Assembly (NCBI GenBank): GCA_015065385.1
Contig: SVQK01000110.1
Coordinates: 150,204 to 214,203, forward strand
Reading direction: 5' to 3'
DNA length: 64,000 nt
DNA from: Oscillospiraceae bacterium
GTDB lineage: Bacteria > Bacillota > Clostridia > Oscillospirales > CAG-272
Below, in pieces: positions 1 through 64,000 of this stretch; the first letter of the stretch is position 1; each line of letters begins with the position of its first letter. The notes under the pieces are model-generated. The model had not been told where the DNA came from, ran no database searches, and saw only the letters and a program-made list of their open reading frames with translations. The position numbers and the translations under genes are program-made.

Positions 1-987
1 TTCCACAACCACCCGGATCTCCGCGTCCGCGTCGAAAACACGCTCCACTCCGATCAGGATATGCCATTCGGCCATATCGTCCGTCCCGACTTCCGGAACC
101 AGACGCGCGATTATCACGGAGGGCTCCTCTCTGGCGTTCACTTCCGTCACCTTATGGCGCACGGAGCCGCTCCCCTCTTCCAGCAGAACGAGGACCAGTT
201 GATGATCCCGGAACCACGCGCCGTCATACTGCTCGATCGCGTCGATGAATCCGACCGTCGTATCGGAATACACCTTTTCTTTGTGGCTGAAATCGTACAG
301 AACCCTGTTTTCGTCGTAATACCGGTTCAGCTCCTCCGCGCTGTCGATGAGCGTCACCCTCGGATAGCTCATGCCGTCGTGATACCCGTTGGTGCGGATA
401 TATTGCGCCTCGAACGATCCCTTCTCGGAAGCGGTTTCCTCTTCGTAGCCCCTTGCGCCGGAGATGGAAACCGTTTTTGTTTCGTCGTCGTATCCGACGT
501 GGAAATCCAGCGCCTTGCCGAGGTCCCGGAGCCTGAAATAGTTCGCGCCACCGATCTTGAAGACAGCCAGCGTCACGGTCTCCCCGTCGATGAGGATCGC
601 GTTGTTGGTCGGACGCGCGGAAGCGATTGCCGAGGCTGTCCCGGTCAGCTCCCCGCCGATTGCCTCATACGGCTTGCCGGAGGTGATCGAGACGGTCTTC
701 GCCGCGTCGTCGTAGTCCACCGAGAACTGCCTTTCGCTTCCGTTCAGCATCATGGCCACGTCGCGGAGCTTGAAGTAATTGTTTCCCTTGATTTTGTAGA
801 CGGCGGGACGGACGAGATGCGCGTCGGGCAGATCGGCGCTGTTGCTCACGACAATCGCGTCGTTCGTCGCCTCGGCGTAGAGGGGATCGCCGTCGGATAT
901 GATCATTCCGGCAGCCGAGGCCGGGACGAGAAGCGCCGCGCAAACGGACAGCGTCAGCAAAAATGAGAACAGTTTTTTCATGATCAT
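1..987 (-). CDS. Secreted protein with copper-amine-oxidase N-terminal-like (stalk) repeats; 3' end lies outside the window
   Basis: This ORF is absent from the supplied track. Plus-strand triplets phased from position 1 contain no tta, cta or tca up to 987. Hand translation begins MIMKKLFSFLLTLSVCAALLVPASAAG, a signal peptide, and contains repeats KIKGNNYFKLRDVAMML and KIGGANYFRLRDLGKAL. The ATG at 985-987 overlaps the serpin TGA at 984-986. Confidence 0.8.
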   Translation of the reverse strand, partial: MIMKKLFSFLLTLSVCAALLVPASAAGMIISDGDPLYAEATNDAIVVSNSADLPDAHLVRPAVYKIKGNNYFKLRDVAMMLNGSERQFSVDYDDAAKTVSITSGKPYEAIGGELTGTASAIASARPTNNAILIDGETVTLAVFKIGGANYFRLRDLGKALDFHVGYDDETKTVSISGARGYEEETASEKGSFEAQYIRTNGYHDGMSYPRVTLIDSAEELNRYYDENRVLYDFSHKEKVYSDTTVGFIDAIEQYDGAWFRDHQLVLVLLEEGSGSVRHKVTEVNAREEPSVIIARLVPEVGTDDMAEWHILIGVERVFDADAEIRVVVE

Positions 988-2525
988 TCACCTTCCATAT
1001 TTGTCAGCGCGCCGATAAAGAACGGCTGATTCGTTTCGCGGTCGATCAGCAAATATACGAACGGGCGGTCCAGCGTGACCCATTTCGGCTCGGGCATCTC
1101 CATCGCTCCTTCTTCCGGCATCATCTCCACAGCCGTCGCCGCTCCGGCCTTCGTCCCCTGCTCATGGACGGAGATAAACGTTTTGTGCAGGACACGGCCG
1201 ATATAGATGCTGCCCTCCGTCGATGTGCCGAGGCCGGAGAAATCCGCCCTCGAGGGATGAAACGCGGTCGGCATGCCCAGCGCTTTCAGCGTTTCGGACA
1301 GCTCCGCGCCGTACTCCGCTTCAAACTTCGGAAGAGCCGCTTCCACAAGCGTCTGCTCCGCCGAGGACAGGATCCCGATCAGCTTTTCCCCGTCGAGGGA
1401 CGCGGCATAGTCGGCGACCGTCGTCCCGTCCTTCGGAAGCAGGGCGGCGAAGGCGTATTTCCCGCCTTTGTAGGGTTTGATGAATCCCGTCGCGGCGTCC
1501 CCGTCCTCGAGATACAAATACTCGCCGGAGCGCATGAAATCGACGGTCTGTTTTGTGCCGTCCTCGCGGGTAAATGTCCCGCTCTTTACCTGATGCTCCC
1601 GGTACACCTCCGCCCACTCCCCCTCAAAAGCGAGGGCGTTGACAAGGAACATGACCGCGGACTCCGGGATCTGATCGAGGATTTCGGGGATCATCCCGTC
1701 CGTGTTGTCCTTCACCCAGTTGTTGATGTCCTTCAATGTCCCCTCGTCGAACGGCGCGCGGTAGATCCCGGCGTTGTAGAAATCCGCGTTGGTCTGCAAA
1801 AAGTCCCGGTTCACCGTGAAACGCTCGTCGTCCGTGAACCAGATGGAGTTTGCGAGATGGAACCGGGGCTCTCCGTCCTCCGGCTCCGTCCGGTTGAGCA
1901 GATCCCGGAACGACGCGTTCAGCTCCCCCACCGGAAGACCGAGTACGGCCTCCATTTCGGAAAGGGTCTCCCCCTTCGCGCCGTTTGCGGTCATGGCGAG
2001 CGCGGAGAGGACGGACAGCGGCGAGACGAGGGGATTTTCAGCGGCTTCCAGAGCACGGAATGTCCAGGAGCCGTTCGAGCCGGAGATCAGAACGATATGG
2101 GACAGATCGGGATATTCCTCCACGGAGAAAACCTCCCAGAAAATGCCTTCTATTTCCGTTTCCTCGCTGAACCAGTCCAACCTCTCTTTGGGGGTAAGGG
2201 AACCGGTTCCCGGCGCTTCCCGTTCGTACATCAGGGCTTTTCCGTCCACATGGATGCAGCAGAGATCCGCTTTCCTGAATCCGGTTTCTCCGGATTTGCC
2301 GTATGCGGCCCGCATCCTTTGCTGAAACAGCCGGACGGCAAAGTCCGCAAACGCTTCGGAAACCGTGCCCCGATCGGAGATTTCCGCTCCGAGAACCGCC
2401 TCCTGCGAAGGTACGATCCCCTCCATGAGGTCGGCGGAAGAAGACAGATTCGGCGCGGCGCATCCTGCGGTCGTGAGCAGAAGCCCGGAAAGAAGCAGGG
2501 CCGAGGTCATGCGGGAGAGCTTCAT
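984..2525 (-). CDS. Serpin-family protease inhibitor, lipoprotein, carrying a large N-terminal insertion
   Basis: The N-terminus has a lipobox, LLLTTAGC. Serpin core motifs are ENPLVSPLSVLSALAMTANGAKGETL, an inhibitory-type hinge GTKAGAATAV, and DRPFVYLLID. The protein is 513 aa, against about 400 aa for typical serpins. Confidence 0.9.
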   Translation of the reverse strand: MKLSRMTSALLLSGLLLTTAGCAAPNLSSSADLMEGIVPSQEAVLGAEISDRGTVSEAFADFAVRLFQQRMRAAYGKSGETGFRKADLCCIHVDGKALMYEREAPGTGSLTPKERLDWFSEETEIEGIFWEVFSVEEYPDLSHIVLISGSNGSWTFRALEAAENPLVSPLSVLSALAMTANGAKGETLSEMEAVLGLPVGELNASFRDLLNRTEPEDGEPRFHLANSIWFTDDERFTVNRDFLQTNADFYNAGIYRAPFDEGTLKDINNWVKDNTDGMIPEILDQIPESAVMFLVNALAFEGEWAEVYREHQVKSGTFTREDGTKQTVDFMRSGEYLYLEDGDAATGFIKPYKGGKYAFAALLPKDGTTVADYAASLDGEKLIGILSSAEQTLVEAALPKFEAEYGAELSETLKALGMPTAFHPSRADFSGLGTSTEGSIYIGRVLHKTFISVHEQGTKAGAATAVEMMPEEGAMEMPEPKWVTLDRPFVYLLIDRETNQPFFIGALTNMEGE

Positions 2526-2604
2526 GGGAATTCACCTCTCTGTGTATCGATTCTGCCCTTTAGACGCCGAGATCCTCTCCAAAGTTCCCCTTTTTCAAAA
2601 AAGA

Positions 2605-2633
2605 TTGACTTCTCTCGAAATGTATGGTATGAT
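2605..2633 (+). promoter_or_regulatory. Sigma-70-type promoter for dfx
   Basis: TTGACT at 2605-2610, a 17-nt spacer ending in TGG, then TATGAT at 2628-2633. It sits about 27 nt upstream of the ATG, which is preceded by a GGAGGA RBS. Confidence 0.6.
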
Positions 2634-2659
2634 AAAAGAAAAAACAGGAGGAATCCCCC

Positions 2660-3034
2660 ATGACCATCTATCGCTGCAAGCACTGCGGCAACATCATCGC
2701 GCACCTGAACGACTCCGGCGTGCGCTGCGTATGCTGCGGAGAACCCATGGAAGCCATCGTTCCCAATACCACGGACGCCGCGGGAGAAAAGCATGTCCCC
2801 GTGATCGGACAGGAAGGATGCCTCGTCACGGTTTGCGTCGGCTCCGTCGCCCACCCCATGCTCGACGTTCACTACATCGAATGGATCCTGCTCGAAACCA
2901 AAGAAGGCCGTCAGAGAAAAACGCTGAAGCCCGGAGACGAACCGAAGGCCATGTTTGCCCTGACGGAGGGAGACGAGGTTGTCGCCGCCTACGCGTACTG
3001 CAACCTGCACGGACTGTGGAAATCGGCCGAGTGA
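2660..3034 (+). CDS. dfx: Desulfoferrodoxin (class I superoxide reductase)
   Basis: N-terminal CKHCGN...CVCCG matches centre I. EKHVPV, HPM and CNLHGLW match the centre II ligands. Length is 124 aa. Confidence 0.92.
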   Translation: MTIYRCKHCGNIIAHLNDSGVRCVCCGEPMEAIVPNTTDAAGEKHVPVIGQEGCLVTVCVGSVAHPMLDVHYIEWILLETKEGRQRKTLKPGDEPKAMFALTEGDEVVAAYAYCNLHGLWKSAE

Positions 3035-3081
3035 CAGCTTCCGATCCGTGATCCGCAGGCGGTACCTGCCCGCGGACCGTG

Positions 3082-3125
3082 AAAGCCCCGATGCGACGCG
3101 CGCGCTTTGGGGCTTTTATGCGTTT
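3082..3125 (+). terminator. Putative intrinsic terminator after dfx
   Basis: AAAGCCCC at 3082-3089 pairs with GGGGCTTT at 3109-3116, followed by TATGCGTTTT. The loop is long, about 19 nt. Confidence 0.45.
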
Positions 3126-3194
3126 TCGGCGATCTTTCTCCCGCCCCGCCGCCCGGAAGTATTCCGGATCTGCCCGCGTTTTCTGATTTTTGCG

Positions 3195-3223
3195 TTGCAT
3201 TTCGCCCGCCGGATGTGTATAAT
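3195..3223 (+). promoter_or_regulatory. Sigma-70-type promoter for the MFS transporter gene
   Basis: TTGCAT at 3195-3200, a 17-nt spacer, then TATAAT at 3218-3223. Confidence 0.6.
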
Positions 3224-3280
3224 ACGGACAGACCGCAGTGAAGCGGGATTATCGGGCGTACCCTGAAAGGATCCGACGAC

Positions 3281-4453
3281 ATGACACAGAAGAATTACCG
3301 GCGGACCAAGACCGCGTGCTATCTCGGATTTGTCACGCAGGCGATCTCCGCCAATTTCACCCCCCTGCTCTTCCTCACGTTTTACAGAGCCTACGGCATT
3401 TCCTACGCGGATCTTGCGCTCATCCCCCTTGCCTTTTTCCTGACGCAGCTTGCGGTGGACTTTCTCAGCGCGAAATTTGTGGATAAGATCGGCTACCGGA
3501 AGAGCATCATCATCGCGCAGGCGACGTCGGGCTGCGGACTGCTGTTTCTGTCCTTCGTTCCGGATCTCTGCCCGCGTCCTTTTGCCGGGATCCTGCTCTG
3601 CGTGATGATCTACGCCGTCGGGAGCGGACTGATCGAGGTGCTGTGCAGTCCGATCATCGAAGCCTGTCCGTTCGACAACAAGGCCGGAACGATGAGCCTT
3701 CTGCATTCCTTCTACAGTTGGGGAGCCGTGGGGACGATCCTCTGCTCCACGCTCTTCTTTTCGATCTTCGGAACGGAGCACTGGCGCATTCTCTCCTGTC
3801 TGTGGTCGATCATCCCGCTTTACAACATCGTCAATTTCGCCTCCTGCCCCATAGAGCCCATCGTGAACGAGGGGGAGAGCATGACGATCGGACAGCTCGT
3901 GAAGACGAAGGTTTTCTGGCTGTTCATCGTTCTGATGATCAGCGCGGGAGCCTCCGAGGCATCCATGGCGCAGTGGGCGTCGGCGTTCGCGGAGTCCTCC
4001 CTCGGCGTCAGCAAAACGGTGGGGGATCTGCTCGGCCCCTGCGGCTTCGCCGTATTCATGGGGTGCAGCAGAGTCTGGTACGGAAAGTACGGGGAAAAAG
4101 TGAAGCTGTCTGGCTTTATGATCGCGTCCGGCATCCTCTGCCTCGTCAGCTACCTTTTGGCCGCCCTCTCCGTCTGGCCGGTCATGGGCCTCTTCGGGTG
4201 CATGCTGTGCGGATTCTCGGTGGGGATCATGTGGCCGGGCTCCATCAGCATCTCCTCCGCCGGAATGCCGAAGGGAGGGACTGCCCTGTTCGCCCTTTTG
4301 GCTCTGGGCGGGGATCTCGGCGCGGCGGTCGGCCCGTCCGTTGTGGGAAACATCTCCCATGTCATGGGCGAGAACATACAGGCCGGAATTCTGGCCGGGG
4401 TCTGCTTCCCTCTCCTGCTGGCCGTGAGCGTTCTCCTGCTGAGAAAGAACTGA
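3281..4453 (+). CDS. MFS transporter
   Basis: The 390-aa product is strongly hydrophobic with about 12 predicted TM segments and an MFS-like loop. Codon usage is consistent with neighbouring genes. Confidence 0.85.
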   Translation: MTQKNYRRTKTACYLGFVTQAISANFTPLLFLTFYRAYGISYADLALIPLAFFLTQLAVDFLSAKFVDKIGYRKSIIIAQATSGCGLLFLSFVPDLCPRPFAGILLCVMIYAVGSGLIEVLCSPIIEACPFDNKAGTMSLLHSFYSWGAVGTILCSTLFFSIFGTEHWRILSCLWSIIPLYNIVNFASCPIEPIVNEGESMTIGQLVKTKVFWLFIVLMISAGASEASMAQWASAFAESSLGVSKTVGDLLGPCGFAVFMGCSRVWYGKYGEKVKLSGFMIASGILCLVSYLLAALSVWPVMGLFGCMLCGFSVGIMWPGSISISSAGMPKGGTALFALLALGGDLGAAVGPSVVGNISHVMGENIQAGILAGVCFPLLLAVSVLLLRKN

Positions 4454-4512
4454 CGCAAGGCTTTCAATACCGGACACACATATAAACGGACACGAACAGA
4501 AAGGACTGCTTC

Positions 4513-5994
4513 ATGAACATTCTGAACATCACCTGCAAAGAAGACACCGTCGTCCTCCGCACTGACGTCGCCTCTGGAAAAGTTGCGGTACGCGCGCATA
4601 CCCCTGCTTCCCGCGAACCGCTTCTGATCGGCGAACTGTCCGCCGAAATCCGGGACGGCGCGGTCTCGGTTCCGCGGTTTGTAAACGGACGGGACGGGCT
4701 GACCCTGCGCTGGGAGCTGTCGCGGGACGGCGAAACGGCGGGCGGGAAGAAATACGTCGAGGATCTCGCGTTCTCCCCGGCCTGCGCGGATCCGTACCCG
4801 GCGGCGGAGAGCAAGAAGGGACTTCAGGTCACGATGATCGAGGACGCCGTGAAACTCGGAGTGAAGCACGCCGCGCAGAACGTCTGCATCGGGGACTTCA
4901 TGCGGCCCGCCGACGAATGTGCAAACCCGGTCCGCTTCACGCACGACGGCGCGGAATACACGTTCGACGGGGATCACGCCGAGTCCTTTGACAAGAGGCT
5001 GAAAACCCTCTCCGACCACGGCATCCTCGTCACCCTGATCCTGCTCAACTCCAAACACTGGCAGAAGGACACGTCGAAAGCTCTGTACGCTCCCCTGCTC
5101 CACCCGGATTTTCTGCCCTTCATGAACGAGCCGGACGTCCATCTCAGCGCGTTCAACATGACGACGGACGAAGGGACCCGGTACTACTGCGCCTTCATCG
5201 CCTTCCTCGCCGAGCGGTACATGAAGCCGGACGGGGACGGGACATACCCTCACGGACGGGCTGTCGGCATGATCGTCTCGAACGAGGTCAATTCCCAGTG
5301 GATCTGGGGCAACGCCGGGCACAAAACGGTCGGGGAATACATGACGGAATACACCCGCGCCATGCGCCTGACCTGGCAGACCGCCGCTTCCGTCTGGAAG
5401 GAAGCCCGGGTCTATATCTCCCTCGACCATTTCTGGACGGGCTCGCAGAACCCGGCGGAGGACACGAAGTATTACGGCAGCCGCCCTGTACTGGAGGAGC
5501 TCAGCCGGAGGGCGCGGGAGGAAGGAGAATTCCCGTGGAACGTCGCGGCACATCCCTATCCGGAGGATCTGCGCTATCCGGACTTCTGGAACGACAGATC
5601 CGCGACGGACTCGAACGACACCTGCCGCGTCACGTTCAAGAATCTCACCGTTCTCCGGGACTTTCTCTACCGGGAGGAAAATCTTTACCGGGGAGACAGA
5701 CGAAGGATCATCCTCTCGGAGCAGGGCTTCAACTCCCACTTCACGCCGGAGAGCGAGATCCTGCAGGCATGCGCCTACGGAAGGGCGTACCGGATCTGTA
5801 TGGAGATCCCGGAGATCGACAGCTTCATCCTTCACGCCCACACGGACAACTGGCAGGAATTCGGCCTGAACCTCGGCCTCTGGCGCAGAAAAAAAGACGG
5901 CCCGGAGCTGGACGCGCCGAAGCCGATCTATGAGGTGTTCCGCGTGATCGATCAGAAAGACGAATCCGGAAGGTATCACTGGGAACGGTATTGA
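4513..5994 (+). CDS. TIM-barrel glycoside-hydrolase-like protein (clan GH-A-like, possibly DUF5722)
   Basis: The 493-aa product has IVSNEVNSQW (an NE acid/base-like motif) and RIILSEQGF (a nucleophile-like Glu), as in clan GH-A enzymes. An AAAGGA RBS precedes the ATG. The family assignment is from memory. Confidence 0.6.
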   Translation: MNILNITCKEDTVVLRTDVASGKVAVRAHTPASREPLLIGELSAEIRDGAVSVPRFVNGRDGLTLRWELSRDGETAGGKKYVEDLAFSPACADPYPAAESKKGLQVTMIEDAVKLGVKHAAQNVCIGDFMRPADECANPVRFTHDGAEYTFDGDHAESFDKRLKTLSDHGILVTLILLNSKHWQKDTSKALYAPLLHPDFLPFMNEPDVHLSAFNMTTDEGTRYYCAFIAFLAERYMKPDGDGTYPHGRAVGMIVSNEVNSQWIWGNAGHKTVGEYMTEYTRAMRLTWQTAASVWKEARVYISLDHFWTGSQNPAEDTKYYGSRPVLEELSRRAREEGEFPWNVAAHPYPEDLRYPDFWNDRSATDSNDTCRVTFKNLTVLRDFLYREENLYRGDRRRIILSEQGFNSHFTPESEILQACAYGRAYRICMEIPEIDSFILHAHTDNWQEFGLNLGLWRRKKDGPELDAPKPIYEVFRVIDQKDESGRYHWERY

Positions 5995-6034
5995 GTTTCG
6001 GAAGACCGCAGGCAGCGTGGGAAGACGGTGACCG

Positions 6035-7177
6035 TCAGACCTGATCGGCGTATTCGATCCGGATCGGCAGCGGGAACCACGCGGCGGCCAAAGGATGCTT
6101 TGTTCTGGCAGGGGACAGCAAGCCGAAGAAAAACAGTTCGGCTTCCTTGTGTTCCAGAACGATCTCGGGTTCTTCCTCCGCGTCCGTTACAGACGGGATC
6201 CCGTTTTGCACCGTTATCCGGAAGACTTCCCTGCCCGCGCGTCCTTCCGTCTGTACGGTCAGACTGCCGTCCATGAGCGGAATGCGGCTCGCTTTCAGCT
6301 TCATGAAGGCGGAAACGACCTTTCGGAAACGGAACAGCGAAAAGTACTTGTCCGTACACATCGAATAGGAAAAGCAGAGTTTGTGCGCCGTCTCGATCAT
6401 CCCGGTTTCGTACTGCGGAAGCGCAAGATCGAGACTGCCGTGTTCCGCGGTATAAGCCCGCAGTACATCCGTGAAATCCGCTTCGTCCGTTAAGGTCAGT
6501 TCCCGCAGAGGACCGATGAAATATCCGGCGAAGCGTTCCCCTTCCAGAATAACATACAATTGCTCCCCCCATGATGAGGCGATCCCGAAAAACCGGTCGG
6601 CTGTTCGCTCCATGTGCAGGGGCCTTTTGTCGTGCAGCCGCCGGATCGGCTCCAGCCACGGACTTTCCGGATCCGTCACCGGCTCGAAGCGGAATTCTTT
6701 CATCGGCGCGTCGCCGAAGCAGTGGCGCATGCTGTAGGTGTCGAAATGGAAGCTCGCGTTTGATCCGCCGCTCTCATAGGAAAAATACTGATACCGCTGA
6801 CGCCTGCCGCCGAGATCCGACATATCCGCGCCGTCTTCGATCATATCCTGAACCGCCCGGTTCATCAAGAGCTTCATGTACCCTTTGGATCTGTGATACG
6901 GATGAACCGCCACATTGCCGACGCCGTAGGTCATGACCGTCTCGTCCAACACATGCAGCGTCCTCGGATAGACCCCGACGGCGGCGCGAATTCTGCCGTT
7001 TTCCGTGATGACGTAATTGTGACCGCACGGATCGTTTTCTTCGTTGTACAACTTCGGCAGCCACTTCAAAAGATCCCTGTCATGGCCGTTCATGCCGAAC
7101 GCCAGATTCAGAAAATCCAGCAGTTCGCCCCGCATTTCCGGCGTCCCGCGCCCGATATAGATGCCCGTTTGATTCAT
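6035..7177 (-). CDS. GNAT N-acetyltransferase, Eis-like, with an SCP2-like C-terminal domain
   Basis: The 380-aa product contains VGNVAVHPYHRSKGYMKLLMNRAV, the GNAT acetyl-CoA motif. A GGGAGGGAG RBS is present. Confidence 0.8.
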   Translation of the reverse strand: MNQTGIYIGRGTPEMRGELLDFLNLAFGMNGHDRDLLKWLPKLYNEENDPCGHNYVITENGRIRAAVGVYPRTLHVLDETVMTYGVGNVAVHPYHRSKGYMKLLMNRAVQDMIEDGADMSDLGGRRQRYQYFSYESGGSNASFHFDTYSMRHCFGDAPMKEFRFEPVTDPESPWLEPIRRLHDKRPLHMERTADRFFGIASSWGEQLYVILEGERFAGYFIGPLRELTLTDEADFTDVLRAYTAEHGSLDLALPQYETGMIETAHKLCFSYSMCTDKYFSLFRFRKVVSAFMKLKASRIPLMDGSLTVQTEGRAGREVFRITVQNGIPSVTDAEEEPEIVLEHKEAELFFFGLLSPARTKHPLAAAWFPLPIRIEYADQV

Positions 7178-7200
7178 CGTTCCTTCTCCCTCCCTCGAGT

Positions 7201-8232
7201 TCAGTGCCAGTAAAACATATACTTTTCGAACGCGTCCATGAGCGCCTTGATGTTTTCGAGCGGCGTTCCCGGATACCAGCCGAATTTCAGCATCAGCCCT
7301 CCGGCGGGCGAGGACAGTTTTTCCACTTCCTCCCGCACCAGCGCGTCCACATCGGCGGGCGTGCCGAATACGGTGATCTTCTGCCGGTCCACGTCCAGAT
7401 CGATGGCATATTTTCCGAAAAACCGCTCCCGGATCCAGTCGATCCCGTTGACAAGATCCTGTATGTTCAGAATATCCACGCCGCCGTCGATCAGATCGTC
7501 CGCCAGCGTCCGGACATCCCCGTCGGAGTGCATGTGGATGATCGCTCCGGCGTCCCGGGCAGGTTTCATCAGCCGCTGATAGGAGGGCTTGATGAACTTC
7601 CGGAATAAGTCGGGGGAAATCATCGGTCCCACCTGCATCCCGAGGTCTTCGGGAAAGGTGATCATATCGTATCCCATCCGCGCGTAGTGTTCCGCAAATA
7701 CGGCGTTGTATTCCTCGAGCCTTCCGATCAGGGCGATCAGGTCTTCGTCCTCGTCCACCATTCCCATGAGGACATTTTCAAATCCGCACAGATCGGTCAG
7801 GCGGAGGAAGGTATGTCCGTGGGGCAGACCGCGTGAAGTAAAGCGGCCCTGTTTCTTTGCCGCCTCGACTTCCCCGCGCTCTTTTTCCGGATCGAAGGGA
7901 GGGATGGCGGGAAAACGATACTCCCTGATCTTTGAAAAATCCTCGAGCGGGTGCTTCTGGATCACGCCGCGGATCCCGTCGATGGCGCCCTTCCACTCCA
8001 CGCCGAATTCGTCGAAGTAGGTGACTTCCTCGTCTACCTTGTCTCCATCCTTCGGCACGAGATCCCAGCGCATGCGGCCTTTCCCCGCGATGATCGGATG
8101 GGATTCGAGAAGCTCTTCGACCGCATGGGGGTCATAATGGCTGAATACCGTTTCGGGCACATGGAACACGACCGGAATGTAGTCCGGACGCTCGAAACGG
8201 ATGACGCGGAGCATGTTTTCTCGCTGTGTCAT
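7201..8232 (-). CDS. Uroporphyrinogen decarboxylase (URO-D) family protein, MtaA/CmuA-like
   Basis: I trimmed the 493-aa track ORF to the ATG at 8232, which has an AGAGAGG RBS. The upstream 150 aa are R/G-rich junk. The real product starts MTQRENMLRVIRFERPDYIPV and contains IIHMHSDGDV. Confidence 0.8.
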   Translation of the reverse strand: MTQRENMLRVIRFERPDYIPVVFHVPETVFSHYDPHAVEELLESHPIIAGKGRMRWDLVPKDGDKVDEEVTYFDEFGVEWKGAIDGIRGVIQKHPLEDFSKIREYRFPAIPPFDPEKERGEVEAAKKQGRFTSRGLPHGHTFLRLTDLCGFENVLMGMVDEDEDLIALIGRLEEYNAVFAEHYARMGYDMITFPEDLGMQVGPMISPDLFRKFIKPSYQRLMKPARDAGAIIHMHSDGDVRTLADDLIDGGVDILNIQDLVNGIDWIRERFFGKYAIDLDVDRQKITVFGTPADVDALVREEVEKLSSPAGGLMLKFGWYPGTPLENIKALMDAFEKYMFYWH

Positions 8233-8324
8233 TGAAATGCCTCTCTTCTTAGAAAAATGCGCACAGCCTTTTCGTGAATCGGCTGAATCTTTTCGCGGAG
8301 TCGGATCCGTTTGCCGCGATTTCC

Positions 8325-9800
8325 TCAACCGATTATGCCGTCGATGTACTTTGCGAATTCCCGATCGACCTTGCTTCTGATTTTCTGCGCGGTCGAAGCC
8401 ATGGTCTCGCTGCCTCCCTGCGCAACCGCCGGATACCACGCGTCGAAGAACAGCTGAACCGTCAAAAACCCCGCGTCCCAGGTCACGCTGTCGATCATCA
8501 GCCGGATCATTCCCTTTGTATCCTCGTCCCGCGCGTATTTTTCCGACAGAAGGACCTCGATATAGGGCTCCACCAGCCGTTCCGCCGAATAGATGCTGAG
8601 GGCTTCCACGATGTTCCCCGTCCTCGAGGCGTCCTGCTGATCCGCGGGAACGCACATCAGGGGAGAATTTCTCCCGCCGCATGTGACATAATACCGCTCC
8701 TGCGCCTCGTCGAGCTTCGGGCTCGGGATGACTCCGAAATCATCTTCCATGTTCTCGCGGAGCGTGGTCATATTGTAAAGGGCGGCGACGTAGAACAGCG
8801 CGTGACTGTTATAGAAAACGCTGTTCGCCCACGGATCGGAGACGGGATCCGCCGTCATGGCGCGGTCGGTCTGAACCTTATAGATCCAGTCCGCCGCTTT
8901 CAGCCCGCGCTCTTCGGTAAAGGTGATGTCAATGGACGGCGTGTCGTTTTCGTACCGGATCTCCCCTAACTTCTCGCCGCAGCCGTGGTAGTAAACCATG
9001 ACCGCGCCCCAACCGGACGTGATGCCGTACATATCCTCGGCGGTCCTCTCCTCCGAACCGTCCGCGTTCGACATGACCGCTTCCATCATTCCGTACATTT
9101 TGCCGAGCGTCCAGCCGCCGTTTTTGACAAGCTCATAAGGCGATTCGAGCCCGTACGCGTCCACCAGATGGTTGTTGAAATAGAGTCCGTGCGCCTCGCT
9201 CGCGTTGAAGCAGTTGATGGCGTTCGACGCGTAAAACAGCTTGCCGGGAACGAGCGTGAGCGCCTCGACCGAATTGGAGTTCCACCACGCCGCGTCCGTC
9301 CGGATCTCGGGAATGTCCAGAATGTTGTACAGAGCCGACTGTCCCGCCGCCCCGGGGAGCTTCATCGCCCACTGGTACGCGATATCGTACGCGCCCGACG
9401 CGGCCTTGACCTCGTTCATCATGGAATTGAACGCGTCCTGAGAATCGACGGCGTGCTGGCTGATTTCGATGTTGTATAACTCTTAGACGGCAATATTCCG
9501 TTCTCTGACGGAATCGTTCAGAAGCTCGCCGGTCATTTCTTCGGCGGTGATCCATTCGGTCAGGGAAGGGGTGGCGTACAGAAGGATATGGAACGCATAT
9601 CCTCCGTAATCGATCGCGGACAGCCTGTTCCATTCGGAATCCGCTTCGGTCTCCGGTTCGGTTTCGGCTGCGGGAGCTGCGTCCTCCCCCGTGCTTTGCG
9701 GAAGTTCCGTTTCTTTTTTGACATCCGGATCCTGACACCCGGACGCTGTCAAAAGGAGCAGTGAAGCCAGAATCGCTGAGACGGTCTTTTTCATCTTCAT
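8325..9800 (-). pseudogene. Extracellular solute-binding lipoprotein gene interrupted by an in-frame TAA
   Basis: ORFs 9483-9800 (lipobox LLLTASGC) and 8325-9422 share a frame: 9800 and 9422 are both 2 mod 3. The only interruption is TAA at 9483-9485. The peptide reads ...SVRERNIAV*ELYNIEISQHAVDSQDAFNSMMNEVKAAS... Confidence 0.8.
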
Positions 9801-9874
9801 GAGGATCTCTCCTTCCTTTGATTGGAATTCGAATCGGCCCGAGGATCGCGTCTTCGCGGAATCCTCAGACGGTT

Positions 9875-11974
9875 TTATCCGACCTTTACGACCTCCCCCG
9901 GACCGACGCTGACGCGGGTGAATTTCTCCTGCCAGAGCAGCCCGAGCGGTTTTTTCCTGTCCTCGTCCGACTCGATCATCACCTTGACGACCGCCGGGAA
10001 GGGCGTGGGATTTTCGATCACGACCGCGCCGTCTTCAAACCACGCGTTGACGTGATCCGGCGCGAAGACCAGTCCTTTTTCTATGTCCGCGTACACGCCC
10101 GGCGTCTCCAGCCATGTCAGCATCAGCGCAGCCGTAGGCCACACGCTGTTTCCGGCGATGGCGTCGCCCACGTTTTTCGCGCCCTCCCAGTCGGAGAGGT
10201 TCACGCGCTCGCAGATTTCGCTGGGTCTCAGGGCGGGGCCCTGCACGGTGTACATCGGCCTCTCGGGGTACGAAACCGTCTGCGGGATGAAGTGCGCGAT
10301 CCGGCTCAAAAGCTCGAGGTAAAGCGGATCCCCCGTCGCCCGGAACAGCTTCAGAAGCGCGCCGCCTCCCGCCGTGCACATCCCGGGACCCGCATGCTTG
10401 TTCTAAACGCTCGCCCAGACGCTGCCCGCGCTGCGGATGCCCATTTTCGCAAACCGGCTCTCGGGCGGGAAGGCGTAGTCGTACCCCACCACCCAGCTCG
10501 ACAGCATGTGCGCGGCGGCTTTGGCGCATTCGAGCCACCTGTCGGATCCGTCGGCCTCGTACAGAGCCGTGAATCCCTCGACCAGTCCCGCGCAGCTCTC
10601 GCTGTCCGGCGCGGCGAGGATCTCTCCGGGTCCTCCGGTGGAATAGCCGACGCGGATCGCGCACCTGTCGTAATAGTCGCCGACCGCGCGGGCCGTTTCA
10701 AGGTAGCTCCCGTTCCCCGTGACCGCCGCCGCGGCGCAGAGAGCAGCCGGAGTGATCGCGCCGCAGGACGTGCCGCCCACGAGGATCTCCCCCGTCTCGG
10801 CGTTGACGAACTGGCCGATCTGGCCGTACCGCTCCCACATGCCTTTCAGGGCGTCCGCCGCCATGACCGCACTGCGCATGATTTCCTCCGGCACGTCCAT
10901 GCCGAGCCTGCGCATCGCCTCGATCTGGCGGAACACAAAATAGGTCAGATCGGCGTGCTTGCGGACGAGGAGCATGTTGTACTTACCCTCGTAATGCGTG
11001 AAGCAGTCGTGATGGATCTCGCCTTCCGACACAATGCCGTAATACCACCCGGCCCTGCTCTGCCACCGAGCGACGAACCGGAGAGCCTGCACGACGCGCC
11101 GACGGGACAGCTCGCCGCCTTCGCACAGAAGAGCCAGCGTGAGCATCCCGCCCCCGGCCTATCCGGCCTGCCACTTGGCGAACCACGAGGGATGGCTCCC
11201 CACCGGCTGTAAGGCATAGTACCCTTCTTTTTCGTCGAAATGCTTGCCGTTCTGTTCCGCTTCGGCCAGCTCCCAGAACCGGGAGAAGGGGAGGGAGGCG
11301 TGGGCGGAAGCCTTGTATAACAGGGATCTCTTCTCAAAGAACGCCCGGAAGAGCGCGGGGATATCCTCGCAGTCAAAGGTAAACACGCGGTGCGATATGA
11401 CCGTCTCCTCGCCCTCGCGGACTGTGAGCGGCGGATCAGCCTCGGGCTGCTCTCTGAGGGACGGAGTTCCGTCGTACCAGTGATAGACCAGACGACGCTT
11501 TGCCGGCGCGCGCAATCGGATCATAAGCTCGTCCCCCGTCTGCTCCAGCGTGACGCCGTGGTTGCGTCCGTGCGCCCCCTGCCCGAAGAACAGCATGAAC
11601 GCCCGCTTTTCCGATTTGCGCAGGACGCACACGCAGGGCAGAGCCATGTCGCCCGTCGTCACGTCCATGAACGAATCCCCCTCGGGCGCGAGAGCCGGAG
11701 GGCAAGTCATGCGCACGGGGGCATCGACGCCGAACTCTTCCTCGGTGTACATGGGGGGATAGCAGCGCATGACGGTCTCGAAGCGGTTTCCGTTGTAGGC
11801 GCAGCCGGGGATCATGATATAGGTGTCGGAAATCGGGGCGTCAAGCCGGAAATCGACTCAGTATGCGGCGTCGGCAGAGTCGCAGAGCGCGGTGAAACGG
11901 GTCTCCCGGTCATTATGAATCACGCGGGTCCGATCTTTTTCTCCGGCATAACCGCGTGTCTGACTGATCAGCAT
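9875..11974 (-). pseudogene. Large (alpha/alpha)-barrel-like glycoside hydrolase/lyase-like gene with three in-frame stops
   Basis: Four ORF pieces share one frame; their starts 12112, 11815, 11146 and 10381 are all 1 mod 3. They are separated only by TGA at 11858-11860, TAG at 11159-11161 and TAG at 10403-10405. The peptide is continuous across each stop: AAY*VDFRLD, KWQAG*AGGGM, VWASV*NKHAGPGM. The true start is uncertain; 11974 is my guess. Confidence 0.7.
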
Positions 11975-12105
11975 ATGCAGATAACTCGTATGGATCGGAA
12001 TGAAAGTATTGATGCAAATTGAGAGGATACAAAGCGGAATTGCAAGATAGCGCCCGGTATCGGCAATCAACTCAGGCATATTGATCATATCATGGAGGTA
12101 AAACA

Positions 12106-12360
12106 GTGTCAAGAGAAGATCGGCTCAAAAACGGTGTCCTGATCTTCCGCGGCGTGACGCCGGCGCCGCTTTGGTCCGTGCCGGAGCCGGTGAGGGTCAG
12201 CATGCTTCCGGCTGAGATGAAGCGGAAGCACTATTTCGACCGCGACGACAAGGACGAGATCTATCGGTTCATCCGCTCCTTCCCGGACGGAGAAGAACTG
12301 CTGTGCAACGTCGTCGAAGCGCATTTCGGACTGCGGCCGTCCGTCGCCGAACAGCACTGA
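12106..12360 (+). CDS. Small hypothetical protein (84 aa)
   Basis: GTG start with a GGAGG RBS about 8 nt upstream. I recognise no family. Confidence 0.45.
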   Translation: MSREDRLKNGVLIFRGVTPAPLWSVPEPVRVSMLPAEMKRKHYFDRDDKDEIYRFIRSFPDGEELLCNVVEAHFGLRPSVAEQH

Positions 12361-12449
12361 ATCCCCGCTGACAAACAAGGGGCTGCCGCATTCTCATGAA
12401 ATGTGACAGCTCCTCTGACGGGAAGAACGGCGGTGAAGAAACCGGTCAG

Positions 12450-13517
12450 TCAAAATCCGGCGATGATCTCAGCATCCAGTCTCCGGATGATCTCGGCCGC
12501 AAGCCTCACCCCATTCCGAAAGTCCTCAAGGCTGGCGATGCCGTAGTGCGTATGAGCATAGCGCACAGGGAAACCGATCACGATGCAGGGGATCCCCTCC
12601 TCCGACAAATGAATCGGCGCGCCGTCCGTGGAGCCGCCCGACCGGACCGCTTCCTGCACCGGGATCCCCAGTTCCTCCGCGAGATCGAGCGCAAACCGCT
12701 GGAAGCGCGGATTCGTAATCATCCGGGTGTCGATGTGACGGAGCATGGGACCTTTGTGAACTGCTGTCTGGATCATCCACGATTCGGTCCCCCGGTCGTC
12801 GGCGGGCGCTCCTTCAAACACGATGGCGATCTGCGGCTTGACCCGTCGGGCTGTCACGGACGCGCCCCTTGTTCCGACCTCTTCCTGTGCAGCGATCGCG
12901 CCGACCGCGTTCACCGCGAGAGATTCACCGGACAGCGCGCGGAGGATGGAGAGAACGGCGGCGCAGCCCAGGCGGTTGTCGAATGCCTTGCCGAACATCA
13001 AGTCACGGTCCGCGTCGTATTCAAAGGTCACATCCGGCGCGACCGGTGCTCCCGGACGGATCCCGTACTGTTCCCTTGCCTCCTCGGGACTTGACGCGCC
13101 GACGTCGATCCACATATCGGCAATGTCGGGGGCTTTGTTCTTCTCCGCCTCGGTGAGAAAATGCGGGGGCTTCGATCCGGTGATTCCGGTATGAAGCCTG
13201 CCGTCCCGGGCGCGCACTTTCACCCGATGGGCGGGGATATTCGACGCTGTCCAGCCGCCGAGGGGAATGAACTTCAATGTTCCGTCCGGGCGGATGGCCT
13301 GTACCATGAAGCCCACCTCGTCCGAATGGGCGTCCAGCATGACGACCGGCTTGTCCTCGTCTTTTCCCGCGCGGCGGATGTACAGATTCCGCAGACTGTC
13401 TTCTTCGAGATCAAACCCTTCCGGGGCATAAGAACGCGCCACAGCGACGGCGTCGTCCTCAAATCCTGACGGCCCGAATGCGTTTGACAGTGCGGCGATC
13501 AGTTCAAGTTCCTGCAT
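12450..13517 (-). CDS. M42 family metallopeptidase (FrvX/CelM-like aminopeptidase)
   Basis: The 355-aa product contains VMLDAHSDEVGFMV, DNRLGCA, and QEEVGTRGA. Confidence 0.9.
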   Translation of the reverse strand: MQELELIAALSNAFGPSGFEDDAVAVARSYAPEGFDLEEDSLRNLYIRRAGKDEDKPVVMLDAHSDEVGFMVQAIRPDGTLKFIPLGGWTASNIPAHRVKVRARDGRLHTGITGSKPPHFLTEAEKNKAPDIADMWIDVGASSPEEAREQYGIRPGAPVAPDVTFEYDADRDLMFGKAFDNRLGCAAVLSILRALSGESLAVNAVGAIAAQEEVGTRGASVTARRVKPQIAIVFEGAPADDRGTESWMIQTAVHKGPMLRHIDTRMITNPRFQRFALDLAEELGIPVQEAVRSGGSTDGAPIHLSEEGIPCIVIGFPVRYAHTHYGIASLEDFRNGVRLAAEIIRRLDAEIIAGF

Positions 13518-13640
13518 GGGATGCTCCTTTTTTCAGCGATTGCTTTTGCTGTAGTATATCACATTTTCCGCTTTCTTTCAACTGTCCCAGGGCGGCTCTG
13601 CCTGATAAAGCGTTCAGGCGGGCAAATCCGCGGGCCACTC

Positions 13641-13669
13641 TTGCATATCGCCGCCGGCGGTGATATAAT
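13641..13669 (+). promoter_or_regulatory. Sigma-70-type promoter for the 13725 lipoprotein gene
   Basis: TTGCAT at 13641-13646, a 17-nt spacer, then TATAAT at 13664-13669. Confidence 0.55.
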
Positions 13670-13724
13670 GACCGTATATGATAGAAACCGCAAGGGTTCC
13701 GCCCGCGCAAATAAGGAGATTCCC

Positions 13725-14111
13725 ATGAAAACCAGACGCATTCCCGCCGCGCTTCTCGCCCTGCTTCTGCTCCTTCCCGCGTGCAGCGAGCAGACGGATC
13801 CCGAATTCGCCGGGTGCATGACCGAGGCGATGTGCGTGGCCAACTCCGCCGACGTGATCCCGTCCTATTACGACGTCGCGCTGAAAGACAAGTACAACCG
13901 GGACGCCGAGAGCGCGGAAATGCTCGATATCATCCGCGACAGCCTGATCTTCGACTTCGGCTATCTCAACAGCTTCGCGCTGAACACGGCGGGCCACCTG
14001 TTCGTCCAGCTCGTAAGAGTGGGCTCGACGGACTTCGCCTCCTCCTACGCTCAAAACAAGAAGGGCTACGAGAAGGCTCTCGAAAAGATGCAGGAAGCAT
14101 ACGCGGACTGA
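13725..14111 (+). CDS. 128-aa lipoprotein made of a signal peptide plus only the C-terminal segment of the solute-binding-protein family
   Basis: I trimmed the track ORF to the ATG at 13725, which has an AAGGAG RBS. The product has a lipobox LLLPAC. Its remainder aligns by eye to the last 105 aa or so of the 8325-9800 product (YYDVALKDKYNRDAESAEMLDIIRDSLIFDFGYL against YIEVLLSEKYARDEDTKGMIRLMIDSVTWDAGFL). Confidence 0.7.
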   Translation: MKTRRIPAALLALLLLLPACSEQTDPEFAGCMTEAMCVANSADVIPSYYDVALKDKYNRDAESAEMLDIIRDSLIFDFGYLNSFALNTAGHLFVQLVRVGSTDFASSYAQNKKGYEKALEKMQEAYAD

Positions 14112-14149
14112 ACGCGGACGGCAGAAAAGAAAGATAAGGAGCAGTCAGA

Positions 14150-15535
14150 ATGAGCAAATTCAATTATGATTATTCAAAAACGCTGTGGATGAAGATGTAT
14201 CTGGCGACGCCGGACTTCGGGCGCGGAACCTCGAATGTCCGGATCCGCTTCGAAGACGCACTGGAGATCATCAAAACCGTTGACAACCTGACGCAGGGGA
14301 TCCGGAAGATCGTCTACCTCGTCGGATGGCAGGGACTCGGGCACGACGACTGCTACCCGGAAATGCGCAAAGTGAACGACTTTCTGAAACGGGAGGAAGA
14401 CCGGGACGGGCGGGAAAGCCTTCTCTGGCTCTTCGAGCAGGCGAAGCGGTATCACACCGTCGTCAGCGTCCACGGCAATTTGGCGGACGAATACGGGGAG
14501 AACGAGTCCCACCCGGACTTTGTCGCGGCGGACGCCATTGTGAAGAACCCGGACGGAACGCCCGCCGTAATCGAGGTATTCAACGGCCGGAACGCGTATA
14601 AGATCTCCTACAAGCAGTTCTGGGAGAGCGGGCTTTTCAAAAGAATCTGGGAGGAGTTTCTCGACACGGTTCCCGTGCGCGAGGCTGGAACGGTCCATCT
14701 CGACAATTTCTGCATTGCAGAGAGCTTTTCTCCCCGCACAACGGTGGAGGAGCAGGATGAGGCGCGGGCGGCGATCCTCGACTACATCCGGAGCGAAGGG
14801 ATCGACGTTACCTCGGAATACACCTACCGCGAGCTGCCCCTTCGCGCCGACGATCCGGGCCACCCGATCCGCCGTTTCTACGCGAAGCATTGCGGTGATC
14901 TTCCCGTCTCCACCTGGAGAGAGGCGCCTGTCCGCACGCTCGGGAGGATCCCGGCGACCTGGTGGACAAGCAATATGACGGCGGAGGACTGCATGAAGAT
15001 CCCTCCGTCCGAGTACAGCGGAAGGCTGACCGACGGCGCGCTGTTCGCCGTGTTTTATGGGGCGATGCACGGGGAGGATATCTGGCTGAACCGCGGGATC
15101 CGGAACGAGGACTGGGTGCCGGCCTTCCTCCGGGAGTTCTGCACGGTTCAGCTCCCGTACTTCTATCTCAACCGGCACGCGCGCCTGACGCTCGAGCAGG
15201 ATCCGGACGGAACCTACACGGCGGGCTTCTCGGACGGGGTCGTGAGCCGGGGACGCGACGGATCGATTTTCAAAAACGGAGTCCTTCTCAAGGAGGGGAC
15301 GGACGTGATCCTCCCCCTGACGGAAGGCAACCGGACCTTCATCGCCTATTCGGAAGGCGGAAGATCCGGCTGCCTGAACGTACCGGACGCCGCGTTCCGG
15401 AAAGCGTCCGTATGGGAGATCACAGCGGAGGGGAACCGTTTTCTGACCGAAGTTCGGGTGAAGGACGGGACGGTGGAGCTGGACGTAAAGCCAAATCAGG
15501 CCCTTGTCCTTCTCGGAGAGGAAGACGCGGACTGA
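14150..15535 (+). CDS. Cytoplasmic glycoside-hydrolase-like protein, possibly of the GH101/GH129 endo-alpha-N-acetylgalactosaminidase family
   Basis: The 461-aa product has an AAGGAG RBS. The motif KIVYLVGWQGLGHDDCYP resembles that family. This is from memory and unverified. Confidence 0.6.
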   Translation: MSKFNYDYSKTLWMKMYLATPDFGRGTSNVRIRFEDALEIIKTVDNLTQGIRKIVYLVGWQGLGHDDCYPEMRKVNDFLKREEDRDGRESLLWLFEQAKRYHTVVSVHGNLADEYGENESHPDFVAADAIVKNPDGTPAVIEVFNGRNAYKISYKQFWESGLFKRIWEEFLDTVPVREAGTVHLDNFCIAESFSPRTTVEEQDEARAAILDYIRSEGIDVTSEYTYRELPLRADDPGHPIRRFYAKHCGDLPVSTWREAPVRTLGRIPATWWTSNMTAEDCMKIPPSEYSGRLTDGALFAVFYGAMHGEDIWLNRGIRNEDWVPAFLREFCTVQLPYFYLNRHARLTLEQDPDGTYTAGFSDGVVSRGRDGSIFKNGVLLKEGTDVILPLTEGNRTFIAYSEGGRSGCLNVPDAAFRKASVWEITAEGNRFLTEVRVKDGTVELDVKPNQALVLLGEEDAD

Positions 15536-15566
15536 TTCCCCCATTCGACGGATGCCCCGGATCCGG

Positions 15567-17366
15567 TCAGGAACGCGGCGCGGCTTTTCTTCTCCGGATC
15601 CGCTTTACGATCACCGCCGCCGCAATGATCAGCACGGCGAGAACCGCGGCGGCGCATCCGGCAAGGAGATAAACATGGGGCACGTTCAGGGAAAGCTGGG
15701 AATAGAGCCCGTTGAAATAGTACCGCAGAAGGGGTTCGATCAGTTCCCGCTGTTCTCCGTTGACGTCCGACTCCATCCGCACCTCGTCTCCGAGAATGAG
15801 CGTCAACCGGGTATCCGGCTCGTAGAGATCCCACGAAATCCCGTCCGCACGAGGGATTCCCGTGCGCGCGAAGCTGACCCACAGCTGCTGGATCGTGTTC
15901 GCCAGTTCCTCGTTCACGCGTCCGCCCGTGTAAATGGTCGCGCCGAGGTTGTCAAAGACATAGGCCAGCTCCATGGCGTGACAGGCTCCGAGCGTCTCGT
16001 CCGCGCCCGACACGGTGAAGCGGTAGTTGTACGCCTTCCCGCCGTTTTCCGCATGGAGCTGTGCCTGTTTCAGTGCGGGTACGCGGAACAAAAGCTCGTT
16101 GTAGAACTCCGAGAGATTCCAAATCCGCTCGTCCGACTGCATGGCGAGGAAGCGTTCGACGAGATCCCGGTCTTCGGGCGTCAGGCGGGCGAGATTGTTC
16201 TCGAACAGGATCTCTATGGCATGGCGGTAGACGGTCATCGGCGGCAGGAGGGGAACGGTATATCCCATTTCGTTGACCCAGTAGCGGACCTCGTCGGCAT
16301 TGTTTCCCGTGATGAAATCGATCCCGGCAGCCTTTTCCGCAAACGCCCCGTAGAGATCCTCCGGAAGCACGAGGCCGTCCCGTTCGGGGAAATTGTTGTA
16401 ATCGTTCAGAGCCTCGTTCGCTTTTTTCAGATCCGCCTCGCTGAGAGCCGCAAGAGCAGCCATGTCGGAGCATCCGGTCTCCTTCAGAAGCAGTTCCGTC
16501 AGATTCCGGCATTCGTCCCGGCTTGAGGTCAGGTTCAGCGAGCCGCTCTCCGCGATGATCCGGCGGAACAGTCCTTCCGTCCCGTCGATCAGGGGGAGAA
16601 GCATCACGCTGCCCCCGCCCGCGGATTCGCCGAAGATCGTGACGTTCCCGGGATCGCCTCCGAATCCCGCGATGTTGTCCCGCACCCACCGCAGGGCGCA
16701 GATCTGATCGAGCAGCCCGAGATTGCCGCTCTCGGGATACCGCTCCCCGCCCGGCACTCCGGAGAAATCGATGAATCCGTAAAGCCCCAGCCGGTATTCC
16801 ACCGTGACGAGGATCAGATCGTCGAATTTCTTCACGAGATTGTGTCCGTCGTAGATGGGATCCGACGCCGCGCCCCATCCGTACGACCCGCCGTGGATGA
16901 AGACCATGACCGGCTTGTCCGCTGCCGGATTGTTCCGGTTCACCCAGACGTTCAGCGTCAGGCAGTCCTCACTCTGGGGATAGTAGGAGCCCGGTTCGGA
17001 CGGCCATTCGGTCTGGACGGGGCTTTTTCCGAAGTAATAGGCTTCAAAGACGCCCTCTCCCTCCGCCGCATCGACGGGAGGCTGCCACCTCAGATCCCCG
17101 ACCGGCGGTTTTGCGTACGGAATCCCTTTGAAGGAGAGCACGCCGTCGGTATCGAGACCCACGAAAACCCCGTTGCGGCACTTCACGGACAGATCCCGGT
17201 CGTACTCCCCCGCGATCGCCCGGTTCTCCCCCGCAGAAGCGAGGACTTCCGCTTTCATCGGGTTTTCCTCCGCGCATCCGGAGAGCAGAAATAGAAGAAG
17301 CGCGCAGAGGACGGCACACCGATGGAATGCTCCGCGATTCCGGATGAAACTGAATCGATTTCTCAT
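15567..17366 (-). CDS. Type-B carboxylesterase/lipase with an N-terminal lipobox and a C-terminal TM anchor
   Basis: FIHGGSYGWG is the oxyanion motif and GESAGGGS contains the nucleophile Ser. The lipobox is LLFLLSGC. The C-terminus reads VYLLAGCAAAVLAVLIIAAAVIVKRIRRRK. Confidence 0.9.
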   Translation of the reverse strand: MRNRFSFIRNRGAFHRCAVLCALLLFLLSGCAEENPMKAEVLASAGENRAIAGEYDRDLSVKCRNGVFVGLDTDGVLSFKGIPYAKPPVGDLRWQPPVDAAEGEGVFEAYYFGKSPVQTEWPSEPGSYYPQSEDCLTLNVWVNRNNPAADKPVMVFIHGGSYGWGAASDPIYDGHNLVKKFDDLILVTVEYRLGLYGFIDFSGVPGGERYPESGNLGLLDQICALRWVRDNIAGFGGDPGNVTIFGESAGGGSVMLLPLIDGTEGLFRRIIAESGSLNLTSSRDECRNLTELLLKETGCSDMAALAALSEADLKKANEALNDYNNFPERDGLVLPEDLYGAFAEKAAGIDFITGNNADEVRYWVNEMGYTVPLLPPMTVYRHAIEILFENNLARLTPEDRDLVERFLAMQSDERIWNLSEFYNELLFRVPALKQAQLHAENGGKAYNYRFTVSGADETLGACHAMELAYVFDNLGATIYTGGRVNEELANTIQQLWVSFARTGIPRADGISWDLYEPDTRLTLILGDEVRMESDVNGEQRELIEPLLRYYFNGLYSQLSLNVPHVYLLAGCAAAVLAVLIIAAAVIVKRIRRRKAAPRS

Positions 17367-17493
17367 GAAAGGGCCTCCTGCGGATCGATTCCGCTCTTCT
17401 TTTTCTGATTGTTTATCGTATCCGCTTCCGTCTTCAACGGAGTTGAACCCGATCCCCCGCGGGCTTGTTTTATCATGATCCCGGACGGATCGT

Positions 17494-17864
17494 TCAGATA
17501 TTCACGTTCCCCGTTTCTTTTCCCCTGAGTCCTTCGATCGCGCCCTTGATATAGGCCCTTGACAGATCCTCCAGCCTGATCCCGAACCGCTCGGAAACCT
17601 CCTCGAGGATGTCAAACGGAACCGTCAGAGCGTTCTTTTCCTCGCGCAGGCCCGCGTGAACGCCAAGCGAATAGATCTCGATCCGGACCGTGACGGGATC
17701 CAGCCCGTCCTCCCAGATCCGCCTGAGCGTTTTCCGGCGGCGGGCAAGGAGTCTGTTGTACACGATCCGGATCAGCCAGCCGAGCCCGAAGACCAGTACG
17801 AACAGGATCGGAACAGATTGACAAGATGGATCCGTTTCTTTTCCTCTTTTCCGGTGTTTCTCAT
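17494..17864 (-). pseudogene. Small single-pass membrane protein gene, apparently frameshifted near its 5' end
   Basis: The ATG at 17864 has a GAGGA RBS 7 nt upstream and opens a 30-codon frame ending in TGA at 17772-17774. The long downstream ORF (17494-17763, GTG) continues upstream in the -1 frame as an open TM segment, SVPILFVLVFGLGWLIRIV, with no start codon of its own. Confidence 0.5.
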
Positions 17865-18001
17865 TGTCCCGTCCTCGTAAAGCATCGTATTGTCCTGTAT
17901 ATTATAGCCCAATCCCCGGTGTTTTGCAAGACGGACGAATATTCCGCATCACCTCCTTCACGCGTCCCGGCGGCTGTGATTTTGCGGTACCGTGCGTCTC
18001 A

Positions 18002-18670
18002 TCACTCGCAAGCGATATAAATGTCCATGCTCTCCCCGTCGGCCTCGAAGCACGGGATCACGCCGTTTTCGGCGCGGCAGAGTCCGTTGACTCTCATGTA
18101 GGAATCGAGCGTCCGGTACGCGCCGGGGATCGTGACGAAGGGGTTGTCAAAAGGCCGGTCGATATGGACCGCCGCGTACCTGTGCTTCGGCTGCTCTTTT
18201 ACGGTCAGGCCCTCCGTATCGATCCCGTCCGGAACGATCCACGCCGCCGTGTATCCGTGCATATGGTACACGTTGATCTGCTCGGCGGAAACATACGGAA
18301 AGTCCCACCCGATCACCTTCGGATCGTCGGCTCCGCGCTGCCGGGCCAGCCTGTACAGGCGTTCGCAGGCGTCGCTCTCGGGATCGGCGCTGATGACCGT
18401 ATGTTCGACATACCGGAATCCCTCCACCTCTTCGACCCGGAGATCGGAATACGCCTCGCTCCTTTTGTCCATCTCTTCCCGGAACAGGCTGTCGAGGGAG
18501 CAGTTGAATACTCCGCACAGCTCGATCGCTTTGTCGATTTCCGGGACGGCGGCGTTCGATTCCCATTTTGATATCGTCTGGCGGCTGACGCCGATCTGCT
18601 CCGCCAGCATTTCCTGCGTCATGTTCTTCCTCAGACGGCGCAGGTATTGAAGATTGTTTCCGAGATTCAT
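18002..18670 (-). CDS. XRE-family HTH transcriptional regulator with a GyrI-like effector-binding domain
   Basis: The N-terminus, LRKNMTQEMLAEQIGVSRQTISKWESN, is an XRE-type HTH. The 150-aa C-terminal domain resembles AraC-E-bind/GyrI-like domains. Confidence 0.85.
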   Translation of the reverse strand: MNLGNNLQYLRRLRKNMTQEMLAEQIGVSRQTISKWESNAAVPEIDKAIELCGVFNCSLDSLFREEMDKRSEAYSDLRVEEVEGFRYVEHTVISADPESDACERLYRLARQRGADDPKVIGWDFPYVSAEQINVYHMHGYTAAWIVPDGIDTEGLTVKEQPKHRYAAVHIDRPFDNPFVTIPGAYRTLDSYMRVNGLCRAENGVIPCFEADGESMDIYIACE

Positions 18671-18867
18671 GATGCTTCTCCTTTTTGTTTTTTTCTCCGC
18701 GCGGCATCATCATTATAGCGGGAACGGACCGGTTTTTCCACCAATTTCCCTTGACTGTTTTACCCGATCGCGCAACCGTCGATTGCGATTGCCGTCAGAA
18801 ACGGGTCAGGCGGGCAGAACCTCCCTATCAGAGCCGCTTTCTGTGAGAAACGGAAAACACATGCAGA

Positions 18868-18903
18868 AAAAGGACTGGGGAGATATATCCTCACAGTCCT
18901 TTT
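18868..18903 (-). terminator. Intrinsic terminator downstream of the LtaS-like gene
   Basis: AAAAGGACTG at 18868-18877 pairs with CAGTCCTTTT at 18894-18903, a 10-bp stem, flanked by A and T runs on both sides. Confidence 0.7.
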
Positions 18904-18929
18904 CCCGAATCGGTCGGCACAGCGTTCCG

Positions 18930-21152
18930 TTATCCGGGCCCTAACTTCTCCGTCCGTCTGCCCGTCCTTTCTCCCGCCAAAACCGTACCCGTCTCAAGAG
19001 AAACGGATCCGCTCCCGCCGAGGACCGTAAAATCGGCCGTCCTCTGGAGGACGGAAACGGAAGCGTCGTCGAAAAACTCGGGATTCAGCGTGAACAGACT
19101 GACGTCGGCCCGCAGTTCATCCGGAGAGACGAACTCCGTCGGTCTTGCGCGCCCGTTGACCGCCACAACGGAATACGGCGTGAAATTCTCTCCGCGGACG
19201 GTCAGAAGAATATCCCCGTCTGCTCCCTCCGAGAGCACGGCGGAATCGGCCCGGATCTCCCGCACGCCCATCCGAAGCGTTCCGCGGGGAAACGGCGTCT
19301 CCCCGTTCCATGCGTACCGCTCTCCGTACAGCATATCGTACGCCAGAAGGCGAAGAGCGCCGTCCAGCTCATCCGGCTCTTCGAGGATCCGATGGCACCG
19401 GTTCAATAGTCCTTCCGCGGCCCCGGCTTCCCGCAGCATCGCCATACCGGCCTCCCACGCCTCAAGATCCCGGTCTTCCGCGGGTTTCCGTTTTCCGCCG
19501 ATGCGCATAAAGATATATTCCGAATCCAGACAGTCGGATCCGTCCCGGAACGCGGGTTCGCCCTTCCCGGATCCATCGCCGCGGTCAAACGGAAGGGGCG
19601 GAAGATGATCGCCGTAGAGCAGAAGAAGCGTCTCTTCCCCGCTCTCCTCCGCCGATTCCTCCAGCATGGAACAGAGCTCTTTCAGAAAGTCGTCCATCTC
19701 CCGCATCTGTTCCGCGTAGTAGGAAAGCTGCGCGCATTCCTCGGGCGTCCAGCCGTCCGGGAAGGTCAGCACCCGCACACAATCCTCCCGGGGATCCTCC
19801 CGCTCGTCCGCCCCGTCCGGATCGTCCAAAGCGTCCGGATACAGGCCGTGGCCCTGCACGGAAACGGCAAAGACGAAATCCGGCCCTTCCGAGGAATCGA
19901 GGCAGGCGCGGATATAGTCCGTCAGGATCGCGTCCTTCGCCCATCCGAGAGCGTTGACCTCCACGCCGTTCATGTATTCCAGCGGGGTAAAGTCGTCGAA
20001 CCCGAGCGCCTCGTAGACTTTCCAGCGGTCGTAGAAGGAGCCGGAGTGATTGTGGACCGCGTGCGCCGCGTATCCCGCCGCCTTCAGATCGGACGCCATG
20101 GATTCCGCGACCGTGCCCTCCTCTTCGAGGACCGTCTGATAGGGATATTCACCCGCCCCGAAATAGCCGAGATCGATGCCGGTCAGCACCTCGAACTCGG
20201 TATTGGCCGTGCCCGCCCCGACCGTATTCACCCGCAGAAAGCCCGAGGTATTCTTCTCTCTGAGCGAGGCGAAAAACGGCACGGGCGGCTCGGAATAGGA
20301 CGTTCCCGCGATCCGCCCGGGATCCATGAAGGATTCGAGCTGAACAATGACGAGATTCGGCTTTTCCCCGGAAACCGCCGCGGACGGCTCTTCCACGGGG
20401 ATGTCCTCCGTCTCCTGTATCGACGGTTCACGGTCTTCAAGGGAGGTCAGCAGGGTCCGGACCGTCTCTTCCGAATAGTCCTCCGGCTCCCGGATCCCGC
20501 GGTTCAGAACGGTCAGCGAAAAGCAGGTGACAAAGCCGTACTGCTCATACGCGCCGGGCAGATCGGAAAAGGAAGTCTCCACCGCGCCCGTATGGACGGA
20601 GAAGAAAAGGCACCCTCCGGTCACGGCAAGGGCGGAAAAACAGAGCAGGACTTCCCTCCCGAACCGAACCGCCGAAAATCCGGACCGTTTGAACAGACGC
20701 GCGGCCAGCCATACGATCAGGCCGAGAAACAGGGCGATCAGAACGACGTGCCACGCCCGGAGATAGACCTTCACGATGGGCAGACAGGAGCGGAGGATGG
20801 AAAAATCGATTCCCGAAAGCGGAGAGACCCGGAGCGCGACCAGAACGGCGTTTGTGATTCCCAGAATCAGCCAAAGGGACACCGTGACCGTCAGGACAAA
20901 GAGCCGTCTGCGGAACAGCAGGGACAGCGCAAAACAGGCGAACAGCACCGCCGTGCTCAGAAGAAACTGAACCGGTCTCTCCGCAAGATACGCAGCGCCG
21001 CCGAGGGGGGACAGCCTCGCCATCGACTCGATGATCAGATTCATGGCAAAGGCAAGAAGGAAAAAGCAGAGGAAAGGACGGCGTTCCAGCGCGTCCCGGA
21101 TCCTGTCCGCCGTTTTTTGATTCGTTTGTACTTCATGCCGTTTCATACGCAT
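18930..21152 (-). CDS. LTA synthase/sulfatase-family membrane protein (LtaS-like) with a C-terminal IPT/TIG-like extension
   Basis: The 740-aa product has five N-terminal TM segments. NLVIVQLESFMDP and NTVGAGTANTEFEVLTG are LtaS catalytic-domain motifs. The C-terminus reads LLTVRGENFTPYSVVAVNG. Confidence 0.85.
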   Translation of the reverse strand: MRMKRHEVQTNQKTADRIRDALERRPFLCFFLLAFAMNLIIESMARLSPLGGAAYLAERPVQFLLSTAVLFACFALSLLFRRRLFVLTVTVSLWLILGITNAVLVALRVSPLSGIDFSILRSCLPIVKVYLRAWHVVLIALFLGLIVWLAARLFKRSGFSAVRFGREVLLCFSALAVTGGCLFFSVHTGAVETSFSDLPGAYEQYGFVTCFSLTVLNRGIREPEDYSEETVRTLLTSLEDREPSIQETEDIPVEEPSAAVSGEKPNLVIVQLESFMDPGRIAGTSYSEPPVPFFASLREKNTSGFLRVNTVGAGTANTEFEVLTGIDLGYFGAGEYPYQTVLEEEGTVAESMASDLKAAGYAAHAVHNHSGSFYDRWKVYEALGFDDFTPLEYMNGVEVNALGWAKDAILTDYIRACLDSSEGPDFVFAVSVQGHGLYPDALDDPDGADEREDPREDCVRVLTFPDGWTPEECAQLSYYAEQMREMDDFLKELCSMLEESAEESGEETLLLLYGDHLPPLPFDRGDGSGKGEPAFRDGSDCLDSEYIFMRIGGKRKPAEDRDLEAWEAGMAMLREAGAAEGLLNRCHRILEEPDELDGALRLLAYDMLYGERYAWNGETPFPRGTLRMGVREIRADSAVLSEGADGDILLTVRGENFTPYSVVAVNGRARPTEFVSPDELRADVSLFTLNPEFFDDASVSVLQRTADFTVLGGSGSVSLETGTVLAGERTGRRTEKLGPG

Positions 21153-21359
21153 CCGCCGCCTCGCACGTCCGTGGGATTCCGATCGGCTTCATTATAGCAC
21201 ACTGAACGATGAAGAGACAAGGAAAAACGGATGAAGAAATGATAAATTTTGTGTCGGAGTGCGCTGTAAAACGCGATCCCGGCCGCAAATCCCTCTGTGG
21301 GATGATCTTTTGGAAACCCATGGCGTCAGCGCGGAAAAGGCAGTGCTGCCGCGTCGCGC

Positions 21360-21389
21360 TTGACACTCCCCCGAAAGGTATGGTATAAT
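21360..21389 (+). promoter_or_regulatory. Sigma-70-type promoter with an extended -10
   Basis: TTGACA at 21360-21365, an 18-nt spacer ending in TGG, then TATAAT at 21384-21389. Confidence 0.6.
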
Positions 21390-21448
21390 GGGGCAGGATC
21401 CATCCGGATCACCGCTTTTACACGAAAAAAGAACCCGAGGAGGCGCGA

Positions 21449-22129
21449 ATGATGTCATCTGAACGGATTGTCCTGCAAATCCCCGTCAGCCTCTCCGCCG
21501 GAGAGCTCGCCCAACTCTGCCGCGTAAAGCCGGATTCCGCCGCTTTCGAGGTCGTGGAGGAATCGCTGGACGCCGTGAACGAATACGCCGCCCCGAAAGC
21601 GGTCATCAAATGGGCGACGGTCAACGGAGTCGAAGGAGACATCACCGACATCGACGGCACGGTTTTCAAGAGCAAGGTGGTAGCCGACAAGCTGAAAGAT
21701 ACGCCGCGCGTCTTTCTGTCCGTCATCACGGCGGGAAGCGGGCTGGAGAACTGTCCGGATTTTGACGGCGATCCCTTTCTCGACACGCTGAACGGCGCGC
21801 TTCTTGCCCATGCGACGGCGTACACGATCCGGTTCATGAAGGACAGCTTCGGCTTCGACGGCTCCTCCATGCTCAACCCGGGTTCCCTGCCCGACTGGCC
21901 AATCCGGAACAACTTCGCCCTCTTCGACCTCATCGGGAACGTGCCGGAAATCGGCGTGACGATCCGGGAAAACGGCTATATGAAACCGTGGAATACGACC
22001 TCGCACATCCACTTCTCGGGTCACGGCTATCAGAACTGCTCCCTCTGCCGCAAGTACGACTGCATCGGCCGCCGCGCGAAGTTCAACCGGGAGGAGTATG
22101 TGCGGATCTTCGGCGTCGAGCCGGAGTGA
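21449..22129 (+). CDS. Stand-alone protein resembling the activation domain of B12-dependent methionine synthase
   Basis: The 226-aa product contains NPGSLPDWPIRNNFALFDLIG...IGVTIRENGYMKPWNTTSHIHF, which resembles the Met_synt_B12 domain. A GAGGAGG RBS is present. Confidence 0.6.
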   Translation: MMSSERIVLQIPVSLSAGELAQLCRVKPDSAAFEVVEESLDAVNEYAAPKAVIKWATVNGVEGDITDIDGTVFKSKVVADKLKDTPRVFLSVITAGSGLENCPDFDGDPFLDTLNGALLAHATAYTIRFMKDSFGFDGSSMLNPGSLPDWPIRNNFALFDLIGNVPEIGVTIRENGYMKPWNTTSHIHFSGHGYQNCSLCRKYDCIGRRAKFNREEYVRIFGVEPE

Positions 22130-22226
22130 ACCCCGTGTCCGCGCCTTGACTGCGAGGCCGGTTCGCGGGACGAATCCCTCAACCGGCGGGAGAAAACAGC
22201 GTCCGCGACGACGCGGGAGACAGAAG

Positions 22227-23084
22227 ATGAAAGTCAACCTCCGAAAACCGAAGAACGTCAGAATCACAAAAGCACAGGCGTTATGCGGCGGACACAGGGT
22301 CCCGCTTCTGATCCTCTCGCCCGATAACGGCGCAAAGGACGCGCCGGGCGTTCTGTGGATCCACGGCGGCGGAACTGTCACCGGGATGAAGGAAATGGCG
22401 TATATGTCCCGCGCCGTCGATCTGGTCAGGGACTTCGGCGCCGTCGCGGTCTCGCCGGGGTATCGTCTGGCCTGGCTTCATCCCTTCCCCGCCGCGCTTG
22501 ACGACTGTTATACCGCACTCCTGTGGATGGCGGAAAACTGCGGTTCTCTGGGCATCTGCCCCGACCGGCTGATCGTCGGAGGGGAGAGCGCGGGAGGCGG
22601 GCTTGCCGCGGCGGTCTGCATGAGGGCCCGGGACGAAAAGAGCGCGGAGATCGCCTGTCAGCTGCCTCTCTACCCGATGCTCGACAATTTCGACACCGAA
22701 AGCTCGGGAAACAATCACGGCAAGGTCTGGAACACGCGCCGCAATCATTTCGGCTGGCGGATGTATCTGAGAAAAAACGCGAAGAAGAACGTCACGCCCT
22801 ATGCCTCGCCCGCCCGGCAGACCGATTATTCCGGACTTCCGCCCTGCTACACCTTCGTCGGTGACGGCGAGCCCTTTTACGCGGAAACCCTGACCTATGT
22901 CGAAAACCTCAAAAAAGCGGGCGTGGAGGCGCGCTGTGACGTCTATCACACCGATATCCACGCGTTCGATATGCTATATCCCGAACTGGACGTCTCAAAA
23001 CAGGCGGTGGAAGCGTTTCGTGAAAACTTCGCGGAGGCTATGAAAGCCGGATTCGCTCGGCGGAACACGGATAGACAAACGTAA
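22227..23084 (+). CDS. Alpha/beta hydrolase (esterase/lipase, HSL-like fold)
   Basis: I trimmed to the ATG at 22227. LWIHGGGTVTG is an HGGG-type oxyanion motif and GGESAGGGLA is the GxSxG nucleophile motif. Confidence 0.85.
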   Translation: MKVNLRKPKNVRITKAQALCGGHRVPLLILSPDNGAKDAPGVLWIHGGGTVTGMKEMAYMSRAVDLVRDFGAVAVSPGYRLAWLHPFPAALDDCYTALLWMAENCGSLGICPDRLIVGGESAGGGLAAAVCMRARDEKSAEIACQLPLYPMLDNFDTESSGNNHGKVWNTRRNHFGWRMYLRKNAKKNVTPYASPARQTDYSGLPPCYTFVGDGEPFYAETLTYVENLKKAGVEARCDVYHTDIHAFDMLYPELDVSKQAVEAFRENFAEAMKAGFARRNTDRQT

Positions 23085-23090
23085 AGTGTT

Positions 23091-24605
23091 ATGGAATGGT
23101 TTTGGTTGATCATCGCTTCTCTCGGCGCAGGGCTCGGAACCGGACTCGCCGGGCTTTCCGCCGCAACCGTCATGGTGCCGATCCTCATCGTGCTCTGCCC
23201 GTCCTTTGCCGGGGAGACCGGCGCATATCAGGCAACGGCGATCGCGCTGGCGTCGGATATCCTCGGCTCGGCAGTCACGGCCTGCACCTATGCGAAACAC
23301 AGGAATATCGACCTGAAACGCGGCTGGGTCATGCTGGCGTGCATCCTCGGGATGTGCACGGTCGGCAGCTATGCCGCGTTCATTGTCGGCAACGCGGTGC
23401 TCGGCGGCTTCACCCTGTTCCTCACCTTTTTCATCGGCATCCGCTTCCTTGCAAAGCCCGATACGAGCCGGAAGGATCGGGCGGTGAAGGGGGAGAAGCT
23501 CGACTGGCGGGGCGTCATCATATCCCTGTTCTTCGGCCTGACGATCGGATTCGGAACCGGCTTTGTCGGAACGGGCGGCGGGATGATGATGCTCGTCGTT
23601 TTCACCGCTTTTCTCGGGATGGAGCTGAAAACCGCCGTCGGGACAAGCACCTTTATCATGACCTTCACGGCGCTGATCGCCTCGGTCAGCCATATCCTGA
23701 TCCACCCCGCCATCGTGCTGGAAAAACGGGACGCGATGCTCGTCTGCATCCTTGTCGCCACCGCCTCGAGCCTTGCGTCGGCGAAGTTCGCCAACAAAGT
23801 GAAAAACCGCACCGTGGGGCTTGTGACCGGCGCGGTGCTGACGGTCCTCGGCGCGGCGATGCTGATCCTGAACTATTGGAATTTCCTTTCGGAGTTTGCC
23901 TTATTCGTCGATACGCTCCGATGTCTCGGCATTCTTGCGGCGTATATCCTCCAATGCCTGATCGTGCTTCTCCCCGTCCGCTTTTTCACAAAGGTTCCGC
24001 CGTTCGTTTTCCGCAAGCTGCTGCACGTCGTCGCGTTCTCCTGCGTGACGGTCATGATCCTGACAGCCGGGTCCTGGCAGTCGGCGTCCCTTGCGTCCGT
24101 CGTCGTCGCGGCGGCGCTGTACCCCGTTCTGCGCCTGCTGGAGCACGAGCCGTGGTTTGCGGATCTGTTTGTGCAGAAGAAGCCCGGAGAGGTCCGGAAG
24201 AGTCTTCTGATGCTCTTTCTGATGTTCTCAGCCGTCACCGCCGTATCGTGGGGCGTGTTCGGCAAGCCCTTCGTCGCCGCCGCCGCGATCCTCATGTGGG
24301 GGACCGGAGACGCGGCCGCAGCCTTGATCGGCATTCCGTTTGGAAAGCACAAAGTCAGGCTGAAGCCGGCGGACGGCAAAAAATCCTGGGAGGGCAGCGC
24401 GGCCATGCTTGCGGTCGCATTTGTCTCCGGCTTCTGCGTCCTGCGTTTCCGGAGCGGAATGCCTGTGTCGTACTCCCTCTTCGCCGCTTTGACCGCTTCC
24501 CTGTTCGGTACGGCGACGGAGCTTTTCAGCCCGAGCGAATGGGATACCGTGACGGTCCCGACTGTGACTGCCGCCGTTCTTCTGCTGCTGGGACTGGTCG
24601 GGTGA
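23091..24605 (+). CDS. Fusion of a TSUP (TauE/SafE) permease with a CTP-dependent polyprenol/phytol-kinase-like (CTP_transf_1-like) membrane domain
   Basis: Residues 1-260 are a TauE/SafE-like 8-TM repeat (GLGTGLAG and GFGTGFVGTGGG). Residues from about 290 to 504 contain RKLLHVV, GTGDAAAALIGIPFGKHK, and KSWEGSAAM. Confidence 0.75.
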   Translation: MEWFWLIIASLGAGLGTGLAGLSAATVMVPILIVLCPSFAGETGAYQATAIALASDILGSAVTACTYAKHRNIDLKRGWVMLACILGMCTVGSYAAFIVGNAVLGGFTLFLTFFIGIRFLAKPDTSRKDRAVKGEKLDWRGVIISLFFGLTIGFGTGFVGTGGGMMMLVVFTAFLGMELKTAVGTSTFIMTFTALIASVSHILIHPAIVLEKRDAMLVCILVATASSLASAKFANKVKNRTVGLVTGAVLTVLGAAMLILNYWNFLSEFALFVDTLRCLGILAAYILQCLIVLLPVRFFTKVPPFVFRKLLHVVAFSCVTVMILTAGSWQSASLASVVVAAALYPVLRLLEHEPWFADLFVQKKPGEVRKSLLMLFLMFSAVTAVSWGVFGKPFVAAAAILMWGTGDAAAALIGIPFGKHKVRLKPADGKKSWEGSAAMLAVAFVSGFCVLRFRSGMPVSYSLFAALTASLFGTATELFSPSEWDTVTVPTVTAAVLLLLGLVG

Positions 24606-24641
24606 GGCTGACAGATTCCCGTTTGACGGTTTGCATTCCCG

Positions 24642-25169
24642 TCATTCTTCCGTGAGAACGGAGCATTTGCGCAAGTAGTCCTCCCGCGACACCTCCAGCT
24701 GAATACACCCGCCTGCCATGCCCGTTTCCCGAAAGCCGGCCGCCTTGTGGATGCGGACCGCAGCCCCGCGCGTCGGCTCGAAATCGTTGTGCAGGACGGG
24801 GATGCCGTCCACTCTGAACGCGCGGTCCAACAACAGGCGAAGCCCCCCTTTTCCGTACCCTTTTCCCCGCTCCGGAGCGTAAATCACGATTCCCATTTCC
24901 CACCGGCCAAAGGCGGGATTGCGGTGATAATTCACGTCTCCGACAAACGCGCCGTCCCTTTTCCGCCTGAGGAAAGCGTAAAACCGCTCGGGCTGCTTTC
25001 CGATCCAAAGCTTTTGCAGGTTCAGCCACTCCGATTCCGGTTCCGGAATACAGCCGTCCGGCGGGAACCACGGCGCGTTGTATGCCATCGTCTCCGGATC
25101 GGTCATCATTTTCACATAGAACCAGCCGTCTTCCATACGGGGAACATATATCTGCAAATCGGCTGTCAT
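24642..25169 (-). CDS. GNAT N-acetyltransferase (RimJ/RimL-like)
   Basis: The 175-aa product contains IVIYAPERGKGYGKGGLRLLLDRAF. Confidence 0.85.
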   Translation of the reverse strand: MTADLQIYVPRMEDGWFYVKMMTDPETMAYNAPWFPPDGCIPEPESEWLNLQKLWIGKQPERFYAFLRRKRDGAFVGDVNYHRNPAFGRWEMGIVIYAPERGKGYGKGGLRLLLDRAFRVDGIPVLHNDFEPTRGAAVRIHKAAGFRETGMAGGCIQLEVSREDYLRKCSVLTEE

Positions 25170-25193
25170 CTTTTTGCCCTCTCCTCCTCCAGA

Positions 25194-26663
25194 TCACCAG
25201 AACGCCTTCCGCACGGGCAGGGGATCGGAGGTCTGCGCCATGCGGTCAGCCAGCAGCTCGAACATCCGCATCTGCTCCGCGGCATACTCCGGCCTGCCGT
25301 AGAGGTTGACATGCTCGCCGGGATCGTTTTCCAGATCGTAGAGCTCGCTGCCGGGGATCTCCTCCGCGTCCGTGGAGTGCACCCGGGTGAGCTTCCACCG
25401 ACCGTCCGAGACCATCGTCAGAAAAGCCAGCGGATCCCGGTGGTTGATGTTGGAATTGTAGTATTCGCTGTACACGCTCTTTCGGTGAACGTCCGGGGCG
25501 TCTGAATCCGTCAGAAGGGGCAGGAAGGAGCGGCCCTGAAAAGACGGCGGCGCGTCGATCCCCGCGGCTTCGCACAGTGTCGGAGCGAGGTCGATCATTT
25601 CCGTGAGGGCTTCCCGCGTCACGCCGGAGAGCGTATGTCCCGGCCAGCGGACGACGAAGGGAATATGCACGGCGTTTTCATAGCAGTACGGGCCTTTGAG
25701 ATAAATCCCGTGATCGCCGAGGGATTCCCCGTGGTCGGAGGTGAAGAGGATGATCGTGTTCTCGGCCTGTCCGATCTCTTTGAGGTATGAGACGATCCGC
25801 CCTACGTTGTCGTCGATCTGATCCACCATCGCCCAGTACGCGGCGGTGAGCCACCGGTGATCCGTGTCGGTCATGTCGTCGTAGGGGAGATGCCCCGGCG
25901 TGTTGTACGCGCCTTCATGGTCGTGCCGCTGGAAGACGGACTTGTGATCGAGTTCTCCGGGAACGTAGTCCGGGAGGGGGATTTCCTCGAGGATCGGGCG
26001 GTAGCGTTCGAGAAATTCCGCCGGCGGGTCGAACGGGTGATGGGGATCGTAGCAGTTCAGCGAGAAGAACCACGGCTGATCCGGCTCCTGTTCCCCGATA
26101 AAGCGCATGGCCTCATTGAAGCACCACGTCGTCTGGGAGAACTCCTTCGTCATGCCCTTGCGTACAAACCGGCAATCCGGGAAAGGCTCGGTGTGAAAAT
26201 CCAGTCCCTGAAAGGTGAGCCAGTTGGTATAGGCGTTGCCGGTCCAGTTTCCACGCCCCGTGGCCGCCGGATGATGGGACCAGGAGAAGAAGGAATACCC
26301 GTCGTCGATGCGGCGTTCCGTGTCGGGACAGACGGACGGGCTGCACACGCTGATGTGGAGCTTCCCGGAGAGCCCGCAGACATAGCCGTGATCCGCGAAC
26401 AGCCGGGGGAGCAGAAGTTCCGTCTCGGGGATGTTCTGTCCGTTCTGCCGCACGCCGCAGGTCCGGGGATAGCGGCCTGTGAGAAAGCTGGCTCTGGCAG
26501 GGGCGCAGACGGGGCTCTGGGAATACATCCAGCCGAGCTTCACTCCCTCTGCGGCGAGGGCGTCAATGTTCGGGGTGTGGGTAAACGGATTGCCGTAACA
26601 GCCGATCGTGTCCCGCCGCTGCTGATCGGTGCAGATCCAGAGGATGTTCGGTTTGCGGTTCAT
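25194..26663 (-). CDS. Cys-type sulfatase
   Basis: PNILWICTDQQRRD is present. SPVCAPARASFLTGRYP carries the C-x-P-x-R formylglycine motif. Length is 489 aa. Confidence 0.92.
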   Translation of the reverse strand: MNRKPNILWICTDQQRRDTIGCYGNPFTHTPNIDALAAEGVKLGWMYSQSPVCAPARASFLTGRYPRTCGVRQNGQNIPETELLLPRLFADHGYVCGLSGKLHISVCSPSVCPDTERRIDDGYSFFSWSHHPAATGRGNWTGNAYTNWLTFQGLDFHTEPFPDCRFVRKGMTKEFSQTTWCFNEAMRFIGEQEPDQPWFFSLNCYDPHHPFDPPAEFLERYRPILEEIPLPDYVPGELDHKSVFQRHDHEGAYNTPGHLPYDDMTDTDHRWLTAAYWAMVDQIDDNVGRIVSYLKEIGQAENTIILFTSDHGESLGDHGIYLKGPYCYENAVHIPFVVRWPGHTLSGVTREALTEMIDLAPTLCEAAGIDAPPSFQGRSFLPLLTDSDAPDVHRKSVYSEYYNSNINHRDPLAFLTMVSDGRWKLTRVHSTDAEEIPGSELYDLENDPGEHVNLYGRPEYAAEQMRMFELLADRMAQTSDPLPVRKAFW

Positions 26664-27781
26664 ATCGTTCGCTCCTGTTTATGATGGTATTTGGGAAAAG
26701 GGCCGGCCGACGGCAGCGATTCGATCAGGGAGAGAAGATCTTCGTAAAAACCGCGGATCTCGTGCCTGTGCGTCAGCCCGCCCTGTAAGGCCATGTGATC
26801 TCCCTTGTACGTCGGGAAAACGTTCCAGACTCCCGGCTGGACGCGCATCCGGTCGAGGGGTTTCGCGGGCGCGCCGGACGGGGCTTTTGCGGACACCGTG
26901 TTGACCAGCCCGTCGTTCTCCCGCCAGCTTTCGTCGATCCGGAATCCGCCCCCGGTCGTCCCGGCGTACGCGCCGATCTGACAGGACCGCATCACGAAAA
27001 GAGGCTCCATTCCGCGAATCGGCCTGTGCGTTCCGTCCGGCTGAGGTTCGGTGAATCCGCAGGGAACGGAAAAATAGTACGTCCCCGGGAGCGTGCCGAT
27101 CCGTCGGTTCATCGCAAGCGCGTTGTCGATCCTCATGTCAAAATCCGCAAAGTCCCGCTCGTCCCGGTCGTCCTTCCGAGTCCGAACGCGCTTCGAAAGC
27201 ATCCGTGCGAGGATCCCGCTCCACCACGGCGTTTTGACTCCGGCGGGTTCGAAGGACGGATCGGCGAACAGATCGTAGGCCGTGGTTCCGTTCATCGGGG
27301 CGGCCAGAGCGGCAACGGCGAGAACCCGCTCCGCAAAACCTCCTTCAAACAGAGGGGAGAGGTCTTCGCTCCCCGCCCTCCTTTCCTCCTCGTCCCCGTA
27401 TGCCAGCAGATGGGAGAAGAGCCTCACCGTCGCGCCGCCGAAGGAGTGACCGATCAGAACGAGCCTCGTGTCCCCGTTCCACTCCGGAATCAGCGGACAG
27501 GTCGAAAAATCCGGTCCATACCGTTCGTGGCGGTACCTCTGGCTGTGCGCCGCGCCGTAATCCGTCCGGGTTCCGGCAATCTGCGCGTACAGCTCGCAGG
27601 CTCTGTCCCACGCGCTCCCGGTCGGGGCAACGGACGCGGCATAACAGTCGAATCCCTTCCCGCGGAGGTATGCCGTCAGATCCCCGCCCCGCATTCCCCA
27701 ATAGGGCATTCTCCGGTACTGCTCGTCGTAGCTGCCCCAGCCGGACAGACCGTGAACGAAGACAAATTGCAGCTTACCCAC
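26660..27781 (-). CDS. Triacylglycerol lipase-like alpha/beta hydrolase (family I.5/I.6-like)
   Basis: FVFVHGLSGWG...YWG...GSAWDRACELYAQIAGTRTDYGAAHS and LIGHSFGGATVR resemble Geobacillus and Staphylococcus lipases. The start overlaps the upstream gene, and the stop overlaps the sulfatase ATG. Confidence 0.85.
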   Translation of the reverse strand: MGKLQFVFVHGLSGWGSYDEQYRRMPYWGMRGGDLTAYLRGKGFDCYAASVAPTGSAWDRACELYAQIAGTRTDYGAAHSQRYRHERYGPDFSTCPLIPEWNGDTRLVLIGHSFGGATVRLFSHLLAYGDEEERRAGSEDLSPLFEGGFAERVLAVAALAAPMNGTTAYDLFADPSFEPAGVKTPWWSGILARMLSKRVRTRKDDRDERDFADFDMRIDNALAMNRRIGTLPGTYYFSVPCGFTEPQPDGTHRPIRGMEPLFVMRSCQIGAYAGTTGGGFRIDESWRENDGLVNTVSAKAPSGAPAKPLDRMRVQPGVWNVFPTYKGDHMALQGGLTHRHEIRGFYEDLLSLIESLPSAGPFPKYHHKQERTI

Positions 27782-28475
27782 GGTCTCCCCCTTTCCCCGC
27801 GCGGCGGAGCATTCTTTTCCGGCAAAGGTTCAAAATCCACAGATAGAACGTTCCGCACAGAAGGAGAAGGACGAGCAGCGCAAGGATCCACCAGACGCAT
27901 CCCATGAACGGGAGTTCCTTTGTGAACCCGAGGGCTCCGGCGGAACTTCCCCAGTTCAGGAAAAAGTAGGGGTAGTTGACCCCCCGGGCAAATTCCCAGC
28001 CGAGCGCGTATCCGATCCCCGCGTACACGGCGTAGATGAGCGGAGGAACGGTGACCCAGAGGATCTTACTCTTCGCAATCTGTCCGTAAACGCCCGTGAC
28101 GAAGAAATCCGCGACCGAGCAGACGGGCACAACGACGTGGGTGAGGATGTTCGCGGGAGTCCACGCCGCGCCTCCCATCGTGGGCGCGAGGACAAAGCAG
28201 AACACCATCCCGGTCAGGGTGATCGACACAGCTCCGACGAATTTCACCGTGTACCAGCGGTCCGGGACGTTTTTTCTCCCCAGCAGGAGCACGAGCCCGA
28301 CCGCACAGATGACCGCCAGCGCGAGGTTGGACTGAATGGTGAAATACATAAAGACGCTTCCGCCGCCCATGAAGGCATTCCGCCCCGCGATCGCGCTGAG
28401 GATCGTCCCCAGAACGGCGGAAACGATGACGACGGTTTTCAGAAGGACGGACAGGATTTTTCGCTCCCTGCTCAT
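27774..28475 (-). CDS. Pr6Pr (FAR-17a/AIG1-like) family membrane protein
   Basis: I trimmed to the ATG at 28475, which has a GGAGGAG RBS. The product is multi-TM and has the FTIQSN motif. Confidence 0.75.
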   Translation of the reverse strand: MSRERKILSVLLKTVVIVSAVLGTILSAIAGRNAFMGGGSVFMYFTIQSNLALAVICAVGLVLLLGRKNVPDRWYTVKFVGAVSITLTGMVFCFVLAPTMGGAAWTPANILTHVVVPVCSVADFFVTGVYGQIAKSKILWVTVPPLIYAVYAGIGYALGWEFARGVNYPYFFLNWGSSAGALGFTKELPFMGCVWWILALLVLLLLCGTFYLWILNLCRKRMLRRAGKGGDRG

Positions 28476-28506
28476 GACTGCTCCTCCGATTCGGATAAAT
28501 GATGTT

Positions 28507-29475
28507 TTACCGATCGCGTCTGAGATAGTCGCGGACGAGCGCTCCGTACCACGGCGTCGGCGTACCGTCAAAATCGGAGATCAGGCAGGGTCCGGCGTGC
28601 GGATGGAAATCCCATGCGGTGAGGTGATATTCGTGCGACTCGATCCACGACAGGATCCGCGGCACCCACTCGGCGGCGGGAAGGGACTGCTTTCCCTCTC
28701 GCGGTTCCGCGTCGTCCCCGTAATGCCCGCATTCGCCGATCAGCAGCGGACAGCGCGACGCGGCTTCTCCCACGTCACGATCCCAGTCGAGGGGCTTCCA
28801 CGGATAGACATGGGAATCGAACACGATATTCCCGCCCGCCTCAAGGAGCGCGTCGTATGCGTCGAATCCTTTGAACGTATAGCCCCAGTCGAGACCTCCG
28901 ATCACGCAGAGATTTTCCGCGCCGGTCCCCCGCACCGTTTTGAGAAGCGTGCGCATCCCGACCGATTCCCAGACCGTGCCGTCCGCTTCGGTGATCGGTC
29001 CACCGTCCAGCCAGATTTCCCAGTCCACGTCGTGCGGCTCGTTGTACAGACCGAAGAGGACCGTCCCGCAGTCCCGGTACCGCGCCGCCGCGTCCTGCCA
29101 GAACAGAACGGAATTGTTGTCCGGCATCTTCTGCTGTCCGCTGCGGACGGTTCTGTCTCCGCGGTCGTTCCAGTGCAGATCGAGGATCAGAAAGCATCCC
29201 CGCTCCGCCAGCTCCCGGATGATCCGGTCGATGAGGGCACGGTACCGCTCCGCGCCGTCGGGATCCTTCTGCTCCGGACACCACCCGAACCAGCGGTCCT
29301 GCGATACGGGCAGGCGGATAGTGTTCGCGTTCCATTCGTCTGCCGCGATCAGGGCGGAGCGAAGGACGGACTCGTTCCCGGCGTCCCATTCGAGCCCCGC
29401 GCAGTTCACGCCGCGCAGAAGGACTTCCCCGTCCTTCTCGTCATAGATTTTCGTTCCCATCGTGTGCAGTTTCAT
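28507..29475 (-). CDS. Glycoside hydrolase family 5 (cellulase-like), with no signal peptide
   Basis: NANTIRLPV is present. LFGLYNEPHDV carries the NEP acid/base motif and LLIGECGHYG carries the nucleophile Glu. Confidence 0.88.
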   Translation of the reverse strand: MKLHTMGTKIYDEKDGEVLLRGVNCAGLEWDAGNESVLRSALIAADEWNANTIRLPVSQDRWFGWCPEQKDPDGAERYRALIDRIIRELAERGCFLILDLHWNDRGDRTVRSGQQKMPDNNSVLFWQDAAARYRDCGTVLFGLYNEPHDVDWEIWLDGGPITEADGTVWESVGMRTLLKTVRGTGAENLCVIGGLDWGYTFKGFDAYDALLEAGGNIVFDSHVYPWKPLDWDRDVGEAASRCPLLIGECGHYGDDAEPREGKQSLPAAEWVPRILSWIESHEYHLTAWDFHPHAGPCLISDFDGTPTPWYGALVRDYLRRDR

Positions 29476-29664
29476 AATCGTCTCCCCCGCAAAGTGAGTT
29501 TCGTTTGGAGAGAGTATAGCAGAAAAATATTACTGAAATATGAACGGTCAAGCAAAAATATTCTCCCGCCGGGCTGATCCATACCCCGGCAGTTACGGAA
29601 AAGCCCCAATTTCATGACGATTTTCGGAGGAGTTCTTCGGAGCTCCGATTTTTTGAAAAACCTC

Positions 29665-29693
29665 TTGACAGGGAAAAAGAACTGTGATATACT
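29665..29693 (+). promoter_or_regulatory. Sigma-70-type promoter for the padR operon
   Basis: TTGACA at 29665-29670, a 17-nt spacer, then TATACT at 29688-29693. Confidence 0.6.
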
Positions 29694-29767
29694 ATCGTCG
29701 TCCGATACAAAAGCAGCCGAAATAACGGCCTGAGATATATCGGGATCCGCATATCGGAGGTGAAGAC

Positions 29768-30106
29768 ATGGCGGAGAGCGCGCTGACGGAAGGCGTTTAC
29801 TATATTCTCCTGTCCCTGACGGAGCCGCTTCACGGATACGGGATCATGCAGAAGACCGAATCCCTGTCCGGCGGGCGGGTGCGTCTGGCGGCGGGGACCC
29901 TGTACGGAGCTTTGAATAATCTGGCCGTGAGGGGATGGATCGAATCCGTACCCGACGAGCCCGGCACACCGGCTACGGGCAGGGAGGCAAGGCGTCACGC
30001 ATACCGGATCACGTCCCGCGGGCTGGAAGTTCTGCGGGGAGAAGTGAAGCGGCTGGGAGAACTCTATGAAAACGGACTTCTGATTCTCGGAAAGGGGGAT
30101 TTCTGA
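29768..30106 (+). CDS. PadR family transcriptional regulator
   Basis: YILLSLTEPLHGYGIMQK...GTLYGALNNLAVRGWI is a PadR-type winged HTH. Confidence 0.9.
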   Translation: MAESALTEGVYYILLSLTEPLHGYGIMQKTESLSGGRVRLAAGTLYGALNNLAVRGWIESVPDEPGTPATGREARRHAYRITSRGLEVLRGEVKRLGELYENGLLILGKGDF

Positions 30107-30651
30107 TGAGAAAGACGATCCGCAAGTGGTTCTGGGCATGGGATTTTGACAAAGAACAGGCCTGGCTGAACGAAATGGCCGCGAAAGGACTCGCAATGGT
30201 CTCCTACGGCTATTGCCGGTACGACTTCGAGGAAACGGAGCCGGGCGAATACCGGATCGCCATGGAACTGCTGCCGCATCGCCTGAACCATCCCGAGAGC
30301 GAGCAGTATCTGCGCTTTCTGGAGGAAACCGGCGTCGAGATGGTCGGTTCGTGGATGCGGTGGATCTATGTGCGCAAAAAGGCGGACGGCGAAGAATTCG
30401 AACTGCTGTCCGACCGGAAGTCCAAGGTTGAGCACCTCGTCCGGATCATCCTTCTGGTCGGCGCCGTGGCGGGACTGAATCTGTACGCCGGACTGTACAA
30501 TCTGTTCGTCTGGACGCGCTTCCATCAGGGGATCTCCGCTTTCTCGTTCTGCTTTTCCTTTGCGATGTGCTTGCTCTGTACATTCGGCGCGGTGCGGCTC
30601 GGAATCAAGGCATACCGCATCGCAAAGGAGCGGGAGATCTACGAGGACTGA
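30106..30651 (+). CDS. DUF2812-like membrane protein, the usual PadR partner
   Basis: It overlaps the padR stop by 1 nt. It contains EQAWLNEMAAKGL and two C-terminal TM segments. Confidence 0.75.
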   Translation: MRKTIRKWFWAWDFDKEQAWLNEMAAKGLAMVSYGYCRYDFEETEPGEYRIAMELLPHRLNHPESEQYLRFLEETGVEMVGSWMRWIYVRKKADGEEFELLSDRKSKVEHLVRIILLVGAVAGLNLYAGLYNLFVWTRFHQGISAFSFCFSFAMCLLCTFGAVRLGIKAYRIAKEREIYED

Positions 30652-30782
30652 GCCCCTGCGAAACCGAACGCAGCGACAGGGGAGAATTACAGCGATCCGT
30701 CCAGGATCATTTATTCAAGAAAAACCATGTCATAAATCCGAACGGAAGGAACGCATCCTCCGGTTCGGAAAAGGAGACTGCC

Positions 30783-31763
30783 ATGAGCTTACAAGTATCG
30801 CATCTGCATAAAATATACGGAACCAGAGTAGTGGTCGAGGACCTCAGCTTCTCAATGGACGATTCGGGCGTCTACGCGCTTCTGGGAACAAACGGAGCGG
30901 GAAAGACGACCTCCATCCGCATGATGCTCGGCATGCTTGCGAAGGACGGAGGCGAGGTTTTGTGGAACGGAAAACCACTGACCACGGGGAGCTGCAACAT
31001 CGGATATCTCGCCGAAGAGCGCGGGCTGTACCCGAAATACGGACTGATGGATCAGCTTCTCTATTTCGCGTCCCTCCGCGGCGTAGGGCGGGAGGAGGCG
31101 AAAAAACGCATCCGCTCCCTCGCGGAACGTCTTGAGGTCGAGGAATATCTCTACCCGAACCAGCAGCCGGCTCTGCCCGAAAACGGATCAAAACCCGCAG
31201 TCAGAATAAAGCGTGAAAAGCCGAAGCTCGCCGACCAGCTCTCGAAGGGCAACCAGCAGAAGATCCAGTTCATGGCTTCCCTGCTCTCCGATCCCGAACT
31301 GATTATCCTCGACGAGCCGCTCTCCGGCCTTGACCCGGTCAACACCGACCTCATCCGCGACGTGATCCGCGAGGAGATCGCCCGCGGGAAATACCTCATT
31401 ATGTCGAGCCATCAGATGCCGACCGTCGAGGAATTCTGCACCGAAATCACGATCCTCAACCGATCGAAGGCCATCTTGCAGGGAAATCTAAACGAGATCA
31501 AAAAGAGTTACGGCCGCGTCAACCTTCACCTCAAATGCGAGAGAGACGCGTCCGCTCTGATCCGCGCGTCCGGAGCCGAGATCACGGGCGAGAAGGAGTA
31601 CGAATACCAGATCAAGGTGAAGGGTGAACGGCAGGCCAACGAGCTGCTGTCCTCCCTGATCGGAGCGGGCGTTTCCGTCATCACCTTTGATCTGAGGGAA
31701 CCCTCTCTGCATGAGATTTTTGTGGAAAAGGTGGGTGAAGCGAATGACGCTCTCGAAGATTAA
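30783..31763 (+). CDS. ABC transporter ATP-binding protein
   Basis: I trimmed to the ATG at 30783, which has an AAGGAG RBS. Walker A is GTNGAGKTT, the signature motif is LSKGNQQK, and Walker B is LIILDEP. Confidence 0.9.
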   Translation: MSLQVSHLHKIYGTRVVVEDLSFSMDDSGVYALLGTNGAGKTTSIRMMLGMLAKDGGEVLWNGKPLTTGSCNIGYLAEERGLYPKYGLMDQLLYFASLRGVGREEAKKRIRSLAERLEVEEYLYPNQQPALPENGSKPAVRIKREKPKLADQLSKGNQQKIQFMASLLSDPELIILDEPLSGLDPVNTDLIRDVIREEIARGKYLIMSSHQMPTVEEFCTEITILNRSKAILQGNLNEIKKSYGRVNLHLKCERDASALIRASGAEITGEKEYEYQIKVKGERQANELLSSLIGAGVSVITFDLREPSLHEIFVEKVGEANDALED

Positions 31764-33054
31764 GGAGCAATTCGAAGGGACGGGGCAGGTTTTCCGCTTC
31801 ACCTTCCTCCAGCTGATCAAATCCCGCTCCACCATCGTCACGCTGCTCATCACGCTTCTGTTTGCGCTTGCCGCTCTCCCCGTCATGACGCTCGTGAACG
31901 GCGGATCGTCCAGTGTGAAGCAGAGCGTCGCCGTCTATCTTGACAACCGGACCCCCATCGAGCTCCCGGAGCTTGAATCCCGGCTGAAAGAGGCACTCGC
32001 CCCGACCGACGTCACGCTCCTCTCCGGTCCCCTCCCGAAGGACGAGGCGGAAGGGGTCGGACTGACGCTCGAAGAAAACGACGATGCCTTCGGACTCACC
32101 GTCTCATGGAACGGCGCGGACTTCTCCGACATGTCTTCCGTCTATGCGATCGGATCGGCCGCCTATGACTGTGTGAACACCGGGCGGCTGAGACATGCCG
32201 GCTTCGGGGAAAAGGAAATCGAATTCCTTCAGAAAGGCGTTGTGCCGGATGGCTTGACCTATGCCGAATTCTCGGAACCCGGCGCGGATTTCCCGTTTTC
32301 CGACGGAGACGACTTCGACAGCTCCCGCTACAATCTTCAGATCGGGTATTCCGTGGTCATCATGATGTTCTGCATCTACTCGGTCAGTTACGTCGTGCGC
32401 GCGGTCATCGAGGAAAAGCAGTCCAAGCTGGTCGATCTTCTGATGGTGAGCGTCAAGCCCGCGGCGCTTCTGCTCGGCAAGGTACTCGCGGCGCTGTGCT
32501 TCGTGTTCCTTTACATGGTCCTGCTCTTCGGCGGGATGCTCCTCTCTTACGCCGTGTCCTCGCGCTTCCTCGACCTCTCTGCTGCTCCCGCCACGATCGG
32601 CACACTGCTGAATATGCGCCCCGATGCCGTGAGCCTTGCGGTGATCGTAGTGACCGGCGTGCTCGGCTGCCTTGCGTTCGGACTGCTCGGCGGTGTCTGC
32701 GGCGCGGGATGCTCCAGCATCGACGAGAGCAGCGGCGCGATCTCGACCTGTCTTCTGCTCGTCATGGCGGGGTATATGTTCTCCATCTTCGCGCCCATGA
32801 TAGGGGGGACTCTTCTGCGCGTGGCCTGCGTGTTCCCGGTCCTTTCGATGTTCCTGGCCCCTCTCCAGTTCATGGACGGCAGCATCGGATTCGGCACGGT
32901 CGCGCTGTCCTGGGTATTCCAGATCGCGGGTATCTTCTTCCTCGTCTGGCTGAGCGCCCGTGTCTACAGCTCGCTGATCATGTACAACGGAAAGCGGATC
33001 GGATTCGGTAAAATCCTGGCTATGGCCGGCGCCGGAAAGGAGGAGAAGAAATGA
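31744..33054 (+). CDS. ABC-2 type transporter permease
   Basis: I trimmed to the ATG at 31744. The product has one N-terminal TM, a large extracytoplasmic loop, and a C-terminal block of 5 TM segments. Confidence 0.8.
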   Translation: MTLSKIKEQFEGTGQVFRFTFLQLIKSRSTIVTLLITLLFALAALPVMTLVNGGSSSVKQSVAVYLDNRTPIELPELESRLKEALAPTDVTLLSGPLPKDEAEGVGLTLEENDDAFGLTVSWNGADFSDMSSVYAIGSAAYDCVNTGRLRHAGFGEKEIEFLQKGVVPDGLTYAEFSEPGADFPFSDGDDFDSSRYNLQIGYSVVIMMFCIYSVSYVVRAVIEEKQSKLVDLLMVSVKPAALLLGKVLAALCFVFLYMVLLFGGMLLSYAVSSRFLDLSAAPATIGTLLNMRPDAVSLAVIVVTGVLGCLAFGLLGGVCGAGCSSIDESSGAISTCLLLVMAGYMFSIFAPMIGGTLLRVACVFPVLSMFLAPLQFMDGSIGFGTVALSWVFQIAGIFFLVWLSARVYSSLIMYNGKRIGFGKILAMAGAGKEEKK

Positions 33055-34433
33055 AGGGACTGAAAGAAGTATTCGTATTCACTTTGCAGCAGCAGCTCAA
33101 GATCCCCGCGGTCAAAACGCTCACGATCGTGATCGCGCTTCTCTTGTTCCTCGTTCCCGCGGCGGCAATGACCCTCACGGAGATCAGCCGCCGGGACGAC
33201 ACCGAAGCGGATCCCCCCGCGGAAGACCTCATTCCAGAAGAGCCTTTTGAGGAAATCAACGGAGACGGGATCGACGAGATCCTCTATGTAAACGAGACGT
33301 CGGACGCCCTCGGCTACGATCTGCTTGAAAACGCCGAGATCCCCGGGCTGGAGGGCATTCGGTTCTCAAAGACCGATTCCGTCGAAGCGGCAAACGCGGC
33401 GGCGCAGGGGAAGGAAGGGATTCTGATCCTCCTGCTCCGTGAAGACGGGGATTTGCTCGAAGCGCTCGGCATCGTTCCGGAAGGATCCGCGCTCGACGTG
33501 AACAAAGCCCGGTACGCCGCGGAACGGACGAGCGACGCGATTACCACGCTCGCCGCGGAAGGAACAAGTCTTCCGGCGGAAACCAAGGCTGAGGCGGTCA
33601 AGCCCTTCTTCATGGACTATTCCGGCCCCGATTCCTCGGACCTCATGAGCGAGGAGGAACAGGAGGCCGAAATGCTCCGCACGGTCGCCGTCATGATCCT
33701 GCCGTATATCAACATCATGCTGATCTACTTCCTTGTGCTGTATTACGGTCAGAGTTCCGCGAACAGCGTGATCCTCGAGAAGACCTCGAAGCTGATGGAT
33801 TCCTTCCTCGTTGCCGTGAAGCCGGAGAGCATGATCTTCGGAAAGGTGCTCGCCGAATGGACCGCCGCCCTGATCCAGTTCGGAGCGTGGGTGCTCGCGC
33901 TGATCGGCGGTTTTTCGGCCGGAACCTTCCTCGTGAAGACGATCAACCCGGATTCGACGATGGGGATCCTGCGCCTCTTCGACTTCCTCGGCGGTGTGAC
34001 GAAGATGTTCGCTCTGCCCGAAGTGATCGTTTCCGTTCTCATGATCGCCGCCGGATTCTTCCTCTACTGCTGCCTCGCGGCGATCTGCGCCTCGTTTGCG
34101 TCGAAGCCCGAAGAGCTGTCCGGGACGCTCAGCATTTTCTCGATCCTGCTGGTGGTCAGCATGCTCGTGACGATCCGCGCGGGATTTCTGAACGGCGAAA
34201 TGGCGGAGGGCGCGAAGTGGTTCGACTTCTTCCCGTTCACCGCGATCCTCATCACGCCGAGCCGCGTCCTTCTCGGGATGGTGAGCTTCAGCGCTGGACT
34301 GGCCTCTCTCGCGGTGATCCTCACACTCTCGGTCGTCTTCATCCTGATCGCAGGCCGGGTCTACCGCGCGATGTCCCTCTACCGCGGCAAGATCCCGAAA
34401 TTCCCGCAGATCATCGCCATGCTCCGGGAATAA
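33051..34433 (+). CDS. ABC-2 type transporter permease (second copy)
   Basis: ATGA overlap with the previous gene. The architecture is the same as the previous permease. Confidence 0.8.
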   Translation: MKGLKEVFVFTLQQQLKIPAVKTLTIVIALLLFLVPAAAMTLTEISRRDDTEADPPAEDLIPEEPFEEINGDGIDEILYVNETSDALGYDLLENAEIPGLEGIRFSKTDSVEAANAAAQGKEGILILLLREDGDLLEALGIVPEGSALDVNKARYAAERTSDAITTLAAEGTSLPAETKAEAVKPFFMDYSGPDSSDLMSEEEQEAEMLRTVAVMILPYINIMLIYFLVLYYGQSSANSVILEKTSKLMDSFLVAVKPESMIFGKVLAEWTAALIQFGAWVLALIGGFSAGTFLVKTINPDSTMGILRLFDFLGGVTKMFALPEVIVSVLMIAAGFFLYCCLAAICASFASKPEELSGTLSIFSILLVVSMLVTIRAGFLNGEMAEGAKWFDFFPFTAILITPSRVLLGMVSFSAGLASLAVILTLSVVFILIAGRVYRAMSLYRGKIPKFPQIIAMLRE

Positions 34434-34692
34434 ACCGTCGATCCGGAATGACAAAACGGAGCGGTGCGCCGTGTCCTCCCCTTCGGAAGGAATATCGGAG
34501 AAGTCAAGAAAAGGGCAGAAACGAATTCCCGAACGGTCGGAGAAGGATGCGGCACAGTTTTTCGGACGGAAAACGACTGCCTGACACGGAAGGATCATAA
34601 AGACAAAAAACGCATTTCAATCCGACAACCGTGCGCTGGGTTCTCATACGAATCTCAAGCTAAGCAGAAGGGATAAAGTATAAGTTCTCCGT

Positions 34693-34724
34693 AAACAAGC
34701 CGCTCCCGAAGGAACGGCTTGTTT
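34693..34724. terminator. Bidirectional intrinsic terminator in a convergent intergenic region
   Basis: AAACAAGCCG at 34693-34702 pairs with CGGCTTGTTT at 34715-34724, a 10-bp stem, followed by GTTGT. Confidence 0.65.
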
Positions 34725-34773
34725 GTTGTATGAGATTCGCAATCCTCCGACACGACGGAATTTGCGGCAGAAC

Positions 34774-35871
34774 CTATATCCCCTCCGCGTCCGCTAAGCT
34801 GGCGTCGTTCTCGACGACGGTCCCGCATCCGTCAAAGCCGAAGAGGTTCTCAACCCGCAGTCCGGAGATACATCCTGCCAGACGCAGGGCGCATCCCGCA
34901 CGGGAATAGATATTCCTCAGCGTGATATTATACGTCTCCTCAAAGGTGGAATGGCGGGCTCCGTACAGATGGTTGTCGCCGATCCGAACCCCGCAGATCC
35001 CTCGGTCCATGTGAGGGCTGTCCTTCGATGTGTCCATCATGCCGTCGATGAGGATATTGTACAGCTTCACGCCTCCCTGATTCAGCAGGCGGATGTTGGA
35101 ACAGAAGGCCTCGCAATTGACGTTTCGGATCGTGACATTGTAAATATCGTCGCAGACCGCCCCTTTCTCTTTGCCCGCGGGGCGGAAGAGGGATTCCAGC
35201 TTCCCCGGGAGGCCGGTCAGGGCGATCGTATCGTCCTGAGTAAAGCCGGTCACATGGTCGATCAGAATGTCGTGACAGCCACAGCGCAGATCGATCCCGT
35301 CCGCGTTGTGGATGTGGCAGGCGGCATATCCGTTCTCCCGATGGGACAGATAGGGCGCGAGGGTCCCGTCCGATTCCACATGGCGGTCATCCGCGCAGAA
35401 ATCGATATCGCGCACCAAACCGCGGCGACACCAAAGAAGGTTGACCGCCCACCATCTCTGATTCCGCAGATGGATTCCCTCAATGTGAAATCCGTCCACA
35501 TTGGCAAGCAGGATCAGGTTGTTTACGGAGATGTGCGGCAGTCCGTCCTTTTCGGAATTGCGCTCGGAGAGGCCGTTGTATTCTCCGCCGTCCAGAATCG
35601 CCCTCCCCCGTCCGATCACGCGGATGTTCCGGTCCGGGTTGTCCGCGGAAGAGGTGCCGGCGCTTTTGTTGCGGAGGAGGTTGCAGAAGGTCCCCGGCGC
35701 CATGCGGAGATGACAGTCCTCCAGAATCAGCGTGAAGTCCGCCGGAAGCAGAACGGTCTCGTCGATCTCGTAATTCCCGGAAACGGTCAGCGTCCGTGGG
35801 TTGGACGGATCGGAGAGGAGTTCGCGGATCTTCCCGTTCAGCAAAGATCCGCCGTTTTTGATATAGTTCAT
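34774..35871 (-). CDS. Right-handed parallel beta-helix protein (pectate-lyase/GH28-like superfamily)
   Basis: The 365-aa product has repeating 22-25-aa coils: NIRVIGRGRAILDGG, ILLANVDGFHIEGIHLRN, DILIDHVTGFTQDDTIAL, and VTIRNVNCEAF. Confidence 0.75.
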   Translation of the reverse strand: MNYIKNGGSLLNGKIRELLSDPSNPRTLTVSGNYEIDETVLLPADFTLILEDCHLRMAPGTFCNLLRNKSAGTSSADNPDRNIRVIGRGRAILDGGEYNGLSERNSEKDGLPHISVNNLILLANVDGFHIEGIHLRNQRWWAVNLLWCRRGLVRDIDFCADDRHVESDGTLAPYLSHRENGYAACHIHNADGIDLRCGCHDILIDHVTGFTQDDTIALTGLPGKLESLFRPAGKEKGAVCDDIYNVTIRNVNCEAFCSNIRLLNQGGVKLYNILIDGMMDTSKDSPHMDRGICGVRIGDNHLYGARHSTFEETYNITLRNIYSRAGCALRLAGCISGLRVENLFGFDGCGTVVENDASLADAEGI

Positions 35872-35966
35872 GTATTCACGCTCCCTTTGCGAAGGCCGCG
35901 AATTTCTGCAATTTCCGGAATCCGCCGCGGTTCAGCCGCGCTTCCCCGTTGACGATCCCGCTTTTT

Positions 35967-37871
35967 TCATACGCTCGCGGTTCGTTGGCTCTTCTCGATC
36001 AGCTCGGGCAGCATCAGGCCCATCAGGATCTCGGCGTCGGTCCAGCCGGATTCGCTGCAGCAGGCCGCCCAGCCCACGTCATGCGGGCAGCCGTACGCCT
36101 CTCCCATATCCATGTCGAACGCCCGGCACCAGCTCCCGTCCGTCAGAGGATCTCCGGAACGGATCTGATCTTTGATGCAGAACGACGCCGTATCGCGCCA
36201 GAGATCCCGGTACATCGGATCCCCGGTGACATGGTACGCATAGGCGAATCCGATCGGCAGCCAGTTCGTGGAGTAGAGCAGATCCGCCACCGGATCGCCG
36301 TTTTCCGTCAGGAGCGAGCATTCGCCCCTTGATTCGCGGGAACAGGACGCCTTGTAGCCCGTATCCCACTCATAGAATCCGCCGGAAGGATGCTGATGCG
36401 TCACAAGATCCCGCGTCACCCTCTCGAGCATCGCTCTGTGCTTCTCCTCCCCGGTCGCGCCGTATAGAGCGGCAAGGGGCAGGATCAGGCGGCAGAGCTC
36501 TTCGGTTTCGCTCTGTTCCCGCCGAGTGTCCGGATAGAGGGACATGATCGTCTCAATACCCTTTTTCGCCGTTTCGAGATAGACGGGGTTCCCGCCGTAC
36601 CGGTAAGCCAGCAGCAGCGCGGCGTGGTAGTACGCGTTGTAGTGCGCCGAGGGAAGCCCGTGTTCCGCTTCGGAAAGAGCCCGGAGCCCGTCCTCCGTGA
36701 GATTCGGCGCGTCGGTCCGCGCTACGCGGCATCCGTCCTTCGCCGTCGTCCGCACAAGGAAGTCCAGCGCCCGGCAGACGTCCGGAAAATGCCGATCCTC
36801 CCCGAGAAAGAGGCAGCCGTAGAGAACGGGCAGCATCGCCCGCGCGGCGTCATCCTGATAGCATACTTCCCATGCCGTATCCGTCCAGCGGAGCATCCCG
36901 TCGAAGGGACCTCCGCGCGCCATCATCGGCCCGAAGACAAAATCCTCCAGCTGGTCGGCGACCCGTCCCGCGTCCGAGTCCCCGGCAAACCGGGCGAACA
37001 TCCGGAACGCGCCCGACGCCTCTCCGCTGCAGTCCGTCCGAACCGAATCCGCCATCGCCTGAACCCCTTCGGGATTGATGGTGTGGCGCATCCCCTCCAT
37101 AATGCCGCCGGATCCGCCGTCCACGAGGAATCTCCGCAGCCAGCGCATCCCACGCTCCACGGCGTCCTTTTTTTCCTTCTCAAACGCGCCTTCGTCCGTG
37201 AGATCGCAGTCCCCGCCATACCGGACAACCGGTTCGGGGAGGAAGGCGGGAGCGGAACCCGTGATCCATTCGGCGATCCACGAAATCAGCTTCCGCCATG
37301 ACTCGCGGGGAGCAAAGCGCGCCTTGTTGAAATTGTGCAGCGTGAAGGAGCACATCATCACGTTCTCCCCGACCGTCCAGAGGCCGAGGCCGCTCCCGTT
37401 CAGAATCTCCTCACGGGACGCGTCGAGATGGCGGTGCGCGATCACATGATCCCGATAGACCAGCAGGGATGTCATGCCCGGAATCCCGTACCACGGCTGC
37501 ATCATGGCATTGCCCATATCGTCAAGCAGGTCGCCGGTCTCCAGTCCCGGGATGGCCTTTCCGGGATCCTCCGGCTGAACTGCGACCAGACGGCGGCGGG
37601 TGGTGTCGGCGGGTCCCGCGGAATAGACCCCTAAAAAGCTGTTCAAAGCCTCTGTGAAGATCCGCTTCCCGCGCTTCGCCTCCTCTTCCAGCGCGGCCCG
37701 CAGTCTCGGATCCAGCACCTTCCCGTACGCCAGCACGCAGAAGGCGTCGTAGGGTGAAAGATCTGCTCCGATCGCCTCCTTCATCCTCATTTTCGTCATG
37801 TTCGCGCCGCAGCTGTCCAGCACCGCGGTCAGATCGTTTTCAGATTCCGTAATGATCAGACAGTTCAACAT
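35967..37871 (-). CDS. Hypothetical 634-aa protein with an (alpha/alpha)-toroid-like C-terminal half
   Basis: I trimmed to the ATG at 37871, which has an AAAGGAG RBS 5 nt upstream. The track start at 37907 is a TTG. I recognise no family with confidence. Confidence 0.7.
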   Translation of the reverse strand: MLNCLIITESENDLTAVLDSCGANMTKMRMKEAIGADLSPYDAFCVLAYGKVLDPRLRAALEEEAKRGKRIFTEALNSFLGVYSAGPADTTRRRLVAVQPEDPGKAIPGLETGDLLDDMGNAMMQPWYGIPGMTSLLVYRDHVIAHRHLDASREEILNGSGLGLWTVGENVMMCSFTLHNFNKARFAPRESWRKLISWIAEWITGSAPAFLPEPVVRYGGDCDLTDEGAFEKEKKDAVERGMRWLRRFLVDGGSGGIMEGMRHTINPEGVQAMADSVRTDCSGEASGAFRMFARFAGDSDAGRVADQLEDFVFGPMMARGGPFDGMLRWTDTAWEVCYQDDAARAMLPVLYGCLFLGEDRHFPDVCRALDFLVRTTAKDGCRVARTDAPNLTEDGLRALSEAEHGLPSAHYNAYYHAALLLAYRYGGNPVYLETAKKGIETIMSLYPDTRREQSETEELCRLILPLAALYGATGEEKHRAMLERVTRDLVTHQHPSGGFYEWDTGYKASCSRESRGECSLLTENGDPVADLLYSTNWLPIGFAYAYHVTGDPMYRDLWRDTASFCIKDQIRSGDPLTDGSWCRAFDMDMGEAYGCPHDVGWAACCSESGWTDAEILMGLMLPELIEKSQRTASV

Positions 37872-38008
37872 TTCTGCTCCTTTCGCTCCGTCGAAGAGTT
37901 CCGGCAAAACGCCGCCGTCCGCCGGTGATCGCTTTTATTATACGCGCAAGGATATGAAAAAGCAAGAGAAACCTCCGCTCCGCCCGCCAAAATCAGACGG
38001 CAAAATTA

Positions 38009-38026
38009 TTTAGATATTTCTCTAAA
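38009..38026. promoter_or_regulatory. Candidate operator: an inverted repeat immediately upstream of the -35
   Basis: TTTAGA-tatttc-TCTAAA is a perfect 6-6-6 palindrome. In addition, the 9-mer TATTTAGAT occurs at 38007-38015 and again at 38044-38052, inside the promoter spacer. Confidence 0.4.
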
Positions 38027-38032
38027 CACATC

Positions 38033-38061
38033 TTGACAAAAAGTATTTAGATGGTTATAAT
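38033..38061 (+). promoter_or_regulatory. Consensus sigma-70 promoter of the 38090-39272 two-gene operon
   Basis: TTGACA at 38033-38038, a 17-nt spacer, then TATAAT at 38056-38061. Confidence 0.7.
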
Positions 38062-38089
38062 AATACTGTCACACAAGGGAGGTGATTGG

Positions 38090-38698
38090 ATGAGCATTCG
38101 GCAGAACGACCGAAACTACACCCCGGAAGACAGAGCGGCCTTTCCTGTCAGCTGCGCTGCAAGGGACGCCCTGTGCAAGCTCTCGGAGCGGTTCATCGGC
38201 GAATATGAAGCCGCCCTGAGATCCGTACCGAAGGACAGCAGGCTCGAAAAACGCGCGCTGTCCATCCAACTCAATATGGCGAAACTCACGCGGACGTTTC
38301 TGTGCTTCAACTACAACCGCGTACCGATGAAGGAGCAGCACAAGGTTCAAAAGATCCTTCTTCAGCGCTTCGGCAACGGGGAACCGGATGATCCCGCATA
38401 CGCCGCGCTGTCTGAGGACGGGAAAACCGCATGGGTTCAGTTTGCCGAACCGACCGCATTCCTCCATCAGGCCTTTATCGACCGGCATATCGAAAAGCTC
38501 AAAGCTGCCCATGAATCCGGAGACGCGGATCAGGTCTTTGAGAGCAGGATCGTTCTCGGAACGCTGTACACGATCCTGAGAGAGTGGCTCGCGTGGTGGA
38601 GGGAACACGGGCCCTATCCCTTCGAACGCTGGACCTATGAGGACGTACCGTGGGAGCAGAACGGCGCGGACGCTCCGGACGGTTCGGAGGAGGGATGA
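38090..38698 (+). CDS. Hypothetical 202-aa cytoplasmic protein
   Basis: I trimmed to the ATG at 38090, which has a GGGAGGTG RBS. The product looks all-helical. Its stop at 38696-38698 lies 1 nt from the next ATG. Confidence 0.7.
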   Translation: MSIRQNDRNYTPEDRAAFPVSCAARDALCKLSERFIGEYEAALRSVPKDSRLEKRALSIQLNMAKLTRTFLCFNYNRVPMKEQHKVQKILLQRFGNGEPDDPAYAALSEDGKTAWVQFAEPTAFLHQAFIDRHIEKLKAAHESGDADQVFESRIVLGTLYTILREWLAWWREHGPYPFERWTYEDVPWEQNGADAPDGSEEG

Positions 38699-38699
38699 C

Positions 38700-39272
38700 A
38701 TGGTGGAGAACAACGCCACCGCGGTTTTCAAAGCGCTCGGAGACGAATCGCGCCTTGCCATCCTCCGGATCCTTCTGAAAGACGAATCCTATGTGGAGCT
38801 TCTGGCGTCCCGACTCGGGGTGACCAGCGCGACGGTCAGCTTTCATCTGAAAAAACTGGAAGCCGCGGGACTCGTATCCTGCCATCGCACGCAGTTCTAC
38901 CGGATCTATTCCGTCAACCGGGAGATTTTTGGCCAGACGCTGGAATCCCTGATCGGTCGGACGCCGGAGCCGGACGACGACACAAAGTACCGGGAATCGG
39001 TCATCAAGGCTTTCTTTGAAAACGGAAAGCTGACACAGATGCCCTCCCAGCGGAAAAAGCGGGAAATCGTCCTCCGCCACCTTCTTGCCGCGCTCGATCC
39101 GGAGAAGGAATACGGAGAGACAGAGCTCGACGCCTTCCTCGAAACCCGCAGCATCCCCGACTACTGCACTGTCCGGAGAGAAATGATCTCCTTCGGGCTG
39201 CTCACAAGGCGGAAAAACCCGGAGGGCGGGGGGGATTTGTACCGTCTGACCAATGCGGATAGAGAAAACTGA
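38700..39272 (+). CDS. ArsR/SmtB-family HTH regulator with a DUF2087-like C-terminal domain
   Basis: FKALGDESRLAILRILLKDESYVELLASRLGVTSATVSFHLKKLEAAGLV is an ArsR-type HTH. The C-terminus, KRKKREIVLRHLL...YCTVRREMISFGLL, resembles DUF2087. Confidence 0.85.
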   Translation: MVENNATAVFKALGDESRLAILRILLKDESYVELLASRLGVTSATVSFHLKKLEAAGLVSCHRTQFYRIYSVNREIFGQTLESLIGRTPEPDDDTKYRESVIKAFFENGKLTQMPSQRKKREIVLRHLLAALDPEKEYGETELDAFLETRSIPDYCTVRREMISFGLLTRRKNPEGGGDLYRLTNADREN

Positions 39273-39274
39273 CG

Positions 39275-39314
39275 AAAAAGGTACGGACCCATATCGGATC
39301 CGTACCCGTTTTTA
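39275..39314. terminator. Bidirectional intrinsic terminator shared by the ArsR operon and groEL
   Basis: GGTACGGA at 39280-39287 pairs with TCCGTACC at 39299-39306. An A run lies upstream and a T run downstream. Confidence 0.7.
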
Positions 39315-39340
39315 TATGCTTGAACCGGTTCGCCGCGGAA

Positions 39341-41008
<1,668 letters not shown>

Positions 41009-41013
41009 TCAGA

Positions 41014-41298
41014 TTACTCAACGATGGCGAGGATGTCGTTCTGCTTCACGATGTTGTATTCCACGCCGTCGCACTTGACTTCAGTTCCTGCGTACTTGGA
41101 GGTGATGACCTTGTCGCCGACCTTCACGGTCATGGTGACTTCCTTGCCGTCCACGATTCCGCCGGGGCCGACCGCGATCACTTCGGCAACCTGGGGCTTT
41201 TCCTTGGCCGCGCCGGGGAGCACGATACCGGTCTTGGTGGTCTCTTCCGCTTCGACAAGCTTCACGACAACTCTGTCTGCAAGAGGTTTCAGTGTCAT
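41014..41298 (-). CDS. groS: Co-chaperonin GroES
   Basis: The 94-aa product reads MTLKPLADRVVVK...GIVLPGAAKEKP. It lies directly upstream of groEL. Confidence 0.97.
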   Translation of the reverse strand: MTLKPLADRVVVKLVEAEETTKTGIVLPGAAKEKPQVAEVIAVGPGGIVDGKEVTMTVKVGDKVITSKYAGTEVKCDGVEYNIVKQNDILAIVE

Positions 41299-41348
41299 TT
41301 TAATCTCTCCTTCTTTATGCTAAAGTACATGATTGTTGGATCGAAGGT

Positions 41349-41375
41349 TTAGCACTCAAATTGACTGACTGCTAA
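41349..41375. promoter_or_regulatory. CIRCE (HrcA operator) upstream of groES
   Basis: TTAGCACTC-N9-GACTGCTAA has one mismatch to the consensus TTAGCACTC-N9-GAGTGCTAA. Confidence 0.85.
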
Positions 41376-41387
41376 CCTCGTGCCCTT

Positions 41388-41416
41388 ATTGTACGCCGGA
41401 GCGAAGGAAAAATCAA
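41388..41416 (-). promoter_or_regulatory. groESL promoter
   Basis: On the minus strand: TTGATT at 41416-41411, a 17-nt spacer, then TACAAT at 41393-41388. This sits 12 nt upstream of CIRCE. Confidence 0.6.
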
Positions 41417-41506
41417 GGGTTTTTTCAAGAGTTTACAATTTATTCACAAGGTCTGTTTGCGCAGAGCGGGCAGGAGAGTGCTAAACCGGTCTCTCCCGCA
41501 GGCGTG

Positions 41507-41539
41507 AAAAAGCTCCCCCGAAAGAGATCCGGAGGAGCT
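41507..41539 (-). terminator. Intrinsic terminator after the 41564-42517 lipoprotein gene
   Basis: AGCTCC at 41511-41516 pairs with GGAGCT at 41534-41539, with additional inner pairs. A T run follows on the minus strand. Confidence 0.5.
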
Positions 41540-41563
41540 GTGAAACCGGGAAAGCGAAACGTC

Positions 41564-42517
41564 TCAGCCGTTGTACGGAGCGCCGCCGATGGTGACCGTG
41601 CAGTTTTCGCTCTTCGAGACGGAGAAACCGTTCAGGGCGTTGTCCTCGACGTCGATGGAGACGGTACCGCCGTTGAAGTTGATCGATCCGTCGGACTTGA
41701 TGCCGTTGTTGGTGGAGTTCATGGAGACGGAGCCGCCGTTGAAGCTGACATAGGAGACGGCCTGAACCGCTTCGTCCTCGCTCATGATGTTGACCGTACC
41801 GCCGTTGATGGCGATATAGCCGACGGTCTGGTTGTCATAGTTGGTGGACTTGATGCCGTCGCGGAGGGCGTTGACCGTGATGGTGCCGCCGTCGATGACG
41901 AGATAGTCCTTGCCCTTGATGCCGTGACGGGCCGCGTCCACCTGAATCACGCCGGATGCGATCCTCAGGCCGTCCTTGGAGACGATGCCGTTGGAATAGT
42001 TGCCGTCCACGACGAGCGTGCCCGTGCCGTTGATGGTGAGGTCTTCCTTGGAGAAGAGCGCGCCGTCGGGCTCGTTGTCCTCGGGATTGTCGAACTTATA
42101 GACCGTGCCGTCCGTGAGGGTGTTGGTCGTTCCCTCGTAGAGCGTCAGGACGGCCTCCTGAGTCTTCTTGATGTAGATGCAGGCGCCGTCGTTGTTGGAG
42201 ATGTTGGCGTCCTTGAGGATGAGGGTCACGGTTCCGGCGTCCACGCAGTCCACATAGATCTGCCCGTCGTCGAGCGTACCGGAGATCAGATAGGTCCCGG
42301 CGCCTTGAATGCTGATTTTCCCGTCCTCGCCGACGTAGACGTGGGAGGAATCGCAGGTGGCAGTGGACCCCTGCAGGATGATCTCGGTTGCTTTTTTCTC
42401 AAGAACCGCGCCTGCGGTGGCCTGATCCTCGGGCTCGGATGAGGTGGAGCAGGAGGAGAAGAGAGCGGAGGCTGCGACGGTCAGTCCGGCAAGAATGAGA
42501 GCGAGCGTTTTCTTCAT
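41564..42517 (-). CDS. Lipoprotein with beta-helix-like repeats (carbohydrate-binding, Cthe_2159-like family)
   Basis: I trimmed to the ATG at 42517. The lipobox is ALFSSC. Repeated ...I.I.GGT..I....DGI. coils follow. The family assignment is from memory. Confidence 0.7.
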   Translation of the reverse strand: MKKTLALILAGLTVAASALFSSCSTSSEPEDQATAGAVLEKKATEIILQGSTATCDSSHVYVGEDGKISIQGAGTYLISGTLDDGQIYVDCVDAGTVTLILKDANISNNDGACIYIKKTQEAVLTLYEGTTNTLTDGTVYKFDNPEDNEPDGALFSKEDLTINGTGTLVVDGNYSNGIVSKDGLRIASGVIQVDAARHGIKGKDYLVIDGGTITVNALRDGIKSTNYDNQTVGYIAINGGTVNIMSEDEAVQAVSYVSFNGGSVSMNSTNNGIKSDGSINFNGGTVSIDVEDNALNGFSVSKSENCTVTIGGAPYNG

Positions 42518-42612
42518 ATTCTTTCGATGGTCCCCGTCGGAGGGGCTGATCCTTTCTGATTCTGTGATACGGTCAAATCGGCATAGCCAAAACTGTAGCT
42601 GCATATACGTTC

Positions 42613-42641
42613 ATTATACCCTTCCGGCTCGGGAATGTCAA
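42613..42641 (-). promoter_or_regulatory. Consensus sigma-70 promoter for the lipoprotein gene
   Basis: On the minus strand: TTGACA at 42641-42636, a 17-nt spacer, then TATAAT at 42618-42613. Confidence 0.65.
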
Positions 42642-42722
42642 GGACTTTCACCCGATATTCACTGAAAATTCAAGAAACCGACGCGGTTTGCAAAATGATC
42701 CCGCCGGCGGGAGCGGCGGAGG

Positions 42723-43073
42723 TCAGAATATGATCCACGCGCTGACGATCGGAGGGTCCGAGGTCTGCGTCTCTCCCCGGATCAGGGCGAGAAAAGGATC
42801 GCGTTCCGCATACGCTCCGGGATCCTTCACAAAGACTTTTACCGTCGAATAAGGCCCCGTTCTCAGCGACAGGCGTTCGATCCAGCGGAACAGCGCGGGG
42901 TTAGCAAGCTCCACGGTCACATAGCCGCCGTTCGCGGTTTGCTGCACAGCGGTCACCTCACCGATAAGCAGGCAGTCGGTCACAAAGGGAACGGCAAGGA
43001 TCAAGCAGACGAGAAAGGCGGTCAGAATGATCTTCACGCCGCGGATCTGTTTCGGTTTCAGTTCCCGTTTCAT
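42723..43073 (-). CDS. Small membrane-anchored hypothetical protein (116 aa)
   Basis: A GAGAGGA RBS is present. The product has one N-terminal TM segment, IILTAFLVCLILAVPFV. Confidence 0.6.
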   Translation of the reverse strand: MKRELKPKQIRGVKIILTAFLVCLILAVPFVTDCLLIGEVTAVQQTANGGYVTVELANPALFRWIERLSLRTGPYSTVKVFVKDPGAYAERDPFLALIRGETQTSDPPIVSAWIIF

Positions 43074-43096
43074 GACGGTCCTCTCTTCTTCGGGCT

Positions 43097-43528
43097 TTAT
43101 CCCCGGGGGTCGATTTCATAAATCGGAAAGGGGCCGTTTTGCCGTACGGAGATGCGGAGCAGGCCGTTGTCCTCCGCAAGGATCACGCAGTCCTGATAGA
43201 CCTCGAGTTGGTGGCCTCCGAAATCCGCTTTCAGATCGGCGGGAACGAACGGATTCTCGGGATACTCATAGGCGTGAATATCCTCGTACCGCCGTCCGTT
43301 CACGGTCACGGAGCCGGTGTAGTACGGCTTCCCGAAGAGGAGCGGGTGCCGTTTGAGATCCAGCACGAACTCCGCCGGCGCGGGATCCCCGTTCGTGACC
43401 GATTCCGCAATGCCGCTCCACGTCACGGCGCGGTTGTTCGAAACATACCAGAAGACAACGGAGAAAAGAACGACAACAAACGCCGCCGCTGCGACGATCA
43501 GCGCCCGGGCTCTTCTGCTCAGTTCCAT
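43097..43528 (-). CDS. Small membrane-anchored hypothetical protein (143 aa)
   Basis: A GGAGGTG RBS is present. The product has one N-terminal TM segment, ALIVAAAAFVVVLFSVVFWYV. Confidence 0.65.
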   Translation of the reverse strand: MELSRRARALIVAAAAFVVVLFSVVFWYVSNNRAVTWSGIAESVTNGDPAPAEFVLDLKRHPLLFGKPYYTGSVTVNGRRYEDIHAYEYPENPFVPADLKADFGGHQLEVYQDCVILAEDNGLLRISVRQNGPFPIYEIDPRG

Positions 43529-43610
43529 GAAGAAAACACCTCCGGAAGGAAATCTCGTCCATTAGACGGCGGAAAACGGGAAAAGTTCCCCGCCCTGTCT
43601 CCGTTGTCCG

Positions 43611-43647
43611 AAAAAAGGCGGAGGAACGTGTGTGTACGTTCCTCCGC
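43611..43647 (-). terminator. Intrinsic terminator after hydA
   Basis: GCGGAGGAACG at 43618-43628 pairs with CGTTCCTCCGC at 43637-43647, an 11-bp stem. A T6 run follows on the minus strand at 43616-43611. Confidence 0.8.
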
Positions 43648-43664
43648 AGGGGATTCTGAAAGGA

Positions 43665-45410
43665 TCAGAGACCTCTCTTCACATAGTGGGTGTGAAGCAG
43701 CTCGTGGGACTTGTGGGAGTTGGGCTCGCCGAGGAATTCCTCGTAAACCTTCTTGATGATCGGGTTATCGTGGGACTTCCGGTACTCGAGCTTGTTCGCG
43801 TCGGCGTTGTACAGAACAGAGGCGCGGACCTTCTTGAGATCCACCTTGTTCCGAACGTCCGCGGGCTGAGTGGGCTGACCGCCGCCGTTGACACATCCGC
43901 CGGGGCAGGCCATGACTTCGATGAACTGCACGTCGTAGGTGCCGTCCTTCACGCCGTTCAGCAGCTTCTTCGCGTTGGCCGTGCCGGAAGCGACCGCAAC
44001 CTTGAGCTCCAGATCGCCGATCTTGTAAGCGGCGAACTTGAGGCCTTCGGTGCCGCGGACGTCTTCGAAGTCGAGCTTCTCAAGCGGCTTGCCGGTGAGC
44101 ACTTCCGCCGCGGTTCTGAGCGCAGCTTCCATAACGCCGCCGGTAGCACCGAAGATCGCGCCCGCGCCGGAACCGATGTCGATGGGCTGGTCGAACTTCT
44201 CGTCCGCGAGGGCCTTGAAGTCAATGCCGGCCTGATTGATCATGCGGCCCAGTTCACGGGTGGTCACGGCGATATCCACGCCGGGCATGCCGTTCACGTC
44301 CTGACCGTCGCGGCCGACTTCGAACTTCTTCGCGGTGCAGGGGATGGCGGAGACGAAGACGATGTCCTTGGGATCGAGGCCCATCTTCTCGGCGAAGTAG
44401 GTCTTGTACATCGCGCCGAACATCTGCTGCGGGGACTTGCAGGTGGAGAGATTGTCCACGAATTCCGGGAAGTAGTGCTCGCAGTACTTGACCCATCCGG
44501 GAGAGCAGGAGGTCATCATGGGCAGCTTGCCGCCGTTCTGGACGCGGCCAATGAACTCGTACGCCTCTTCCATGATGGTCAGGTCGGCGGTGAAGTTCAT
44601 GTCGTAAACGCCGTCGAAGCCGAGCTTCTTGAGCGCCGCGACCATCTTGCCCTCGCAGTCCGTGCCGGGCTCGTAGCCGAAGCATTCGCCGATGGTGGCG
44701 CGGACGGAAGGAGCGCAGCAGATGGCAACATGCTTGGTGGGATCGGACAGAGCGTCGAAGATCTTCTGGGTGTCGTCATGCTCGTACAGCGCGCCCACGG
44801 GACATGCGACGATGCACTGGCCGCAGTTGATGCAGGAGGTCTCGGCGAGCGGCTTCTCAAACATGGTGGCAACCTTGGAGTCGTAGCCGCGGTTCACCAC
44901 GCGGATCGCGGAAATGCCCTGGAGCTTTTCGCAGGCGGCAGCGCAGCGGCGGCACAGGATGCACTTGTTGTTGTCGCGGATGATGGAGGGGCTGGACGCG
45001 TCGATGGGCTCCAGATTCTCCTTCGGGGAGTAGCAGAACTTCGTCTCATCGCACTTGTATTCCTGAGCCAGCTTCTGGAGCTCGCAGGTGGTGGAACGGA
45101 TGCAGGAGAGACATTTCTTTTCGTGAGCGGAGAGAACCAGCTCGAGGTTCGTCTTGCGGATCTGACGGATCTTCGGAGAGTTGGTGGTGATCTCCATGCC
45201 CTCATTGACGGGATATACGCAGGCCGCAACGAGTCCGCGGGCGCCCTTCACTTCCACAAGGCAGAGCCGGCAAGCGCCGATCTGATTGACGTCCTTCAGG
45301 TAGCACAGCGTGGGGATATCGATGTTCGCATACCGACACGCTTCCAGTACGGTGACGTCGGACGGAACGGAATAATCCGCGCCGTTGATTTTAACATTAA
45401 CCATAGCCAT
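43665..45410 (-). CDS. hydA: [FeFe] hydrogenase catalytic subunit (HydA, M3-type, group A3-like)
   Basis: The N-terminus has a 2Fe-2S domain plus Fe-S cluster motifs. L2 is IPCTAKKFE and L3 is EVMACPGGCVNGGGQP. L1 reads TSCSPGW instead of TSCCPxW (see findings). I trimmed the ORF to MAMVNVKING. Confidence 0.93.
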   Translation of the reverse strand: MAMVNVKINGADYSVPSDVTVLEACRYANIDIPTLCYLKDVNQIGACRLCLVEVKGARGLVAACVYPVNEGMEITTNSPKIRQIRKTNLELVLSAHEKKCLSCIRSTTCELQKLAQEYKCDETKFCYSPKENLEPIDASSPSIIRDNNKCILCRRCAAACEKLQGISAIRVVNRGYDSKVATMFEKPLAETSCINCGQCIVACPVGALYEHDDTQKIFDALSDPTKHVAICCAPSVRATIGECFGYEPGTDCEGKMVAALKKLGFDGVYDMNFTADLTIMEEAYEFIGRVQNGGKLPMMTSCSPGWVKYCEHYFPEFVDNLSTCKSPQQMFGAMYKTYFAEKMGLDPKDIVFVSAIPCTAKKFEVGRDGQDVNGMPGVDIAVTTRELGRMINQAGIDFKALADEKFDQPIDIGSGAGAIFGATGGVMEAALRTAAEVLTGKPLEKLDFEDVRGTEGLKFAAYKIGDLELKVAVASGTANAKKLLNGVKDGTYDVQFIEVMACPGGCVNGGGQPTQPADVRNKVDLKKVRASVLYNADANKLEYRKSHDNPIIKKVYEEFLGEPNSHKSHELLHTHYVKRGL

Positions 45411-45432
45411 TTTATCTGTATCCGACCCTTTC

Positions 45433-47259
45433 TTATTTCTTGAAGATAGCGCCAAACTTGCAGTTGTCGATACAAGCGCCGCACTTCACGCACTTGGACG
45501 TATCGATGACGAGATAGGGCAGCTTCTTGCCTTCCTTGACCTCGTTCTTCGCGTTGACGGAGATCGCGTTCCCGGGGCAGTTCTTCATGCAGAGCTTGCA
45601 GCCCTTGCACTTGTCTTCATCAATGACGTAGCTGAGCAGCTTCTTGCACACGCCGGCGGGGCATCTCTTTTCCACGATGTGGGCGATGTACTCGTCGCGG
45701 AAGAAGCGGAGGGTGGACAGAACCGGGTTCGGCGCGGTCTGGCCGAGAGCGCAGAGAGAAGCGGACTTGATGTAGTTGGCGAGCTCTTCGAGCTTGTCGA
45801 GGTCTTCCATCTCGCCGTTGCCGTCGGTGATCTTGTTCAGGATCTCGAGCAGGCGCATCGTGCCGATCCGGCAGGGAGAGCACTTGCCGCAGGATTCGTC
45901 AACGGTGAATTCGAGGAAGAACTTCGCCATATCGACCATGCAGGTGTCCTCGTCCATGACGATCAGACCGCCGGAACCCATCATGCAGCCCATCTTGACA
46001 AGGTTGTCGTAGTCGATGGGAGTGTCGATGAGGGAGGCGGGGATACATCCGCCGGAAGGACCGCCGGTCTGGGCAGCCTTGAACTTCTTGCCGTTCGGAA
46101 CGCCGCCGCCGATGTCCTCGATGATTTCGCGCAGGGTGGTGCCCATGGGAATCTCGACAAGGCCGGTGTTCTTGATCTTGCCGGTGACGGCGAAGACCTT
46201 CGTGCCCTTGGAGCCTTCGGTGCCCATGGAGGCGAACCAGTCGGCGCCCTTCATGATGATCTGGGGAATGTTCGCCCAGGTCTCGACGTTGTTCACGATG
46301 GTCGGCTGGCCCCACAGACCCTTGACGGCCGGGAACGGAGGTCTCGGTCTGGGCTCGCCGCGATTACCCTCGACAGACGTCAGAAGAGCGGTCTCCTCGC
46401 CGCAGACGAACGCGCCCGCGCCGAGACGGATGTGAATATCAAAGTTGAAGCCGGTGCCGAAGATATCGTTGCCGAGGAGGCCGTATTCGTGAGCCTGCTG
46501 GATGGCGATCTTCAGTCTGTTGACGGCGATCGGATACTCCGCGCGGACGTAGATCCAGCCTTCGTCGGCTCCGATGGCATAACCGGCGATGGTCATGGCC
46601 TCGAGAACGACGTGCGGGTCGCCTTCCAGAACGGAACGGTCCATGAACGCGCCCGGGTCGCCTTCGTCGGCGTTGCAGACCACATACTTCTTATCGGAAA
46701 CGGAGGCCTTTGCGAAGGACCACTTCCGGCCCGTCGGGAATCCGCCGCCGCCTCTGCCTCTCAGGCCGGACTTGGAGATCTCGTTGATGACGTCGTCCGG
46801 CGTCATCTCGGTGAGGACCTTGTTCAGGGCGAAATAGCCGTCCATGGCGATGTATTCGTCGATGGATTCGGGGTTGATGACGCCGCAGTTTCTCAGGGCG
46901 ACGCGGTGCTGCTTCTTGTAGAAAGCGGTGTCGCTCAGGGAGATCTCGTTGATGGGCTTCTTTTCCTCCTCGCCGGTGTCGGTGTAGGCCAGACGCTCGA
47001 CGATACGGCCCTTCAGGAGGTGCTCGGAGACGATCTCGGGAACATCCTCGGGCGTGACGCGGGAGTAGAAGGTCCCTTCCGGATAGATGATCATGATGGG
47101 ACCGTGCTCGCAGAGGCCGAAACATCCGGTCTGAACGATCTTGACTTCTTCTTCGAGACCTTTTTCCTTCAGTTCCACGGCCAGCTTTTCGCGGATGGCC
47201 TTACTGCCGGAAGAGGTACATCCCGTTCCGCCGCAGACCAGTACATGTGAACGAATCAT
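45433..47259 (-). CDS. hydB: NADH-binding flavoprotein subunit of bifurcating-type hydrogenase (NuoF-like HydB/HndC)
   Basis: GRGGGGFPTGRKW is the FMN/NADH motif. There is an N-terminal thioredoxin-like 2Fe-2S domain and a C-terminal 2x[4Fe-4S] domain (CKGCKLCMKNCP and CVKCGACIDNC). Confidence 0.95.
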   Translation of the reverse strand: MIRSHVLVCGGTGCTSSGSKAIREKLAVELKEKGLEEEVKIVQTGCFGLCEHGPIMIIYPEGTFYSRVTPEDVPEIVSEHLLKGRIVERLAYTDTGEEEKKPINEISLSDTAFYKKQHRVALRNCGVINPESIDEYIAMDGYFALNKVLTEMTPDDVINEISKSGLRGRGGGGFPTGRKWSFAKASVSDKKYVVCNADEGDPGAFMDRSVLEGDPHVVLEAMTIAGYAIGADEGWIYVRAEYPIAVNRLKIAIQQAHEYGLLGNDIFGTGFNFDIHIRLGAGAFVCGEETALLTSVEGNRGEPRPRPPFPAVKGLWGQPTIVNNVETWANIPQIIMKGADWFASMGTEGSKGTKVFAVTGKIKNTGLVEIPMGTTLREIIEDIGGGVPNGKKFKAAQTGGPSGGCIPASLIDTPIDYDNLVKMGCMMGSGGLIVMDEDTCMVDMAKFFLEFTVDESCGKCSPCRIGTMRLLEILNKITDGNGEMEDLDKLEELANYIKSASLCALGQTAPNPVLSTLRFFRDEYIAHIVEKRCPAGVCKKLLSYVIDEDKCKGCKLCMKNCPGNAISVNAKNEVKEGKKLPYLVIDTSKCVKCGACIDNCKFGAIFKK

Positions 47260-47280
47260 AGGTGTTTTTTCCTCCTGTAA

Positions 47281-47652
47281 TTAGAGCTGGGTCGCCCCGA
47301 TGGTGTATTCAGCGACGGGAGTACCGCCCTTGATGTGCTTCTCGATGACTTCCTTCGCCTTTTCCGCGGTCATCTTGACGTAGGTGGTCTTTTCCCTGTC
47401 CTTCTCGAAGACCTCGACCACGGGCTCGTACTGGCAGATGCCGATGCATCCGGTCTGGGTGACGATGACGTCGGAGGACAGTCCGGCTTCGGATATGCCC
47501 TCAACGAACGCGTTCAGAACGGGACGCGCGCCGGCGGCGATTCCGCAGGTAGCCATGCCCACGACGATCCGGGTGCTGCCGGACGAGGTGCGCACGGAAA
47601 CGCGGTCGGCCATCTTGTTCTTGATTGCCTGGAGCTCTGCAAGAGATTTCAT
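47281..47652 (-). CDS. Thioredoxin-like [2Fe-2S] ferredoxin (HndB/HydD-like)
   Basis: The 123-aa product contains GMATCGIAAG and TGCIGICQYEP. Confidence 0.85.
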   Translation of the reverse strand: MKSLAELQAIKNKMADRVSVRTSSGSTRIVVGMATCGIAAGARPVLNAFVEGISEAGLSSDVIVTQTGCIGICQYEPVVEVFEKDREKTTYVKMTAEKAKEVIEKHIKGGTPVAEYTIGATQL

Positions 47653-47712
47653 GGTGTGGATCCTTTCATATGTGGATTAAAGAATAAACTAAAGAATTTG
47701 GCAAAAGCCCGT

Positions 47713-48282
47713 TCAGCTCTGCGCCACAGGATGCCCGAGCTCGTCGTACTGTTCTCTGAGATACTGGCCGATCCACATGAGAACGTCGGGTTCGGACAGC
47801 GGGATCTCTTCGCCGAGAGTCTCGCGGATGGCTGCGCAGGACAGCTCCACCGTCCCGTTCGGGAAGATGTGGTTGAACGTGAAATTCACGTCCGGCGCGC
47901 CCTGAATCAGCGTCTTGATCGTCTCCACGATATCGCCGAGCGGGATGAAGTCGATGTGGTTCTTTCCGAACTTGGCTTCGGTCTTCGTCCCGTGATGAGG
48001 GGAGACGGATTCATGTACGGAGGTGACGGTGACGAATCCTCCCGTCATTTCCGCCAGCATGGTGAGGAAGGGGATCCCGAGTCCCACCTTCCGGGTCTTC
48101 CGGGTGGTGAAGAAGGGATCGGTCAGCTTTTTCAGCTGTTCCTCCGTCATGCCGCAGCCGTTGTCCTCCACGGTGAACCAGAGCCATTCGCCGTCTTCCC
48201 GGAGGGTGATGGTGATTTCCGTGGCGCCGGCGCGGACGGAGTTCATGGTAATGTCAAGGACATACAGGGAGAGCTCATCCAT
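47713..48282 (-). CDS. Stand-alone histidine-kinase-like ATPase (HATPase_c) protein
   Basis: The N-box is ITMNSVRAG, the G1 box is DNGCGM, and the G2 box is GLGIP. There is no DHp/His domain. Confidence 0.8.
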   Translation of the reverse strand: MDELSLYVLDITMNSVRAGATEITITLREDGEWLWFTVEDNGCGMTEEQLKKLTDPFFTTRKTRKVGLGIPFLTMLAEMTGGFVTVTSVHESVSPHHGTKTEAKFGKNHIDFIPLGDIVETIKTLIQGAPDVNFTFNHIFPNGTVELSCAAIRETLGEEIPLSEPDVLMWIGQYLREQYDELGHPVAQS

Positions 48283-49042
48283 GGTCTTCTTCTCCTTTCC
48301 CGGGCTGTGTTCTGCCCAGAAGATAGTCGATCAGCCGATTCCGCACCAGAGCGGAGGAATAGGGCTCGTCGTCCAGAGCGATGGAGAATCCGCCCTCGGA
48401 GATATTCCAGAGGTAGTGCGCGTCGGAGGACACCACGCGGGGCAGATTCCGCACAACGGGGTATTTCTCGCGGTACTCCGCCTCGTTGTTCCCGTCGTTC
48501 AGTTCGAACGCCGTGAAGGGCGGGGATTCCGGAACGGTACCCAGCACCGCGACGATCCCGTTTGCGGGGCGGTCGATGTGGGCGGGATAGGCGACGCCTC
48601 CTCTTGCCAGCACCTCCCGGTACGCGTCCTCCAGCGTGAGGTCCGACGCGTTGATCAGAAGGTACGGTTCCTCGGAAACGATCTCGTCGTTTTCGTCCCG
48701 GACATACTGGTGTCCGAAGATATCCGGCTTGTTCCTGATCTTCGGCCGGTGCTCCGAGACATAGGCGTCGAAGGCCATCGCGTCGTCCAGCGTCCGGAAG
48801 AGGCAGATCACATGGATATCCTCCGCCGTGGTCAGCTCCATCCCGGCGACCGGAACGATGCCGTACCGCTTCGCCTGGCTGAAAAAGGCGGGGCAGTTTT
48901 TCGATGTATTGTGATCGGTGAGCGCGACGAGCATCAGACCGTTCAGGGAGGCCATGCCGGCGATGTTGCCGGGGGTCATATCCTCGTCGCCGCAGGGGGA
49001 CAGACAGGAATGGATATGCAGGTCGCAGACGTATTCGGTCAT
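48275..49042 (-). CDS. PHP-domain phosphoesterase
   Basis: CDLHIHSCLSPCGD and LTDHNT are PHP metal-binding motifs. Confidence 0.85.
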   Translation of the reverse strand: MTEYVCDLHIHSCLSPCGDEDMTPGNIAGMASLNGLMLVALTDHNTSKNCPAFFSQAKRYGIVPVAGMELTTAEDIHVICLFRTLDDAMAFDAYVSEHRPKIRNKPDIFGHQYVRDENDEIVSEEPYLLINASDLTLEDAYREVLARGGVAYPAHIDRPANGIVAVLGTVPESPPFTAFELNDGNNEAEYREKYPVVRNLPRVVSSDAHYLWNISEGGFSIALDDEPYSSALVRNRLIDYLLGRTQPGKGEEDHG

Positions 49043-49377
49043 GCCCGGCCGCGGGAAGCTTCGTAGATCGCCGCGCAGAGCTCGAACACCGTATGCTTCG
49101 AGGAAAGGACGATGATCCCGTTGTCCTCGGCGGCGTCAAGCGCGTCGGGAAGAAGCTCCACGCCCTCCGCGAGAATGACGGCGGCAGCTTCGGTGAGCGA
49201 GGCCACGGCGACGACGTTCGCGTTCGGCATGATGGTGATCCAGAGGTTGTCGGCCTTGACGTGGCTCATGGCCCGGCTGAGCAGGTCGCCCGCGTAAACG
49301 CCGCGCCATTCCCTGCCTTCGGTGGAGCCCGAGACGGTTTCGAGACCGAGACGGGCGGACAGCTCGGTTAAGTTCAT
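49039..49377 (-). CDS. DRTGG domain protein
   Basis: I trimmed to the ATG at 49377, which forms an ATGA overlap with the upstream gene. The 112-aa product contains AGDLLSRAMSHV and NANVVAVASL. Confidence 0.75.
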   Translation of the reverse strand: MNLTELSARLGLETVSGSTEGREWRGVYAGDLLSRAMSHVKADNLWITIMPNANVVAVASLTEAAAVILAEGVELLPDALDAAEDNGIIVLSSKHTVFELCAAIYEASRGRA

Positions 49378-50765
49378 TCCGCTTCTCCTTCCGGCGTCTT
49401 TTCGGATGCCTCGCCGGGAGCTTTCCCGTCCTGGCGCGCTCCTTTTGCGAAGGCGGCGTCGGAGGCCAGCTTGTCGAGTACGGATTTTTCCTTGTGCTCC
49501 GCCAGATAGCGGTGGAACAGCATCTTCATGATGACGGTGCACTCGTCGGCCGTGGCTTCCCCGCGGACGATATCCTCCGCGAAGGCCATGCAGGTGGGCG
49601 CGCCGCAGGAACCGCAGTCGATCCCGGGCAGACTTTCCTTGATGGATTCGATCTCGCTCATCATCTGCCTTGCGATCCGCCTGTCCTCGGATAGGAGGTG
49701 CGCCGGGGTGTACTCGATGGAATTCTCGTTGAAGAACTCCGTCGGGATCCACTCGGAGGCGGGACGGTTGGGAGAGACGGGGAGATAGCGTTTCAGTGCC
49801 TGAAGTCTGGCCTGCGCGATGTAGGGGTTCGCCACGGTCATGGCGCCTCCCACGCAGCCGCCGTCGCATGCGTTCAGCTCCACGAAGTCCAGACTCGTGA
49901 TGTCCTCGTTGTCGATCTGATCGAGGACGCGGATACAGTTTTCGATCCCGTCTGCTGCAAGATAGCGCTCGTTGAAGATGGCCGTGGCCTCTCCTCCCGT
50001 GGTCGCCCAGCCGATGCCGATCATGCCGGATTCGGTGGTCTCGAGAGGTTCGTCCTCGCGCTTCTTCATCACGTCGAGAAGGGCGAAATACACGTCGCGG
50101 ACGGACACCACGTCGGTGATGTAGTTCCGTTCGCCGGCGAAATCGTTCTTCACATAGCTGACCTTGGCGGGACAGGGGGAAATAAAGACGATGCCGATCT
50201 CTTCCTCCTTCAGCTCGGGGAACCGCGCCTTCGCCTGTTCGTGCGCGAGGAACGCGGCGATATCCACGGGCGGGAGGATGGGCATGACGTTTTCGATGAG
50301 AAAGGGGTAATTCATCGAGATCATGCGGGAGATGGTCGGGCAGGCGGAGCTGATGACGGGCTTCTTCACGTCGCTGCGCTTGATGTACAGGCGCGTGTAG
50401 GCGGAAACGAGCTCGGCGGCGCAGGCCACTTCGAACACGTCGTCGAAGCCGAGATCCTTCAGTCCGCGGATGATGTAGCCGATGTTGTCCATATGGTCGA
50501 ACTGGCCGTACAGAGACGGAGCGGGGAGGGCGACCTTGTATTTGTACTTTTCAAGGCAGGAGAGCGAATCGTGGACGGCTCTCTTGGCCTTGTGCGGGCA
50601 CACCTTGATGCACTCGCCGCAGTCGATGCACTTGACCGGACTGATGACGGCGTGCGCGTCGCGGATACGGATCGCCTCGGTTGGGCAGCGTCTCAGGCAG
50701 GTGGTACAGCCCGTACACTTGCCGACGTCCAGCGAGACCGAATGTTTATAATCTGCCATAATCAC
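49374..50765 (-). CDS. HydS-like (sensory-type) [FeFe]-hydrogenase homolog without a PAS domain
   Basis: The N-terminus has 2x[4Fe-4S] motifs (CTGCTTCLRRCP and CIDCGECIKVCP). The H-domain-like motifs are SSACP (L1 with the first Cys replaced by Ala), SPCPAK (L2) and NACDGGCVGG (L3). The C-terminus has CGSCGAPTC...DEC. Confidence 0.8.
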   Translation of the reverse strand: MIMADYKHSVSLDVGKCTGCTTCLRRCPTEAIRIRDAHAVISPVKCIDCGECIKVCPHKAKRAVHDSLSCLEKYKYKVALPAPSLYGQFDHMDNIGYIIRGLKDLGFDDVFEVACAAELVSAYTRLYIKRSDVKKPVISSACPTISRMISMNYPFLIENVMPILPPVDIAAFLAHEQAKARFPELKEEEIGIVFISPCPAKVSYVKNDFAGERNYITDVVSVRDVYFALLDVMKKREDEPLETTESGMIGIGWATTGGEATAIFNERYLAADGIENCIRVLDQIDNEDITSLDFVELNACDGGCVGGAMTVANPYIAQARLQALKRYLPVSPNRPASEWIPTEFFNENSIEYTPAHLLSEDRRIARQMMSEIESIKESLPGIDCGSCGAPTCMAFAEDIVRGEATADECTVIMKMLFHRYLAEHKEKSVLDKLASDAAFAKGARQDGKAPGEASEKTPEGEAE

Positions 50766-50837
50766 CTCGCTGAGCCGGAGCGGTTCTCCCGGTCGGAGAA
50801 ACCGGTCGCGGGATGGTCGTAGACGGAGGATCGCCGA

Positions 50838-51260
50838 TCAGAGATCGACCGTCATGGTGATAGTCGTGCCGACGCCCACTTCGGTGTCGATCTTCATATC
50901 ATCGGTGTATTTCTTCATATTCGGAAGGCCCATGCCCGCTCCGAAGCCGAGGGCCCGGATATTGTCGCGCGCGGTGGAATAGCCTTCCTGCATGGCGAGC
51001 TCCACGTTCGGAATGCCGGGGCCGTGGTCCGCGAGGATGATGACGATCCTGTCGTCGTACACCTCGACGTCGGCCGCTCCGCCGTTCGCGTGGATCACCA
51101 TATTGATTTCCCCTTCGTACATGGCGATGGATACCTTGCGGATCACATCCGGGGGATAGCCGAGCTGTCTGAGCTTCTTCTTCACCGCTACGGACGCTTC
51201 GCCCGCGGAAGTGAAGTTTTCGCCGTCAACGTCGTAGTGGAAACGGATGGGCTCAGACAT
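50838..51260 (-). CDS. RsbW/SpoIIAB-like anti-sigma-factor-type Ser/Thr kinase (HATPase_c)
   Basis: The 140-aa product contains EGEINMVIHA, DHGPGIP, and GFGAGMGLPN. Confidence 0.8.
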   Translation of the reverse strand: MSEPIRFHYDVDGENFTSAGEASVAVKKKLRQLGYPPDVIRKVSIAMYEGEINMVIHANGGAADVEVYDDRIVIILADHGPGIPNVELAMQEGYSTARDNIRALGFGAGMGLPNMKKYTDDMKIDTEVGVGTTITMTVDL

Positions 51261-51606
51261 CGGCTCCCTCCCTGCCGAGACCGGCGTAGTAGAGGACTCC
51301 GCTCGCTTCGTACGCGCGCAGGGGGGACCGCATCAGGACGAGTCCGTGTTCCCGGGCCAGCTCGATCATCTCTTCCGTGGGAACCTTGTTCCGCACGATC
51401 ACGATGCAGACCATGTCCATCATGTTGGCCGTGCGGATCACCTGAGAATTGAGCAGACCCGTGAGCAGCACGCCCTGATCCTTCACGAAGGCCAGAACGT
51501 CGCTCATCATGTCGCTGCAGCAGGCCGCGAAAACGTCGTTTTCGAGACATTCTTCGCCGCTGAGCACCTCGGCTTTGAGAAGTTCCTGAATTTCAGCTAT
51601 TTTCAT
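51253..51606 (-). CDS. DRTGG domain protein (second copy)
   Basis: The 117-aa product contains CCSDMMSDVLAF and LLTGLLNSQVIRTA. Its 3' end overlaps the next gene by 8 nt. Confidence 0.75.
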   Translation of the reverse strand: MKIAEIQELLKAEVLSGEECLENDVFAACCSDMMSDVLAFVKDQGVLLTGLLNSQVIRTANMMDMVCIVIVRNKVPTEEMIELAREHGLVLMRSPLRAYEASGVLYYAGLGREGADV

Positions 51607-51723
51607 TGTCTGATCCGTTCGGGAAGCGCGCCGGATCCGGGAACGCCGGTCCTTCCGCTCTCCCCTTCCTGCCTTTCACAGGTTGTCTGCCCGAAGGCGT
51701 GATAGCGGTAGGGCGGGCCGGGT

Positions 51724-52218
51724 TCAGTTGTATTTCGCCAGAATGTCTTTCAGCATGCTGGGATCCAGTCTGCCATAGACGTCTTCGCCGACGGTCATGA
51801 CGGGAGCAAGGCCGCACGCGCCGATGCAGCGGGTCGCGTCGAGGGAGAATTTCAGATCGGGCGTGATGCCGCCGGGCTGGATCCCGAGCATTTCCTCGAG
51901 CTTCTCCATGATCTTACCGGAGCCTTTGACGTAGCAGGCGGTGCCAAGACATACGCTGACCGGATTCTCGCCCTTCGGATTGAGCTGGAACTGGGCGTAG
52001 AAGGTGGCGATGCCGTAGACCTCGGAGAACGGGATGCCGAGGGCGAGGGCGATGTGGCGCTGGACTTCCTCGGGCAGGTAGCCGTAGATGTCCTGAGCCT
52101 TCTGAAGGATGGCGAGCGTCGCGCCGGGCTCGGTCTTGTTCTCGTCAATGACGCGGTCAAGCTCGGCGAGCTGTTCGGGCGTGCCCTTGAAGGGAACGGA
52201 AGTCATGACTTTTTTCAT
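51724..52218 (-). CDS. hydC: NuoE-like [2Fe-2S] subunit of bifurcating-type hydrogenase (HydC/HndA)
   Basis: The 164-aa product contains VSVCLGTACYVKGS and ATRCIGACGLAPV. Confidence 0.93.
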   Translation of the reverse strand: MKKVMTSVPFKGTPEQLAELDRVIDENKTEPGATLAILQKAQDIYGYLPEEVQRHIALALGIPFSEVYGIATFYAQFQLNPKGENPVSVCLGTACYVKGSGKIMEKLEEMLGIQPGGITPDLKFSLDATRCIGACGLAPVMTVGEDVYGRLDPSMLKDILAKYN

Positions 52219-52272
52219 GGGGATAAGAACCTCCTCAGGAGTATGATAAATAAATTTGAAAAAACGGGTCGC

Positions 52273-53109
52273 TTATTTTTCGCAGAACGCTTCGATCTGA
52301 TCGGCGGCTGCTTCGAGGTAGTCGTTTTCCATCAGTTCGACGACGCCGCGGTCCACGAGAGCCGAGAGCTTCGGATCCACGGGCATTCTGCCGAGCAGCG
52401 GGATGCCGAACTTCGCCGCGGTCTCCTCGGCCTTGGATTTGCCGAAGATTTCGATTTCCTCGCCGCAGCAGGGACATTTCACATAGGACATGTTCTCCAC
52501 GAGCCCGATCACCGGAATGTTCATGAGAGCGGCCATGTTGACGGCCTTCTGAACGATCATGGAGACGAGATCCTGCGGGGTGGTGACGATCACGATGCCG
52601 TCGATGGGCAGGGACTGGAAGACCGTCAGCGGGACGTCGCCGGTTCCGGGCGGGCAGTCGACGATCATATAGTCCACGTCACCCCAGAGCACGTCGGTCC
52701 AGAACTGCTTGACGGTTCCGGCGATGACCGGTCCGCGCCAGACCACGGGACGGGTTTCGTCTTCAAGGAGCAGGTTGACGGAAATGGTCTTGATGCCGGT
52801 TTTGGTTTCAAGGGGGATGAGTCCGTCCCCTTCGCCGATCAGGATATCGCCCTTCACGCCGAACGCCTTCGGGATGGAGGGGCCGGTGATGTCCGCGTCC
52901 ATGAGCGCGACGGAGAGATCCCGGCGTTTCAGGGTGACGGCCAGCATGGAGGAGACAAGGGACTTTCCCACGCCGCCCTTGCCGGACACGACGCCGATGA
53001 CGTGGCGGATGCGGGTACCTTCTCTGGGCGCTTCCTTCTCGGGAGCGCGCGAGGGACAGTTCTCGCCGCAGGTGGAGCAGTCGTGGGTGCAGTTGGTGGT
53101 ATCGGCCAT
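52273..53109 (-). CDS. Mrp/NBP35 (ApbC-like) Fe-S cluster carrier ATPase
   Basis: I trimmed to the ATG at 53109. The N-terminus is CTHDCSTCGENC, the P-loop is SGKGGVGKS, and there is a CPCCG motif. Confidence 0.9.
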   Translation of the reverse strand: MADTTNCTHDCSTCGENCPSRAPEKEAPREGTRIRHVIGVVSGKGGVGKSLVSSMLAVTLKRRDLSVALMDADITGPSIPKAFGVKGDILIGEGDGLIPLETKTGIKTISVNLLLEDETRPVVWRGPVIAGTVKQFWTDVLWGDVDYMIVDCPPGTGDVPLTVFQSLPIDGIVIVTTPQDLVSMIVQKAVNMAALMNIPVIGLVENMSYVKCPCCGEEIEIFGKSKAEETAAKFGIPLLGRMPVDPKLSALVDRGVVELMENDYLEAAADQIEAFCEK

Positions 53110-53181
53110 AATACAGAATTCCTTTCGCTTGCGGTCGCGCCTTGGAGCGTTCCGCGGGTGTTCGCATGATAGTCTCAGGAT

Positions 53182-53210
53182 ATTATAGTACATTTCGCTC
53201 CGAATTACAA
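53182..53210 (-). promoter_or_regulatory. Promoter for the mrp gene and probably the hyd operon
   Basis: On the minus strand: TTGTAA at 53210-53205, a 17-nt spacer, then TATAAT at 53187-53182. Confidence 0.6.
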
Positions 53211-53340
53211 GAGATTCGAGACGAAAGACGGCGAAAAAATCGCAAAAAAATCGTGAAAAAAGATCAGAATTTTCTCTTTTTAACAGTTTTCAACACACAA
53301 GATCAGTGGGTATTGAACCCAAACGCGCCGTTCGGAACAG

Positions 53341-53382
53341 AAAAAACGCCGCATGCCTCCCCATCGGAGAAGCGTACGGCGT
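53341..53382 (-). terminator. Intrinsic terminator after the P-type-ATPase-like gene
   Basis: On the minus strand, an imperfect long hairpin ACGCCGTACGCTTCTCCGATGGGGAGGCATGCGGCGT is followed by TTTTTT. Confidence 0.6.
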
Positions 53383-53402
53383 CCGTAAATCAAAATCAGC
53401 AA

Positions 53403-56246
53403 TCAGTGTTTTCCGCGCAGCTTCATGAGTTCCACGGCGGCAAGGGTCGCCGCGGCGGGAATCAGCGCGCAGAGCCCGGCGGGTCCGCAGGGAGTTCCGC
53501 CCGAAACAGCCGCGCCCGAGTCCGTGAAGAGCGTCCAGACGGCGAAAAGGCCGGAAATGATTCGGAACAGGAGCTCCGCCGTGAGCACCGTCCTCGGTCT
53601 GGCCGGATCCGCCTTGAAGACGCTCCCGCGCCGTCCGCATTCCGCCGCGATCACAAGTCCCGTCAGGATCGCGGTTCCGGAGAAGAAGGCGCGCAGATCC
53701 CCCGCCCCGCCGAAGGAGGCGAAGAGGGGCACGGAGGGCAGAAACCGTCCCGCCAGCAGCGATCCGAGAATGAGCAGCCCGCCCCAGACAACGCCCGTAA
53801 GGGACGCCGCAATCATGGCGGATTTCTCCGTTTCCGCTCTGCCTTCCGGCTCTGCTGACACGTCGGTCTCCGATCCGCGCCCGAACGCCCGGACCAGCAC
53901 GGCCCCGAAGTCGAAGAGAAGTCCCCAGATCAGCACGAATACGGCGGACGGCAGAGGGATCGCCCCGAGAACCGCCGCGATCAGAAGGAGCAGCCGCGCG
54001 ACCTGTGCCGCGATCAGATAGAACCGGATCCGGGCAACGTTGACGACGGCACATCTGGCGTATCGGACGGCTTCCGCGGCTCCGGACAGACCGCCGAATC
54101 CCGCTTCGGTTCCGCCGGTCTCCGGGTGGATCACCACGGCGGCGCCTCTTGCGATGGATTCCGGGACGGCGCGGAGGCGGGATCCCGATGCGGCAAATCC
54201 CACATCGGAACGCCCGAGAGCCCCGGCGTCCCACGCCTCCATGCCCATCGCGGCGACGATCGGGCCTTTTTCGGCGGAGAAAGTTCCTTCCCCTTTTCTG
54301 CCGGCGGACGATGATCCGATCTTGGCGGAGGCGTCCCGGCCGGCGATCAGGGAGGTCATGGCGCCCGCGTATGCTGTTCCGAGGTAGGCGTCTCCGATGG
54401 CGTCGAACGCCACGAGCACTCCGGACTTGTCCTTCTCCGCGAGGATCCTTCCGGCGGTCGGAGCGTCGAACTGAGCCGCTGGATACGGGCGGGTGGTTCC
54501 GTCGAAAAGGCCGAGGCGCATGCCGTAGAAAAGGTCGGCCTCCGGATTCTCCGTGAAGAGGATCGGCCTGACGCCGGTCTTTTTGAGATAGTCCACGTTC
54601 TCGCGGGCGTTCTTTTCCGGCTCCATGGAGAGCGCGAAATACCCCACGAAATTCATCGCCTGCGTCAGAACCGCCAGGCGGTTGAGATGGGGGTAGGGGC
54701 TGATCCTCCGCGCCACGGCGAGAACCCGTGCCCCGCGCGCTTCAAGTTCCGCGGCTTCCGCAAGGATCTTTTCCGTCAGCGCGGAGTCGAGCGGAAGAAG
54801 ACCGGATCCGGTCTCGACGGCTCCGCAGCACAAAAGGATATCCCGCGCCGTTCCGCAGGCAGCCGCCCAGACCGCGCCCTCCCGCTCGCACAGGGAGATT
54901 TCCAGCCCGACCGCAAGACGGTCGGAGGAATCCCGGTGATCTCCGACGGCATAGGCGGGGGGAAGGCTCCGGCCGAACTGCTTGGAATAGGCCTCCGCGG
55001 CGAGGGTAACGAGATTGGCCCTCTCCCGCGTTTTATGGGATACGGGCGTTTTCTTTCCGTTTCCGGCAAGGCCCGTCTGCTGGGCCGTCTGCGTCGTCGC
55101 GGCAAGGGCGAGGGAGAGCAGCTCTCCCGGATCCCTTCCCCTCTCATCCGCTCCGATGGCGACGTCGCCGAGCCGGTAGGCCAGAATCTCCGCCTGTCCG
55201 GATTTGAAGAACGAGGAGCCGCAGAAGACCAGCGCGCCGGACGCCGCCACGTCTTCGATTCTTGTGGGATCGCGGAAGAGGATCCGTCCGCATCCGGGAT
55301 TCTCCCGCGCGCTGGCGGCCTTTCGGACGGTGACGGCGACGATGATCGCGGCGATGGTGGAGATGAACTCGCTCATGGACGCCACGGCCATAGCCATGCC
55401 GCTGAGGAAGACGTCCGGAAGGGCGATCCCTCCTCCGGTCAGCACGGCCAGCCCGGACAGGAGCATGACCGCTGCCAGCATGAAGAGGCTCACGGCGCGG
55501 CTCTGCCGTCTCAGGCGTTCGACCAGAGGAAAGTCCCGGTCCGCCTCGATGGTCACGCCGTCCTGCTTCATGGAGATCAGGGTGTCGTCTCCGCAGGCTG
55601 TTGCGGCGATGCGGACCGAACCGGACAGCACGAGGGATCCGGCGAACAGCATGTTGGAGCGGAACTCGCAGGGGACTTCCCCACTGTCGGCATCGGTTGC
55701 GATAACCGTTGCGAACTTATGGACAGGGCGGTCGTTGGAGGTGATCCCGCGTTCGCTCACCACGGAGTCGTCGCCGGTAATGACCCGCCCGTCGCAGGGA
55801 ACGGTGTCCCCCGGTTCCAGAAAGATGATGTCGCCGGGAACGATCTCATAGGCGGGTAGCAGATGGACCCGGCCGTCCCGGATCACGGATCCGACGGGGA
55901 TGCGGGAACGCGCCATATCCTCGAGAATGCGGTTGGCGCGGACGCTCACGATCGTCCGGACGGCAGCCCCGATCAGAAGCACGGCGGCGATGGCTCCGGC
56001 TTCGAAGCGCTTGTCGAACACGGCTGCTGCTGCGGCGGCGATGACCAGAAGCAGCGTGGGAAGATCAAATAGCGCGGCGGCGGCGGCTTCCCACGCGGAG
56101 GTCCGGCGAACATGCCAGACTTCTCCCCGGAGGCGCCGCTTCCGCTTTTTTGCCTCGTCGGCGGTGAGGCCCCGGTACATGTCGGTTCCGAGCGTCCGGA
56201 GCACCTCGTCGGCAAGGAGCAAATGCCATGTGTTGGAAGAAATCAT
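53403..56246 (-). CDS. P-type ATPase homolog (type II-like architecture) with degenerate catalytic motifs
   Basis: The 947-aa product has a Cation_ATPase_N-like start (GLTADEAKKR), an actuator-like block (PGDIIFLEPGDTVPCDGRVI) and about 10 TM segments. The catalytic motifs are degenerate: DKTGT reads GSSFF, TGES reads VSER, PEGL reads SEFI, TGD reads TENP, and GDGxND reads GMEAWD. Confidence 0.85.
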   Translation of the reverse strand: MISSNTWHLLLADEVLRTLGTDMYRGLTADEAKKRKRRLRGEVWHVRRTSAWEAAAAALFDLPTLLLVIAAAAAAVFDKRFEAGAIAAVLLIGAAVRTIVSVRANRILEDMARSRIPVGSVIRDGRVHLLPAYEIVPGDIIFLEPGDTVPCDGRVITGDDSVVSERGITSNDRPVHKFATVIATDADSGEVPCEFRSNMLFAGSLVLSGSVRIAATACGDDTLISMKQDGVTIEADRDFPLVERLRRQSRAVSLFMLAAVMLLSGLAVLTGGGIALPDVFLSGMAMAVASMSEFISTIAAIIVAVTVRKAASARENPGCGRILFRDPTRIEDVAASGALVFCGSSFFKSGQAEILAYRLGDVAIGADERGRDPGELLSLALAATTQTAQQTGLAGNGKKTPVSHKTRERANLVTLAAEAYSKQFGRSLPPAYAVGDHRDSSDRLAVGLEISLCEREGAVWAAACGTARDILLCCGAVETGSGLLPLDSALTEKILAEAAELEARGARVLAVARRISPYPHLNRLAVLTQAMNFVGYFALSMEPEKNARENVDYLKKTGVRPILFTENPEADLFYGMRLGLFDGTTRPYPAAQFDAPTAGRILAEKDKSGVLVAFDAIGDAYLGTAYAGAMTSLIAGRDASAKIGSSSAGRKGEGTFSAEKGPIVAAMGMEAWDAGALGRSDVGFAASGSRLRAVPESIARGAAVVIHPETGGTEAGFGGLSGAAEAVRYARCAVVNVARIRFYLIAAQVARLLLLIAAVLGAIPLPSAVFVLIWGLLFDFGAVLVRAFGRGSETDVSAEPEGRAETEKSAMIAASLTGVVWGGLLILGSLLAGRFLPSVPLFASFGGAGDLRAFFSGTAILTGLVIAAECGRRGSVFKADPARPRTVLTAELLFRIISGLFAVWTLFTDSGAAVSGGTPCGPAGLCALIPAAATLAAVELMKLRGKH

Positions 56247-56308
56247 ACAGTCCCGATCCTGATTCGGTCGATGTTTGGGCGTTCGGATTCAGCTCCGGCC
56301 GGGGAGGA

Positions 56309-58594
56309 TCATTCCGCGCGGAGCACGACGCCCTCTCCGGACTCCGGCGCGTCGATGACGAGGGAATCGAGCTTTCCGCGGCGTTCCACGAGAAGGCCGG
56401 CGATCTTGTCCTCGATCTCGGTCTGGATGAAACGGCGCATATTGCGGGCTCCGTACTTGGCGGAATAGGATTTTTCCGCCACATAGTCCCGCGCCGCGTC
56501 GGTGAAGGAGGCTTCGATGCCCTTCTTTTCGAGGATCGAGACCAGATCGGCGAGCATGAGGGCGGCGATCCCGCGGAAGTTCTCCGGCGTCAGGCTGTTG
56601 AAGGTGATGATCTCGTCCACCCGGTTGAGGAACTCGGGGCGGAGGAAATCCTCCAGCGCGCGCTTGGTCTTGTCCTCGGTCATTCCCTTCGGATTGGAGG
56701 TGAAGCCGGGCTTGTTCTGAGCATAGGTGGATCCCGCGTTGGTGGTCATGACGATGATGGTGTTGGTGAAATCCACCTGCTTGCCGTGGGAATCGGTGAT
56801 GATCCCGTCGTCGAGGATCTGAAGCAGGATGTTCATCACGTCCGGATGGGCCTTTTCGATCTCGTCGAAGAGAACGACGGAATACGGGCGGCGGCGGATC
56901 TTCTCGGTGAGCTGTCCCGCGTCGTCGTAGCCGACATAGCCCGGAGGCGATCCGATGATGCGGGAGACGGAGAACTTGTCCATATATTCGCTCATGTCGA
57001 GGCGGATGAAGGTCTCGGGAGAGGAAAACAGATCGTTCGCCAGCACCTTGACCAGCTCTGTCTTTCCGACGCCGGTGGGGCCTGCGAAGATGAAGGAGAC
57101 GGGCTTTCTCTTGTAGGAGACGCCGGTCCTTCCCCGTCTGACGGCGCGGGCCACGGCCTCGACGGCTTCGTCCTGACCGACGATGCGGGCGCGGAGCCTC
57201 TCTTCCAGCTTCTCGAGCTTTTCGTATTCGCTCTCGGCGATGGTGGACGCGGGAACGCCCGTCCAGATCTCGATCACGTCGGCCAGATCGGACTCTTTCA
57301 TGCGGATATTGCCGCAGAGCTCGTCCAGATAGCGCAGTCTCTTGTCGATGCGCATTTCCTCCGCCTTGAGGTCGGCGAGCTGCTTGTACCGCTCCTCCGC
57401 CGCGTCGGGATCCCCGGAGGTCTCCGAGTTGATCGCGTTCTCGAGGTCGGTCTGCTCCTTCTGCACCTCCACGCGGCGGTCGGCCAGCTCGTGGCGCTCC
57501 CCGATCTCGGGGGAATGAACCGCGATGTGGGCGGCGGCTTCGTCGATCAAATCGATGGCCTTGTCGGGCAGATAGCGGTCGGTGATATACCGCTCGGAAA
57601 GCGCGGCGGCGGATTCGAGCAGGGCGTCCGCGATCTTCACGCCGTGGTAGTCCTCGTAGTACGATTTGATGCCCTTCAAAATCTCCACGGTGTCGGAGAC
57701 GGAGGGCTCGTTGACCATGACGGGCTGGAAGCGGCGTTCGAGGGCGGTGTCCTTTTCGATATACTTCCGGTATTCGGTGAGCGTGGTCGCGCCGATGACC
57801 TGAATCTCGCCCCGGGAGAGCGCGGGTTTCAGAATGTTCGCCGCGTTCATGGAGCCTTCCGCGTCGCCGACTCCGACAATGTTGTGGACTTCGTCGATGA
57901 CGAGGATGACGTTTCCCTTTTCCCGCACATCGTTGAGCAGGCCGAGCACCCGGCTCTCGAACTGCCCGCGGAACTGGGTCCCGGCTACGAGCGCGGTCAG
58001 ATCCAGAAGGCAGACGTCCTGATTTTTCAGCTTGTAGGGGACCTCTCCGGCGGCGATGCGCTGGGCAAGGGCTTCGGCGATGGCGGTTTTGCCCACGCCG
58101 GGTTCGCCGATCAGACAGGGGTTGTTCTTCTGGCGGCGGGAGAGGATCTGCACCACGCGCTCGAGCTCCCGGTCGCGTCCGACGATCTTGTCGAGCTTGC
58201 CTTCCTTCGCGCGGGCGGTGAGGTTGGTGGTATAGGTGGAGAGATATTTATACTCCGGCTCTTCCTCCGCTCCGTCCTGCTGCTCCTTCTTTTTCTTCTC
58301 CTTTTTGCGGTTTTCGCCCATCATTTTGGAGAAGTTGAAGAGGGGCGCGCGGCTGTCCTGATTCTCGGAGGCTCCGGGAAACTCGCCGCTCTCCATCATG
58401 GCCTGCATATCGCTGTTGAAGCGGTCGATGGTTTCGTCGTCCATGCCGGTCTGGGCAAGGATGTCGTCGATGGGCTTGATCCCCAGTTCCTTGGCGCACT
58501 TGACGCAGAAACCCTCCTGGGTGTCCGCGCCGTCTTTCAGGGTCCGGAGGAAGATTACGGCCACGCGTTTGTGGCATCTTGAACACATGATCAT
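56309..58594 (-). CDS. ClpA/ClpC-type double AAA+ unfoldase with an N-terminal zinc-ribbon-like domain
   Basis: Walker A motifs are GEPGVGKT and GPTGVGKT. A coiled-coil linker joins D1 and D2. There is a PGF loop. The N-terminus has CSRC...CVKC in place of Clp_N repeats. Confidence 0.9.
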
Positions 58595-58671
58595 GGAGGC
58601 AATCCTTTATGTTGGCTGTAATTGAGACTTGATCGTCAATCGCTCCGCTTCCATCGGAAACGCGGACGGAT

Positions 58672-59397
58672 TTATTTGAGCACCTGCGTCAGAAAGGCAA
58701 GCGGATTGTGTTCGACGAGGAACCGGCAGAGGATGGTATTGTCCACGGCCTTGTCGCCGAACCACGACGGATCGAACGCGCCAAGCGCGCGGACTCCGGC
58801 GTCCAGCACCAGCGCAAGCACGGAGACGAGAACGAGGCCTTCGACCGCTCCCACGAGGAAGCCGAAGAACATATTCGCGCTGTTCAGCACGGGCATCCGG
58901 AAAACGGCGTCGAGGATCGCGGTGAGAATGCTCATGACGAGGAACGCGCCGATAAAGATCAGGGCGAAGGAAACGGCGTGCGCGAGGGCGGAGGCGGTGG
59001 GATAGGCCAGCCGTTCCGAGAGGTTGCGAAGGGAGGTCCCGTCCGCTCCGGTGATCCCGCGCATGACCTCCGATACGGAATCGACGCTCACATGGTAGCG
59101 GTCCAGAAGATCGGTAAACCATCCGGGGAGATTCGCAAGGGTGGCATCCAGATCGAAAAGATCCGTGGTGGTGTCGAGGGAGGCGTGAAGGATGCCCTCG
59201 ATGTCGCTCACCATCCGTCCCGCTAAAAACTTTTCCTCAAAGAAAGGGGCGAGGGTCGGGGTAAACGCATAGGCCGCGAGCGCGGATACGGCGGTGTTGA
59301 TCAGCCCCATGACGGAGCGCACGAAGCCCCGGCGTGTTCCTGCCCAGATACAGAACACTGCTGCGAAAATCAGAATGGCGTCGATGGCCAGTTCCAT
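58672..59397 (-). CDS. cvpA: CvpA family membrane protein
   Basis: The 241-aa product has four TM segments. The N-terminus, DAILIFAAVFCIWAGTRRGFVRSV, is typical of CvpA. Confidence 0.8.
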   Translation of the reverse strand: MELAIDAILIFAAVFCIWAGTRRGFVRSVMGLINTAVSALAAYAFTPTLAPFFEEKFLAGRMVSDIEGILHASLDTTTDLFDLDATLANLPGWFTDLLDRYHVSVDSVSEVMRGITGADGTSLRNLSERLAYPTASALAHAVSFALIFIGAFLVMSILTAILDAVFRMPVLNSANMFFGFLVGAVEGLVLVSVLALVLDAGVRALGAFDPSWFGDKAVDNTILCRFLVEHNPLAFLTQVLK

Positions 59398-59482
59398 GGC
59401 ACACCCTCCTTAAAATAGGTTGTTCTGCGCGTTTGCGTTCGGATAAATCAAATCAGCTCGGGACGAGGGGGAAAATCCCCGC

Positions 59483-60694
59483 TCAGTCATCGGCAAAGAT
59501 CTGCCAGGCGGCGGCCTTCTGACAGAGAAGCGCGCCCGAGGACAGGGGAACGACGCCGATGATCTCTCCGGAATCCGGGGCGTAGGATTCAAAGGATCCG
59601 TCCGCGCGCATGCGGATCACGGAGTCGTTGGTGCGGAGGTAACAGACGGCGTCGGAGGGATTGCGTCCCATCGTCACGCCCGCGATCCGCTGGCGAAGCA
59701 CCTCGTCGCAAAGCGTGGATCCGTCGGAATCGAGGACGAGGATCCGGTGCTCGCTGCCGAGGGCGTTGACCTGCCCGACCATGGCGACGCGACCGGACAG
59801 GATATCGGCGTATTTTAAGGTCATGCCGGCCAGGGACACGGTCTTCTGCCGCACGCCGTAAGTGTCGTAATAATGGACGGCGGAATCGCAGAGTACCACG
59901 AATCCGCTCTCCGTCGCACGGGCCATGAGGGGCATCGCGTGACTCAGGATATCGGTGGTCAGGGGCGTCTCCTCCCCCCGCCTGCACACCTCGATCTCAC
60001 AGTCGAAATCCGTGGAGGACGGGACGGCGGAGGCCACAAGGAACTGTTCCCCGTCCCCGGAGATGGCGGCGGCGAGGACGTAGCTGTCCTTATAGTTGAG
60101 CATCGTCTGATTGAACGCGGCGTTGTACAGGCTGACGACATACCGCGTGTCCCTCGACCGGGTGACCATCACGAGGGATCCGTCCGAGGCGATATCCGCC
60201 GCGATGATCCGCTCGTCGCTCTCCCGCGAGACGATGCCGGTGAGCTGGTTGTACACCGCCCATCCGGTCCCGCCGAGATCGAAAAGCAGCATGTACTTCT
60301 CCCCGGGTACGAGGACGGGATCCGACCAGTTCAACGGATCCGAGATGACGGACAGGCCGTTTTTGTCGAAATAGCGGTAGCTGTCCGGTCCGCAGACGGA
60401 GAGGCCGCCCCGGAACCAGGCGAAGGTCGTGTCGGAGGAACCGTTGTAGACGATCCGTCCGAAATCTCTCGCGCTCTCGTCGGCGGCGGTCCCGAAATCC
60501 CGGACCAGATAGCTCAGGTTTTCGGTGGTGATGGAATCGGAGGCAAACACGATCACGCCCCCGAGATAGACGAGAAAGAGGAACAGCGCGGCGATCCCGG
60601 CGGCGGTGTAGCGTTTGGCGATTCTTGCGTAGTAGCGGTTGACCTCGGGCTCGATCTTCCCGGCCACGGCCAGCCGCTTTTCCTTCTGGGGCAT
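59483..60694 (-). CDS. Membrane-anchored hypothetical protein, beta-propeller-like (possibly DUF5711)
   Basis: I chose the ATG at 60694 because it has an AAAGGAG RBS 9 nt upstream; the track start is 60730. There is one TM segment, AAGIAALFLFLVYLGGVIVFA. The family assignment is from memory. Confidence 0.7.
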   Translation of the reverse strand: MPQKEKRLAVAGKIEPEVNRYYARIAKRYTAAGIAALFLFLVYLGGVIVFASDSITTENLSYLVRDFGTAADESARDFGRIVYNGSSDTTFAWFRGGLSVCGPDSYRYFDKNGLSVISDPLNWSDPVLVPGEKYMLLFDLGGTGWAVYNQLTGIVSRESDERIIAADIASDGSLVMVTRSRDTRYVVSLYNAAFNQTMLNYKDSYVLAAAISGDGEQFLVASAVPSSTDFDCEIEVCRRGEETPLTTDILSHAMPLMARATESGFVVLCDSAVHYYDTYGVRQKTVSLAGMTLKYADILSGRVAMVGQVNALGSEHRILVLDSDGSTLCDEVLRQRIAGVTMGRNPSDAVCYLRTNDSVIRMRADGSFESYAPDSGEIIGVVPLSSGALLCQKAAAWQIFADD

Positions 60695-60769
60695 GGGCGC
60701 GTTCTCCTTTCCGTCTGAATGGTCATTCATCCTGATTGTATAGATGGGACGCGGCGGATCCGGCTCCGC

Positions 60770-61576
60770 TCACAGGCATTTCCACCCGATCGGCCTGCCG
60801 TAATCGACGGAGGCGAGGCAGAGTCCGTGCGCGGGGGCTGTTCTTCCCGCCCTTGACCGGTCTCTCGCTTCGAGCACGGCGGGCAGCTCGTCCGGATCCA
60901 TCGTACCCGCGGCGCAGTCCGCCAGCGTTCCGGCGATAATGCGGACCATGTGGTAGAGAAATCCGTCCGCGGACACGGTCAGCTCGATGGAATGCGCTCC
61001 GGTCCGCTCCACGGTCAGGACCTTCACGGTGCGCCGGGCGTCTGTAATTTTCGATCCGGCGGCCATGAAGGAGGAGAAGTCCCTCTCCCCCGGGATGAAG
61101 GAGGCCGCGCGGCGCATCCGCTCCATGCCGTCTTCGCTCACGGGCTTCGGAAGCTGCCACGCAACCGCCGCGGTGAAGGGATCCCGCCACGGAGCGTCCG
61201 TCATGCGGTAGAGGTAGGTCTTTCCGACGGCGGAATACCGGGGGTGAAAATCGTCTTCCACGGCTGCTTCCCCGGCAATCGAGATGTCCGGGGGCAGAAA
61301 GCGGTTCATCGCCCGGTGGACCTTCCCGACCGGGATCCGGAGCCAGCTGTCCGGGGAGTTCCCGTCGTACGGTTCCACGGCCGCGCAGAATCCGGAGGCA
61401 TGTACGCCCGCGTCGGTACGGCTGCAGCCTGTGACGCGCATCGGTCTCCCGAAGCATTCGGAAAAGGCGGCGGTCAGGGTGCGCTGGATCGACGGCTTCG
61501 GCGCGGATTCGTCGTCCTGAGCCTGATAGCCCGCGTATCCGGTCCCGACGAACATGAGTTTCAAGAGGAGCTTCAT
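60770..61576 (-). CDS. truA: tRNA pseudouridine(38-40) synthase TruA
   Basis: FVGTGYAGYQ is present. CSRTDAGVHA carries the catalytic Asp. The gene lies downstream of ecfT, as in many Firmicutes. Confidence 0.93.
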   Translation of the reverse strand: MKLLLKLMFVGTGYAGYQAQDDESAPKPSIQRTLTAAFSECFGRPMRVTGCSRTDAGVHASGFCAAVEPYDGNSPDSWLRIPVGKVHRAMNRFLPPDISIAGEAAVEDDFHPRYSAVGKTYLYRMTDAPWRDPFTAAVAWQLPKPVSEDGMERMRRAASFIPGERDFSSFMAAGSKITDARRTVKVLTVERTGAHSIELTVSADGFLYHMVRIIAGTLADCAAGTMDPDELPAVLEARDRSRAGRTAPAHGLCLASVDYGRPIGWKCL

Positions 61577-61592
61577 TCCGGCACCTCTTCCG

Positions 61593-62420
61593 TCACAGGC
61601 GGATCGTCACGAGGGGGAAGAAGCGGTTGAGGCATACGACGGCGGCGCCGAGAAGAAGGATCAGAGAGAAGAAGATCCAGTCCTTCGGCTCGCTCTTCAG
61701 GGAGTTCATCCGGGTCCTGCCCTCGCCCCCCGTGTAGCAGCGGCACTCCATGGCGGTAGCCAGCTCGTCGGCGCGGCGGAAGGCGGAGATGAACAGCGGG
61801 ATGAGGATCGGGATGAGCGCCCTGCCCCGCTGCAGAAGGCTCCCGGTGGTGAAGTCCGCTCCTCGGGCGGTCTGGGCGTTGATGATCTTCTGGGTCTCGT
61901 CGATCAGGGTCGGGATGAACCGGAGCGCGATGGTCATCATCATGGAGAACTCGTGCACCGGCACCCGGAGCTTTTTCAGCGGATTCAGAAGCTGTTCGAG
62001 CGCGTCCGTCAGAGCGAGGGGCGTGGTGGTATAGGTCATGAACACGGAGGTCGCCACGATCAGAAGCAGGATGCGCAGCACGATCAGGAAGGCGTTGACG
62101 ATCCCCTCCCGGTAGATCCTGATAAAATGGAACTCGAAGAGGAGATGCTCGCCGCGCATGAAAAACAGGTTGATGACCGCCGTAAAGACGATGATGAACA
62201 CGAGCGGGCGCATGGCTCTGAAAATCAGGCGCGGCGGGATGCCCGTCATGAGGACGAACACCACGGCGGCGGCGGTCAGCAGGGCAAAGGCCGTCGCGCT
62301 TTTGGCAAGGAAGATCACGACGATGTAAATCAGCGCGATCACGATTTTGATGCGGGGATCCAGCCGGTGGATGAGAGAATCCCCCTCCACATACTGGCCG
62401 AAGGTGATATCGGATTTCAT
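61593..62420 (-). CDS. ecfT: Energy-coupling factor transporter transmembrane subunit EcfT
   Basis: The 275-aa multi-TM product contains ARGAD, part of the coupling helix motif. It follows two ecfA genes. Confidence 0.9.
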   Translation of the reverse strand: MKSDITFGQYVEGDSLIHRLDPRIKIVIALIYIVVIFLAKSATAFALLTAAAVVFVLMTGIPPRLIFRAMRPLVFIIVFTAVINLFFMRGEHLLFEFHFIRIYREGIVNAFLIVLRILLLIVATSVFMTYTTTPLALTDALEQLLNPLKKLRVPVHEFSMMMTIALRFIPTLIDETQKIINAQTARGADFTTGSLLQRGRALIPILIPLFISAFRRADELATAMECRCYTGGEGRTRMNSLKSEPKDWIFFSLILLLGAAVVCLNRFFPLVTIRL

Positions 62421-62471
62421 ATGGCTGTCCGGCTTTCTCGATTGGAATAGGGGCGGGGACGGCGTCCGGCG

Positions 62472-63317
62472 TCAGAGCAGCGAAAGGATCTGTTCGACGG
62501 CGTAATCCACGGTGTAGACGTCCAGTCCGATGTCCACGCCCTCCTTCTGCAGAGCGGCGGCGACCCGGGTGATGAGCGGAACGTCCAGTCCGACGGCCGA
62601 AAGCTCCTCCGCGCGGGAAAAGACCTCGGCGGTCGGGCGGTGCATGAGGATCTTCGCCTTCGCCATGACGATGATGTCGTCGCAGTACATGGCCATATCC
62701 TCCATGGAATGGCTGACGATGAGGACGGTGGTGCCGCTCTCGCGCGAAAACCGCTTGACGCCGCCGAGGATATCCCTCCGACCCGCCGGATCGAGTCCCG
62801 CCGCGGGTTCGTCCAGAATCAGGATCTTCGGGTTCATGGCAATCACCCCGGCCAGCGCGACGCGGCGTTTCTGCCCTCCCGAGAGATCGAAGGGGGATTT
62901 GGAAAGGAGCTCTTCCGGGATCCCGGAGAAACGGGCGGCCTCTTTGACGCGCGCGTCCAGCTCCGCCCCGTTCAGCCCCATGTTCTTCGGCCCGAATCCG
63001 ATATCCTCCGCCACGGTCTCGGCGAAGAGCTGGTATTCGGGGTACTGCATGACCAGCCCCGCCTTGAACCGGACCTCGCGGATCTTCTTCGGCTCCGCCC
63101 AGATATCGATCCCGTCGAGCAGGACCGTTCCGGAATCCGGCTTCAAAAGGCCGTTCAGAAGCTGAACCAGCGTGGACTTGCCGCTTCCGGTGTGGCCGAT
63201 CAGACCGGTGATGCCGCCGCTCTTCACCTCGATGCTCACGTCGTCGAGGGCGGGGGTGGCTCCGGGCATGCTCTTGCCGTAGGTAAAGGTGACGTTTTTC
63301 AGCTCGATGGCGTTCAT
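62472..63317 (-). CDS. ecfA2: ECF transporter ATPase EcfA2
   Basis: I trimmed to the ATG at 63317, which forms an ATGA overlap with ecfA1. Walker A is GHTGSGKST, the signature is LSGGQKRRVA, and Walker B is ILILDEP. Confidence 0.93.
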   Translation of the reverse strand: MNAIELKNVTFTYGKSMPGATPALDDVSIEVKSGGITGLIGHTGSGKSTLVQLLNGLLKPDSGTVLLDGIDIWAEPKKIREVRFKAGLVMQYPEYQLFAETVAEDIGFGPKNMGLNGAELDARVKEAARFSGIPEELLSKSPFDLSGGQKRRVALAGVIAMNPKILILDEPAAGLDPAGRRDILGGVKRFSRESGTTVLIVSHSMEDMAMYCDDIIVMAKAKILMHRPTAEVFSRAEELSAVGLDVPLITRVAAALQKEGVDIGLDVYTVDYAVEQILSLL

Positions 63318-64000
63318 GACTTTCCTCCCCCGGTCGGCTTCCGTTTCCGGCGGACGGCATCCGCGACGGCTTTCGCGCAGGCATCCGGATCGAAGAGATC
63401 CAGCGGGACGTCCACGCCGTGTTTTCCGAGCTTGTAGGCCAGCTCCGTGGTCTGCGGCACGTCCAGCCCTGCTGCCCACATGGCGGCGGGATTGCCGAAA
63501 ACGTCCCGGGGCGAGCCGTCCAGATAGATCGCGCCTTCGTTCATGACGATGATGCGGTCGGCGAGGGCGGCTTCGTTCATATGATGGGTGATGAGCAGGA
63601 CGGTGACGCCCTGTTCGCGGTTGAGCTTCCTGATGATCTCCATGACCTCCCGCCGTCCCATCGGATCCAGCATGGCGGTGGACTCGTCGAAAATGACGCA
63701 GCGGCGGTTCATGGCGATGGTTCCCGCAATGGCGACCCGCTGCTTCTGCCCGCCGGACAGATTGTAGGTCTGTTTCCGGGCGTATTCCGTCATGCCGACC
63801 GCGGCGAGAGCGTCGTCCACGCGCCTGCGGATCTCGGCGGGCGGGATGCCCAGATTCTCACACCCGAAGGCGACGTCCTCCTCCACGATGGTAGCGACGA
63901 TCTGGTTGTCCGGATTCTGAAAGACCATGCCCACGTCCCGCCTTGCTTTCAGAACGTCGGATTCGTCGGCGTCGGGGGAAGTGATCTCCCGTCCCGCCAC
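63314..64000 (-). CDS. ecfA1: ECF transporter ATPase EcfA1; the 5' end lies outside the window
   Basis: LSGGQKQRVAIAG and VIFDESTAMLDP are present. The ORF runs to the window edge. Confidence 0.9.
   Translation of the reverse strand: MAGREITSPDADESDVLKARRDVGMVFQNPDNQIVATIVEEDVAFGCENLGIPPAEIRRRVDDALAAVGMTEYARKQTYNLSGGQKQRVAIAGTIAMNRRCVIFDESTAMLDPMGRREVMEIIRKLNREQGVTVLLITHHMNEAALADRIIVMNEGAIYLDGSPRDVFGNPAAMWAAGLDVPQTTELAYKLGKHGVDVPLDLFDPDACAKAVADAVRRKRKPTGGGKS

Follow-up and report, generated by a model that had tools for sequence, protein, structure and literature searches.

The 64-kb window, meaning the whole stretch of DNA analysed here, carries on its minus strand a gene for a degenerate homologue of P2A-type ATPases, which we call pATP, preceded by a gene for a ClpE-type unfoldase and followed by an intrinsic terminator. 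The features of the locus are given below in the order of transcription; positions are those of the window and residue numbers those of pATP.

56309..58594, (-): ClpE-type double-AAA+ unfoldase, 761 aa, with AAA, AAA_lid_9, AAA_2 and ClpB_D2-small, and no Clp_N
53403..56246, (-): pATP coding sequence, degenerate P2A-type ATPase homologue, 947 aa (ORF and translation)
55512..55901, (-): actuator (A) domain, aa 116-245, PF00122; under tighter constraint than any other part of pATP
55731..55742, (-): T169-S-N-D172, true counterpart of TGES by three alignments; catalytic Glu replaced by N171
55362..55373, (-): S292-E-F-I295 in M4, counterpart of PEGL; Pro lost, ion-gating Glu (SERCA E309) kept as E293
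55209..55223, (-): C342-G-S-S-F346, counterpart of DKTGT by MAFFT, hmmsearch and hhalign; no Asp nucleophile
54843..54857, (-): C464-G-T-A-R468, counterpart of KGAxE in the N-like domain; ATP-binding Lys lost (K to C464)
54546..54554, (-): T565-E-N567, counterpart of TGD by alignments; variable within the family
54228..54245, (-): G668-M-E-A-W-D673, counterpart of GDGxND; first Asp and Asn lost; variable within the family
54090..54095, (-): G718-G719, invariant family-specific GG(F/L) hinge, in place of the canonical DDNF before M5
53994..54005, (-): Q748-V-A-R751 in M5; Q at SERCA N768 and R at SERCA E771, so that the charge in ion site I is reversed
53910..53924, (-): G775-L-L-F-D779 in M6; D779 corresponds to SERCA D800
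53338..53384, (-): intrinsic terminator (hairpin and U6), closing the clpE-pATP transcription unit

The reading frame of pATP was as the preliminary description had it, starting with an ATG and free of internal stops. Its GC content, 65-67%, is somewhat higher than that of the neighbouring genes (60-62%). No structured RNA or riboswitch was detected in the window at Rfam gathering thresholds.

Pfam matches in the protein were limited to PF00690 (aa 7-72) and PF00122 (aa 120-312, E 1e-27), and no Pfam match to the HAD domain (PF00702) was obtained. With NCBIfam, the TIGR01494 score was 40.2, below the cut-off of 62.3, and the best P-type subfamily models reached about 87 bits, compared to cut-offs of 610-800. 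A profile of the pATP family was nevertheless aligned with LMCA1 over almost its entire length (17-910 to 14-877, E 1e-70), and when the family was compared with a canonical profile by hhalign, the probability was 100 and the E 1e-75 over 868 columns. An AF2 model built from the family alignment (pLDDT 89.7, pTM 0.89) returned exclusively full-length P2 pumps as top Foldseek matches, the best TM values, 0.76/0.80, being obtained with human SPCA1 in its CaE1 state (8iwp). The type-II architecture claimed from the first reading is thus retained, pATP being colinear with P2 pumps end to end by all three comparisons, and the ten transmembrane helices are backed by the AF2 secondary structure. On the predicted fold and the alignments, pATP falls within the superfamily of P-type ATPases, with A, P and N domains and a ten-helix M domain, by homology and not by activity.

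The best matches in both sequence and structure are the P2A Ca2+-ATPases (Listeria LMCA1, that is lmo0841, PDB 6zhf, 9euq and 9evc; the B. subtilis YloB type; human SPCA1, 8iwp). They share with pATP a colinear succession of Cation_ATPase_N, A domain, M1-M4, P/N insert and M5-M10, the A-domain core RDG...VPGD...GD.VP.D.R, and two Ca2+-site residues, the Glu of M4 and the Asp of M6. Residues R123, G138, G146, D152, T169, N171, P192, E194, R196 and N198 of the A domain are invariant.

Catalytic motifs and the membrane ion site

Three independent alignments served to assign the motifs, one made with MAFFT and including canonical pumps, one of the family profile with LMCA1, and one by hhalign between the family and the canonical profile. 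Residue counts out of 87 refer to the close family of pATP (87 sequences). The alignments agreed with the register first proposed for the counterparts of PEGL, KGAxE, TGD and GDGxND. The one proposed for TGES, VSER, had to be shifted: V163-S-E-R166 is the canonical V-(D/S)-E-(S/A) located six residues ahead of TGES, which itself pairs with T169-S-N-D172, and both T169 and N171 are found in 87 of 87 sequences. At the phosphorylation site, the reported absence of the Asp was confirmed, its position being that of C342 (55221-55223), not of S344 as initially thought. Rigorous profile and profile-profile alignments placed neither an Asp nor a KTGT there.

The residue standing at the phospho-Asp position in the close family is C in 73 sequences, S in 5, G in 5, M in 3 and V in 1, and P or others in further subclades. 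Since it is not conserved, no alternative nucleophile is maintained, and the candidacy of C342 for this function was rejected. Compared to the P2A pumps, TGES, DKTGT, KGAxE, DPPR, TGD and GDGxND are all replaced and the HAD match to Pfam is missing; the FxSxxK segment of the N domain, which contains the adenine-stacking Phe, is not conserved in the pATP family. Set against what characterises the catalytic HAD-IC P-type family, pATP lacks the DKTGT Asp, the TGES Glu, TGD/GDGxND and the KGAxE Lys/Phe, and stays below the model thresholds. Phosphorylation and ATP hydrolysis by the P-type (HAD) mechanism would no longer be possible. Judging from its sequence, the protein may still possess residual nucleotide binding or a non-HAD activity.

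The P2A Ca2+ site, as read from the alignments, is remodelled, with E293 and D779 kept and the others substituted. In the close family, S292 is present in 82/87 and E293 in 84/87, and the M4 helix is interrupted at residues 291-294 in the AF2 model. Q748 (82/87) and R751 (85/87) are conserved in most subclades as well, and D779, found in all 87 sequences, is invariant throughout all subclades of the superfamily. Two further SERCA Ca2+-site residues are substituted, N796 by G775 and T799 by F778. Relative to P2A pumps, pATP thus differs by a Ser for the M4 Pro, a Gln for the M5 Asn, an Arg at the E771 position, a Gly for the M6 Asn, and GG(F/L) for DDNF. The conserved parts of the protein are the A domain, M1-M6 and the membrane charge cluster E293 / Q748-R751 / D779. 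A positive charge built into the ion site is known from the P3A H+-ATPases (AHA2 R655/D684, Pma1) and from the H,K-ATPase (M5 Lys), in which a basic residue of M5 faces a conserved Asp of M6, an arrangement analogous to that proposed for R751 and D779; these pumps differ from pATP in being fully catalytic, and are not its closest relatives by sequence. In pATP, the contact of R751 with D779 and E293 is inferred by homology to SERCA site I/II.

Maintenance of pATP and its clpE neighbour

A complete pATP ORF was present in 40 of the 44 species-level genomes, and three more were clipped by contig ends; the orthologue of locus L030 was broken at about aa 345 by AT-rich sequence close to a contig end. 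The dN/dS ratio of the whole gene ranged from 0.09 to 0.23. It was 0.03-0.13 for the A domain in most pairs, and 0.07-0.33 for the dead P/N region (a single outlier at 0.54), so that all regions, the degenerate one included, are constrained. Together with the alignments devoid of Asp, this purifying selection supports the initial proposal that pATP is a non-catalytic pseudoenzyme which is being maintained, and not a gene in decay. Since the motifs are lost while the gene is intact and under purifying selection in many Clostridia, we concluded that pATP is a conserved "dead enzyme", and are highly confident that it is a selected, non-phosphorylating pseudoenzyme.

pATP is one of many similarly dead homologues that together form a large and old superfamily. 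Of the 150 top-ranking representatives at 50% identity, 130 were new. Once fragments below 800 aa had been excluded, all but 8 lacked every motif, and about 130 clusters at this identity, all full length, were without any; the 8 were canonical pumps, which first appeared at rank ~130, at 450-480 bits. No intermediate that had kept the Asp and lost the other motifs was found among these top 150. All members come from uncultured organisms, namely gut and rumen Clostridia (Oscillospiraceae or 'Ruminococcus'-like MAGs). Canonical P2A relatives, unlike pATP, are not linked to clpE; an origin in situ from a clpE-linked working pump was found unsupported, the closest canonical relatives (P0107, P0114 and P0343) not being beside clpE.

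The unfoldase gene upstream had been described as ClpC-like. ClpE, known from Lactococcus and Bacillus, is a Hsp100/Clp AAA+ protein that begins with a zinc-binding domain. The N-terminus of the protein encoded here (ten residues not shown, then ...C.KCAKELGI) is a zinc ribbon, CxxC...CxxC, conserved in all loci, and Clp_N is absent; we therefore corrected the assignment to ClpE-type rather than ClpC-type, NCBIfam having no curated ClpE model. With ClpE it shares a pair of AAA+ modules and a D2-small domain, along with a loop that contains GF where ClpP would dock. This loop, compared to the reference motif (I/L/V)-G-(F/L), reads xGF in all loci, with x being P here and A, V, L or T elsewhere, and the predicted docking of ClpP is putative.

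The gap of 62 nt reported between the two genes was correct (stop at 56309, start at 56246), and no terminator-like site was found within it. The terminator placed after pATP is also real: the hairpin (53384-53344, minus strand) folds with -27.9 kcal/mol (z = -4.4) and is followed by U6. A ClpE-like gene was directly upstream of pATP in 38 of the 38 GTDB loci having upstream sequence, and likewise in 8 of 8 divergent subclades (23-28% identity), whose loci differ in the genes downstream and have additional genes inserted upstream of clpE. Most stop-to-start gaps are below 60 nt, and some genes overlap (-4, -1, 0). The surroundings consist of housekeeping genes, ecf-truA upstream and rpsB-tsf or mrp downstream.

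The converse association was not strict. Among more distant Clostridia, some 22 metagenomic loci carry this zinc-ribbon ClpE in the same truA-DUF5711-cvpA setting but have no pATP (in L079, for example, clpE is directly followed by mrp). An obligate two-way co-occurrence was thus rejected: ClpE can do without pATP, and the two genes may be adjacent through one ancestral insertion that was simply retained. In the genome pairs used for pATP, dN/dS of ClpE was 0.03-0.09, and identities were 70-93% for ClpE versus 31-62% for pATP. Evolution is 2-4 times faster in pATP than in ClpE, an unusual difference for a tight, obligate partner. A role in anti-phage defence was rejected, as PADLOC gave no match for pATP and only generic AAA+ matches for ClpE.

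Possible roles of pATP

A scaffold, sensor, channel or regulator had been suggested at first reading as candidate roles, and the one clue added to these is the invariant operon partnership with a ClpE-type unfoldase. The best overall explanation, which we put forward tentatively and at somewhat less than even chance, is that pATP is a maintained pseudoenzyme derived from a P2A pump, now a non-enzymatic component of the membrane, probably working with ClpE. It would descend from an LMCA1/SPCA-like Ca2+-ATPase of which the complete A/P/N headpiece and the ten-helix membrane fold were kept, its key elements presumably being the A domain, M1-M6 and the buried cluster E293 / Q748-R751 / D779. R751 would act as a built-in cation inside the former Ca2+ site, and the charge cluster might hold the pump-like conformation or switch it, the trigger being protonation, cations or voltage instead of ATP. 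pATP would most likely be the partner of the co-transcribed ClpE(-ClpP) machine, for instance as a membrane-anchored adaptor, regulator or docking platform in membrane protein quality control. This ClpE-linked role, taken by itself, is somewhat less likely than not; the link is one of gene order.

A stronger version is improbable, namely that the ClpE-type unfoldase and the dead pump form a dedicated two-component membrane machine, the scaffold being the conduit or docking headpiece and the AAA+ motor the energy source. Such a machine could serve in extraction and degradation of membrane proteins, or in AAA+-gated movement of ions or protons.

Alternatively, pATP may be an autonomous non-catalytic membrane protein, such as a cation or proton sensor, a passive leak or uniport path, or a structural part, co-transcribed with clpE but coupled to it neither physically nor functionally. 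We consider this rather unlikely, though it accounts for several observations: ion-site residues E293 and D779 are retained with a conserved Arg at the E771 position, M4 remains unwound at the ion site in the AF2 model, related loci have ClpE without pATP, pATP is the faster-evolving of the two, and long operons of housekeeping genes may by themselves explain the adjacency. Yet only the junction between clpE and pATP stays unbroken throughout at least eight deeply diverged subclades in which both flanks were rearranged, and stop and start codons that overlap point to translational coupling. Moreover, purifying selection acts on the cytoplasmic headpiece, which makes up about 60% of the protein and which a pure channel or sensor of membrane ions would not obviously need.

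It is less likely still, and by our estimate quite doubtful, that pATP has remained an energy-using transporter, either through another nucleophile or nucleotide site, or because the AAA+ neighbour powers E1/E2-like movements in trans. The full pump architecture, the highly conserved A domain, the preserved ion-site Asp and Glu and the obligate adjacency to an ATP-driven motor would fit with it. However, the former active site shows no conservation across subclades, with TGD, GDGxND and KGAxE all drifting, and an Arg at the E771 position would fill the cation site; we know of no precedent for AAA+-driven P-type transport. Last, a decaying Ca2+-ATPase relic, or an assembly or annotation artefact, was rejected as extremely improbable: the low identity compared to ClpE, the raised GC content and the interrupted L030 orthologue would suit it, but it is contradicted by the intact, full-length ORFs of 40 independent species genomes, by dN/dS ratios that reveal constraint on the dead domains as well, by the roughly 130 full-length clusters, and by the confident AF2 fold.

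Literature searches returned no published example of a bacterial pseudo-P-type ATPase, nor any report of ClpE paired with a P-type ATPase homologue or of a ClpE/P-type operon, and a recent broad review on P-type ATPases, searched for such terms, makes no mention of inactive or pseudo members. The nearest parallel is eukaryotic, the P4-ATPase module of alveolate guanylate cyclases (P4GC; Cryptosporidium, GC-beta forms), in which the DKTGT Asp and the A-domain Glu are altered in some lineages, and which is retained, needed, and discussed as possibly non-catalytic (PMC13466520). That module is of the P4 (lipid flippase) type, fused to a cyclase, and only some of its motifs are affected, whereas pATP is a stand-alone bacterial P2A derivative in which every motif is gone.

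Where they are named by the source, pATP-type proteins of gut and rumen MAGs are called 'cation-transporting P-type ATPase' or 'Ca2+-transporting ATPase', labels that are almost certainly wrong for predictions of transport. P-type ATPases are defined by their phospho-aspartate. In the pATP clade, the whole pump body was kept, all the chemistry was discarded, and an arginine was planted in the cation site. If the two-component machine proved true, it would be a new re-use of the P-type pump body. As a large, old and maintained clade without the chemistry, these proteins constitute a natural experiment on what a P-type scaffold may do without ATP, be it conformational sensing, scaffolding, or partnership with an AAA+ protease.

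Loss of catalytic motifs on a conserved pump fold

The gene of pATP, a degenerate P2A-type ATPase homologue, had been described as intact, and this was confirmed:

53403-56246, minus strand: pATP; ATG start, 947 codons, 0 internal stops

Counterparts of the pump motifs were taken from three independent, mutually consistent alignments.

Counterparts of P-type ATPase motifs in pATP (three alignments)
PEGL: S292-E-F-I
DKTGT: C342-G-S-S-F
KGAxE: C464-G-T-A-R
DPPR: M-E-P-E
TGD: T565-E-N
GDGxND: G668-M-E-A-W-D
TGES: T169-S-N-D172

The preliminary description had read PEGL, KGAxE, TGD and GDGxND as SEFI, CGTAR, TENP and GMEAWD, in agreement with all three alignments. It was mistaken in reading TGES as VSER, which corresponds to canonical V(D/S)E(S/A), six residues upstream. 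The phosphorylated Asp is indeed absent, but its position corresponds to C342, not to Ser344. Neither change of register brings back catalysis. In the close family (relatives aligned in A1), 87/87 sequences have Asn in place of the catalytic Glu of TGES. No replacement nucleophile is maintained at the phospho-Asp position, which is C, S, G, M or V in the close family and Pro or something else in other subclades.

Pfam detected only two segments, Cation_ATPase_N at the N-terminus (aa 7-72) and, at aa 120-312 (E 1e-27), the E1-E2 actuator/M1-M4 block; it gave no match to a HAD/PF00702 P-domain. NCBIfam P-type models matched only the first ~310 residues, far under their cut-offs (TIGR01494, 40.2 versus 62.3), and the best PDB chain found with pATP alone, the Listeria Ca2+-ATPase LMCA1, covered only aa 24-312. 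Despite the missing HAD match, profile alignment shows homology to P-type pumps from end to end: positions 17-910 of the A1 profile (87 members) aligned with LMCA1 residues 14-877 (E 1e-70), and hhalign against 29 canonical pumps gave a probability of 100 (E 1e-75, 868 columns). A confident AlphaFold2 model built from the family alignment (pLDDT 89.7, pTM 0.89) has ten membrane helices, matching the earlier count of about 10, and an M4 break at 291-294 as in real pumps. All Foldseek matches were full-length P2-type pumps, the best being human SPCA1 in the CaE1 state (8iwp, TM 0.76/0.80), followed by LMCA1 E1-Ca (9evc, TM 0.64/0.70). LMCA1, YloB and SPCA-type pumps are the closest relatives by fold and homology; they differ in their catalytic features, which were looked for in pATP and not found. 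The gene has a GC content of 65-67%, against 58-63% for its neighbours (window 53500-56000), and the protein is very rich in Ala, Gly, Leu and Arg.

Selection and breadth of the family

That pATP represents decay or an artefact is very improbable. One genome per GTDB species was scanned, giving 44 loci, all in rumen or gut MAGs of uncultured Oscillospiraceae, "Ruminococcus sp." or Clostridia. The ORF was complete (884-1014 aa) at 40 of them and cut only by contig ends at 3. The last, L030, is broken near aa 345, in the former phosphorylation segment, by unrelated sequence that may stem from a chimeric assembly or from the insertion of a mobile element:

L030:9100-9520: AT-rich interruption, 270-400 nt from contig end

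Nei-Gojobori dN/dS was 0.09-0.23 for pairs with dS 0.33-1.2. By region, it was 0.03-0.13 in most pairs for the A domain and M1-M4, 0.07-0.33 (one outlier, 0.54) for the degenerate P/N region, and 0.12-0.38 for M5-M10. For the upstream gene, which encodes ClpE, these genome pairs gave 0.03-0.09; constraint on pATP is thus the weaker of the two, but selection on it is clear. The complete ORFs and dN/dS values speak against a decaying gene and for the maintained one that had been proposed, and together with the motif losses in three alignments they show a selectively maintained, non-phosphorylating pseudoenzyme.

A search seeded with P0106, a relative with 25% identity, yielded further clades of 880-1256 aa, all devoid of DKTGT, TGD, GDGxND and PF00702. 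The superfamily profile A4 was then run exhaustively against 1.84 billion representatives. The best 150 matches all scored at least 449 bits, and 130 were new. Fragments under 800 aa excluded, every motif was gone in all but 8, which were canonical pumps with DKTGT and GDGVND; such pumps appeared only from about rank 130 (450-480 bits). No intermediates between dead and canonical pumps were seen among these 150, consistent with a single ancient loss of the motifs. The family probably reaches further: a still more divergent, clpE-linked homologue without DKTG (L095:6566-9346) scored 284 bits with the superfamily profile versus 146 with the canonical one. Several dead-pump subclades carry 150-350 extra residues past the pump-homologous part, the profile match stopping at about aa 920-940:

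P0134: 1256 aa
P0127/P0128: 1175-1209 aa
P0259: 1286 aa
P0106 clade: 1077-1102 aa

Membrane signatures are shared across subclades: SMSEF in M4 (Pro gone, gating Glu kept except in one clade), YL..SQ.ARL in M5, GL.FDF in M6, and a GG(F/L) hinge replacing DDNF. Q748 and R751 occupy the positions of SERCA N768 and E771, and D779, at that of D800, is invariant everywhere. E771 and D800 of SERCA are ligands of one Ca2+ ion; R751 should therefore pair with D779 and E293 and serve as a built-in cation, a role akin to that of the built-in M5 base of P3A H+-ATPases.

The clpE-pATP junction

The upstream gene, previously called ClpC-like, is instead of ClpE type, since it has an N-terminal zinc ribbon and no Clp_N domain:

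56309-58594, minus strand: ClpE-type double-AAA+ Clp/Hsp100, 761 aa, no Clp_N
58672-61576, minus strand: clostridial ecfA-ecfA-ecfT-truA-DUF5711-cvpA-clpE locus; also L046, L053-L057, L059, L061-L140
48275-53193, minus strand: conserved cluster downstream of pATP, behind its own promoter-like site

The ribbon is conserved (a 10-residue stretch and, after an interval, C.KCAKELGI); its CxxC...CxxC pairs lie in stretches of 15 and 13 residues in the window copy, which also has a low-complexity acidic/lysine-rich linker (aa ~50-115). An xGF loop (K-P-G-F in the window) stands at the ClpP-docking position. L053 encodes a separate Clp_N-bearing ClpC ~6 kb away, so the ClpE-type gene is a distinct paralogue.

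ClpE lies directly upstream of pATP at 38/38 GTDB loci with upstream sequence and in 8/8 deeply diverged subclade representatives (L046, L052-L057, L059/60). The order also holds where cvpA is separated from clpE by a pgsA-like gene or by an insert of 3.5 kb. In L056 and L059, a CDP-alcohol phosphatidyltransferase gene stands between cvpA and clpE. The gap is mostly under 60 nt, sometimes -4, -1 or 0. The 62-nt spacing in the window and the terminator after pATP, both reported earlier, were found again, the terminator being a strong one (-27.9 kcal/mol, z = -4.4, then U6), and no terminator-like site was detected within the gap.

Downstream genes vary in the diverged subclades (mrp/hydrogenase-like cluster, PFK, MscL, RDD/FHA, rpsB-tsf). 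In the window, a promoter-like TTGTAA-17-TATAAT precedes mrp, and the cluster encodes an Mrp/NUBPL-type P-loop protein, a NuoE-like 2Fe-2S thioredoxin-like ferredoxin, and HATPase_c, [FeFe]-hydrogenase-like (Fer4 and FeS domains), DRTGG and PHP proteins, a set reminiscent of a hydrogenase module with a sensory or regulatory function. The DRTGG ORF as listed (49039-49869) shares ~500 nt with the hydrogenase-like ORF (49374-50765); the real start codon of the DRTGG gene therefore probably lies further downstream. PADLOC linked pATP to no defence system and gave only generic AAA+ hits for ClpE.

Conversely, the ClpE zinc-ribbon alignment (A6) was used to scan metagenome contigs. The truA-(DUF5711)-(cvpA)-clpE locus proved widespread, and the longer ecf-containing locus is known both with and without the pseudo-ATPase. 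pATP followed clpE at 11 loci (ClpE 59-90% identical to the window copy) and was missing at ~22 whose downstream sequence spans 3 kb or more (54-61%); in L079, mrp directly follows clpE. Thus pATP always has ClpE upstream, and ClpE does not depend on pATP. The pattern is consistent with pATP having been acquired once, behind a housekeeping clpE, after which the junction was strictly retained. Functional coupling of the two is plausible.

A proposed non-enzymatic role for the pump-like protein

pATP would function in the membrane without being an enzyme, and the E293/R751/D779 cluster, not ATP, would determine which pump-like conformation it adopts; its most likely role would be with the co-transcribed ClpE(-ClpP) machine. 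An autonomous role, as sensor, leak or structural element, is a less probable alternative. Unconventional or AAA+-driven transport seems unlikely. The nearest conceptual precedent is a P4-ATPase module, degenerate in part, that belongs to the guanylate cyclases of alveolates (PMC13466520). Our literature searches turned up neither a bacterial P-type ATPase described as dead nor any pairing of ClpE with a P-type ATPase. We conclude that this family of pseudo-pumps is real and conserved, and apparently undescribed.
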